From NCBI GenBank assembly GCA_944331955.1, contig CALVIY010000005.1:1-57573 (forward strand): a DNA stretch of 57,573 nt. The letters run 5' to 3'. The notes under the pieces are model-generated. The model saw only the letters and a list, made by a program, of their open reading frames with translations. It was not told the DNA's origin and did no database searches. This document shows positions 1 through 57,573 of this stretch, piece after piece. The translations under genes and the position numbers were made by a program. Numbering within the stretch: the first letter of the stretch is position 1; the number at the start of each line of letters is the position of its first letter. This stretch comes from an uncultured Bacilli bacterium (GTDB taxonomy: Bacteria > Bacillota_I > Bacilli_A > RF39 > UBA660).

Positions 1-194
1 ATATCTACAACTGTTTTTCCTTTATAACTTCCACATTTAGGACAAACACGATGAGCTTTAATCATTTCACCACAGTTTGGACATTTAACCATACCTGGTA
101 CTTCTAAGGCGTTATGACTTCTTCTCATTCTTTTTCTTGTTTTTGATACCTTTCTAAAAGGAACTGCAAACATTTGAATATCTAACTTTAACAT
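1..194 (-). CDS. rpmF: 50S ribosomal protein L32 (3' end runs off the window) with a 9-aa N-terminal extension
   Basis: Manual translation [64 protein letters not shown]; zinc-ribbon CxxC..CxxC; follows yceD; GGAGTG RBS precedes ATG at 194; alternative ATG at 173. Confidence 0.93.
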
Positions 195-198
195 ATTA

Positions 199-663
199 TC
201 ACTCCTTCTCTATTTTCTTTAATAAATCTTTAAAGGGATTATTAGTACTTTTCTTTACTTCATCTTCACTAATAACTCTCCATCCATCCCCTACATATTC
301 ATCATAATTAGTAACCTCGCTATAGCGAATAGGGATCTCTAGTACTATATTTTCCCATAAAATGCTAATAATATCAAGAGAAAATTGATCATTTTCTAAT
401 CTTTCACTCACATTTTCACTAATTTTAAAGGAAAATGGATAATTTACAGGCTCTAGGCTAACAGAATCTTCTAAAGTCATAGAACCTGTACATTCTATTT
501 CTAATAGTAAATTATCATCACTAGGATAAGTTAATTTACCTAATACTTTAACCTTAGATAAATCTATAATAGATGTATCAGTATAATATTCTTTAGGAAT
601 AATATAGGAATTATCTATATCAATATAACTTACTTTATTATCTAATAACTCTTTAATATCCAT
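199..663 (-). CDS. yceD: YceD/DUF177 family protein
   Basis: Position upstream of rpmF; I-x-L-E-I-P and C-terminal NPF..L motifs. Confidence 0.8.
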
Positions 664-666
664 AAA

Positions 667-1167
667 TCACCATCTCTTAAAAAATACCATGAATAATAGT
701 ATAACCATACTACATGCTACTGACATATTTTCCTTTAGAACATAACTTCTTTCATAAAAGCAAGCGAAATCATCTACTAGATTAACTATCCAACTTTCTA
801 AATATTTAGGTATAGCCTTACCAACAGGAAACATATGTGAACCAATTATGTCTTGCTCTAAATCATTTAAATCAAAGTATTTTAGGGAGTTTTCTAAAGC
901 TATTTTAGGATGATTTACTAATGTATGTGCTTTCTTTTCATCATACTCATCTAAAAAGAAATCATGTAAAAGTGCTCCTCTTGTTGTACTTTTATAATCT
1001 AAATGACAGAATTTAGTTATTATATAGGAATAGTATGCTACTCTCATCATATGTGAATATCTATCCATACCATGGTGTATACATTCTTTTGTCTTTTGAT
1101 ATTCATCATTACTTATAATTGGCATTATTATATTATTAAATTCCATATTAGGATAAAAAGTTTTCAT
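667..1167 (-). CDS. HD-domain phosphohydrolase
   Basis: H...H...LLHDF...H...HMFP...D motif set. Confidence 0.8.
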   Translation of the reverse strand: MKTFYPNMEFNNIIMPIISNDEYQKTKECIHHGMDRYSHMMRVAYYSYIITKFCHLDYKSTTRGALLHDFFLDEYDEKKAHTLVNHPKIALENSLKYFDLNDLEQDIIGSHMFPVGKAIPKYLESWIVNLVDDFACFYERSYVLKENMSVACSMVILLFMVFFKRW

Positions 1168-1270
1168 AATCTAATCCAAACACCGCTTTCTTCTTTTTAG
1201 CTTTACCGCTTTTATAAGTTTAGCATAAATTTAATAGTTTATCAAGTTTACATATATACTTGACACTTAT

Positions 1271-2332
1271 TTAACTAAGTTCGGCTTTTACTTTTTTTAC
1301 ACCTTTTTTAATATCACTCTTAAAGAATCTATAACTTGCAGATATTAAAATATATATTGGTAAAGCGATAATGATACCAAGTGGTCCTCCTACAGTTCCT
1401 CCAATTGACACCATCATAATAGTAATTAATGGATTTACATTATTAGTCTTACCATAAACTCTAGGTGATATAACATAACCATCAAGTTGTGGGAATATTA
1501 AACAAATAATTAGAGTTGCTATAAAAAGATTAGGACTTATAACTGATGCGGTTAATAAAGCTAGTAAGTTAGTAATAAGTCCTCCAAAATATGGAATAAC
1601 GGTTGTAAGAGATGCTAAAACTCCAAATAAGAACCAGTTAGGATGTCCTACTATTAAAAAGACAAGGGAATATTCAAAAAACTGAATTACCATAAATGTT
1701 AATAGTCCTTTTAAATAGTTACTAAGTTCTGTATCTAAAGCTTTAACATAACGGAAATACTTATATTTAACTTGTTTTAAAAAATCTCCTACAACTACTC
1801 TTATCTTATCCATATATGCTAGAAAATAAATGGCAACAACAAAAGTTATTACTACTTTTCCTAGGAAGGAAGCAGTTTTACCTACTATATCAATAGAACC
1901 ATCTTTTAAGAAGTTACCTAAGCTGTTAATTATCTCATTTAAATAACTTTCACTACTATCTGCTATAAAGCTTAAATTTATATTAAATTTATCTCCAATA
2001 TCTTCTATAACTTTACCAATGTTAGTAGCAAACATAACAAGTTGATTATAAAGAAGTGGTAGTGTTATAACTAAAAGAGTAATGATAATAGCAGTTACAC
2101 CTACTACTACTATTGTAACAGCAAGGGATCTTCTAACTCCTTTAGATATTAATTTTCTAACCATTGGATTAAGGGCATAACTTATTGCAAAAGCAATTAT
2201 AAAAGGCATACATATTTTAATAATAGATAAGATTATATTAAACCATGTACCTATATTAGTAACTATAATATATAAAAGTCCCATTAATATTAAAAAGTTC
2301 AACAATTTATAATTTATTCTATTTTTATACAT
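1271..2332 (-). CDS. AI-2E family transporter
   Basis: Multi-TM; IPYFG, ISPRVYG, GxxGxxxAxP motifs. Confidence 0.85.
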   Translation of the reverse strand: MYKNRINYKLLNFLILMGLLYIIVTNIGTWFNIILSIIKICMPFIIAFAISYALNPMVRKLISKGVRRSLAVTIVVVGVTAIIITLLVITLPLLYNQLVMFATNIGKVIEDIGDKFNINLSFIADSSESYLNEIINSLGNFLKDGSIDIVGKTASFLGKVVITFVVAIYFLAYMDKIRVVVGDFLKQVKYKYFRYVKALDTELSNYLKGLLTFMVIQFFEYSLVFLIVGHPNWFLFGVLASLTTVIPYFGGLITNLLALLTASVISPNLFIATLIICLIFPQLDGYVISPRVYGKTNNVNPLITIMMVSIGGTVGGPLGIIIALPIYILISASYRFFKSDIKKGVKKVKAELS

Positions 2333-2334
2333 AA

Positions 2335-2769
2335 TTATCTCTCCAACATAATAGTAGTAGGTCCCATATTAGTTAAAGTAATAGACATATCTGCACCAAA
2401 TATACCTGCTTTAGTAGGAACATATTCACTTAAAACTTTATTAAAGTATTCATATAGTAGTTTAGCTTTCTCTCCCCTCATCGCTTTCATATAACTTGGT
2501 CTATTCCCTTTAGTAGTATCAGCATAAAGAGTAAACTGAGAAATTGATAAAATAGATCCCTTAGTATCAAGAACAGATAAGTTCATTACTCCATTATTAT
2601 CAGGAAATATTCTAAGATTAAGAATCTTATTAACCATCCAAAGAATCGTATCTTTATTATCAGTATCAGTAAACCCTACAAGTAGCATTAGTCCATTATC
2701 TATTTCACTTACTATTTTATTATTAACAGTGCATTTAGAATTACTACATCTTTGAACTAAGACTTTCAT
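2335..2769 (-). CDS. dtd: D-aminoacyl-tRNA deacylase
   Basis: MKVLVQR, SQFTL, NxGPxT; immediately after rel. Confidence 0.95.
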   Translation of the reverse strand: MKVLVQRCSNSKCTVNNKIVSEIDNGLMLLVGFTDTDNKDTILWMVNKILNLRIFPDNNGVMNLSVLDTKGSILSISQFTLYADTTKGNRPSYMKAMRGEKAKLLYEYFNKVLSEYVPTKAGIFGADMSITLTNMGPTTIMLER

Positions 2770-4919
2770 TGTATCAACCTCTCTACACTTGTAATATATG
2801 GTAAATTATCTAAATCTAGTATTAATTTATTTAACTCTTTTAAGTTTCTAATAACTACTTCCATCTCATAAGTTACATATTCATCTCTATTAATAGTTTT
2901 AATACTAGTAATATTAGCATTATTTTTAATAGTAGTACTTGTAATATCAACAAGTTTATTATCAAGAGTATCTGTTCTAATAACTAAGTCACTATAGTAT
3001 TTATTAGTAGGTGTGGAATCCCAACTTACTTTAATACATCTATCATCCATACTAGCTAAGTTACGGCAAGTACTTCTATGAATTGTTATACCATTACCTC
3101 TTGTAATATAACCTACTATATCATCACCATGAACTGGTTTACAGCATGATGCTATACTTACTTTTATTTTGTCTATTCCATCAACTATTATGTCAGAAGC
3201 ACTATCATTTATTTTGACAATACTTTTAAGTAGTTTAGGTTTTTCTTCTTCTTTTTCTCCATAATTTATATTTATAACACTATTAACAGTATGCTTATTA
3301 CTACCTATATCATAGTATAAGTCATCTAAATTATCTATTTTTAGACTCTTATAAACTTCTTTAAGCTTCTCATCACTGTAAAAGTCACTAAGTATTATTT
3401 TTCTTTTTCTTAACTCTTTTTCTAAGAATTCTTTACCTCGCTCTACTAGTACTTCTTTTTCATTCTTACTAAAGTAACTCTTAATCTTATTACGTGCTCC
3501 TGTAGTTTTAACGATATTTAACCATTCTTTAGAAGGATGAGCACTTTTATTAGTATTTATTTTAATAATATCATTACTTTTTAGTTCATAATCAAGTGGT
3601 ACTATATTACCATTAACAATCGCTCCTACAGTAGTTTCTCCTACTTTACTATGAACTTTATATGCGAAGTCTAAAGGGGTCGCTCCACGAGGTAGTTCTA
3701 TAACATCTCCTTTAGGGGTAAAGACATAGATATTATTATTTAAAACTTCATCTTTAACCGAACTAACAAACTCTTCACTACTCATTTTATCGTTTTCTAG
3801 TTCCATAATTTCTTTAAAGAATTGTAGTTTTTGGGTAGTTACAGATTGAAGGTTAGCAGTTTTTTTACTACCACCATTTTCTTTATAAGCCCAGTGTGAG
3901 GCAATACCGTTTTCTGCTACTTCATCCATCTCATATGTTCTAATTTGAATTTCAAATAGATAGCCATCTATACCAAAGACGGTTGTATGTAGCGACTGAT
4001 ACATATTAGGTTTAGGCATAGCGATATAGTCTTTAAAACGTTTTGGTAGTGGTCTAAACTTAGAATGGATTAGACCAAGAGCAAGATAACAATCTTGTTC
4101 TGTATCTACTAAAACACGAAGTGCAAGTAAATCGTAAATGTCACTAAATTTCTTACCTTTATCTAGTTTATTATAGATACTATAAATACTCTTAGCACGT
4201 CCTTTAATCTGATGAGGGATGTGATGAAGATTTAATAGTTCAGTTACTTCTTCTTGCATCTCATAAACTGTTGTATCACGTTCTGCTTTTGTCTTATTAA
4301 GTTTATCTGCTATATCATAAAAGACGGTTGGTTTTAAGTAACGAAGTGATAAGTCTTCAAGTTCACTTTTTATTTTATGAATACCAAGGTGATGGGCTAA
4401 AGGAGCGAATATTTCAAGCACTTCTTTAGACTTCTTTTTTTGCTTTTCCACAGGTGTTGCCCAAAGTGTTCTCATATTATGAAGACGGTCTGCAAGTTTT
4501 ACAATAATTACTCTAACATCTTCGCTCATTCCCACAATTATTTTCTTATAATACTCAACTAAGTACTCATTATCAGTAGAAAAATGAAGTCTACCTAATT
4601 TAGTAACACCATCTACTAATTTATAAACTGTAAGACCAAATTTCTCTTTAAATTCATCTATATCTACATCACAGTCTTCAACTACATCATGAAGAAGTCC
4701 TGCAATTAAACATTCACTATCTGCATAAATACTAGTAAGTATCAAAGCAACGTTTAAAGGGTGGATGATATACTCTTCTCCACTCTTTCTAAACTGTCCT
4801 TTATGCTTTTCTTTAGCATAATAATATGCATCTAATATTTTTTCTCTTTCTTTAGGATCCTTTATATAGGAGTCCACTTTATCCATTAAATCATCTATTG
4901 TTATAGTGTCTTTTTTCAT
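2766..4919 (-). CDS. rel: bifunctional (p)ppGpp synthetase/hydrolase
   Basis: HD hydrolase (LHDVVED), synthetase (YQSLHT, EIQIRT), TGS and ACT domains. Confidence 0.97.
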   Translation of the reverse strand: MKKDTITIDDLMDKVDSYIKDPKEREKILDAYYYAKEKHKGQFRKSGEEYIIHPLNVALILTSIYADSECLIAGLLHDVVEDCDVDIDEFKEKFGLTVYKLVDGVTKLGRLHFSTDNEYLVEYYKKIIVGMSEDVRVIIVKLADRLHNMRTLWATPVEKQKKKSKEVLEIFAPLAHHLGIHKIKSELEDLSLRYLKPTVFYDIADKLNKTKAERDTTVYEMQEEVTELLNLHHIPHQIKGRAKSIYSIYNKLDKGKKFSDIYDLLALRVLVDTEQDCYLALGLIHSKFRPLPKRFKDYIAMPKPNMYQSLHTTVFGIDGYLFEIQIRTYEMDEVAENGIASHWAYKENGGSKKTANLQSVTTQKLQFFKEIMELENDKMSSEEFVSSVKDEVLNNNIYVFTPKGDVIELPRGATPLDFAYKVHSKVGETTVGAIVNGNIVPLDYELKSNDIIKINTNKSAHPSKEWLNIVKTTGARNKIKSYFSKNEKEVLVERGKEFLEKELRKRKIILSDFYSDEKLKEVYKSLKIDNLDDLYYDIGSNKHTVNSVININYGEKEEEKPKLLKSIVKINDSASDIIVDGIDKIKVSIASCCKPVHGDDIVGYITRGNGITIHRSTCRNLASMDDRCIKVSWDSTPTNKYYSDLVIRTDTLDNKLVDITSTTIKNNANITSIKTINRDEYVTYEMEVVIRNLKELNKLILDLDNLPYITSVERLIQ

Positions 4920-4955
4920 AATATCACTGTCTTTCTAGTCTTTTTATTCTTTTAT

Positions 4956-7244
4956 TTAATCATTTATACCTTTAATAGTTTTCTCACTCACTTCTTTTAC
5001 TTGCTTTTTCTTCTTATTATTAGATTTAGTTTTACTAGCAAAGAATACATAAAGTCTTCCTGCTATTAATAGTGATGAATAAGTACCTGCAACTAATCCT
5101 ACTATCATCGCTACATTAAAGGTTAGTATTTCTCTACTTCCCATAATTATCAAGGCAATTACTGGAAGTAATGTTGTAAGTGATGTATAAATACTTCTTG
5201 TAAGTGTTTCTTTAATACTTATATTAACAACATCTGCAAGTTCATCTTTACTTATGGTTTCTTTATTACGTTTCTTTAAGTTTTCACGTACTCTATCGAA
5301 TACTACTATTGTATTATTAATTGAATATCCTATGATAGCAAGTACGGCTGCTATAAACATAGAATTTACTTCTACTCTTAGAAGAATAACTGATGCTACC
5401 ATCATTAATGCATCGTGAATTAAACAGATAACTGATGATATACCATAACTAAATTTAAATCTAAGGGTAATATATAGGATAATACCTATTAATGAGATAA
5501 GGATTGAGAATATTGCATTTTTAATTAAGTCTTGTTTAACGACATTAGATACAACTCCAATATCAACACTAGCATTATACTTTTCAAGGAAATAACTTTC
5601 TATTTCAGATATTTCATTTTCTTTTAACTCATCACTTACTCTAATATCAGTCTCACTATTAGTAATATCAATACTTACTTCATCTAATTTAAGTTCTTTT
5701 AAGTCGCCTCTTAAATCTTTTTCACTAACTTCTGTAGTTGATAAAGTTATATCACTACCAGCTTGGAAATCAATTCCAAGATTCATTCCTTTGAAGGCAA
5801 ACATAACTACTGATGCAAGTATTACTACCAAACTAAAGGCAGCGAAAAATTTACTAAGTCCTAAATAATTATATGTTGGTTTCTTATTTTCTTCTTTAAT
5901 TTCTTCTTCGTGAACACCAATAAAGAAATTAAGTTTATTATCAAAGTATTTAGTCTTAACAAACATCTTTAATAGAACTCTTGTAATAAATACCATAGTA
6001 ACCATTGTTACAATAATATTAATGATTAACATAGTTGCAAAACCTTTGACACTAGATTCACCTAGATAGAACATGATGATGGCAACTAAAAGTGTTGTAA
6101 GGTTAGCATCAAGGATTGTTCCAAAACTAGCTTTACTACCATTTTTAAAAGCTGTCTCTAGACTTCTTCCTTTAAGTAATTCTTCTTTAATACGAGAATA
6201 AGTTAGAACATTAGCATCTACTGCCATACCTATACCAAGGATTAAAGCGGCAATACCAGGAAGGGTTAAAACACCTCCTACAAGCCAAAATGATGCGAAT
6301 ACTAATAATGTATATAAAACTATTGATACTGCAGAAATAACACCTGCAAAATTATAAATACCAATTAGTAAGATAATGATAGCAAGAACACCTGCAATAC
6401 CTGCATACATTGTCATTGTAAGTGTTGCATCTCCAAAGCTTGCTCCTACTGTTTTACTAGATACTTCAGTAAGTTTAGCAGGAAGACTACCTGAATTAAT
6501 TAAATCTACTAAATTACTAGCTTCTTCTTCGGTAAAGTTACCTTGAATAATAACATCACTAGCAAAGCCTTCAGTTACTGTAGCAGCACTTATACAATTA
6601 CTTTCATCTGTTCCACACATACCAGCTTCATTAGCATAAGAATCAGTCATTTCATCAAAATCTAACCAAATGGCAATAATGTTAGTTTCATAATCTTTAA
6701 CAGCATTAGTTACTTTATAGAAAGTATCTTTATCTTTAACTGCTAAACTAACAGCAGGTCTACCATTAGCATCTGTTGTAAGTCTAGCACCACCTGCTTC
6801 TAAAACATCACTAGACATAAGTAAATTATCTTCACTATCTCTAAATGTTAGAGTTGCAACAGTAGATAATGTTTCTCTTGCTTCATCTTTATTAGTAACA
6901 CCAGCAAGTTTAACTCTAATTCTATTATCCCCTTCTAAAGTGATTTCTGGTTCACTAACACCTAAAGTATCTATACGTTTAAGCATACTTTTATAAGTAG
7001 CATTTAATTTATCTTTATTCATTTTACTTCCATCAATTGGACTAACTTCGTAAAGGATTTCAAAACCACCTTGTAAATCAAGACCAAAGTTTAATGATTT
7101 AAAAAGTGGCACTACTAAAAAGCATACTATAACAGCGATTACAACAAGTAATCCTGTTCTAAGTAACATAGCTTTTTTCTCTTTAGCCATATGTTTCCTT
7201 TCTTTTTTTATCTTTTTTTCTTTAATTTTCTTTTCTTTCTTCAT
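4956..7244 (-). CDS. secDF: protein translocase subunit SecDF (fused)
   Basis: GLDLQGG, GMAVDAN, GIDFxxG, GYSINNTIVVFDR motifs. Confidence 0.95.
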   Translation of the reverse strand: MKKEKKIKEKKIKKERKHMAKEKKAMLLRTGLLVVIAVIVCFLVVPLFKSLNFGLDLQGGFEILYEVSPIDGSKMNKDKLNATYKSMLKRIDTLGVSEPEITLEGDNRIRVKLAGVTNKDEARETLSTVATLTFRDSEDNLLMSSDVLEAGGARLTTDANGRPAVSLAVKDKDTFYKVTNAVKDYETNIIAIWLDFDEMTDSYANEAGMCGTDESNCISAATVTEGFASDVIIQGNFTEEEASNLVDLINSGSLPAKLTEVSSKTVGASFGDATLTMTMYAGIAGVLAIIILLIGIYNFAGVISAVSIVLYTLLVFASFWLVGGVLTLPGIAALILGIGMAVDANVLTYSRIKEELLKGRSLETAFKNGSKASFGTILDANLTTLLVAIIMFYLGESSVKGFATMLIINIIVTMVTMVFITRVLLKMFVKTKYFDNKLNFFIGVHEEEIKEENKKPTYNYLGLSKFFAAFSLVVILASVVMFAFKGMNLGIDFQAGSDITLSTTEVSEKDLRGDLKELKLDEVSIDITNSETDIRVSDELKENEISEIESYFLEKYNASVDIGVVSNVVKQDLIKNAIFSILISLIGIILYITLRFKFSYGISSVICLIHDALMMVASVILLRVEVNSMFIAAVLAIIGYSINNTIVVFDRVRENLKKRNKETISKDELADVVNISIKETLTRSIYTSLTTLLPVIALIIMGSREILTFNVAMIVGLVAGTYSSLLIAGRLYVFFASKTKSNNKKKKQVKEVSEKTIKGIND

Positions 7245-7266
7245 GACATACCTCCGATTATACTCC

Positions 7267-7533
7267 TTATATTATTTCAACATTTTGTTTCATAGCTTTA
7301 GTATCTTTAAGATATTTATCTAATAGTTTATTATCACAGTTTAAAATATCACCAACTATATCACTAAGTTCCAAATTATGAGCTTTACTCCATTTAGTAA
7401 GAATTAAATAATTCCAGACATCATTTTTATGAATATAACGATATCCTAATCTATCTAATTCACTTTTCTTAGCATCTAAAGCAGGTTCTACCATCTGATA
7501 TAACTCTTCCTTACTATTAAAAGTAAAATCCAT
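7267..7533 (-). CDS. ComN-like post-transcriptional regulator
   Basis: PAL..K..EL..LGY.....DVWNYL...KW pattern; upstream of secDF as in Bacillus. Confidence 0.7.
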   Translation of the reverse strand: MDFTFNSKEELYQMVEPALDAKKSELDRLGYRYIHKNDVWNYLILTKWSKAHNLELSDIVGDILNCDNKLLDKYLKDTKAMKQNVEII

Positions 7534-7630
7534 AAGACACCACAGCCCTTCATATAAACTAATATTATTATAGCATTTCTTAGAAAAAATGAAAGAAAAA
7601 GGTCTAAATTTATTAAATATTTCAAATTAA

Positions 7631-7666
7631 AAGAAAAAATACTAGAGTTAATCTAATATTTTTCTT
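7631..7666 (-). terminator. imperfect hairpin terminator after the surface-protein gene
   Basis: AAGAAAAAATACTAGA-GTTAA-TCTAATATTTTTCTT inverted repeat. Confidence 0.5.
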
Positions 7667-7674
7667 GAGTTTTG

Positions 7675-9582
7675 TTAACTAGCAAGTTCTAGAGTGAACG
7701 GATTATTTTTAGTACCATCACCAGAAGTTATTACTACGTTAGATTTTAGATTTAATGATGGACGGGCCGCCCCGAACGCGTCCGAAGAAGGGTCATTGTA
7801 GTCGACTGCGTTACCATTGATGATGGCAAGCCACACGCTAGACGAACTGTATAGTGTTAAGCTCCAATAATTTGTATTATTACCATATATATCAAATTGA
7901 CCTGCCATTAATTCTCCTAATCTAAGTAATCCTACTTTTGCATTAGTTGTACTTGATGTTAAGTTATTACCTGTTGAATCTGTATATTTAGCTAATTTAT
8001 ATGATGTACCACCCTCTACAGTTCCAAGGTACCAAGTTGTATTATCTTCTATCATTGAACTATAACTACTATCCACATAATTTGTTAGATAGTCGCCATT
8101 TAAAAATGCTCCTATAGTATTTGTGCTTGAATAATTTACATTCCTATTACTGTCAAAAGCACTTGTTATAAAGGTTCCAGAACTCTTTAATGGTTCGGCA
8201 CTGGTAATCTTTGTTCCTGCACCATTTTCATGACTTACTATTCTATATAGATTGTTTTCATCATTTCCAAAGCGGATGTATTCTCCACTGTACCTAGTAT
8301 TAAGTAATGTGCCAGCAAGGTTTGTATCATTATCTCCTTTTAGTCTATATGGATTATCTATTGTTCCATCACCATCTACAATACTAACACTAGATTTTAG
8401 ATTTATAGATGGACGAATTCCATACGCGTAGATAGGCTTTCCATTGCTCACGTTGCCGTTGTTGTTAACGTAACGCACGCGAGACGTACTAGATGGTGTT
8501 AAAGTCCACCATATAAGCCCATTATTTAAATAACCATTACTATAAGTTGTTCCTTTATAACTTATTACATACTCATAATAATTTAATAATCCTATCCCAT
8601 CTTCAACCATTGTGGTTTCTGAAGGTTTACTTGAAGATGTAGTTTCTGTAGCATTCCACTTTGCATCAGTCACAATAAAGTTTTCGTAATCTCTTAAATT
8701 ACCTAGAAAACCATCTACTGTTGTATCATTTAACCAAGATTCCATATAACTTCCTTCAAAAGCAGTTTGATTTTCTGGATTATATGTAATTACACTTATA
8801 TTCCACTGTGTTACTAACTTAGTTGTTTTTGCTTCATTATTAACAGATACTGCTCTCCATAATTTTCCACTATACCAGACATAGTTATTAGGATCTTCTC
8901 CTGTTATAAAAGTATCTGTTCCATCATCATAGGTACTTCCACTATTTAAGTTTTCTATAATTACTTTTGATGCTTCTTCTCCTACTCTATCTTTTCCATA
9001 GACATTTATTTTTACTGCAAAGGTCAAATTTCCTCCATCTCCTTGAGGATTATAATTTTCATCAACATACATTCTAAGTCTATAATTATTAGATTCACTA
9101 CTATTCATACTACTTGTATATAAACTCATCTCACCTATTGGTCTTCCTGTAAATGTATTAGATGTAGCCTCTTCATTATAAGTCTTAGGACTCATTAATT
9201 GTTCTTCTCCATCATCAGTTAATCTTGTTAAATATAACTTAATATTAGAACCATCTATTGTCCCTTCTCCTACTTCTTTGGCACTTATCTCATAATTGAT
9301 ATTAACATCTCCTGTTATTTCACTACTTACTGTAAAGTCAAAGTACTCTCCTTCTTTTAATCTTGTTGTACCTGTTTTATCAGTTGTTGGTAGAGCATTA
9401 CCTAAACTTATCGTATTATCACTTTCTTCATATGTCATTGTAATAGATCCTGTTGTAATTTTATTAGGAGTATTACCTTGCTTACTAAAACTAAAGGCTG
9501 CATAACTTACTCCTATTATCGCTATTACCATAACAATTAACATCACTACTATTATAATATTTTCTTTTTTCTTTAAATTCAT
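7675..9582 (-). CDS. secreted/surface protein: TasA/camelysin-like N-terminal domain plus two CLec-like (DUF6273-like) domains ending in DGR-type variable regions
   Basis: Signal peptide ending GVSYA|AF; internal duplication, each copy ending W(T/S)LT....RPS(I/L)NLKS....GDGT..NP(Y/F). Confidence 0.7.
   Translation of the reverse strand: MNLKKKENIIIVVMLIVMVIAIIGVSYAAFSFSKQGNTPNKITTGSITMTYEESDNTISLGNALPTTDKTGTTRLKEGEYFDFTVSSEITGDVNINYEISAKEVGEGTIDGSNIKLYLTRLTDDGEEQLMSPKTYNEEATSNTFTGRPIGEMSLYTSSMNSSESNNYRLRMYVDENYNPQGDGGNLTFAVKINVYGKDRVGEEASKVIIENLNSGSTYDDGTDTFITGEDPNNYVWYSGKLWRAVSVNNEAKTTKLVTQWNISVITYNPENQTAFEGSYMESWLNDTTVDGFLGNLRDYENFIVTDAKWNATETTSSSKPSETTMVEDGIGLLNYYEYVISYKGTTYSNGYLNNGLIWWTLTPSSTSRVRYVNNNGNVSNGKPIYAYGIRPSINLKSSVSIVDGDGTIDNPYRLKGDNDTNLAGTLLNTRYSGEYIRFGNDENNLYRIVSHENGAGTKITSAEPLKSSGTFITSAFDSNRNVNYSSTNTIGAFLNGDYLTNYVDSSYSSMIEDNTTWYLGTVEGGTSYKLAKYTDSTGNNLTSSTTNAKVGLLRLGELMAGQFDIYGNNTNYWSLTLYSSSSVWLAIINGNAVDYNDPSSDAFGAARPSLNLKSNVVITSGDGTKNNPFTLELAS
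7741..7870 (-). repeat. DGR-like variable region 2 (C-terminal)
   Basis: 7761-7850 is 52/90 G+C in an AT-rich gene; encodes YWSLTLYSSSSVWLAIINGNAVDYNDPSSDAFGAARPSLNL. Confidence 0.65.
8392..8512 (-). repeat. DGR-like variable region 1 (internal)
   Basis: 8411-8490 is 40/80 G+C; AAC AAC AAC GGC AAC codon run; encodes WWTLTPSSTSRVRYVNNNGNVSNGKPIYAYGIRPSINL. Confidence 0.65.
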
Positions 9583-9617
9583 TTTCTTATTACTCCTCCA
9601 CTATTTTTTCTAACACT

Positions 9618-9648
9618 AAAAAGAACAGGATATAATTATCCTGTTCTT
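9618..9648 (-). terminator. intrinsic terminator/attenuator in the leader of the surface-protein gene
   Basis: Perfect 12-bp stem AAGAACAGGATA-ATTA-TATCCTGTTCTT followed by TTT, about 35 nt before the start codon. Confidence 0.8.
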
Positions 9649-9681
9649 ATGTCATAATGAAAGAAAGTAACTATTGTACTA

Positions 9682-9729
9682 CTAAACTGCCCCCCCCCAG
9701 GTAACTTTTTGTAAACATTCAGTGCTCAT
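9682..9729 (-). CDS. leader peptide MSTECLQKVTWGGAV containing a G9 tract
   Basis: GAAGGT RBS-like sequence before ATG 9729; homopolymer at 9690-9698; lies between promoter and terminator. Confidence 0.55.
   Translation of the reverse strand: MSTECLQKVTWGGAV
9690..9698 (-). repeat. G9 homopolymer (slipped-strand contingency tract)
   Basis: Nine consecutive C on the plus strand in very AT-rich DNA. Confidence 0.85.
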
Positions 9730-9765
9730 ATTTTTTACCTTCTTTCACCTATCTTAATTAATCTG

Positions 9766-9795
9766 ATCTTAACATAATTACTATTAGATATGCAA
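9766..9795 (-). promoter_or_regulatory. sigma-A promoter for leader/surface gene
   Basis: TTGCAT-18 nt-TAAGAT with TGn extended -10. Confidence 0.6.
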
Positions 9796-9891
9796 CTAAA
9801 TTGTTTTATATTTACATATATTTACATATAGTATACACTACTTTCTATAATCTTAAAATTAAGTTATAATAATATTAGAAAAGAGGTATTT

Positions 9892-10473
9892 ATGAAAAGT
9901 ATACTTAAAAAAGAAGTTTATGAAGTAACTATTAAACATTCTAAGTTTATAGGAGTTATTATACCTATAGAATCTCTTGATGATATTAAAGTTAATTTAA
10001 ATAAATTAAAAGAAGAATATAAGAATGCTACTCATTATTGTTATGCTTTTAAATTAATTGATGATAAAGGTTGTAGTGATGATGGTGAACCTAATAAAAC
10101 TGCAGGCATACCTATTTTAAATGTTTTAGAAGGTGAAAACTTAATAAATGTCTTAGTTGTAGTTATAAGATATTTTGGAGGTATTAAATTAGGTCCAGGA
10201 GGCCTTATTAGAGCCTATTCTAGTACTTGTAAAGAAGTTATTAATAAAGCCCTTAAAATAGATTTAATTAATGGATATGAAGTATCTATTACTTTTCCTT
10301 ACTCTAATGAAAAAGAAATAAACTATCTACTTAAAAATAGTATTATTAAAAATAAAGAATATAAAGAGTCATGTACTTATACTATAGAAGTTACTAAAGA
10401 AGTATTAGATAGTATTTCTAACTTTGTAACAATAAACTATAAACATGAAAAAATAATTCCTAAACTTGATTAG
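9892..10473 (+). CDS. yigZ: YigZ/IMPACT family protein
   Basis: ATHYCYA, DDGEP..TAG, RYFGGIKLG.GGLIRAY. Confidence 0.92.
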   Translation: MKSILKKEVYEVTIKHSKFIGVIIPIESLDDIKVNLNKLKEEYKNATHYCYAFKLIDDKGCSDDGEPNKTAGIPILNVLEGENLINVLVVVIRYFGGIKLGPGGLIRAYSSTCKEVINKALKIDLINGYEVSITFPYSNEKEINYLLKNSIIKNKEYKESCTYTIEVTKEVLDSISNFVTINYKHEKIIPKLD

Positions 10474-11858
10474 GAATTATTTTCGTTAAAGTATGATAAA
10501 TTATTTTTATTAATAATATCTATGTTATTACTACTAGTTTTAATAGTAACTTTATATTCATTTAACTTATCATAATTATAAATCTTACCATCATTAACAT
10601 CATCACTTATTTCATCTAATACTTTCTTAAAACTAAATTCTTTAGGACCATCTTCATATATTAATAAATTATTATTATGTACTTCTACTTCTATATTTCT
10701 TTCTACTAAATAGTCATAATAAGTAATATTAACTTCTATTTTATCTGTTAAGCTATTATCTGTTACATATTCTATATCATTATGATAATATCCAATTGTA
10801 CTAAAGTCATTAGACATAGGAAGTGTTTCTTTTATTTCTTTAGTCTTTACATCCTTAGGTAAATCATCTACATAAGTTAAAGAAAAGAATTCAAATGCAA
10901 AGATAATTGATCCTACAATAATTATAACTAATGATATTAATAAAGTTATCATTACTCTTTTATAATTATTTTTATGATTAATAACAAAATTAAGTGGTAC
11001 TTCAAAACATAAAGCACTAATTATAAGTAATGCTGTTGTCCATAAAAGTATTCCTATTAAGGGAAGTCCTTTAAAGACGAATAATACTTCAAAACCTAAC
11101 ATAACTGCAAGTACTACAATACCTATAAGTGGTAACAAAAGGAATAATATTATAAAGAATTTAATTATATAAATAATTATCTTAGCAAGAGTTCTTGTTA
11201 GAGAATTACTACTACTATTATCTTTAATAATAACTTTTTCTACCTCTTCTACTCTTTTCTCTTTAACTTTCGCTACTATTTCTTTATCAGTATCTTCTTT
11301 TATCTTAATTCTATCTAAATATTTAATCTTTAATACATAGATAAAGATAACGATAGAAAATACACTATATAAGATATCTACTATTAATCTAAATATTGTA
11401 TTTAGTGTAGGTCCTACATAAGTAATACCATATAAAAGATTAGTACCAATTAAGTTTTCTATAATATCTTTAGGAATAGTGCCTATTAAGATAATAATTA
11501 TTAAAAGAAATACTGTTACTAAAAACTCTATTATTTCTTTAAAACTCATACTTTCAAAAAGACAAACTATCTTTTTCATTAAAGTATTAAATTTATCTAA
11601 TAGATCTTTAGTATTAATAGTACTATCTTTTTCTTGTTTCTTTTCTTCTAGGACATTTCCATTTACTAAGGTATCCATATCTACATTAAATATTTTACAT
11701 ATAGATATTAATTTATCCATCTCAGGATATGTTACACTACTTTCCCATTTAGATACAGATTGTCTTGTAACATCAAGAAGCTCTGCTAATGCTTCTTGAC
11801 TCATATTTGCTTTTTTTCTTAACTTTTGCAAATTACTAGCAAAATTCATATTTCTCAC
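10470..11858 (-). CDS. XRE-family HTH protein with membrane domain
   Basis: N-terminal SQEALAELLDVTRQSVSKWE; multiple TM segments; extracytoplasmic C-terminus. Confidence 0.8.
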   Translation of the reverse strand: MRNMNFASNLQKLRKKANMSQEALAELLDVTRQSVSKWESSVTYPEMDKLISICKIFNVDMDTLVNGNVLEEKKQEKDSTINTKDLLDKFNTLMKKIVCLFESMSFKEIIEFLVTVFLLIIIILIGTIPKDIIENLIGTNLLYGITYVGPTLNTIFRLIVDILYSVFSIVIFIYVLKIKYLDRIKIKEDTDKEIVAKVKEKRVEEVEKVIIKDNSSSNSLTRTLAKIIIYIIKFFIILFLLLPLIGIVVLAVMLGFEVLFVFKGLPLIGILLWTTALLIISALCFEVPLNFVINHKNNYKRVMITLLISLVIIIVGSIIFAFEFFSLTYVDDLPKDVKTKEIKETLPMSNDFSTIGYYHNDIEYVTDNSLTDKIEVNITYYDYLVERNIEVEVHNNNLLIYEDGPKEFSFKKVLDEISDDVNDGKIYNYDKLNEYKVTIKTSSNNIDIINKNNLSYFNENNS

Positions 11859-11958
11859 CTCTGTTTAGAATTTACCAAAAAACTTGGTTGCGTCCTACCA
11901 ATTTTTAGTTAATTTATGTAAATTTTTAGTTGCATCAAAGAAAAAAGACTAGTTTTTA

Positions 11959-12264
11959 CTAGTCCCTTGGTAACCAAGATACTATTTCATCTAGATTATG
12001 ATAACCTACTTCTTTTTTTATTAAAGTACCATTTCTATATACTTCTAAAGTAGGTACACTCATAATTCCATGTGCTCTTGTTAAACTATCAAACTGGTCT
12101 ATATCTACTTTAACTACTTTTATTCTTGGAAATTTTTCTGCTAGCTCTTCTAACACTGGGCTTAACATTTTACATGGTCCACACCAAGTAGCAAAGAAAT
12201 CTACTATTACATCTCCTTCTTTAATTAAATTTTCAAAATCATCTACATTTTCTAAATAATTCAT
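11959..12264 (-). CDS. trxA: thioredoxin
   Basis: WCGPC active site. Confidence 0.95.
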   Translation of the reverse strand: MNYLENVDDFENLIKEGDVIVDFFATWCGPCKMLSPVLEELAEKFPRIKVVKVDIDQFDSLTRAHGIMSVPTLEVYRNGTLIKKEVGYHNLDEIVSWLPRD

Positions 12265-12266
12265 AA

Positions 12267-12980
12267 TTATTCCTCCCTATATTTATTTATAACATCATCA
12301 AGTCCTGAAATATCATCAAGTTTACCAGTTTCTTTAACATCATCCATAAAATCAACTGATACTGTCTTATATTTTAACATAATATCTATGACTTTTAAAT
12401 CATTAGTATTCCTATCATCTTTACTAGATAAACTAAGTACATCTTCAATTGCATAATTTAAGCCACCTAATGAATCTTTAAGTACTGGTGTATCATTAAC
12501 AATAAACTGTCTAACACCTGAAGACATGAATAACTTACTACCACTCATAGGTATGGCAATAACATTAAGAATGATAAACATTAAGATATATCCTTCTAAT
12601 AGTCCTACAATAAATCCTAATAATTTATTAGGTAGTGCAAGTATAATTGTAGCATTAATAATCTTACTAAAGATACCTGTTACATCTATTAGTATCTGTA
12701 ATATTAATCTAAATATTATAACTAATATTAAAAATGCTATTAATTGATAGAAAATAATATTTAAACTAATTAAATTACCTAGAGGTATTCTAAAGTTAAA
12801 GAATGGTAAATAAGTACAGAAGAAACCTGCTACAAAGTCTTTTAAGAAGAAAGATAATACAAAGACAACAATTGTTCCTATGATTACTACTAATTCTTTA
12901 AGTATTCCTCTTTTACTTCCTAAGACTCCACAAAGTAAGATAAGTAATACTATAATTACACTAAATATATTTGGGCTCAT
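12267..12980 (-). CDS. CvpA family membrane protein
   Basis: G.KRG.LKE N-terminus, NKLLG...G..EG; adjacent to rnhC as in Bacilli. Confidence 0.8.
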   Translation of the reverse strand: MSPNIFSVIIVLLILLCGVLGSKRGILKELVVIIGTIVVFVLSFFLKDFVAGFFCTYLPFFNFRIPLGNLISLNIIFYQLIAFLILVIIFRLILQILIDVTGIFSKIINATIILALPNKLLGFIVGLLEGYILMFIILNVIAIPMSGSKLFMSSGVRQFIVNDTPVLKDSLGGLNYAIEDVLSLSSKDDRNTNDLKVIDIMLKYKTVSVDFMDDVKETGKLDDISGLDDVINKYREE

Positions 12981-13058
12981 AAAACCACACTCCTTCTATA
13001 ATTATTATAAACTATATTTTAAAACTATGCTATAATATTTTTAAGGAGAGATTAATTT

Positions 13059-13970
13059 ATGAACGTAGTTATTAAAGTAAATGAAGAAGTTAAACAAAAA
13101 ATGATTGAATATTATAAAGATAAAATGCGTGATAAAAAGATTCCTTATGTAGTATTTCAAGCGAAAGATGAAGATACTGTTATTACAATGTATGAATCTG
13201 GTAAAGTTATGTTTCAAGGAACAAGTGCTGATGTAGATGCTAATCTGTGGGGGACTTTTTTATCTAATACAAAAGAAGAAAAAGAAAAACAGAAGGAAAA
13301 AGATTCTATATATCATAATTGTTCTTCTGTTGGTAGTGATGAAGTTGGAACAGGAGATTACTTTGGTCCTATTGTTGTAACTGCTACTTATGTAAGTAAA
13401 GATAATGTAAAGCACTTAGAAGATTTAGGAATAAGAGATTCTAAAAAATTAACTGATGAATTTATTTTAAAAGTAACACCTGAACTTATTAAAAAAATTC
13501 CTTATAGATCTATTATCTTAACTAATAAAGAATATAATGAAAAATATAGTAAGGATTTAAATATGAATAAGATAAAGGCTGTTATGCATAATAAAGTACT
13601 TTATCGGATAATCAATGAATTAAAACCTGATGTTGATTATATTATTGTCGATGAATTTGCAAGAGAAGCTAGATACTATGATTATATTAAAGATGTTCCT
13701 AATATTCAAAGAGGTATTACTTTCGTTCAAAAGGCAGAAGATAAGAACCTTGCTGTTGGGGCTGCTTCTATTATTAGTAGATATATATTTTTAAAAGAAT
13801 TTGATAAATTATGTGATGAGGTAGGTCTTCCTCTTCCTAAAGGAGCAGGAAGTGAAGTTGATAAAATTGGTGAAGAACTTGTTAATAAGTATGGAGAAGA
13901 GAAGTTAAAAGAAGTAGCAAAGTATAACTTTAAGAATACCCAAAGAATATTAAAGACTCTTATATTTTAG
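13059..13970 (+). CDS. rnhC: ribonuclease HIII
   Basis: GSDEVGTGDYFGP, DSKKL, N-terminal Y.SGKVMFQG TBP-like domain. Confidence 0.95.
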   Translation: MNVVIKVNEEVKQKMIEYYKDKMRDKKIPYVVFQAKDEDTVITMYESGKVMFQGTSADVDANLWGTFLSNTKEEKEKQKEKDSIYHNCSSVGSDEVGTGDYFGPIVVTATYVSKDNVKHLEDLGIRDSKKLTDEFILKVTPELIKKIPYRSIILTNKEYNEKYSKDLNMNKIKAVMHNKVLYRIINELKPDVDYIIVDEFAREARYYDYIKDVPNIQRGITFVQKAEDKNLAVGAASIISRYIFLKEFDKLCDEVGLPLPKGAGSEVDKIGEELVNKYGEEKLKEVAKYNFKNTQRILKTLIF

Positions 13971-13983
13971 GAGGAAATGGAAT

Positions 13984-14748
13984 ATGATAGATTTAGAAAA
14001 TGTAGATAGGACTTTTAAAGATTATGTTAGTAAGTTTGATTTAAATAATATAACTATTAAAAGAAAGTATGAACACACTTTAAGAGTGAAAGACAATTGT
14101 AAAAAAATCGCTAAAGCTCTTAATCTTTCTTTAGAAGATACAAATCTCTTAGTATTAATTGGTTATTTACATGATATTGGTAGATTTCTTCAAATGAAAA
14201 AATATAACTCTATTGTTGATAGTAAAACTATAGACCATGCTGATTTAGGTGTGGATATTCTTTTCAAAGATAATCTTATTAGAAAATTTATAGATGATAA
14301 TAAGTATGATAATATTATTTATAAAGCAGTTAAATATCATAATAAAATGAATTTAAATTATGAATTAACTTCTAAAGAAAAACTGTTTTGTAAAGCGATT
14401 AGAGATGCAGATAAATTAGATATATTTTATGTCGCTACCTATGATAATAATATCAAAGACTTTTATATTTTGCCATATGTAGAAGGAGCTAAACTAAATC
14501 CCAAAGTTAAAGAAGATTTTGATAGTCATAGATTAGTTGATTTAAGAAACCGAAAAACTGCTATAGATAAACTTGCTAATATACTAGCATTTATTTATGA
14601 CTTAAATTTAGATGCAAGTAAAAAAACTATTACTGAAAATACTATTGATAATGTCATCAATACCTTTATAAAAACATTTAATGTTAAGGACACAAATGAA
14701 TGTTTATATTTAAAAAATAATATACTTAAATATTTAAATAACACATAG
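13984..14748 (+). CDS. HD-domain phosphohydrolase
   Basis: HT.RV, LHDIGRF.Q, DHA, HN, RDADKLD. Confidence 0.85.
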   Translation: MIDLENVDRTFKDYVSKFDLNNITIKRKYEHTLRVKDNCKKIAKALNLSLEDTNLLVLIGYLHDIGRFLQMKKYNSIVDSKTIDHADLGVDILFKDNLIRKFIDDNKYDNIIYKAVKYHNKMNLNYELTSKEKLFCKAIRDADKLDIFYVATYDNNIKDFYILPYVEGAKLNPKVKEDFDSHRLVDLRNRKTAIDKLANILAFIYDLNLDASKKTITENTIDNVINTFIKTFNVKDTNECLYLKNNILKYLNNT

Positions 14749-14770
14749 ATTTGCTTCTATGTGTTATTTA
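14735..14770. terminator. bidirectional hairpin overlapping both convergent stop codons
   Basis: TAAATAACACATAGA-TTTGCT-TCTATGTGTTATTTA perfect 15-bp inverted repeat. Confidence 0.75.
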
Positions 14771-15419
14771 ATTCTAATCCAAATATACATTTATCATATA
14801 GAAAAGGGATTATCTTATCTTTATTACCAGTATTATAATACTCTGTTAATAGTTTATTAAATTCATTTATATCATCTTCCTTAACAGAAATAATACCACA
14901 ACCATTACTTATAAGGAGTTTATTAGCAACTATCATAGCGGTTCTTTTATTACCATCCCAAAATATTTGACTTCTCATTAAATAAAGCATAAGGTTTAAA
15001 CTTCTACTAGTTATATTCTCTTCTTTTAAAATCTCGTTTATATTTGTAATAACATCTTCTCTATTAGGAATATCAGGAATATAATCTACTCCATTTATAC
15101 CAACTTTACCTGTTCTTAAAACACCCCATTCTAAAGATTCATTTCTTGACACAAAAGAATTTACTTTGCATATAAAATCAAGTGTAATATCAGTATCTAT
15201 ATTAGAAAGAGTAAAATTCCAAGCATCCCTTAAATTTAAAATGCAATTTATTTCATCTAATCTTAAACTAGGTACATTTACCCCCTCTAAAATTGTTTTA
15301 GTATCAGGGTATGTCGTATTAATTCCTTCAAGTCTTGCACTATTATAGATGTTAGATACTAACACTTTTTTCGCTAAAAATATATTTTGTTCTTTTGTTA
15401 AATGATATTTATCTTGCAT
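14757..15419 (-). CDS. Fic/Doc family protein
   Basis: QIFWDGNKRTA variant of HPFxDGNxR; catalytic His replaced by Gln. Confidence 0.85.
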   Translation of the reverse strand: MQDKYHLTKEQNIFLAKKVLVSNIYNSARLEGINTTYPDTKTILEGVNVPSLRLDEINCILNLRDAWNFTLSNIDTDITLDFICKVNSFVSRNESLEWGVLRTGKVGINGVDYIPDIPNREDVITNINEILKEENITSRSLNLMLYLMRSQIFWDGNKRTAMIVANKLLISNGCGIISVKEDDINEFNKLLTEYYNTGNKDKIIPFLYDKCIFGLELNNT

Positions 15420-15528
15420 AAGTTAGTCACCTCTTCTTTATTACATTATACTATAAGTCATTTTAAATTAAAAGCCAAAGAAAAGCATCAAACGATGCCT
15501 TCTTTACTAAATATAGATATAACTAAAA

Positions 15529-16008
15529 TCACTTCTTCTTTGATTCAATTATCTCTTTTTTTTTAAGTTCTTCTTCTAAAAGTTCCGTAACCATACTTTT
15601 ATTTTTCTTTCTACCCTCTAAAATATCTATTTCTTCTTCAATCTTTAAGTCTCTATAATTTTTATGATTATAGTATACTGGCTCTTTAGAAAAAATTGCA
15701 ACTTCTATATATTTATTCTTCTCTTCTTCTTTATAGAAAGATAAAACATTCTCCAGGTAATTTATTTGTTCTTTACTACAAGCTTCTGGCAAATATAATA
15801 AATATCCTACTCTTAAATTTAATATTGATATATAATTGATAGATGCTACAGATAAGGCAGATGCCTCATCTGTAGATAATGAAATACTAAGATTATTTTT
15901 AGTAGCAAATTTTCTAAAGCTATCTAAATGAACATAACCAAATTTAAATTTATCATTCCAAACTTCTTCACCATTTTCATCAATTATTTTTAGAAGAAAA
16001 TTATCCAT
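15529..16008 (-). CDS. hypothetical protein
   Basis: 159-aa ORF with GGAGG RBS overlapping the asnS end; no recognised motif. Confidence 0.7.
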   Translation of the reverse strand: MDNFLLKIIDENGEEVWNDKFKFGYVHLDSFRKFATKNNLSISLSTDEASALSVASINYISILNLRVGYLLYLPEACSKEQINYLENVLSFYKEEEKNKYIEVAIFSKEPVYYNHKNYRDLKIEEEIDILEGRKKNKSMVTELLEEELKKKEIIESKKK

Positions 16009-16018
16009 ACATTACCTC

Positions 16019-17401
16019 CTAAAACTCACAGTTACCAGGTGTTCTTGGATATGGTATAACATCTCTTATATTTTCTACACCTGTTAAATATATTAAAAGT
16101 CTCTCAAAGCCCATACCGAATCCTGAATGAACACAACCACCATATTTACGTAGGTTAATGTACCAGTCAAGTTCTTCCTTATCCATACCTAACTCATCCA
16201 TACGAGCAACTAATTTGTCATAATCTTCTTCTCTTTGAGAGCCACCCATTATTTCACCTGCCCCAGGTACTTCAAGGTCAACTGCTGCAACAGTCGCACC
16301 ATCAGGATTTTGTTTCATATAGAAAGCTTTAATATCTTTAGGCCAGTTGGTAATAAATACTGGTCCATCAAAATATTCTGTGATATATTTTTCGTGTTCT
16401 TTAGCGATATCTTCTCCTTGAATAGGCTCAAACTCCCATTTAACATCTGCTTTTTGTAATATGTCTATAACCTCTTTATGAGTAACTCTAGTAAATTTAG
16501 ATTTAACTAATTTAGTAAGTTTATCAAGTAGTCCTTTTTCTACAAACTTATCTAAGAATTCCATTTCATCTTTACAGTGTTCTAATACATAGCTAACTAC
16601 ATATTTTAACATCTCTTCCATTATTTCCATATCGCCTTCTAAATCGCAGAAAGCAATCTCAGGCTCTATCATCCAAAACTCATTAGCATGTACTTTGGTA
16701 TTAGAGTTCTCTGCTCTAAATGTAGGACCAAAAGTATACGTTTTTTTGTAAGCTAAAGCGAATGTTTCTGCTTCTAATTGCCCTGATACTGTTAATGATG
16801 CAGGTTTAGAGAACATATCTTTGCTATAGTCAACTTTTCCATCTGTTTTTGGAACATCCTCTAAATCAAAACATGTAACATGAAACATCTCTCCTGCTCC
16901 TTCACAGTCACTTGCAGTTATTAATGGAGCATGAAAATAAACATAACCTCTATCTTGGAAATATTTATGGATAGCATAAGCTGCTACACTTCTAACACGA
17001 AATACTGCTTGAAACAAGTTAGTTCTAGGTCTAAGATATGCTTGTTCTCTTAAAAACTCTCTTGAATGTTTCTTAGGTTGTATTGGATAATCCTCTGGAC
17101 ACTCTCCTAGTAATATAACTTCACTTGCCTGTACTTCAAAGTCCTGTCCTTCTTTAGGTGATTTAACTACTGTTCCTACTACTTTAATTGCACTACCAAC
17201 ATGATATTTTTGAATCTCTTCAAAATCTTTTAACTTATTATCATAAACAACTTGAATATGTTTAAAACATGTGCCATCAGAAAAATCTATAAAACCAAAC
17301 TCTTTTTGTTTCCGATGATTCCTAATCCATCCTTCTAATGTAACTTCTTTATCCATATATTCATCGATACTATCATATAATTTTTTTGCATCTATTGCCA
17401 T
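16019..17401 (-). CDS. asnS: asparagine--tRNA ligase
   Basis: OB-fold GWIR, LTVSGQL, FRAENS, GFGMGFERL; Asn T-box upstream. Confidence 0.97.
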   Translation of the reverse strand: MAIDAKKLYDSIDEYMDKEVTLEGWIRNHRKQKEFGFIDFSDGTCFKHIQVVYDNKLKDFEEIQKYHVGSAIKVVGTVVKSPKEGQDFEVQASEVILLGECPEDYPIQPKKHSREFLREQAYLRPRTNLFQAVFRVRSVAAYAIHKYFQDRGYVYFHAPLITASDCEGAGEMFHVTCFDLEDVPKTDGKVDYSKDMFSKPASLTVSGQLEAETFALAYKKTYTFGPTFRAENSNTKVHANEFWMIEPEIAFCDLEGDMEIMEEMLKYVVSYVLEHCKDEMEFLDKFVEKGLLDKLTKLVKSKFTRVTHKEVIDILQKADVKWEFEPIQGEDIAKEHEKYITEYFDGPVFITNWPKDIKAFYMKQNPDGATVAAVDLEVPGAGEIMGGSQREEDYDKLVARMDELGMDKEELDWYINLRKYGGCVHSGFGMGFERLLIYLTGVENIRDVIPYPRTPGNCEF

Positions 17402-17440
17402 AATTTTTCCTCTCCTTCTTTATTAGTATAACATTTATTA

Positions 17441-17977
17441 TTATTTTATTAAAACTTTTTCTTCCTTCTTAACTGGAATAGACATAACTTTAGCCTCTCT
17501 TCCTATAGTATTAAGAAATTTAAAACATTCAGATAGAGGCATAAATATACTCATACCGTTGTATAAAGGATGAAAAGCTACTTCACTAGTTTCTAATAAA
17601 TCTTCATCTATTATTAACTTAATCTCTTTATTTTCATCATATATCATGTTAAATATTGAAACATTACCAGGTGTAGCATTAATCAGATTCTCCATATCTA
17701 CAGGACTAACAAACTCTAATTTATGACAAGAAAGCTCTTCTTTTAAAGCTTTTAAATCTACCTGTTTAGAACTATCTGTTATAACTAAATATTTATTCTT
17801 ATTCCCCTTTCTTTCTTGAACTAATAAGTGTTTGCCAACAGCATAGTTTTCATCTAAATAATCTTCCCATCTACTATAATCAACACAGCCAGTCGCTTCT
17901 TTATGTCTGATACAATAATCATATTGTATCCCTCTTTTTTCCAAGGAATCACAAAACTCAAAAGCTTTCATAGTCAT
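17441..17977 (-). CDS. YbaK/ProX-like aminoacyl-tRNA deacylase paralog; the likely true start at 18053 is one base out of frame
   Basis: K.L.V, L.F, PG.VS.F, FHPL.N..S motifs; strong AAAGGAG RBS precedes ATG 18053. Confidence 0.75.
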   Translation of the reverse strand: MTMKAFEFCDSLEKRGIQYDYCIRHKEATGCVDYSRWEDYLDENYAVGKHLLVQERKGNKNKYLVITDSSKQVDLKALKEELSCHKLEFVSPVDMENLINATPGNVSIFNMIYDENKEIKLIIDEDLLETSEVAFHPLYNGMSIFMPLSECFKFLNTIGREAKVMSIPVKKEEKVLIK

Positions 17978-18077
17978 CTCTATACGATGTGATTCTTCTT
18001 TAGATAATTTAATATTTTTAAATAACTCCTTTAAAATTCCCTACTTCTAACATAAAATCATCTCCTTTAATAAATAA

Positions 18078-18350
18078 TAAAAGACTAGTCCGATACCATA
18101 ATACTTATAGTACTATGGGACGAAACTAGTCTTCCGCGGTGCCACCCAATTTATTATAAAGGAATATTAACTTTATAATCACTCTTTTCGATTCTATCAA
18201 ATCTAGCAAATGTAACGGTTTGCACCCGGCTTAGTCTACTTAATTTCTTTAAGCACTCCGAAATGTTATTCACTATTCTCTCTTTACTTGTTTCCACCTT
18301 CCACAAGCTCTCTATAAAAGATTAAAATAGTTACTTCTTTTCATCAATGT
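18078..18350 (-). promoter_or_regulatory. T-box riboswitch with Asn (AAC) specifier
   Basis: AATTGGGTGGCACCGCG T-box, AGAGA and GGTGGAA stem-I motifs, GAATAACA specifier (AAC at 18265-18267), long terminator AAGACTAGT...ACTAGTCTTTT. Confidence 0.92.
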
Positions 18351-18362
18351 TTTGATGTTATT

Positions 18363-18391
18363 AATATACTATTATTTTATGTACATGTCAA
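18363..18391 (-). promoter_or_regulatory. sigma-A promoter of T-box/asnS operon
   Basis: TTGACA-17-TATATT. Confidence 0.8.
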
Positions 18392-18456
18392 ATATTTTAT
18401 TCAATATTTCTTTTTTGATACTTGTATAAAAGATACTTATGTGATAAGATGTATAT

Positions 18457-18585
18457 GTAAGAAAAAAATTCATACAATATAAAAGGAACACTTAATATTC
18501 GCGTGTTGAGTGTGCCTCTAATTAATTGTTTTTTTGTATTAGAACCACCTAAACCTCGCTTGAGTTAGGTGGATTCTTCTATTTT
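18457..18585 (+). ncRNA. putative antisense antitoxin RNA
   Basis: Promoter TTGTAT-17-TAAGAT (18422-18450); hairpins ACACTTAATA/TGTTGAGTGT and CCACCTAA/TTAGGTGG followed by a T-rich tract; convergent with small toxin-like ORF. Confidence 0.55.
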
Positions 18586-18671
18586 AAGGTGCAAATCATA
18601 AAGAGTATTAAAATTTCTTGAAGAAATAGCATAATTACTAAAGATAGAATTAAAAAATCCTTCTTGTTCAT
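18579..18671 (-). CDS. 30-aa hydrophobic peptide, putative type I toxin (MNKKDFLILSLVIMLFLQEILILFMICTLK)
   Basis: AGAAAGGAGG RBS inside hairpin TAAGCCTC-AGAAAG-GAGGCTTA (18674-18695); promoter TTGCTA-17-TACTAT (18734-18762). Confidence 0.7.
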   Translation of the reverse strand: MNKKDFLILSLVIMLFLQEILILFMICTLK

Positions 18672-18775
18672 TATAAGCCTCCTTTCTGAGGCTTAGCACT
18701 GGTTAGATTCAACTATTAAATGTTCCTATAACTATAGTAGCATATTAATCTCTAGATAGCAACAAAAAATTGTAA

Positions 18776-18806
18776 TAAAAAAGTTACGAGTTTTCGTAAC
18801 TTTTTA
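18776..18806 (-). terminator. terminator after dnaJ
   Basis: AAAAAGTTACGA-GTTT-TCGTAACTTTTT. Confidence 0.8.
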
Positions 18807-18815
18807 TGAATATAT

Positions 18816-19964
18816 TTAATCATTATTTTTAGTAAATTTATTAAACCTATCTATTTCACTATCATCTAAATCTGTTTTAGCAAGGGATTCAAACAATTTC
18901 TTTTGATCACGTGCTAACTTTTTAGGAGTAACTACTTTAAAGATAACATACATATCACCAACTCTTCTACTAGAAGAATCTTTTATACCTTTACCTTTAA
19001 GTCTTTGTTTATCTCCACTATCAATTCCTCCTGGTATATTTAGTTTAACATTACCATAGATTGTAGGTATTTCTTTTTTACAACCAAGTACTGCTTCTGC
19101 CATATTAATAGGTACTTCTAGATAAATATCAAGGCCATCACGTTCATAATATTTATGTTCTTTAATATGGAATTCTAAATATAAGTCACCTGATGCTCCA
19201 CCATTTTCTCCTGCATGTCCTCTACCAGGAACTCTTAGTCTTTCACCATTATCAATACCACTTGGAACACTTACAGTAATAGTCTTACGCGATTTAACTT
19301 GTCCTTTACCATGACATTTACTACATGTCTCTTTATATGTTTTACCTTTACCATTACATTCTGGACAAGTTGTTTTTGTCATAAATGATCCTAGTATTGT
19401 TCTTTGTTCACTTGTGATAGTACCACTACCATGACATCTTTTACAAGTTTCTTCGTGGAATCCACCTAAACCACTACATTTATCACATTCTGTTACTACA
19501 TCTAAATCAAAATCTTTCTCACAACCATAGATTGCTTCTTCAAAAGAAAGTTCTACTTGCATTAAGATATCAGATCCGCGTCTTGCTCTACTACCACGAC
19601 TTCTACTACTAGAGCCTCCAAAACCAAAGCCGCCACCGAATAAGTCATCAAAGATATCACCTAAATCACTAGCATCAAAACCAAAGCCGGCGCTGTTTCC
19701 ACCAAATCCTCCAAAACCAGGACCACCTGCTCCAGGCCCATTTACACCTGCATGACCAAATTGATCATAGGCTTTACGTTTATTATCATCAGATAAAACT
19801 GAATATGCTTCTTGAACTTCTTTAAACTTCTCTTCAGCATTTTCTTCTTTACTTATATCAGGATGGTATTTTTTAGCAAGACGTCTAAAGGCACTTTTTA
19901 TTTCATCTTTACTAGCAGTTTTAGATACCCCTAAGACTTCATAATAATCTCTTTTAGTTGCCAT
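18816..19964 (-). CDS. dnaJ: chaperone DnaJ
   Basis: J domain HPD, G/F region, four CxxCxGxG repeats. Confidence 0.98.
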
Positions 19965-19994
19965 ATACTACACTTCCTTTCTAGAGATTTTCTA

Positions 19995-21806
19995 TTATTT
20001 ATTTAAAGATATAAATTTATCTAATGTTTCTTTAAACATATCTAGTGCTTCTTCAAACACTTTTGTATCAGTTAAATCTATATCTACAATTTTTAATACT
20101 TCTAAAGGATAATTTCTACCTCCACTCTTTAAGAACTCTAAATATTTTTCTTTAAAGTTTGGAGTATTATTTAAAATATTTTTAACTATATAACTTGCTA
20201 TAGATAAACCAGTTGCATACTTATAAACATAAAATGGTGTATAGAAATGTGGTATTCTTAAAGCTTCATATCTAATTTCATCATCTACTACAACACCAGG
20301 TCCAAAGTATAACTTATTTAATTCATAATAATAGTTACAGATATTATCACTAGTTAATATTTCTCCTTTATCTGTTAACTCATGAATATATTTTTCAAAC
20401 TCTGCAAACATAGTTTGTCTAAAGATTGTCGCTTTAAATAAGTCTAGTCTTTCATTTAAAATAAAAAGTTTCTCATCTTTTGTACTAGCTTTATCTTCCA
20501 TATAGTATGAAAGTAATAACTCATTTACAGTTGATGCTATCTCTGCTAGAAATATTGGATAGTCTGATGTTTCATAAGAGTTATAATGATTAGAAAAATA
20601 TGTATGCATAGAATGTCCTAATTCATGAGCAAGGGTTGATACATCATTATATTCACCTACATAATTAAGTAAGACAAATGGTTTAGTATCATAACTTCCT
20701 GATGAATAGGCCCCACTTCTTTTATTAAGATTAGGATATTTATCAATATAACCATCAGTAAAAGCTTTATCTAACTCTTTACTATATTCATCACCTAAAA
20801 TACTTAAAGCATCTTTAACTAGTTTTTCTCCTTCTCGAAAACTATATTTTTTATCTATACTTTTAACTGTACTTACATATCCATCATATAAATGAAATTC
20901 ATCTAATCCAAGTATTTTTTTCTTTACATCATAATATTTATAAAGACTAGGTAAATTATTATGAACTACTTTTATTAAGTTATCATAAAGCTTAGTAGGA
21001 ATAAAATCATTAAATAAACTTGCTTCGATACTTGAATTATATTTTTTTAGTTTACTAGATACTGATAAGGCTTCACAAGTAGAGGCAAGAGTTGATGTTA
21101 AAGTATTTTTAAAGTTACCATAAACTCTATGATAATTAATAAATGCATCTTTTCTTACTCTTCTATTTTTAGAACTTAATAATGTACTATAGTTACTAGA
21201 AGTAAGTTCTACTTCCTTATCATTTTCATCTTTAATCATACCAAATTTCATATCTGTATCCATTAAGAAGTCTGCAGTATCACTACTACTATCTAAGACT
21301 TTGGAATAAGCTGATATTATATGTTCTTCTTCTTTAGATAAAGAATGTTCTTTATATCTTAAAACATCTAATAATTGATGTCTATAATCTTTAAGGCTCT
21401 CTTCTTTATTAAGATAGTTAATAATAGTATCTTTATCTTTTTCTAAGATCATAGGTACTACAAAAGAAGTAGCTTCTCCATATTCTTGATATAAATTATT
21501 AATTTTACCATATAGTTCTTGATAAGTAGAGTTTCCTGTATCTTCATCATATTTACGAGCGGCATATGTATAAAGTTTTGCTATTAATCTTGAAGTATCA
21601 CTATCAAGTAAAAGAAATTCTTTAAAGTTTTTACTATTATCTAAAAATGTATCTTGCATCTTACTTAGTTTAATTATATTAGATTTAACTATATCATAGT
21701 CTTTATTATATTTATCTAAGGTGTTATATACACTTTCTATATCCCATTTATCGCTCTTTTTTACTTCTTCCCTTTTTATTAGTTTATCCATAATTATTAT
21801 TAACAA
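19995..21806 (-). CDS. pepF: oligoendopeptidase F (likely start ATG 21791)
   Basis: HELGH zinc motif, KRSGAYS, AEIAS, HFY..FYVYKYA. Confidence 0.95.
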   Translation of the reverse strand: MLIIIMDKLIKREEVKKSDKWDIESVYNTLDKYNKDYDIVKSNIIKLSKMQDTFLDNSKNFKEFLLLDSDTSRLIAKLYTYAARKYDEDTGNSTYQELYGKINNLYQEYGEATSFVVPMILEKDKDTIINYLNKEESLKDYRHQLLDVLRYKEHSLSKEEEHIISAYSKVLDSSSDTADFLMDTDMKFGMIKDENDKEVELTSSNYSTLLSSKNRRVRKDAFINYHRVYGNFKNTLTSTLASTCEALSVSSKLKKYNSSIEASLFNDFIPTKLYDNLIKVVHNNLPSLYKYYDVKKKILGLDEFHLYDGYVSTVKSIDKKYSFREGEKLVKDALSILGDEYSKELDKAFTDGYIDKYPNLNKRSGAYSSGSYDTKPFVLLNYVGEYNDVSTLAHELGHSMHTYFSNHYNSYETSDYPIFLAEIASTVNELLLSYYMEDKASTKDEKLFILNERLDLFKATIFRQTMFAEFEKYIHELTDKGEILTSDNICNYYYELNKLYFGPGVVVDDEIRYEALRIPHFYTPFYVYKYATGLSIASYIVKNILNNTPNFKEKYLEFLKSGGRNYPLEVLKIVDIDLTDTKVFEEALDMFKETLDKFISLNK

Positions 21807-21855
21807 GAAGTAGTCCTAATGCTAGCACTACTTCTTATCTTTCCTTTCTTTTATT

Positions 21856-23682
21856 TTATTTTTCTTCAAAATCAGCGTCTTTTACATCATTATTATCTTG
21901 CGCATTATCACTACTATTATCAGTATTACTATTTGCTTGATTCTCTTTTTGAATATTTTCATAAACTTTAGTAGCAAGTGCCATAGCTTTTTCTTGTAGT
22001 TTATCTTTCTTAGCTTTAATATCATCTAAGTCATTCTTAGATAAAGCTTCTCTTAAGTCTTTAATTAAGTCTTCTGCTTCTTCTTTTTCCTTTTTATCAA
22101 CTTTATCTCCTAAATCTTTTAATGATTTCTCAGTTTGGAATACAAGTTGTTCTGCTTCATTCTTAAGGTCAGCTTCTTCTTTACGTTTTTTATCTGCTTC
22201 TTTATTTTCTTCAGCTTCTTTTCTCATCTTTTCAATCTCTTCATCAGAAAGGTTTGTAGATGATGTAATTGTAATAGATTGTTCTTTGTTAGTACCAAGG
22301 TCTTTAGCAGTAACATTAACAATACCATTAGCATCTATATCAAACTTAACTTCAATTTGTGGAACTCCTCTTGGTGCAGGTGGAATGTTTGTAAGTTGGA
22401 ATCTACCAAGTGTCTTGTTGTCGGCAGCCATACTTCTTTCACCTTGTAATACGTGTACATCAACAGCAGGTTGATTATCTGCAGCAGTTGAGAATACTTC
22501 TGATTTACTTGTTGGAATAGTTGTATTTCTTGGAATTAATACTGTCATAACTCCACCTAATGTTTCAATACCAAGTGATAATGGTGTAACATCAAGTAGA
22601 ACGATATCATTAACATCTCCTGTTAAAACACCACCTTGAATAGCAGCACCCATAGCAACTACTTCATCAGGATTAACTTCTCTTGATGGTTCCATACCAA
22701 GTTCTTTCTTAACTGTTTCATATACAAGTGGAACTCTAGTTGAACCTCCAACAAAGATTACTTTATCTAAGTCTTTAGCTTTTAGATCTGCATCTTTTAG
22801 GGCATTTCTAACTGGTTCTAATGTAGAATCTACTAAATCACTAATTAAGCTTTCAAATTTAGCTCTAGTTAATGTCATATCTAAGTGAAGTGGACCATCT
22901 GCTCCTTGTGAGATAAATGGTGCAGATACTTGTGTACTATTCATACTAGATAAATCTTTCTTAGCTTTTTCAGCAATTTCTTTTAGACGTTGCATAGCCA
23001 TTTTATCTTTAGTAAGGTCAACTCCATTTTCTTTCTTAAATTCGCTAACAAGATAGTCTATAATCTTCTCATCAAAGTCATCTCCACCTAAATGGTTATT
23101 ACCGCTAGTAGATCTAACTTCTACAACACCATCACCAAGTTCAAGAATAGATACATCGAATGTACCACCACCAAGGTCGTATACTAATATTGTTTGATTC
23201 TTATCTTGTTTATCTATTCCATATGCTAAAGCAGCAGCAGTTGGTTCATTTATAATACGTTCAACATCAAGTCCTGCTATCTTACCAGCATTCTTAGTAG
23301 CTTGTCTTTGCGCATCATTGAAATATGCTGGAACAGTAATTACAGCTTTTGTAACACTTTCTCCTAAGTAGCTTTCAGCGCATTCTTTTAAGTATCCTAA
23401 AATCATTGCAGATACTTCTTCTGGTGTATATTTTTTACCATTTGCTTCTACTTTTTTATCAGTACCCATTAATCTTTTAATAGATGAAATTGTATTAGGG
23501 TTAGTAATTGCTTGTCTTTTTGCAGCAGCACCTACTACTCTTTCACCATCTTTAGTAAAAGCAACTACAGATGGAGTAGTTCTTTCTCCTTCTTTATTAG
23601 GGATTACTTTAGCTTCCCCAGCTTCTTGTACACAGACACAACTATTAGTTGTACCTAAATCAATACCAATTATTTTACTCAT
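21856..23682 (-). CDS. dnaK: chaperone DnaK
   Basis: [27 protein letters not shown]. Confidence 0.99.
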
Positions 23683-24310
23683 TTATATCCTCTCCTTCTT
23701 CATTATTATCATTATTTTCTTCTTCTATTTTATTTACTCTAACAGAAGCAGGTCTAATAACCTTATCTTTAAGACGATAACCTTTAAGTAATACTTCAAG
23801 AACTTCGTTATCTTTAAAGTCTTTATCGCTATCTGTCATTAAAGCATCCATAGTATTAGGATCATATTCTAAGTGTTCTGCTTCTATTTCTTCTAAGCCA
23901 TATTTTTTTAAAACATCATCAAAGCTTGCATACATCATCTTAAATCCTTTTAAGAATTTAGATAACTCATCACTTAAATTATTATCATCAAGTCTAATAG
24001 CTCTCTCAAAGTTATCTAGTATTAAAATAAGCTCTTTAATTAAATCTTCATTAGCATATTTTAATCTGTTACTAACTTCTTCTTCTTTTCTTTTACGATA
24101 ATTAATAAGTTCAGCTTGATGATATTTAATCTTTTCATTTAACTCATCGATTACTTTATTTTTTTCATCTAATTCTTCTTTTAATTTTTTTATCTCTTCA
24201 TGATGCTTATCATGTTTTTTAGTTTTTTCATGACATTCACAAGTTTTATTTTCATCTTTGCATCCACACTCGCAAGATTCTTCTTTTACTTCTTTTTCCT
24301 TAGTGTCCAT
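23675..24310 (-). CDS. grpE: nucleotide exchange factor GrpE
   Basis: AE..NYRKR, DNFERA, GY.L.DKVIRPA.V.V; operon context. Confidence 0.95.
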
Positions 24311-24317
24311 TTAATCA

Positions 24318-25304
24318 CTACCCTTCTATATTTTCTTTTAAGTATTCTAAAATACTAACAACTCTATCATATTCCATTCTCTTAGGTCCTATGATAGCAA
24401 GAGTACCTTCTTCACTATCTGTTTTAAAGTTAGTCTTAATAATAGTAACATCATCATCTAATCTATTCTCACTACCTATATAGACTTCAATATTATTAGA
24501 GTCATCTTTTTTTATTTCCTTTAGTATTTCTTTATCATCAAGCTTCTTAAATAAATCTCTAATCTTATCAACATTATCAAACTCAGGTTGTTCTAAGAAC
24601 TTGGTTCTACCTACAACATTAATATCAGTATTAGTAATATCATTGAAGACATTATAAATAGCATTATATAATTGTTGATGTTGTTCTACATATTTAGAGA
24701 TAATAGGTTTTATCTCAAACTCTAGCTTAGTACTAACTTCATCAATAGGTGTACCTACTATTAAATTATTGATAAGTTCTACTGTTTTTTTAATATCTTC
24801 AGTACTAACATTATCTAAGGTAATATTTTTATGTTCCACTTTTCCTCTATCAGTAACTACTATTACTATTAAATGATTAGCATCAAGAGGAACAACTCTA
24901 ATTTCTTTTAGTAAGTTCTCGTGACTTGCCTTACCTAAGACTACAGCAGTATAAGAAGTCATATCTGAAATAACTTGTAAGCTTTTATTAATACAATCAC
25001 TTAATTCTAATGATTGATTATGGAAAATAATCTGTAATTTTAACATTTCTTCTCCATTCATTTTCTTAGCTTCCATTAAATTGTCTACGTAATAACGATA
25101 TCCTTCTTCACTAGGTACTCTACCACTAGAAGTATGGGTTTTCTCTAAATATCCTAATTCTTCAAGATCAGCCATTTCACTCCTGATGGTAGCACTAGAA
25201 CATTTTAGTATTTTACAAATTTGATTACTACTAACAGGCTTAGCTTGTCTAATATAAGACTCAACAATTAATTTTAAGATTTTCTTTTGTCTTTCACTAA
25301 GCAT
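24318..25304 (-). CDS. hrcA: heat-inducible transcription repressor
   Basis: SSATIR.EM..LE..GYL...HTSSGRVPS..GYRYYV, IIGP.RM.Y. Confidence 0.97.
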   Translation of the reverse strand: MLSERQKKILKLIVESYIRQAKPVSSNQICKILKCSSATIRSEMADLEELGYLEKTHTSSGRVPSEEGYRYYVDNLMEAKKMNGEEMLKLQIIFHNQSLELSDCINKSLQVISDMTSYTAVVLGKASHENLLKEIRVVPLDANHLIVIVVTDRGKVEHKNITLDNVSTEDIKKTVELINNLIVGTPIDEVSTKLEFEIKPIISKYVEQHQQLYNAIYNVFNDITNTDINVVGRTKFLEQPEFDNVDKIRDLFKKLDDKEILKEIKKDDSNNIEVYIGSENRLDDDVTIIKTNFKTDSEEGTLAIIGPKRMEYDRVVSILEYLKENIEG

Positions 25305-25334
25305 AACTACCTCCTAGGCGCAGTTTAAATGTAT

Positions 25335-25407
25335 TTAGCATTCCACTTTTCTCACTGCCAATAATATTGTATGAAAAAAGTTAGCACTTGTCAACTCTTT
25401 TTGCTAA
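25335..25407 (-). promoter_or_regulatory. two degenerate CIRCE operators flanking/overlapping the hrcA promoter
   Basis: TTAGCATTC-N9-CACTGCCAA (25335-25361) and TTAGCACTT-N9-TTTTGCTAA (25381-25407); minus-strand TTGACA-17-TACAAT. Confidence 0.8.
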
Positions 25408-25412
25408 CTTTT

Positions 25413-26027
25413 TTATTTTTTACGAACAAGTCTTATTTGAATTGCTTCTATACGATATGACTTACCTATAGTACCTGCTGTAGTACCGTTTTTAACATAC
25501 GATTGCCAACCAATATTTTGAACATGGGCACGATATTCTATGTCAAAGTAATTAGCTAAATCACCAGTTAATCTAATCTCAAAAGCTTCGAGTCTTTTTT
25601 CTTCATTAATAAGTCCTGCTGTATTTCCATTCTTGACATAATTTTGCCAACCATAAGTTTGCATATGGGCTCTATATTCTATATCACCACTCAAACTACT
25701 TTGATTTTCTATCGCCACTTTCATAGCCTGGATTGGTCTTGACTGAGAAGTTGTTCCCGCAGTTTCCCCATCAGTTTTAGGATCATCCCAACCGGTACCA
25801 CTTATATATACTTGGTAGTTTAGTTTAACGTTAGAAAGTATTGCATTCATATGATTATCATCATCATTTACAAAACTATTTAACTCATCTTTAATGTCAT
25901 TAGCAAGGTTAGTTGTCGTTCTCCTTTCGAAGCTTAATGTTCCAACTAACAAAAACAAAATTAAAGTAGCCATCATCAAAAGACTATATAAAATTGTAGA
26001 AATAGCAAACCCCTTATTATTTAACAT
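25413..26027 (-). CDS. type IV pilin-like protein with ChW (clostridial hydrophobic W) repeats
   Basis: KG|F plus hydrophobic helix; three YRAHxQxxGW..GxTAG..RIEA-like repeats. Confidence 0.75.
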   Translation of the reverse strand: MLNNKGFAISTILYSLLMMATLILFLLVGTLSFERRTTTNLANDIKDELNSFVNDDDNHMNAILSNVKLNYQVYISGTGWDDPKTDGETAGTTSQSRPIQAMKVAIENQSSLSGDIEYRAHMQTYGWQNYVKNGNTAGLINEEKRLEAFEIRLTGDLANYFDIEYRAHVQNIGWQSYVKNGTTAGTIGKSYRIEAIQIRLVRKK

Positions 26028-26031
26028 AATA

Positions 26032-26598
26032 TTACCCCTCTTCTATTACTTTTATAATAGCATGATAATGACTATCTCTATCTATTACAAAATCATTATT
26101 AATAGCCCATATTCTAATAGAATAATCTTCACTACTATTCGCTTCTAAGGTATCTTCGTATAGTACGTTATCTTGATATTCACTAAGTATTTTAGCTTTA
26201 GGTGCTTGATGATCTACTCTTAGACTTAATTTTAATAGTTCTTTAGGAATAGTTTTATTAAGACAATCATCTCTAGTAATTCTATTATCGTTAGACTCTA
26301 ATATTATTTTATAACTAACGCTGTTATTAGAACTATTCTTAACAGTAAAACCATATTCAGTAGAACTTAAACCAACTGCATCTGTAACAGGGGTAAATTT
26401 AGTTAAATTAATCTTATTACCATCTTTACTATGAAAAACTACTTCCATTTCTCCTGTATCTATATCACGTTCTCTTTCACTAGAAAAATTATGATATATT
26501 AAATATGTAGAGATTATGGCAAATGCTAAAAGGAATGCAATAATTATAATACTTTTCATTTTATGTTTACGATTATATTTTGAATACATAGAAAACAC
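26032..26598 (-). CDS. membrane-anchored/secreted protein homologous to the N-terminal domain of 7675-9582
   Basis: N-terminal TM; TG.....F...I.L....P.TD..G.....FTV...Y.I pattern shared. Confidence 0.65.
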   Translation of the reverse strand: MFSMYSKYNRKHKMKSIIIIAFLLAFAIISTYLIYHNFSSERERDIDTGEMEVVFHSKDGNKINLTKFTPVTDAVGLSSTEYGFTVKNSSNNSVSYKIILESNDNRITRDDCLNKTIPKELLKLSLRVDHQAPKAKILSEYQDNVLYEDTLEANSSEDYSIRIWAINNDFVIDRDSHYHAIIKVIEEG

Positions 26599-26688
26599 CT
26601 CTTTGTTATTATTGTAAAGCTTTTAACGTTTTTTAGTCAATGAAAAGAACATTTTTTACAAAATATAATGTAAATTTTCAAAAAACAC

Positions 26689-26717
26689 TTGCAAAAGATA
26701 AATGTTTGTTATATATT
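26689..26717 (+). promoter_or_regulatory. tRNA promoter
   Basis: TTGCAA-17-TATATT. Confidence 0.65.
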
Positions 26718-26732
26718 ATTAATGTCTTAAAT

Positions 26733-26809
26733 GTCCGCGTAGCTCAGCTGGATAGAGCAATCGCCTTCTAAGCGATCGGTCACGTGTTCGAATCACGTCG
26801 TGGACACCA
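26733..26809 (+). tRNA. tRNA-Arg(UCU)
   Basis: Acceptor GTCCGCG/CGTGGAC, anticodon arm ATCGC-CTTCTAA-GCGAT, TTCGAAT T-loop, encoded CCA. Confidence 0.97.
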
Positions 26810-26820
26810 TTTATAAAATT

Positions 26821-26843
26821 AAACAGTCTTAGGGCTGTTTTTT
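26821..26843 (+). terminator. terminator after tRNA
   Basis: AAACAGTC-TTAG-GGCTGTTT followed by TTT. Confidence 0.75.
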
Positions 26844-27049
26844 ATCTTTAGAAGATATATAAACTTAAATATATATAGAAAAAATAATACTTGCAAAAGA
26901 TATAAAGATTAAAAACTTAATTAGTCCATACTATTTATACGAAGAAAAAGATCAAATAAAAGGGTCAATAGAAAAGAAAATAACTGGTATATCAATTAGT
27001 GATTATTTACGATTTAGAATAAGAAACAATGATTAGATACCACCTATAG

Positions 27050-27940
27050 TTAATTACCCTCTCTAATTATTTTAATAGCATTACCTATATTATTAATAGT
27101 ATCACTTGCTATCATAGATATATCTGTATTTTTCTTTTCAGCTTCTATACCTGCCATACCATTTATTAAAACACCTGTAGATATTGTTAAAAGGTTAAAT
27201 GGAAGATATGCAAGAAGTCCTGCAAGTATTCCTGATAGAACATCTCCACTGCCTGCTGAAGACATTCCAGGACATCCTGTTGTTACTAAATATGTATCTG
27301 AACCATTAGATATAATAGTAGTATGTCCTTTTAAAAGGACAGTTATTTTATAAGTACTAGCAAATTCTTTAACTAAGTTTAAGGAATCTTTTTTTATCTC
27401 CTCTAAAGATTTATTAATTAGTCTAGAAAACTCTTTTAAATGAGGTGTTAATAAGATATTACATTTCTTTTCTTTTAAAATATTTAAATCTATTATAGAT
27501 AAAGTGTTTAAGCCATCAGCATCTATTATTAAGTTACCAGTATAATTCTTTATAAGAAATGTTAAAATATTCTTTAAATGTTCATCATTGCCTAATCCCA
27601 TACCAAAAGCAAGAGAATCTAAATCTTTAATAGAGTCTTTTAAATTATCATAAAAATTATTATCATATTCAGGTAATACGCACAATGTTTGCTCTAAAAT
27701 ATTAGGGCCAAGTAAAGGTAATACTTCTTTCTTTACCAAGACTCTACAAATACCACATCCACTTCTAAGAGATGATAATGATAAATAAGAAAGCTTTAAG
27801 GCCCCTGAATACTCTATACTACCACCATATAATCCAGCTTTACCAAAATCTCCTTTATTAGAGTCTATATTTCTTCTTTTTAATAAACCTTTTACATCAC
27901 TGTTTTCTATCTCATAAGTATTATTATCTATCTTTTTCAT
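27050..27940 (-). CDS. nnrD: NAD(P)H-hydrate dehydratase
   Basis: KGDFG, G.GLG, DADGL, TPH.KEF.RL, GSGDVL.G. Confidence 0.9.
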   Translation of the reverse strand: MKKIDNNTYEIENSDVKGLLKRRNIDSNKGDFGKAGLYGGSIEYSGALKLSYLSLSSLRSGCGICRVLVKKEVLPLLGPNILEQTLCVLPEYDNNFYDNLKDSIKDLDSLAFGMGLGNDEHLKNILTFLIKNYTGNLIIDADGLNTLSIIDLNILKEKKCNILLTPHLKEFSRLINKSLEEIKKDSLNLVKEFASTYKITVLLKGHTTIISNGSDTYLVTTGCPGMSSAGSGDVLSGILAGLLAYLPFNLLTISTGVLINGMAGIEAEKKNTDISMIASDTINNIGNAIKIIREGN

Positions 27941-27969
27941 TCTTCCTCCAAAAATAAAGTATACTCAAA

Positions 27970-28746
27970 TTAATGAGCATACTGAATAGTTTTTTCTACT
28001 ACTTCTTTTATATCTCTTTCATTAAATGGTTTTCTTAATACATCTACTATTGGATAATTAAAGGCTTTAGCAACTAATTCATCATTCCCTACTCCTGTAA
28101 TTATTGAAACAGGAATAAGATCAAACAAATTATTATTTCTAAAATACTCTAATACTTGAAAACCATTAAAGTTAGGCATATTAAGATCAAGGAGCATTCC
28201 TACTATCTTTAACCCTTGATTGTTGGCAATCATTTGTAAAGCTTCATTTCCATCATTTGCAACCAATACTTCAAACTGGTTATTAAATATTTTACTAATA
28301 AAGTTTTTAATAACTGCAGAATCATCAACTACAATAAGAGCTCGATCTTTTTTAGGGGCCACAAAAGTAGTAGCAGTACCAATTTCTTCCATTCCTAAAT
28401 ACTGCTTAACTAAGTGGACAATTCGATCGAGCTCAGTTATTAATTCATCAAAATGTTCTGTAACATAGTACATATTATTTTCTTTACTTGCCATTTCATG
28501 GTTATAAGCGTAATTAGCTAAAGTGTCAAAGCCAAAGTATTTAGCATCACTTTTTAGGCCATGAACTAAAATAGCATAATTTGCCATATCACCTGTTTCT
28601 TTAGTTTGTTTAATTTTTGCTTCCTTTTCATGAATGTCTTGAAGGAAGTCGCCCAATGTATCATCATAAGTTGACATGTCTCCAAACAATTCTAAACTTT
28701 TTTTAACATTTACACCATTATTAATAAGTAAATTTACATCTCTCAT
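27970..28746 (-). CDS. Hpt plus receiver-domain protein
   Basis: VHGLKS.A Hpt motif; VVDD, LDL.MP..NG, KPF receiver. Confidence 0.85.
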   Translation of the reverse strand: MRDVNLLINNGVNVKKSLELFGDMSTYDDTLGDFLQDIHEKEAKIKQTKETGDMANYAILVHGLKSDAKYFGFDTLANYAYNHEMASKENNMYYVTEHFDELITELDRIVHLVKQYLGMEEIGTATTFVAPKKDRALIVVDDSAVIKNFISKIFNNQFEVLVANDGNEALQMIANNQGLKIVGMLLDLNMPNFNGFQVLEYFRNNNLFDLIPVSIITGVGNDELVAKAFNYPIVDVLRKPFNERDIKEVVEKTIQYAH

Positions 28747-28782
28747 AATAATACCCTCCTATACTTTAAAGTATAGCATAAA

Positions 28783-30594
28783 TTATTCGTTATTTAAATA
28801 CTTATTTATTACACTATCAAGTGCTTTACGTTCAATAGGTTTAGATAGATAACTATCAAAGCCTTCACTTAGGTATTTTTCTTCCATACCGGCAATAGCG
28901 TTAGCAGTTAAAACAACGACAGGCGTATTAAAATTAGGATCTTCTTTTAATTTATGGAATGTTTCTGTTCCACTCATTTTAGGCATCATATCATCCATAA
29001 AAATTAAGTCATATTTTATTGTTTTAATTTTTTCAAGGCATTCAAAGCCACTTAGGCAACTATCAACTTTAATACCATAATCTTCTAAAAGCCTTGTAGC
29101 AACTTTAATATTTAATTTATTATCATCAACAACTAAAACTGTTTTACCTATTATATCTTTATCTTTTTGTAAATCTTCTTTTCTAACTTCTAATGTATCT
29201 TCTAGTTTAACTGTTGATGGAGCGATTTTTTGATCTATTGAAACTGTAAACTTACTACCTTTACCATAAACGCTTTGAACAACAAGTTGTCCGTGCATTA
29301 ATTGTACTAATTTCTTAGTAATAGCAAGCCCTAGTCCTGTTCCTTCTATAGTAGTATTTCTATCTTCATCAAGTCTTTCAAATTTATTGAACAGTTTATC
29401 TATTTTATCACGTTTTATACCAATACCTGTATCTTCAACTGAGACAATAAGTCTACAAATATCTCCTTTAATTAGTGAACTAACTTTAAATTCTATATGA
29501 CCTTCTTTCGTATATTTGGCAGCATTAGTTAAAATATTTAATATTACTTGTTTTACCCTTGTATGATCACCATATAAAACTTTAGGAATAGTCTCATCTA
29601 TGTTAACTATTAATTCTATTGGCTTTTCTCCTATTCTTGATTTCGTTAAAACAACTAAATCATTAAATATTTTATATGGATTGTAATTATTATTTATTAT
29701 CTCTAATCTATTAGCTTCTATTTTAGAAATATCTAAAACACCATTAACTATTTCAAGTAAACTCTCACTTGCCATTAATATATCATTAACATCTTCTTTA
29801 ACCCTATCTGGCAAATCTTCTTCTTCTTTTAAAGCTTGGGCAAATCCTGTAATAGCATTAAGAGGTGTTCTTATTTCATGTGACATATTAGATAAAAATT
29901 CTGACTTGGCTTGATTTGCTTTTTCAGCTTGTACTTTAGCAATATTTAAAGCTTCTATCATTTTAACATCTGGATTTTCAATTGTAAAATACATAAGAAA
30001 GGTTATTAAAGTCTCAGTTGGAGTTATAAGTAAAAGTCCTGGTACTATTTTTTGAATTACAGAAGTAATCATACCTAAAATTATATATACCATTACAGGA
30101 ATAATTTTTTTATTAAAATAAAAACCTCTATTTACAAAGCATACACCAACCCATATAGTAATAAAACTAAAGCTTGCTAAATAAACAATATTTACAGAAA
30201 CACCCGTTATTGTTGGTCCATATATTGTTTGTTCAAAAGAAAGTGGAAATAATAAAATAGAAATAGCAAAAACACTAATAGCACCTATCCAAAAAGGTTT
30301 TAAAATCTTGTGACTTTTTTTCGTTATATATATCATATAAATAATAAATATACTTATCCAAACCAATAATAAAATCAAATATGTTTTTAGTACTATATCA
30401 CTTACAATTGGAATGTAATTATTTGAAAAATAAGTACAAGCATACTCAAATAATAAAGCAAAAAGATTACTTACTACTAAAAATTGATAAAGTTTATTTT
30501 CTTCATTTTTAACTCTTTCTTTTGAAAAATATATTATATTTAGAAGAATTGAAAAAAATAAAGCACACGTTGGAAAAAATAATCCCGTTGTCAT
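28783..30594 (-). CDS. membrane hybrid histidine kinase
   Basis: [25 protein letters not shown]-terminal receiver. Confidence 0.93.
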
Positions 30595-30669
30595 ATAACC
30601 ACTCCTATTCTTTTTAAGTATATCACTATATTTAAAAATATAAAAGAAAAAGAACGAATTTTGTCGTTC

Positions 30670-32661
30670 TTATCCAACTAATTTTTTGGTTATTATTTTT
30701 TCTTCTTGATTAATTCCTTGTAAATATTTATCTATATTAAAATCTAAGCAGACAATATCATCTTCAAGTATTACTTTAAAGTTTTTATCAGAAATTCCTT
30801 CTTCTTCTAAAGCTAAAATACTTCTTTTGCCAGATCCAGTCAAAGCAAATGATTCTTCATTACTATGAATTCTATATAATAACTTATCTAGTAATTCTTT
30901 AGGCATTTGCTTTTGTAGTCTTTTTTCTATACTAGTTAATATTTTAGCCATATTTTTATTCATTTTATCTGGTTGTATTTCTATATGTGCAATAGGAATT
31001 TCTGTTCCATATTCTGACATAACATTAACAACTTCACAAGATAAAATGTTTTTAGTATCCTTTTGAATATTTTCAGAAATTACATATGGAGCTACTTTAG
31101 TCCCATCACTTAAATGAAATTCACTACCCATTCTACCATGCATAATGATATTGCCTTTCTTTGTAATATGAGCCCAAGCTTTACAATCACCATACTTTTT
31201 ACCATAGGCATCATGTATAAAAAAGGCATTAGTAGCTTCTTCATTATTATTATATTTTTTCATAGTGGTAGGTCCAATTGCTGCTAAATGTCCTATTCTA
31301 CCATCAGTGATATGATTGCCGAATTCATCTAAAATAACTTGTTCAACACATTTAAATGGTGTAAGTCCATAAGTTTCTTTAGAAAGTGATGCTTTTTGTC
31401 TTAAGTTATGGAATAACGTAAAATATATACCTCCATGTTCACAATCTCCTCCCCCTAACGAAAGTGTTACTGGAGAAAGTGGGAATGGAACTCTTTTAGT
31501 CCCTGCTTTTACATTTCTTAACCATTTATTAATAAGTTTTTCTTCTCCTTTGCTAGTTGGTTCTCCTACTGCTATAACTATATATGAGTTTTCTAATTTC
31601 TTGCCCGGAAATTCTTTTTCAAAAGTTTTAGCTGAATGTAATAAGAAACTTGTTGTTGCTGGAATAGCATTTGGTTCGTTAATTACTAGTGATCTGTTAT
31701 GAAATTTTACATTATATATAGGTTCCATAGCGGCACTACAGCCTTGTGATAAAGGATCAGATATACTTGTTATAACATCTGTATTTGAATATGTTGGAAT
31801 ATGTGCTAACATTCTAACATCTTTCATAGGTGGTAAACCTGATAAATCTGAATCATGGAATCTTGCCATTGTTATTAAACTACGATGAGGATGAACAATT
31901 TGTTTAGGCAGACCTTTCTTAGTAGAGCCACTCGTAAATGTTATTAAAAACTCATCATCTAAATGAACTTCTTCTATAATTGTTCCTTTATAATCTTTTC
32001 CATAATTTTCAAAATCTGCAAAAGTGAAGATATTTGCATCTTCTTTCTTAAATTCATTAGCTTTATTAGAAAAATCTTTAAATTCTTTATCTAAATCATA
32101 ATATGGATCTACTCCGTTAGGAAGAGAGTCTGCTAATGATGCTACTATCTTATGTTCAAAATCTACTTCTTTAACTATATCTTTTATTTTTTCATAATTA
32201 TCGTCTGTAATAATTATAGCTTTCTTCGAACAGTCATTAAGCATTTTTTTTAAATATTCCTTATCAAAACTTGCGCCAAATATCATTGCTTTAGCACCTA
32301 TCTTACTAGCAGCCATTATAGTATAGACAAACTCAGGAGTATTAGACATACAAATTGGTATTGTATCTCCCTTTTTTATTCCCATCTTTTTTAATGATTT
32401 TGCAACATTATCTCGCTTAGAAAACATTTCTTTAAATGTTATAGTATTACCACGATAATATAAAGCTTCCTTATTAAAATTATCAAGATTTCGATATTCA
32501 ATATCTTGATCCCAAGAATAGTTTCTATATTTGTCTATCTCTTCTAAAGCTTTATTTACTTTTCTATTAGTTTCTATAATTTTCTTACTTTTTTTTCTAT
32601 TTATGCTAAACTTCTTAGTAGCAAAATCTAGTAATTTTTCAACATTATATTTTATATTCAT
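30670..32661 (-). CDS. AMP-binding (ANL superfamily) enzyme, divergent
   Basis: FTSGST...PK A3 motif; GP..M..Y.NN..AT; SGK near C-terminus. Confidence 0.75.
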   Translation of the reverse strand: MNIKYNVEKLLDFATKKFSINRKKSKKIIETNRKVNKALEEIDKYRNYSWDQDIEYRNLDNFNKEALYYRGNTITFKEMFSKRDNVAKSLKKMGIKKGDTIPICMSNTPEFVYTIMAASKIGAKAMIFGASFDKEYLKKMLNDCSKKAIIITDDNYEKIKDIVKEVDFEHKIVASLADSLPNGVDPYYDLDKEFKDFSNKANEFKKEDANIFTFADFENYGKDYKGTIIEEVHLDDEFLITFTSGSTKKGLPKQIVHPHRSLITMARFHDSDLSGLPPMKDVRMLAHIPTYSNTDVITSISDPLSQGCSAAMEPIYNVKFHNRSLVINEPNAIPATTSFLLHSAKTFEKEFPGKKLENSYIVIAVGEPTSKGEEKLINKWLRNVKAGTKRVPFPLSPVTLSLGGGDCEHGGIYFTLFHNLRQKASLSKETYGLTPFKCVEQVILDEFGNHITDGRIGHLAAIGPTTMKKYNNNEEATNAFFIHDAYGKKYGDCKAWAHITKKGNIIMHGRMGSEFHLSDGTKVAPYVISENIQKDTKNILSCEVVNVMSEYGTEIPIAHIEIQPDKMNKNMAKILTSIEKRLQKQMPKELLDKLLYRIHSNEESFALTGSGKRSILALEEEGISDKNFKVILEDDIVCLDFNIDKYLQGINQEEKIITKKLVG

Positions 32662-32671
32662 AATTTTCTCC

Positions 32672-32857
32672 TTATTTTTTCTCTATCTCATTATAAGTAT
32701 AAGACTTAACTTCATCTTCTACTTCTACTTGATAAAGATTACCTATTCTCATTACTACTACCCCTATTATTCCTTTATCTTTTATTACTACTTCACTACC
32801 TATTTCTATCTCATCATCGTTATCATCAAACGTTGTATTCTTAACAAATAACCCCAT
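32672..32857 (-). CDS. small hypothetical KOW/SH3-like protein
   Basis: 61-aa ORF; TTGACA-16-TATAAT promoter at 32887-32914. Confidence 0.55.
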   Translation of the reverse strand: MGLFVKNTTFDDNDDEIEIGSEVVIKDKGIIGVVVMRIGNLYQVEVEDEVKSYTYNEIEKK

Positions 32858-32988
32858 ATATCACCATTTTCTTCCTTTCTGGTTTTATTATATCTTATAA
32901 TAAAATTTTGTCAAACCAAAATTTATTTTTTGCTTTTTCTTAATATCTATGGTAAAATTTAACCATTAGTATTAACTTAAAATTAAAA

Positions 32989-33483
32989 ATGCAGGTGATA
33001 TTTATGAATGAAATTATTGAACTATTAAATAATAAAAATATAGAATACAATTTAATAAATCATGAAGAAGTGCATACAATAAATGATATGGAAAAACTAG
33101 GACTATTAGATAAGGGATATGTTTGCAAAAATTTATTTTTAAGAAATGCAAATGGTAAGATTCATTATGCCCTATCTTGTGGCCACGAAAAAAATATAGA
33201 TATTAAAAGTTTAGCCAATAAAATTGGTAGTACTAGACTTAGTTTTGCTAGTGATGAGAGATTAAAGAAATATCTTGGCTTAGAACCAGGGTATGTTTCT
33301 CCCTTCGGGGTAGTTAATAATAAAGATAAAAATGTAATTTTCGTTTTTGATAAAGAATTAATCGGAAAAAAGAATGTAGGATTTCACCCTAACACTAATA
33401 AAGCTACTGTGTTTTTAGATTTTGATGAAGTTGTAAAAATTATTAAAGAACATGGTAATGAAATAATGTATATTAATATATAA
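32989..33483 (+). CDS. proX: prolyl-tRNA editing protein (ProXp-ala/YbaK family)
   Basis: KNLFL, RLSFAS, PG.VSPF, FHPN.N; upstream of proS. Confidence 0.9.
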   Translation: MQVIFMNEIIELLNNKNIEYNLINHEEVHTINDMEKLGLLDKGYVCKNLFLRNANGKIHYALSCGHEKNIDIKSLANKIGSTRLSFASDERLKKYLGLEPGYVSPFGVVNNKDKNVIFVFDKELIGKKNVGFHPNTNKATVFLDFDEVVKIIKEHGNEIMYINI

Positions 33484-33497
33484 AGGAGAGAAATAAA

Positions 33498-34937
33498 ATG
33501 AGTAAAGATAAAAAATTAGTTGAAAAAATAACGGCAAGGGATACTGACTTTGCTAAATGGTATACAGATGTAGTAAAAGAAGCAAAATTATGTGATTATT
33601 CTAGTGTCAAAGGATTTTTAATTTATCAGCCTAATGGTTATGCTATTTGGGAAAATATTAAAAATAATTTGGACAAAAGATTTAAAGAAACTGGAGTTGT
33701 CAATGTTTATTTACCAGTTTTAATACCTGAAAATTTGCTACAAAAAGAAAAAGATCACGTTGAAGGTTTTGCACCAGAAGTTGCATGGGTTACAAAAGGA
33801 GGTAATGAACCTTTAGAAGAAAGACTTTGCGTTCGCCCTACTTCAGAAGTATTGTTCTGTGATTTATGGAATAAAGAAGTAAAATCATATCGTGATTTAC
33901 CTAAATTATATAACCAATGGAACTCTGTTTTAAGATGGGAAAAAACAACAAGACCATTCCTTCGTAGTAGAGAATTTTTATGGCAAGAAGGTCATACTAT
34001 TCATGCCTCTCGTGAAGAAGCAATGGAAAGAACTAGAATGATGTTAAAAATTTATTATGATTTTGTTACTGAAGATTTAGCAATTCCTTTAATTCAAGGT
34101 AGAAAAACAGAAAGTGAAAAGTTTGCAGGTGCTGAAGAAACTTATACAATAGAAGCGATGATGCATGATGGTAGAGCTTTACAATCTGGTACTAGTCACT
34201 TCTTTGGAACTGGTTTTGCAGAAGCTTTTGATATTAAATTCTTAAATAAAAATAATGAACTTGAAGTAGTTAATCAAACATCATGGGGCTTATCTACAAG
34301 AATAATTGGTGCTATTATTATGGTACATGGTGATGATAGTGGTTTAGTTCTACCTCCAAGAATTGCACCTACTCAAGTTAGGATTATACCAATTAATGAA
34401 ACTAAAGAAGGTGTACTTGAGAAAGCTAATAAATTATTAGAGGAGTTAAAGAAAGAAGATATTAGAACTGATATAGATTTATCTTTAAAAACTCCAGGAT
34501 ATAAATTTAGTGAAGCTGAAATATTAGGTATACCACTTCGTATTGAAATTGGTCCAAAAGACTTAGAAAAAGGTACTGTTACTATTGTAAGACGTGATAA
34601 CAGGGAAAAATATGAAGTTAAGTTAGATGAAGTAACTTCTAAAGTTAAAGAAATTATGGAAGTAATGCAAAAAGATATGTATAATAGAGCTAAAGAATTC
34701 TTAGATAGTCATATTTATACTGCTACTACTTTAGATGAAATGAAAGAAAAACTTGAAAATAATAAAGGATTTATAAAAGCTATGTGGTGTGGTAGTGAAG
34801 AATGTGAAGAGAAAATTAAAGATATAACTGGTGCAGGTTCTAGATGTATACCATTTAATGAAGAACATATAAGTGATAAATGTATATGCTGTGGTAAAGA
34901 AGCTAAAGATATGGTTATCTGGGGTAAATCTTATTAG
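33498..34937 (+). CDS. proS: proline--tRNA ligase, archaeal/eukaryotic-like type without INS editing domain
   Basis: HVEGFAPE, RPTSE, EFLWQEGHT, C-terminal zinc site ending in Y. Confidence 0.97.
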   Translation: MSKDKKLVEKITARDTDFAKWYTDVVKEAKLCDYSSVKGFLIYQPNGYAIWENIKNNLDKRFKETGVVNVYLPVLIPENLLQKEKDHVEGFAPEVAWVTKGGNEPLEERLCVRPTSEVLFCDLWNKEVKSYRDLPKLYNQWNSVLRWEKTTRPFLRSREFLWQEGHTIHASREEAMERTRMMLKIYYDFVTEDLAIPLIQGRKTESEKFAGAEETYTIEAMMHDGRALQSGTSHFFGTGFAEAFDIKFLNKNNELEVVNQTSWGLSTRIIGAIIMVHGDDSGLVLPPRIAPTQVRIIPINETKEGVLEKANKLLEELKKEDIRTDIDLSLKTPGYKFSEAEILGIPLRIEIGPKDLEKGTVTIVRRDNREKYEVKLDEVTSKVKEIMEVMQKDMYNRAKEFLDSHIYTATTLDEMKEKLENNKGFIKAMWCGSEECEEKIKDITGAGSRCIPFNEEHISDKCICCGKEAKDMVIWGKSY

Positions 34938-34951
34938 TTATAAAAACAATA

Positions 34952-34988
34952 AAAATAGAAGGTACAGTTTTGTACTTTCTATTTTTTT
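34952..34988. terminator. bidirectional terminator
   Basis: AAAATAGAAGGTACA-GTTT-TGTACTTTCTATTTT. Confidence 0.8.
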
Positions 34989-37129
34989 TATTTTACTAAA
35001 GTTTTACCTACTTCTTCTTTTAAAGGAAGAGTCAACTCTCCATCATATAATATTTCTAATTCATGTAAAGGTCTAGTCATACTAACATACAAATTTTTCA
35101 TATCAGTATTATCTTTTGATGAATATTTATCTTCTGAAGCATCTGTTAAAATAACAGCATCAAATTCTAATCCTTTTGATAATTCACTTGATAAAGAACA
35201 AATACCACTATCATAATCAGTATTATCTTCACCAATACTTTTTATATCTAAACCTAGCTTTGCTAAATTATCTGCTATTTCTTTTGCTTCATCAGTATTT
35301 CTACTTATTAAAGCGATAGACTGATAATCTTTTTCTCTTAATAAGTTAACTCTCTCTAATATTCTATTATAGTCATTCTCTTTAATCTTTAGGTATCTTA
35401 CATCTTCCCCATGTCTAATAACAGGAGTAGCAGTCTTAAGACCAATATGAGAAAGAACAAGATTAGCAGAGTTCATAATTTCCATTGTTGTTCTATAACT
35501 TTTTAATAAGTATTCCAACTTACAATCATTATCAAAGCTCTGACTTATTACATCGCTCCAATTATCAATACTACGATAATCATAAATAGACTGTGCTAAA
35601 TCTCCAAAAATACTAAAACTACTAGATGATAATACTTGTTTCAAAGCATAGAAATTAAAAATTCCATAGTCCTGAGCTTCATCTATTACAGTTTGTCTAT
35701 AATCTTTATAATCGCCACTACCATGAAGGCAATAATGTAAATATACCAAACCAGGTAAATCTTCAAAAGTAAAGGTACTTTTTTCTTTTGGTTCATTATC
35801 TTTAATTTCTTTTACATCATTATTTTCATGATACCTTTCTATAGATTTAATCATATCACCATATAAGGCTGTTGTTTTCTTACTTCTAAAAGTGAAATAT
35901 TTTCTTAAACTAGAAGAAAGTCCACTACTTTCTAATTCTTTTTTTATTTGGGCATAAGTTTTACTTATAGTAGCCTTTGTTTTACTATCTTTAGCATTAT
36001 CTAATAATTCATTACATTGTGCCATTAACATTTTTATCATCTTATCTTGATTATTTTTTAAATAAGTACTAGCCATTAAAATAGTTCTTTCTATTTTTGA
36101 TTCTATATCTGTTATATATCTATCATCAATATCTTCATAAATTTTTCTAATTTCTTCTTTTGGTAAAATATTAAAATCTTTTATATAAAAATCTTTAAGA
36201 GGTAGTACTTTATCTTTTTCTAAATAATCAATATACTCATCAATAACTGTTTTATAATCTAAAGACATTTTAAATTTATTAGCATTAAATGTGGTTTTAC
36301 TAATTTTTTCTTTAACAAGCGAAAAGTCTTCTCCTAAATAATCTTTAGTAAATTCTTCATAAGTAAGCTGTGGTACGTCTGTTACATCTAAATCTGGCAA
36401 AACAGAAGATATATATTTAATAAAAAACTTATTAGGTCCTATTATCATATATTGATTAGATTTAATTTTATTACGATAGTTATAGGCAAGATAAGCAATT
36501 CTATGTAGGGCAACTGTTGTTTTACCAGAACCTGCTACACCTTGGACTATTATATTATCAGTCAAATCTTTTCTAATAACTTCATTTTGTTCACTTTGAA
36601 TAGAACTAACTATATTTTTTAATCTATTATCTGCATTAACACTTAAATATGGTCTTAAAATCTCATCATTAGCGACAGTATCTACATCATTAAAAGAAAT
36701 TAACTTACCACTTTCAATATCATATTGTCTTTTTAGACTAAGAGTACCATTTATAATACCTTCTGGTGCTTTATATGAAGTCTTACCTAAATTACTATCA
36801 TAATATAAAGATGCAATAGGCGCACGCCAATCAACTGTTACAATATTTTGATCAAAATCAGTAACACCAACTTTACCAATATAGCACATACTCTCAAATT
36901 CTTTTTCATCTTTAAAGTCTATTCTAGCAAAGTATGGTTTCTTTAATCCTTCAGTTAGTATTCTTTCTTTATTTTCATACTGTCTAAGTAAAGCATCTAA
37001 AACTTCAGGATTATGTTGATATTTACTTGGAAGTGATCTTATTACTAGCTTTAAATCTTCTAATACTTCTTTATATTGTTCTAATATTTCTTCTAATTTT
37101 CTTTCTTCAAAAGCTTCATCATAAATCAT
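34988..37129 (-). CDS. HelD-like SF1 helicase/RNA polymerase recycling factor
   Basis: PYFARIDF, DWRAP, QGVAGSGKT..ALHR.AYL, DEAQD, KGLEFD. Confidence 0.88.
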   Translation of the reverse strand: MIYDEAFEERKLEEILEQYKEVLEDLKLVIRSLPSKYQHNPEVLDALLRQYENKERILTEGLKKPYFARIDFKDEKEFESMCYIGKVGVTDFDQNIVTVDWRAPIASLYYDSNLGKTSYKAPEGIINGTLSLKRQYDIESGKLISFNDVDTVANDEILRPYLSVNADNRLKNIVSSIQSEQNEVIRKDLTDNIIVQGVAGSGKTTVALHRIAYLAYNYRNKIKSNQYMIIGPNKFFIKYISSVLPDLDVTDVPQLTYEEFTKDYLGEDFSLVKEKISKTTFNANKFKMSLDYKTVIDEYIDYLEKDKVLPLKDFYIKDFNILPKEEIRKIYEDIDDRYITDIESKIERTILMASTYLKNNQDKMIKMLMAQCNELLDNAKDSKTKATISKTYAQIKKELESSGLSSSLRKYFTFRSKKTTALYGDMIKSIERYHENNDVKEIKDNEPKEKSTFTFEDLPGLVYLHYCLHGSGDYKDYRQTVIDEAQDYGIFNFYALKQVLSSSSFSIFGDLAQSIYDYRSIDNWSDVISQSFDNDCKLEYLLKSYRTTMEIMNSANLVLSHIGLKTATPVIRHGEDVRYLKIKENDYNRILERVNLLREKDYQSIALISRNTDEAKEIADNLAKLGLDIKSIGEDNTDYDSGICSLSSELSKGLEFDAVILTDASEDKYSSKDNTDMKNLYVSMTRPLHELEILYDGELTLPLKEEVGKTLVK

Positions 37130-37193
37130 AATACTACCTCCTCGTATAAATCGATATTAAGAATATCATAATTTCAAATAAAAGTAAATTATA

Positions 37194-38813
37194 TTAATCA
37201 TCCAAATGCTCAAAATCAGCATTATTTATAAGTGAATAATGAAATATCTTTCTATAATATGAAGAAGAATTTTCTTCAAAATATCCATTATTTATAATTT
37301 CATAATCACTATAATTATCAAATGATTGTAACTTATTACAGTTTAAAAAACTAGCATTTATATTCTCTAAATAATTATTCCCAAGTGGCTTATTAGAAAT
37401 GGCTAAATAATGAAGTTCTGCAATATTAGTGTTACAATATTTTTCTAAATATTTGCTTATTAAGAATGAAGAAGCTTGGAACCTAGGATTCAATTCCATA
37501 AAATAAATATTCCCTTCTTTATCCAAAATAAAATCTATACCTAATACTCCTCTATACCCCATTTCTTTTACTCTATTAGAAATATCTACCGAATATTTTT
37601 TCAAAGAATTTATAGTTTTTTTATTTAATGTATTTGGATTTATAAAATCAGCACCTACATATTTATATTTTTTATCTATTAAAGAAATAAGTTGAGCTGA
37701 TATTGGTAAATATACTATCTCATAATCACTAATAACAACAGTCATATTTAAAGGAATGTGCTTAATATATTTAGAAACACAATATTTTAGAGCTTTATCA
37801 TTTATTTTACTGATATCACTTTCTGATTTAATGTGATATGTATTATCCCCACCAGCGCCTATATTTCCTTGTACTACAAACTCATCACAACATAGCATTT
37901 CCTTTAAATTACTATAATTTAATTGTTTTTTATCTAACCATATATAGTCTAATATCGGAACTATATCTTTTACTAGTCTTCTTGTTTCAAACTTATTATT
38001 TAAATTAAATTTTATTTTAGAATTTACATCATTTAATATATTTATATCTCGCATATCTTTACACAACTCAATAATTTTTTCATTAAAACATAAAAAATAT
38101 GACTTACTATTTTTAGACTGTATATCTTTAGCAGTCTTAAATATATATTCTTTATAACTTTCCATAAATTTTTTACTACTTCTATCTTCTAATCTTTTAC
38201 TACTATAAAAATGATTACCTTTCTCTCTGTTTGGATAAAGTGTTATAGAACCATCAAAAAAATTCTCATTACATATAGCATTATTAGCATTAAATCCTAT
38301 ATAATAGTACTGTTTTTTTTCTACAATATTAAGTACTCTTTCAAACATAGCATTTGCCTCAAATTTTCCCTGATTAAGTAAATTTCTTATCTCTTCTATA
38401 CTAGACCATGCATAATCACAAACTTCTTCTTCTTGAATTTTTATTTCTTCTAAACTAACATCACTTTCAAATAGCCAAATATCTAGTATATCAGGGCAAC
38501 CTTTATAATATCTCCTTGTACTACCAATTAATATTCCTTTAGATAAATCCACTTCTATTCCTAGCTCTTCTTTTATTTCTCTAATTGCTGCTTCCTTAGA
38601 TGTTTCTCCTGCCAAAGCAGAACCTCCAGTACATTCCCACATTAGAGGATGACTCTTATTTTCTGACCTTTGAGTAATTAAAAATTCATTATTTTTATTT
38701 TTTATCCAGGCATTTATTACTAAATGGTACTCGTTATCACATAATGTCTCTCCTCTAGTTACTTTCTTTGAAAGTATTTTTCTATCTTTATCATATAAAT
38801 CCCAACATTCCAT
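37194..38813 (-). CDS. NUDIX hydrolase fused to ATP-grasp domain
   Basis: GG...GE....AA.RE..EELG Nudix box; G.GG..T, G.DF, E.NPRFQ.S. Confidence 0.8.
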   Translation of the reverse strand: MECWDLYDKDRKILSKKVTRGETLCDNEYHLVINAWIKNKNNEFLITQRSENKSHPLMWECTGGSALAGETSKEAAIREIKEELGIEVDLSKGILIGSTRRYYKGCPDILDIWLFESDVSLEEIKIQEEEVCDYAWSSIEEIRNLLNQGKFEANAMFERVLNIVEKKQYYYIGFNANNAICNENFFDGSITLYPNREKGNHFYSSKRLEDRSSKKFMESYKEYIFKTAKDIQSKNSKSYFLCFNEKIIELCKDMRDINILNDVNSKIKFNLNNKFETRRLVKDIVPILDYIWLDKKQLNYSNLKEMLCCDEFVVQGNIGAGGDNTYHIKSESDISKINDKALKYCVSKYIKHIPLNMTVVISDYEIVYLPISAQLISLIDKKYKYVGADFINPNTLNKKTINSLKKYSVDISNRVKEMGYRGVLGIDFILDKEGNIYFMELNPRFQASSFLISKYLEKYCNTNIAELHYLAISNKPLGNNYLENINASFLNCNKLQSFDNYSDYEIINNGYFEENSSSYYRKIFHYSLINNADFEHLDD

Positions 38814-38833
38814 AATTTATCACTTCCATTTCA

Positions 38834-39460
38834 TTAAATTTTTAACTTTAGTTTTTTACAAACTTCTTGATAAGTTTCTTCAATATTTTTAATATCAGTA
38901 TAAACAGTAATATCAGTATAAAGTTGTAACTCATTAATGTAATCACTTGAATCTTTTAAAGCCCATTTTATTCTGCTATTAATATCTTCAATAGTATGTT
39001 CTCTCTCAGAATTACCAACTAGCCTTTTCCTCATATTTTTCTCAATTTCTGTAAAAGTTAAATTGATTATCTTAACATTAAATCCAGCTTTATTCAAATT
39101 TACTAAAGACAAAATATCCTTATATGAAGTAAACAATAAAATTATATCACTTTTTTCAAAAGCTTCCAAACAATCACTTTTTAAAACTCCATAGAAATTT
39201 CCAGTTTCTTTTTTTATTTTTTTTCCATCTCCAGATGAAATTAAAAAAAGGCCCTCATTATACATCTTACTATATTCATCATGTGTTAAATATCTATAAA
39301 ATCCTTGCTCATCATCTTTCCTAGGATGTCTAGTTGTAGTATGTCTAGGTATAACGACACTATTTTTTAAAACTAAGTTATTGGCTAGTGTTGTTTTACC
39401 TGCACCACTTGGTCCCATAACTGCAATAATATCATTCATACAAATCACATCTCTTTTCAA
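38834..39460 (-). CDS. guanylate kinase-like protein
   Basis: GPSGAGKTT, TTR.PR, N.YG. Confidence 0.75.
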   Translation of the reverse strand: MKRDVICMNDIIAVMGPSGAGKTTLANNLVLKNSVVIPRHTTTRHPRKDDEQGFYRYLTHDEYSKMYNEGLFLISSGDGKKIKKETGNFYGVLKSDCLEAFEKSDIILLFTSYKDILSLVNLNKAGFNVKIINLTFTEIEKNMRKRLVGNSEREHTIEDINSRIKWALKDSSDYINELQLYTDITVYTDIKNIEETYQEVCKKLKLKI

Positions 39461-41465
39461 AATTTATTAGAATTTTAAGATATTTTTTATAATTGTCTTT
39501 TAATTGTCTTTTGGAAAATAAATTTATTTCTCCCTTTCTATAAAGGTAAAACTTTTCAAGTAATATTTTGCACAGATAAATTTCTACCATTTCATAAAAA
39601 TCATTATCCTTATATTGAGGATGACATTTCTTTATATAATTTCTTATATATAAATATTCTTTAGTTTTAATCCGATTGTTAAATGTATACAATTTAATAA
39701 TAGAAACAGCAAAATCATACAAAAATGAACTTACAGTTGCCTCGTCAAAATCTATAATATATGATTTGCATTTAGATTGCAAGATATTACTTTTAGATAT
39801 ATCTCCGTGATTAAGATATTTTTCATTTAATAAAGCATTGTCTTTTAATCTTTCGAAAACACCAAGAACATAATCTATTTCTTTATTTAATTTTTTTGAA
39901 GTATTATCTTTTTTTAAATAATTATAATATTTTAAACATTTTTCTTTTAACAATGATTTACTTTCTATTTTTCTGTTACAATTTAATAATTTACATATAT
40001 AATTTATATCTATTATATTATTTATTTTGTTGCTTTTTATATATCTAAATACATTATAATTATAACTATTTATTGTTATAATTTTTGAATTAATCGGTGA
40101 TATTATATTAATATCATTTTCAATATATTTTTTATAAAGAGCATTAGAGATAGAAAAATCGTAATTATGCGAATATCTTTTAATAATATAAGTTTCTTTA
40201 GTAGTAGTTATAACTTTATAAACATTATTAGACACTCCTTTTTTCTCCCTTGCAAATTTATTTATCTTGTTTTCTGATGTTATATTATATAATACTTTTT
40301 CTAAAGTTTTTTTAAAATTATAATTATCAATAGCTTTATTATATATTTCTAACATTTTATTGCATATTAGATCACAATTATATAATTCATTTACTCTTTT
40401 AATATTTTTCATATTAACAGGATGTTTAAGTGAGTTATCATACTGTATTATAATTTTCTTTGCTAAATCTTCATATGAGCCAGTATCATAAATTTCATCA
40501 TAATTATTTAACATATCTACCATACCTGAGTTTTTACTTCCTACAATTTCAATACCAGTTGCCATCGCTTCTAAAACTACATATGGAAAATTATCAAACA
40601 ATGATGGAAAAATTGCGACACGAGCTTCATTGAAGTATCTGTTTAAATCTTTGTTTGCAATTTGTCCTAAAAAAGTAATCTTATCACGATACTCTTTTTT
40701 TACTATATCTAAAATTAGTTTTTTAGTAGAAATATTTTTATGATTTCTAACAGTATCTTTACCAATAAAAATAATATTGATATTTGATCTTTCTTTAAAT
40801 ACTAAATTTAAAGCTTTTGCTAAAACTACAACACCTTTTCTTTCTTCTAAACTACCAACGAACAACAAGCTATTTTCTTTTTTTATTTTATTATCATAAT
40901 AAAAATCTACAATATTTGCAGGATTAGGAATAACATTTATAACCTTATTAGATATATTATACTCACTAATTATCATTTCCTTTAATATAGAAGAGCATGA
41001 AGTCAAAACATCAGCTTTTTTTAGCATTTGATTTTCCCATTTAAGCATTTGATTTTTTAGAACACCAAATTCATTATTATTATATTTTAACCATATTTTT
41101 AAAGGTGTGTGTAAACGAACAACTAAAGGAACTTTTCTATATTTTTCAAAATAAACAGTACTGGCACTCCAATCAGGTGTTTCAATTATATCTATTTTTT
41201 CTTCACTCTGCATTTGTCTTAAAATGTTACATATTTTTTGACGATATTTTCTAGCACCGTTTTTTGTCTCATAATTATCAACAAAAATTCTTGTTATGTG
41301 AACACCATTAATAATCTCTTCTGAATCTCTCCTTAAAGACCTAGCGATAACATATACAGTATTACCACGAGATGCTAAATATTCAGCCATAATTTTTTGA
41401 TATGTAGCAATACCACCAAAATTAGTTTCATCAGGATATTCTTCATGAACAAAACATATTTTCAT
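39432..41465 (-). CDS. GT4 glycosyltransferase fused to APH/choline-kinase-like phosphotransferase
   Basis: GGIATY, G.LE.RKG, D.FPYV.LEAM; C-terminal HGD....N, IDFD. Confidence 0.8.
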   Translation of the reverse strand: MKICFVHEEYPDETNFGGIATYQKIMAEYLASRGNTVYVIARSLRRDSEEIINGVHITRIFVDNYETKNGARKYRQKICNILRQMQSEEKIDIIETPDWSASTVYFEKYRKVPLVVRLHTPLKIWLKYNNNEFGVLKNQMLKWENQMLKKADVLTSCSSILKEMIISEYNISNKVINVIPNPANIVDFYYDNKIKKENSLLFVGSLEERKGVVVLAKALNLVFKERSNINIIFIGKDTVRNHKNISTKKLILDIVKKEYRDKITFLGQIANKDLNRYFNEARVAIFPSLFDNFPYVVLEAMATGIEIVGSKNSGMVDMLNNYDEIYDTGSYEDLAKKIIIQYDNSLKHPVNMKNIKRVNELYNCDLICNKMLEIYNKAIDNYNFKKTLEKVLYNITSENKINKFAREKKGVSNNVYKVITTTKETYIIKRYSHNYDFSISNALYKKYIENDINIISPINSKIITINSYNYNVFRYIKSNKINNIIDINYICKLLNCNRKIESKSLLKEKCLKYYNYLKKDNTSKKLNKEIDYVLGVFERLKDNALLNEKYLNHGDISKSNILQSKCKSYIIDFDEATVSSFLYDFAVSIIKLYTFNNRIKTKEYLYIRNYIKKCHPQYKDNDFYEMVEIYLCKILLEKFYLYRKGEINLFSKRQLKDNYKKYLKILINFEKRCDLYE

Positions 41466-41509
41466 TTTTTCACCTCTTTTAAAAATTATAATTTTTAAAA
41501 TTTCAATTA

Positions 41510-42052
41510 CTATATTTTTTTCTTAAAAACTGGTTTGCTATCTTCAAATACTACATATCTATTATAAAACTTTTCATAGTATTCTTTAAAGATAAAATAT
41601 CCCGTATCAATACCATTACCGCTTTCTATAATACTTTCAAACTCTTTTATAGAAACCCATTTAACGTCTTGAACTTCATCTTCTTGTAATTTTAAATCTT
41701 TTATATTAATATTAGATTTTAATAAAAACACTTCAACAAAATCATTTATTCGAGCATATGAACCAATAAATCTTAAATCTTCTTTATTTACTTGTATTTC
41801 TAATTCTTCATCTAACTCTCTAATTACCCCTGTAATTGCATCCTCACCTAAAAGAGCACCACCAGATACTGTTTCCCAATAATTAGGGTATTTTTTAGAT
41901 GTAGAAGCTCTTTGTTATATCAAGAGTTCATCATTATCATTAATAATCCATATAAAGCAAGATAGTCTAAATTCTCCTTCTGTTAACTCTTTTCTATCTT
42001 TAGTATAATTTAATTTTTTATGTTTGTCATTGTAAATATCAACAAATTCCAT
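41510..42052 (-). pseudogene. NUDIX hydrolase with in-frame TAA at codon 46
   Basis: MEFVDIY...LLI*QRAS...WETVSGG...GE......IREL.EEL continues in frame into the 73-aa ORF; stop at 41915-41917; AGGAG RBS. Confidence 0.85.
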
Positions 42053-42138
42053 AAGTATAATCTCCTTAATTACTTTTCAACTTTTATATATTATTATCTT
42101 TATTCTACATATAAGTCCAACCATCTAAGAAGATAATA

Positions 42139-52945: not shown

Positions 52946-52972
52946 AAATTTTACTTGCATATCATTTAGTAC

Positions 52973-53503
52973 TTATGATATATTAATAACAGAAGAGGTG
53001 GATATCATACTTCGGTTTAATGCTGGAGCATCCACTTCTTTTAATTTTGTATTATATATAAAATAATTATTATCTTTTTCAAGCACATCAATATTAACAG
53101 AATAAAAACAATTATTACATTTAATAATTTTGTTAAAATAATGCCATCTATTATTTTTATGATGTCTTTTTTGATGTTCTTTGCTCTCAGCTTTTGAATA
53201 ATTATAAGACGTATTCGATATCATATCAATATAATTACCACTAAAGGCAATATTTTGTCTAGCATTATATGACTTTTTTGTTTCATATTTTCCTGAATGC
53301 TGATATGCCCTAAAATTCCTTCTAGTTTTTTGGTTAATCAAAGCCTTTATCTCTTCCCCATTCAGAAGATAAGATATTTCCTTGCCCTGATACTCTTGTT
53401 TAAAGAGTTCATTTATATACTCTTCCCTTTCTTTCCTAGTATATTTGTCTAAATTTTCATCAAGCTCATATACTTCTATCGAGCCAACTTTTTTCATGCT
53501 CAT
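52973..53503 (-). CDS. basic hypothetical protein, putative LPD3/BECR-fold RNase
   Basis: GAGGAGG RBS; C-terminal WHYF...I.....Y.V.IDV......Y...LKE beta-meander pattern recalls LPD3/BECR domains (by eye). Confidence 0.55.
   Translation of the reverse strand: MSMKKVGSIEVYELDENLDKYTRKEREEYINELFKQEYQGKEISYLLNGEEIKALINQKTRRNFRAYQHSGKYETKKSYNARQNIAFSGNYIDMISNTSYNYSKAESKEHQKRHHKNNRWHYFNKIIKCNNCFYSVNIDVLEKDNNYFIYNTKLKEVDAPALNRSMISTSSVINIS
52991..53048 (+). ncRNA. small hairpin RNA cassette 3, antisense to the 3' end of 52973-53503
   Basis: Promoter TTGCAT-18-TATATT (52955-52984), 6 nt, 52/58 identical to cassette 1. Confidence 0.65.
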
Positions 53504-53672
53504 AAATATTCCTCCTCATATATATAATTAAGGAAAAACATTTTTTGCTCTAAAAATTAAAAAGATACCTATATTAAAAGTATCTTTAAAGTTTTTATTA
53601 ATTGGCTGTTTAATTATTTATGATTATCAAATTTGTTTTGACAGGCTATAATTAAAATGGTATATTAATATC

Positions 53673-53716
53673 GAGTAGTGCTAGGGAAACTTTAGAAGCC
53701 CCTGGTCATTTTATTT
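53673..53716 (+). ncRNA. possible fourth promoter+hairpin small RNA
   Basis: TTGACA-17-TATATT (53638-53666), 6 nt, then AGTG-CTAGGG...CCCTGG-T-CATT stem and T-rich tail. Confidence 0.4.
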
Positions 53717-53720
53717 ATAA

Positions 53721-54122
53721 TTAAAATTTATATTTTTCCAACTCATTACCATCCTCATCATAAAGTGTAGCTTCAACATCACTCATATATAAAACTTGCA
53801 TATCAGGATTATCTAAACTATAACCTGCATCTTCTAAATCATCAAACTCTTCTAAAAATTTAGATTTAACATTTATATTGCTGCTATCATCTATTAATAT
53901 ACAGTTTATTCTAAGCCAATTATCTCCATCGTAAGCAACGATACAAGCATTGTTGTTTTTTTCTATTTGTTTAGAAACTTTTTTATGTTTACTAGTCAAA
54001 ATATAAATCTTATCATCATATATAATTGGTACTCCAAAGGGTCTACAACTAGGTTTGTCTCCATCAATAGTACTTACATAATTAACTTCTGTTTTTACTA
54101 AAAAGGCATAGGTTTCTTTCAC
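53721..54122 (-). CDS. pyridoxamine 5'-phosphate oxidase-like FMN-binding protein
   Basis: ST.DGDKP..RPF, T...K.V.KQI..N, WLRI. Confidence 0.8.
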   Translation of the reverse strand: MKETYAFLVKTEVNYVSTIDGDKPSCRPFGVPIIYDDKIYILTSKHKKVSKQIEKNNNACIVAYDGDNWLRINCILIDDSSNINVKSKFLEEFDDLEDAGYSLDNPDMQVLYMSDVEATLYDEDGNELEKYKF

Positions 54123-54541
54123 TTATTATCACTCTCCAATTTCTTTTGAAAACCTTTCTCTTCTTGTTTTTCTTTTTTATTGATATCATTAAATAATAAT
54201 AGCATTCCTAATCTAGGAAATTTTGTTCCTTTAAATTCCTCATGAACTTCAGTTAAAGGCATAATGTCTATAACATATGGTAAATTAAAATATTCAGTGT
54301 CTATACCTGCTTTAAACCCTGTAAAAATTTCTTTATACTTCTCCCCTTCTTTTTCAAAAAGATATTTTATTTCAGTTTCTTTATTCATAGGTCCAGAAAA
54401 ATCTACATTATCACTTGAAACCCATTTTAATCTTGCTAAATATAACTCATCAGCATTATAACTTTCTTTCATAGTATATTTTTCTTGTGAATCGTTGTTA
54501 TCTCTAGCATCAACAACATTCTTTTTCTTTTTGCCAAACAT
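54119..54541 (-). CDS. hypothetical protein
   Basis: 140-aa ORF with AGGAGG RBS. Confidence 0.65.
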   Translation of the reverse strand: MFGKKKKNVVDARDNNDSQEKYTMKESYNADELYLARLKWVSSDNVDFSGPMNKETEIKYLFEKEGEKYKEIFTGFKAGIDTEYFNLPYVIDIMPLTEVHEEFKGTKFPRLGMLLLFNDINKKEKQEEKGFQKKLESDNK

Positions 54542-54608
54542 AAATTAATTCCTCCTGTTTTATATTAAATTTATTCTAGCACATCTATTAATTTTTAGAA
54601 AGATTATT

Positions 54609-55088
54609 TTAACTACAAGCATCTATTCCTAATATCTCTACATTATAAGTATTATCCCCAACTTTATAACTAACTTTATCTCCTACTTTTTTACCATAAA
54701 TTGCAGAACCTAAAGGACTATTAATAGTAATGCTATTATCTTCTATATTACTATTAATATCACCAGTTATTATATATTCTTCAACCGAATCATCTTCTAT
54801 AAATAATAACTCTACTTTCATATTAAGACTAACTGTGCCATTAGATTCTTTATCTATAATAACTATATCTTTTAACATACTTTTCTTTTTATTGTATTTT
54901 TGAAACAACTCGGCTTCTTTATGCATAGTCTCTTCATAAGCAAAGTTATCGTGCCAACCATCTCCATAAGCATCATCACTTGCATAAAGGCTCATAAGTT
55001 TAGCATTAGCATCTATTTCTTTTTTTATATTTTCAAGACTCTTTAAATAATTCTCATAACCTGCTTTATCTAAATATATTTTACTCAT
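54609..55088 (-). CDS. GreA/GreB-family factor (start ATG 55088, coupled to the upstream stop)
   Basis: GDGWHDNFAYE coiled-coil tip; C-terminal I...SPLG.AI.GK.VGD. Confidence 0.85.
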   Translation of the reverse strand: MSKIYLDKAGYENYLKSLENIKKEIDANAKLMSLYASDDAYGDGWHDNFAYEETMHKEAELFQKYNKKKSMLKDIVIIDKESNGTVSLNMKVELLFIEDDSVEEYIITGDINSNIEDNSITINSPLGSAIYGKKVGDKVSYKVGDNTYNVEILGIDACS

Positions 55089-57081
55089 AAATAATAAGCT
55101 CCTCTCTTGCCCTCGTACAAGCGACATAATATAGATATTTATTTTTCTTAAAGGACTCATCACTATCTACTATGATAACACTATCAAACTCTAAACCTTT
55201 AGCAATATAACTTGGAACTACTACTAAATCTTTAATAAATGATTTAGATTCTTCTGTTAGTAAACTAATATTTAAATCATCTTTTAATAAATCAAAAATG
55301 GCTTCTGCTTCCCTATCTTCTTTAGTAATAATAGCAAGGGACTTATATGTATTAGTAAGTGTTTTTATATCATCAAGTAGTGATAACTTAATATCTTTAG
55401 GGTTTCTAATAAGAACATCTTTATTATTACTTTTCTTAATTGCATTAACATAATCTAAATTCAATATCTTATTAGTATATTCTATTATCTCTTTCGTAGA
55501 TCTATAAGTCTTTAATAACTCTAAATAATTACTATCATTAAATATCTCTTTTAACTCTTCAAGAGTTTCATATTTATAATAGGGGTTAATATTTTGATTA
55601 ACATCACCTAATATTGTAAAGTCAGCTTTCTTAAACATCTCTTTAATAATCACATATTGTAAATAATTATAATCTTGCGCTTCATCTATAACTACTTGTT
55701 TAATGTAATTATTATAAGGAAAGCCAAAGAGTTTACCTTTTAAGTAAGATACTAGTAGGGCATCATCATAACCTATTACTTTAGTATTTTTTATTTCTAA
55801 TTTATATTTAGCATAACTACTTTTAAAGAAATCTTTATAAATATCTTTAATATTTAAAGACATATTAATATTATCTTTAATTAACTTCCTAATAGGAGCC
55901 TTTCTTTTACCGGGAGAGCCATAATACTTTAATGATAAATACTTAGATGCTTCATCAATTCTCTCAACTAAAGGAAATCTACTATATTTATCTTTAATTA
56001 AGTAATTTAACTCATCTTTACTAACTTCATTTATCTTATCAAGTTCTATATCACTAGTAACTTTAAACTTCTTTAAAAACTCATTAATATAATTATCTAA
56101 ATCTCTTATAATCTCTTTGCTCTGTTTATATTTAATAATATCTACATCATATTTTTCCCCTTTATAATATTTACTAATAAAGTGCGGAAAGCTTTCGATA
56201 TTTTTATATTCTTTTAAGAAATAACTTAAGTAATCACTAAAGGTTGTCTCAAGTGTATTCGCTTCTCCTAATTCCGGTAAGACATTTGAAATATATTCTG
56301 AAAATATCTTATTAGGTGAAAATATTAAAACATTATTAGAACTTAAGTTTTTAATACGATATAAAAGGAAGGCAATACGATGTAAGGCAACTGATGTTTT
56401 ACCACTTCCTGCGATACCTTGTACTATTAGATTATGATCATCTAAATTACGGATTATCTTATTCTGTTCAGCTTGTATCGTATTAACAATATTTTTCATT
56501 CTTTCATTGTCAGTAGTAGCGATTACTTTTTGTAATAGTTCATCATCTATATTTAGAGAATTATCAAAAACACTAACAAGTTCTCTCTTATCTATTATAT
56601 ATTGTCTTTTAGATAAAAGACTTCCTTCATGAATATAATCATCTACTTTATATTTACAAGGCCCTGCTTCATAATCATAAAATAAACTACAAATAGGACT
56701 ACGCCAATCATATAAAATATTATCATAGTTTTCATCTTTTAAATAAGTCAAAGCCATATAAATATCATAAGTATTTCCTTCATTATCTTTATAAAGGAAA
56801 GATGCAAAATAAGGTTTATCTTTAATATTAATTAAAGACTTATAATATTTTCTTTTACTAAGTACTCTTAAAGCTTCTAGACTATCACTAGTCATTACTT
56901 GATTAAATTCAGCTTTATCAAAAGATGATCTATCTTCATAATTAAGTTTTCTAAAATTAATAAGTTCTTCTTCTTTTAGAAATAAGTCACTACTAGACTC
57001 TTCTATCTCTTTATCAAGACTCTCTAAAACATCATGTAATTTCTTCTTTTCTTTTAATATTTCTTCTTTACTAATAGACAT
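55081..57081 (-). CDS. HelD-like SF1 helicase (second copy)
   Basis: PYFA, DWRSP, QGIAGSGKT..ALHRIAFL, DEAQD, KGLEFD, YVACTRA. Confidence 0.88.
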   Translation of the reverse strand: MSISKEEILKEKKKLHDVLESLDKEIEESSSDLFLKEEELINFRKLNYEDRSSFDKAEFNQVMTSDSLEALRVLSKRKYYKSLINIKDKPYFASFLYKDNEGNTYDIYMALTYLKDENYDNILYDWRSPICSLFYDYEAGPCKYKVDDYIHEGSLLSKRQYIIDKRELVSVFDNSLNIDDELLQKVIATTDNERMKNIVNTIQAEQNKIIRNLDDHNLIVQGIAGSGKTSVALHRIAFLLYRIKNLSSNNVLIFSPNKIFSEYISNVLPELGEANTLETTFSDYLSYFLKEYKNIESFPHFISKYYKGEKYDVDIIKYKQSKEIIRDLDNYINEFLKKFKVTSDIELDKINEVSKDELNYLIKDKYSRFPLVERIDEASKYLSLKYYGSPGKRKAPIRKLIKDNINMSLNIKDIYKDFFKSSYAKYKLEIKNTKVIGYDDALLVSYLKGKLFGFPYNNYIKQVVIDEAQDYNYLQYVIIKEMFKKADFTILGDVNQNINPYYKYETLEELKEIFNDSNYLELLKTYRSTKEIIEYTNKILNLDYVNAIKKSNNKDVLIRNPKDIKLSLLDDIKTLTNTYKSLAIITKEDREAEAIFDLLKDDLNISLLTEESKSFIKDLVVVPSYIAKGLEFDSVIIVDSDESFKKNKYLYYVACTRAREELIIYE

Positions 57082-57240
57082 GTTATCCCTCCTTTAATTA
57101 TTAGTAAAGTTCTTTGAAAACGAAGAAAACCCACATAAATTAATATGCAGTTAAATTAAAAATTAAAGTTTTAAGCATAAACGTCAATAAGAATATAACA
57201 GATAAATATTCTTTTGTAAATATTTTTTAGTAGAACAAAT

Positions 57241-57352
57241 AAAACAAACAAGTTTGTTTTTACCTTGTCGTTACCTCCAAGGATTCCTACTTCATAGATA
57301 AGGTATTTCTTATTCTCCATAGGCTTAAATTCCGATAGTCGCTACCGTACTA
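57241..57352 (-). ncRNA. TnpB omegaRNA/right-end RNA-like element
   Basis: GTACGGTAGCGACTATCGGAATTTAAGCCTATGGAG...CTATGAAGTAGGAA layout typical of IS200/IS605/IS607 right ends; nested hairpins; follows tnpB. Confidence 0.6.
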
Positions 57353-57393
57353 ATTTATTTTTATATTAAATTGTTATTTATCTAAAACATTAT

Positions 57394-57573
57394 CTATACT
57401 AAACTAACTAAATTATAGTGTAACTTTAATCCTTCAAATAATATGTTTAAACTAGCATTTATATCTCTATCATTATGCACTCCACATTCTTTACAGTCAT
57501 ACTCTCTTATACTTAAATCTTTCAACTTACTATTCTTATATCCACAGTGACTACATATCTGACTACTTGGATA
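57394..57573 (-). mobile_element. tnpB: 3' end of TnpB RNA-guided nuclease gene (5' part outside window)
   Basis: Manual translation YPSSQICSHCGYKNSKLKDLSIREYDCKECGVHNDRDINASLNILFEGLKLHYNLVSLV*; zinc ribbon and RuvC-III DRD.NA. Confidence 0.9.

What the first reader, a model, noticed from the sequence alone, without database searches (positions are those of the whole stretch)
9583..9795. Poly-G phase-variable leader peptide positioned to switch an intrinsic terminator
Seen on the minus strand: promoter, RBS, ATG 9729, G9 tract, perfect 12-bp terminator (9618-9648), then the 635-aa surface gene. With G9 the peptide stops at 9682 and with G10 at about 9671, both more than 20 nt before the stem. 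With G8 or G11 it reads ...WGGQFSSTIVTFFHYDIRTG* and stops at 9636-9638, at the top of the terminator stem, so a ribosome would occupy the 5' arm. Inference: an ON/OFF switch by slipped-strand mispairing, with this allele OFF. Established precedent: repeat-containing leader-peptide attenuation of the Streptococcus gallolyticus pil1 pilus. A homopolymer version controlling a DGR-type target would combine expression switching with sequence diversification.
Basis: partly seen in the sequence, partly recalled or inferred. Interest (0 to 1): 0.85.

Follow-up and report, generated by a model that had tools for sequence, protein, structure and literature searches.

The report
Poly-G leader switch gating surface genes
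A run of nine G's inside a tiny upstream reading frame decides whether ribosomes reach and disable a transcription stop signal in front of a surface-protein gene, and about 35 copies of this same switch sit in front of surface-protein genes across this small gut-bacterium genome.

Summary
On the minus strand lie a promoter, SD, ATG 9729, G9 9698-9690, a 12-bp hairpin with T-run 9648-9618, and the 635-aa gene. G9 and G10 frames stop 33 and 22 nt before the stem. The G8/G11 frame stops at TAA 9638-9636, at the stem apex.

It is not a one-off. G/C runs in the 1.5-Mb, 27.7% GC genome are bimodal (4 of length 7, 26 of length 9). 31 of 34 runs of 8 or more lie in the same cassette, before three or four surface-protein families. 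The pattern occurs in 43 of 52 genomes of the genus and in 0 of 199 other genera of the family.

In 68 of 70 parsed cassettes, and 16 of 20 diverged ones with unrelated hairpins, exactly one frame ends in the hairpin and two end early. One orthologous pair is 99.05% identical over 4.9 kb; its only indel is G9 versus G11.

Best reading (0.72): heritable slipped-strand switching by translation-dependent antitermination, as in S. gallolyticus pil1, with this allele OFF.

Additions: a conserved anti-SD pairs with the leader SD. A real DGR diversifies a cassette-gated paralog, but not this gene. No read-level or expression data could be obtained.

The parts
9790..9795 (-). -35-like hexamer TTGCAT
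   Evidence: Read. It lies 18 nt upstream of the -10. The same TTGCAT is kept at the orthologous promoter in related species. A -35-like motif sits at -56 to -84 in most own cassettes.
9766..9774 (-). extended -10, TGt-TAAGAT
   Evidence: The motif TGnTAnn[AT]T is found at -41 to -52 from the leader ATG in 25 of 34 own-genome cassettes. Promoter function is inferred.
9735..9749 (-). leader Shine-Dalgarno region GGTGAAAGAAGGTAA, the 5' strand of helix P1
   Evidence: MFE fold. SD:anti-SD duplex energy is -14.8 kcal/mol on average, against -7.5 for shuffles, over 70 cassettes. 92.6% of cells are paired in 53 cassettes.
9682..9729 (-). leader ORF as it stands (G9): 15 codons MSTECLQKVTWGGAV plus TAG
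   Evidence: The ATG-to-tract length is 1 mod 3 in 68 of 70 cassettes, although lengths range from 22 to 46 nt.
9690..9698 (-). G9 homopolymer, the proposed slippage site
   Evidence: Tract lengths of G6 to G11 occur among homologous cassettes.
9671..9673 (-). TAG that would end the G10 (and G7) frame
9656..9670 (-). anti-SD TTACTTTCTTTCATT, the 3' strand of P1; translated only in the G8/G11 frame
   Evidence: It also pairs with the main gene's SD region: -12.5 kcal/mol against -7.7 for shuffles.
9636..9638 (-). TAA that ends the G8/G11 (read-through) frame at the apex of the hairpin
   Evidence: The stop at this place is TAG 47, TAA 19 and TGA 3 across cassettes.
9621..9648 (-). terminator hairpin, 12 bp with loop ATTA
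9618..9622 (-). T-run of the terminator; its first two T's can pair at the stem base
9593..9599 (-). SD GGAGGAG of the main gene, 10 nt before its ATG
   Evidence: The hairpin-to-ATG distance is 23-39 nt (median 30) in 59 cassettes, which is too short for a separate promoter.
7675..9582 (-). 635-aa gene with an N-terminal hydrophobic anchor and a DUF6273 domain; a member of 'family 1'

Best explanation
The region 9583-9795 is one copy of a modular, heritable ON/OFF switch. A promoter drives a short leader ORF that contains a poly-G tract. Slipped-strand mispairing at replication changes the tract length and so the leader's reading frame. In two frames (here G9 and G10) the ribosome stops 33 or 22 nt before the terminator stem. 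The anti-SD 9670-9656 then pairs with the leader's SD, the hairpin 9648-9621 forms, and RNA polymerase terminates at the T-run, so the gene is OFF. In the third frame (G8 or G11) the ribosome translates across the anti-SD and through the whole 5' arm to the TAA at the stem apex. The hairpin cannot form, polymerase reads on, and the 635-aa surface protein is made from its own SD. This allele (G9) is OFF. What is shown: the anatomy, its conservation, the frame logic, and tract-length differences between near-identical copies. What is inferred: the promoter, termination itself, coupling of ribosome and polymerase, the role of the SD:anti-SD helix, and switching within a population.
For: (1) Anatomy is exact.
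(2) G/C runs are bimodal, with 4 of length 7 against 26 of length 9. 31 of 34 runs of 8 or more lie in the same cassette.
(3) Frame rule: exactly one frame ends inside the hairpin and two end 15-60 nt upstream. This holds in 68 of 70 parsed cassettes, against about 0.13 in shuffles. It holds in 16 of 20 diverged cassettes from other species with unrelated hairpin sequences; the other 4 could not be evaluated.
(4) The leader is read as codons. ATG-to-tract length is 1 mod 3 in 68 of 70 cassettes, though it varies from 22 to 46 nt. A 9-nt insert after the tract keeps the frame. Where a 7-nt indel occurs (C17, C81, C57), the read-through length moves to G10/G7 but the same final frame still enters the hairpin. 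The apex stop is kept as TAG, TAA or TGA.
(5) Tract length changes faster than its flanks. L001 and L011, from two different assemblies, align over 4,922 nt at 99.05% identity, and the only gap is G9 (OFF) versus G11 (ON). This was the only such pair found. C23 copies with 897 of 900 identical downstream bases carry G6 versus G9.
(6) Consensus states are 61 OFF, 7 ON and 2 other, as expected for a contingency family.
(7) There is no room for a separate promoter: the hairpin lies 23-39 nt from the main ATG.
(8) The cassette is modular. Four related species have a family-1 gene at the orthologous site with a plain promoter and no cassette. Three own cassettes lack a promoter motif and lie 20-25 nt after an upstream same-strand ORF of at least 150 codons.
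(9) The same logic was shown experimentally for GCAGA repeats in S. gallolyticus pil1 and pil3 (PMC3894217, sections 13 and 16 read).
Against: No read-level data exist. The public runs are held only as contigs, and none bridges the tract, so population heterogeneity is untested. There are no usable expression or 3'-end data.

MutS and MutL are present, so slippage is not boosted by loss of mismatch repair.

G9 dominates strongly (67 of 89 cassettes). That could instead reflect selection for one fixed length.

The cassettes are paralogs, so the counts are not independent.

The between-strain evidence is a single pair of assemblies. One relative (the CAWVIV assembly; its record title carries a Flye-type long-read assembler label) may have unreliable homopolymer lengths.

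The model needs a ribosome close behind the polymerase. From my recollection, not from any call, Bacillus subtilis often lacks such coupling.

The SD:anti-SD helix is supported mainly by conservation. Covariation is weak: 6 cells at 1 of 10 pairs changed on both sides.
Confidence: 0.72

Rival explanations
1. The tract has a fixed length and there is no heritable switch. G9 is a programmed slippery site. RNA polymerase stuttering, or +1 ribosomal frameshifting on GGG GGG G, sends a fraction of ribosomes into the read-through frame. All the gated genes are then expressed at a low, tunable level rather than switched clonally.
For: G9 is by far the commonest length: 25 of 35 own cassettes and 42 of 54 in relatives. 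Mismatch repair genes are present. Only one tRNA-Gly (UCC) was found among 19 tRNAs in this incomplete assembly, so GGG may be decoded slowly. The frame architecture serves this model equally well.
Against: Tract lengths of G6 to G11 exist in otherwise conserved cassettes. An orthologous pair differs only by G9 versus G11. Near-identical paralogs differ by G6 versus G9. No frameshift stimulator such as a downstream pseudoknot was seen, and the next codon in the G9 frame, GCA, does not look like a stalling codon. This model can coexist with DNA slippage.
Confidence: 0.12
2. Control is mainly translational or acts on RNA stability, not on termination. The untranslated anti-SD masks an SD (the leader's or the main gene's), and the hairpin acts as a stabiliser or processing site.
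For: The anti-SD pairs almost as well with the main gene's SD region (-12.5 kcal/mol) as with the leader's (-13.9), against -7.7 for shuffles. P1 is conserved, with 92.6% of cells paired.
Against: In every hairpin variant a T-run follows, which is the form of an intrinsic terminator. The read-through frame always ends in the hairpin, not at the anti-SD. The leader SD is transcribed first and lies nearer. The MFE fold leaves the main SD unpaired.
Confidence: 0.08
3. The poly-G acts as a promoter-spacer or other DNA-level element, or the cassette is a selfish repeat without regulatory function.
For: Promoter-like hexamers are common in this AT-rich DNA: 15 found against 5.9 expected in 800 nt. 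The cassette is repeated and lies at many contig ends.
Against: The tract lies downstream of the conserved extended -10 and inside an ORF with its own SD. By my inspection, the hexamers flanking the tract would be 20 nt or more apart. Conservation of frame, stops and hairpin is not expected of a selfish repeat. The cassette sits only before genes with N-terminal anchors.
Confidence: 0.04

Closest known systems
Streptococcus gallolyticus pil1 / pil3 leader-peptide attenuation (Danne et al. 2014, PMC3894217; abstract and sections 13 and 16 read)
   Same: A simple-sequence repeat sits inside a short leader ORF and is followed by a stem-loop terminator before the regulated surface-structure genes. 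Short peptides stop well upstream (39 bp in strain UCN34; at least 28 nt in other isolates). Long peptides stop within or after the hairpin and give high expression. The majority state is low.
   Different: Here the repeat is a mononucleotide G run, not GCAGA. Exactly one of three frames is ON, with its stop fixed at the stem apex. There is a conserved anti-SD that pairs with the leader SD. The unit is a portable cassette present about 35 times per genome before non-pilus proteins (DUF6273 and others). The organism is an uncultured small-genome Bacilli lineage. Nothing has been tested at the bench.
Classical contingency loci with poly-G/C tracts (Campylobacter jejuni, Neisseria, Haemophilus); recalled, only listings seen
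   Same: G/C homopolymers of about 8-11 bases in an AT-rich genome, many loci per genome, surface-exposed products, and most loci OFF at any time.
   Different: In those systems the tract lies in the coding region or the promoter spacer of the regulated gene. Here it lies in a separate leader ORF 108 nt upstream of the main gene's ATG and would act through a terminator, so the protein sequence itself is never frameshifted.
Multigene phase-variable surface families with a conserved 5' cassette (Mycoplasma hyorhinis vlp, Neisseria opa); recalled, opa from the abstract listed
   Same: A conserved promoter, leader and signal-peptide module is repeated before divergent surface-protein genes, and each copy switches on its own.
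   Different: vlp uses a poly-A tract in the promoter spacer. opa uses CTCTT repeats in the signal-peptide coding region. Neither uses a leader peptide and a terminator.
Leader-peptide attenuators of amino-acid operons (trp type), as summarised in PMC3894217 section 16
   Same: The ribosome's position on a leader ORF decides whether a terminator forms.
   Different: No alternative antiterminator helix is present: -3.7 kcal/mol against -4.0 for shuffles. The signal is the reading frame set by DNA, not the tRNA supply.
Clostridioides difficile cwpV invertible switch (recalled; not read here)
   Same: A heritable DNA change in the leader decides whether an intrinsic terminator forms before a surface-protein gene.
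   Different: That change is site-specific inversion, not repeat slippage, and no leader peptide is involved.

Membership tests
SSR-in-leader-peptide transcription attenuator (pil1 type) | Short leader ORF with its own SD and start codon that contains the repeat | tested here: met
   ATG-to-tract length is 1 mod 3 in 68 of 70 cassettes.
SSR-in-leader-peptide transcription attenuator (pil1 type) | Intrinsic terminator between the leader ORF and the regulated gene | tested here: met
   Predicted only. 12-bp stem plus T-run, -17.6 kcal/mol and z -6.2. A hairpin plus T-run is present in every subtype, with unrelated sequences.
SSR-in-leader-peptide transcription attenuator (pil1 type) | Some frames stop well upstream of the hairpin; others stop within or beyond it | tested here: met
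   In the window: 33 and 22 nt upstream for G9 and G10, and at the apex for G8/G11. Holds in 68 of 70 cassettes and 16 of 20 diverged ones.
SSR-in-leader-peptide transcription attenuator (pil1 type) | Repeat number differs between strains or copies | tested here: met
   G6 to G11 among cassettes. L001 has G9 and L011 has G11, and this is the only indel in 4,922 nt at 99.05% identity. G6 versus G9 in paralogs with 897 of 900 identical bases.
SSR-in-leader-peptide transcription attenuator (pil1 type) | Repeat number is heterogeneous within one population and tracks expression | not testable with these tools
   The runs are held only as assembled contigs, and none bridges the tract.
SSR-in-leader-peptide transcription attenuator (pil1 type) | Read-through requires leader translation and is made constitutive by deleting the terminator | not testable with these tools
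   This is a bench experiment.
DGR variable (target) protein | Variable region matching a template repeat, with mismatches at template adenines | tested here: not met
   blastn of the genome's TR (word size 7, E up to 1e-3) finds VRs on C17 (19 of 23 mismatches at A) and C57 (10 of 11), and none on C5, the contig that is the window.
DGR variable (target) protein | Reverse transcriptase and accessory gene nearby | tested here: not met
   RVT_1 matches lie on C17, C26, C89 and C9 only. On C17 a bAvd-like gene and an RT follow the target.
DGR variable (target) protein | C-terminal ligand-binding domain of the kind that carries VRs | tested here: inconclusive
   The window protein's residues 572-631 align with the VR-bearing end of the C17 paralog at 33% identity, E 3e-5. 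DUF6273 hit. The fold was not modelled.
Classical contingency locus (tract in the coding region or promoter spacer of the regulated gene) | Tract lies inside the regulated ORF or between its -35 and -10 | tested here: not met
   The tract is 108 nt upstream of the main ATG and downstream of the conserved extended -10.
trp-type attenuator | Alternative antiterminator helix competing with the terminator | tested here: not met
   Post-tract segment against the 5' arm: -3.7 kcal/mol, against -4.0 for shuffles, in 70 cassettes.
Any Rfam cis-regulatory family | Match at the family's gathering score | tested here: not met
   Only two weak matches: 25.2 bits against a cut-off of 64, and 24.2 bits against 58.7.

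The most novel reading that the evidence does not exclude
A whole genus of small-genome gut Bacilli runs its surface on one portable part. That part combines a promoter, an SD, a poly-G leader ORF, an anti-SD that mimics the 16S rRNA 3' end and locks the leader when untranslated, and a frame-gated terminator. It has been copied before 30 or more genes per genome. It is chained in tandem arrays, so that read-through from one gene is gated again at the next. At some loci it is stacked on a diversity-generating retroelement, so that the same protein is both switched and hypermutated.
Probability: 0.5. Interest if true: 0.85.

Novelty: new variant of a known kind. Interest (0 to 1): 0.72.

Why it matters
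Repeat-controlled leader-peptide attenuation is known to me from one streptococcal system, with two loci. Here the same principle appears in a simpler homopolymer form, as a modular cassette used about 35 times in a 1.5-Mb genome. By my estimate (about 33 genes of roughly 600 codons), these genes make up some 4% of its coding capacity. The cassette is found in 43 of 52 genomes of the genus (one genome per species in this collection).

This has four consequences:
- It gives an uncultured chicken-gut (and possibly human-gut) commensal a very large combinatorial surface repertoire.
- It explains why such assemblies break at these sites.
- It offers natural 'mutants' for testing ribosome-polymerase coupling in Bacillota: cassette-free orthologs, a leader with a premature stop, and indel-shifted frames.
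- It provides a compact frame-gated terminator part.

The co-occurrence with a DGR at two loci makes it possible to test directly whether expression switching and sequence diversification are layered on one protein.

Tried and rejected
1. Read-level tract heterogeneity. The one search for runs gave chicken-gut and air metagenomes held only as Logan contigs. Laying X1, X4, X6 and X20 showed contigs ending at 9727, 9708 and 9690. None bridges the tract, and no indel is listed there. These breaks are most simply due to the repeat. They are no evidence for or against heterogeneity. The RNA run's patchy cover is likewise uninterpretable.

2. Same locus in other metagenomes. There was 1 hit, L089, a human-gut contig carrying a G10 cassette of a different locus that is cut by the contig end.

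3. Rfam: nothing near a gathering score.

4. trp-like antiterminator helix: rejected.

5. Tract as promoter spacer: rejected on spacing, by my inspection. A weak ATGACA-17-TATCCT match overlaps the hairpin, but by my inspection it is not kept in the other hairpin types.

6. RNAalifold on A1 recovered P1 but not the terminator, because the hairpin subtypes are not alignable. It found no compensatory pairs within the close set.

7. MAFFT alignment A2 mis-registered the SD, so I used a covariance-model alignment instead.

8. A class-wide BLAST of the cassette scored only 2 candidates per genome, so its negatives are weak. The pattern scans replace it.

9. Naming the protein. NCBIfam gave no hit for the whole protein, and only sub-threshold hits for the N-termini of two paralogs. 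PDB sequence search gave none. Pfam gave none for families 2 and 3. The Atlas gave DUF6273 clusters.

10. Literature. Searches, and passages of PMC12360218, found no homopolymer-in-leader-ORF terminator switch and nothing on this genus beyond taxonomic or abundance mentions. The 'Onthousia' text in PMC8035907 lies beyond the held part. Supplements were closed and not consulted.

12. I did not fold the protein or run complex prediction, because neither bears on the switch.
Full report
**What is there**

Read on the minus strand, the intergenic region between a divergent UPF0029 gene (9892-10473, plus strand) and a 635-aa ORF (9582-7675) contains the following parts:
- a -35-like TTGCAT (9795-9790)
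- an 18-nt spacer
- an extended -10, TGt-TAAGAT (9774-9766)
- an SD, GAAAGAAGG (9746-9738)
- ATG 9729
- a G9 tract, 9698-9690
- a perfect 12-bp hairpin, 9648-9637 with 9632-9621, with a 4-nt loop
- a T-run, 9622-9618
- a second SD, GGAGGAG (9599-9593)
- the main ATG at 9582

As it stands, the leader encodes MSTECLQKVTWGGAV and stops at TAG 9684-9682. One more G would give a stop at 9673-9671. One fewer G, or two more, gives ...WGGQFSSTIVTFFHYDIRTG with TAA at 9638-9636, which straddles the last two bases of the 5' arm and the first base of the loop.

The terminator scan finds this one site in 800 nt, against 0.1 expected. The hairpin folds at -17.6 kcal/mol, z = -6.2. No Rfam family comes near its threshold.

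**It is a family, not a single locus**

The window is contig C5 of a 1,505,173-bp, 95-contig, 27.65% GC assembly. Its G/C homopolymers fall from 32 (length 6) to 4 (length 7) and 4 (length 8), then jump to 26 (length 9) and 4 (length 10).

Of the 34 runs of 8 or more, 31 lie in the same conserved cassette. Two (C4, C60) share its leader half. One (C87) is unrelated. Shorter decayed copies also exist: G6 on C23, and G7 on C9 and C57.

The cassette precedes genes that begin with a hydrophobic N-terminal anchor:
- family 1, MxxKKKENIII...GVSYAAFSFS, which includes the window gene; DUF6273
- family 2, MMKKLLLETSFSKIYM...
- family 3, MEKKKNKKATV...
- one further type

18 of 23 family-1 starts and 14 of 15 family-2 starts in the genome have a tract of G6 or longer within 260 nt upstream. 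Those without are mostly distant relatives.

An extended -10-like motif sits at a fixed distance (-41 to -52 from the leader ATG) in 25 of 34 cassettes. Three cassettes without any promoter motif lie 20-25 nt after an upstream same-strand ORF of at least 150 codons. This fits a device that acts on transcripts already under way.

**Distribution**

An exact-pattern scan of one genome per species found the cassette core in 53 loci from 18 assemblies. Their record titles read uncultured Bacilli or Tenericutes and Candidatus Onthousia.

The looser pattern (G8, then 15-45 nt, then ACTTTCTTT) is present in 43 of 52 genomes of the window's genus, with 0 hits for the reversed control. It is present in none of the 200 other genomes searched in the same family, which comprise 199 other genera and one congener. 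One human-gut metagenome contig also carries it. Runs that hold the window's DNA are chicken-gut metagenomes, plus one air sample.

**The frame logic is conserved**

I parsed 70 cassettes: 34 from this genome and 36 from relatives' loci. Fifteen more had a leader start that my parser could not fix, and 4 lacked a recognisable start or hairpin.

The distance from ATG to tract varies (22, 28, 31, 32, 40, 43, 46 nt) but is 1 mod 3 in 68 of 70. Exactly one frame ends inside the hairpin and the other two end 15-60 nt upstream in 67 of 70. A second implementation gives 68 of 70, against about 0.13 for shuffled post-tract segments.

After the tract, a common 9-nt insert keeps the frame. Where a 7-nt indel occurs (C17, C81, C57), the read-through length moves to G10/G7, yet the same final frame (...ITFF...) still runs into the hairpin. 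The stop at the apex is TAG 47 times, TAA 19 and TGA 3.

The strongest test comes from 20 diverged cassettes fetched from other species. Their leaders (for example MNISSLHLVNMGGG... and MYQFSKVNKQLTWGG...) and their hairpins are unrelated in sequence to the window's. 16 of 20 obey the same rule. Of the other 4, two are cut by contig ends and two have starts my parser missed.

The paralogs are not independent, so these are not probabilities. Persistence of the rule across unrelated hairpins and shifted frames is nonetheless hard to explain unless the leader is translated and the place where it stops matters.

**Does the tract actually change?**

Lengths G6 to G11 occur among cassettes. The own genome has G6 x1, G7 x1, G8 x4, G9 x25 and G10 x4. 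The relatives, which were ascertained at G8 or longer, have G8 x2, G9 x42, G10 x9 and G11 x1.

Two C23 copies whose next 900 nt are 897/900 identical carry G6 and G9.

Among 66 cassettes with 400-nt flanks, one pair from different records had both flanks at least 90% identical. This pair is L001 and L011, from two assemblies. They align over 4,922 nt at 99.05% identity with 45 mismatches and a single 2-nt gap. That gap is the tract: G9 (early stop) versus G11 (stop in the hairpin). It is, however, one pair of assemblies.

Within-population heterogeneity could not be examined. The runs are stored as contigs that break at the repeat.

In consensus sequences, 61 cassettes are OFF, 7 ON and 2 other. 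In this genome the figures are 29 OFF, 4 ON and 1 with a premature stop in the leader. One relative's record title (CAWVIV) carries a Flye-type long-read assembler label, so its homopolymer lengths may be less reliable.

The MFE fold of the leader pairs the SD region 9749-9735 with 9670-9656 (TTACTTTCTTTCATT) in a 15-bp helix directly before the terminator: -43.5 kcal/mol, z = -4.7.

The duplex averages -14.8 kcal/mol in 70 cassettes, against -7.5 for shuffles. On a covariance-model alignment of 53 cassettes that includes the diverged ones, 92.6% of cells in the 10 core pairs are paired, against 57-70% when the partner is slid by 1-3 columns.

Covariation is weak. One of 10 pairs shows changes on both sides, in 6 cells (3 of 500 shuffles reach this). 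The covariation score is 0.217 against 0.195 for shuffles (5 of 500). That alignment is fitted to the structure.

In the diverged cassettes L128 and L129 the segment is read in another frame (...NYFLL...). The conservation is therefore at the RNA level, not the peptide level.

The segment is pyrimidine-rich and resembles the 3' end of 16S rRNA (my recollection). It pairs nearly as well with the main gene's SD region: -12.5 against -7.7 for shuffles.

It is translated only in the read-through frame. My inference is that it shuts the leader, and perhaps leaky read-through transcripts, when ribosomes stop early, which would sharpen the switch. No trp-like antiterminator exists.

The 18 nt just 5' of the tract (GTTTACAAnnnGTTACCT) are almost invariant, with one free codon. 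I cannot explain this.

**Mechanism and geometry (inference)**

In G9 and G10 alleles the ribosome leaves 33 or 22 nt before the stem. With a leading edge of roughly 12-15 nt (recalled), it cannot touch the 5' arm, so the hairpin forms and transcription ends at the T-run.

In G8/G11 alleles the ORF covers the whole 5' arm and ends at its apex. A ribosome close behind the polymerase then holds the 5' arm when the T-run is transcribed.

The hairpin lies only 23-39 nt from the main ATG in 59 cassettes.

The weak point is the need for transcription-translation coupling, which is untested in this organism.

**The DGR remark**

The genome does hold a DGR. On C17 a family-1 paralog (16580-18304, minus strand) is 82% identical to the window protein over its first 197 residues. 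It sits behind a G9 cassette at 18510-18518. Its VR (16654-16750, residues 519-550) differs from the downstream TR (about 16377-16470) at 23 positions, 19 of them TR adenines. A bAvd-like gene and RT genes follow. A second VR lies on C57 (10 of 11 mismatches at A), downstream of a G7 cassette on the same contig.

The window gene gives no VR match, and C5 has no RT. Its C-terminal 60 residues are only distantly similar (33% identity) to the VR-bearing domain. The stacking of switch and diversification is therefore real in this genome, but not shown for this gene.

**Natural controls**

In four related species (L062, L064, L065, L068) the site next to UPF0029 carries a family-1 gene driven directly by a TTGCAT...TATAAT promoter without any cassette. 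In two others (L066, L071) a family-2 gene sits there, also without a cassette. In one (L069) there is a G10 cassette of another subtype. The cassette is thus an add-on module.

**Comparison and novelty**

The closest known system is the GCAGA-repeat leader peptide of S. gallolyticus pil1 and pil3 (abstract and sections 13 and 16 of PMC3894217 read). It shares the repeat-in-leader ORF, the terminator, and the rule that a short peptide gives low expression and a long peptide gives high expression.

This case differs in several ways:
- the repeat is a homopolymer
- the design is strictly one frame in three
- there is an anti-SD helix
- the cassette is portable and present in many copies
- it is combined with a DGR at some loci

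My literature searches found no description of such a homopolymer version, nor of this genus's biology. The library lacks many subscription papers, and supplements were closed.

I class the finding as a new variant of a known kind. Confidence in the mechanism is 0.72 and interest is 0.72.

Noticed in passing
G000 contig C17:13000-18650 (locus L150); also C57:2114-2164: A diversity-generating retroelement. The TR lies at about C17:16377-16470 on the minus strand, and the VR at 16654-16750 inside a cassette-gated family-1 paralog. 19 of 23 mismatches fall at TR adenines. A bAvd-like gene and RT genes follow. A second VR lies on C57 (10 of 11 mismatches at A), downstream of a G7 cassette (C57:362-368) on the same contig.
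   Followed up: partly
G000 contig C87:496-504 (locus L149): The one G9 run outside the cassette sits just after a TATAAT-like box, at the very start of a PocR/AraC-family regulator gene. The local sequence is ATG-GGG-GGG-GGA..., or alternatively an SD for a second ATG 24 nt on. This may be a phase-variable regulator.
   Followed up: partly
G000 contig C60:4335-4497 (locus L147): A variant cassette with the usual promoter, leader and G9 but a different downstream half. That half still has a stretch pairing with the leader SD, and a hairpin with a T-run. Here G9 itself is the frame that ends in the hairpin. The gene behind it (164 aa) has no Pfam match.
   Followed up: partly
G000 contig C4:12292-12299: A G8 tract with the cassette's leader half (…GTTTACAATATGTTACAC-G8) directly after an upstream gene. 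It is followed by a different sequence with no clear terminator, and then a 113-aa ORF.
   Followed up: no
G000 contig C12:22086-22093: A G8 cassette whose leader has an in-frame TAG in place of the conserved CAA codon (MKRVCL-stop). If the model is right, this copy is naturally locked OFF.
   Followed up: no
L062, L064, L065, L068 (orthologous site next to UPF0029 in related species): The same gene family sits at the same site behind a plain promoter without the poly-G cassette. L066 and L071 carry a family-2 gene there, and L069 carries a G10 cassette of another subtype.
   Followed up: partly
G000 C23:6293-10440 and C47:209-6462: Tandem arrays with a period of about 2 kb of cassette plus gene. 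Copies with about 99.5% identical coding starts carry different leaders upstream of the tract, which suggests recombination at or near the cassette.
   Followed up: partly
window 9701-9718 and the same place in all cassettes (alignment A1): The 18 nt just 5' of the tract (GTTTACAAnnnGTTACCT) are nearly invariant, with one free codon. No pairing partner or function was found.
   Followed up: partly
own-genome cassettes with hairpin type AAGAGCAGGATA (for example C1:70854, C22:14571): The read-through peptide ends ...HYDIRAG-stop. This recalls, from memory, the GIRAGP end of the SecM arrest peptide. The window copy reads DIRTG, and other hairpin types read VTKRE or ARRIE, so it may be coincidence.
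   Followed up: no
window 9801-9830: A direct repeat, TATATGTAAA TATATGTAAA TATAAAACAA, lies just upstream of the -35 hexamer, between the divergent genes.
   Followed up: no
L089 (human-gut metagenome contig): A G10 cassette of this family on a contig labelled human gut, cut at the contig end.
   Followed up: no
window 1-7533: The genes downstream of the surface gene are housekeeping: a post-transcriptional regulator family protein, SecDF, RelA/SpoT, D-Tyr-tRNA deacylase, an AI-2E transporter, an HD protein and a YceD-like protein. The switch therefore sits in a core-genome neighbourhood, not on an island.
   Followed up: partly
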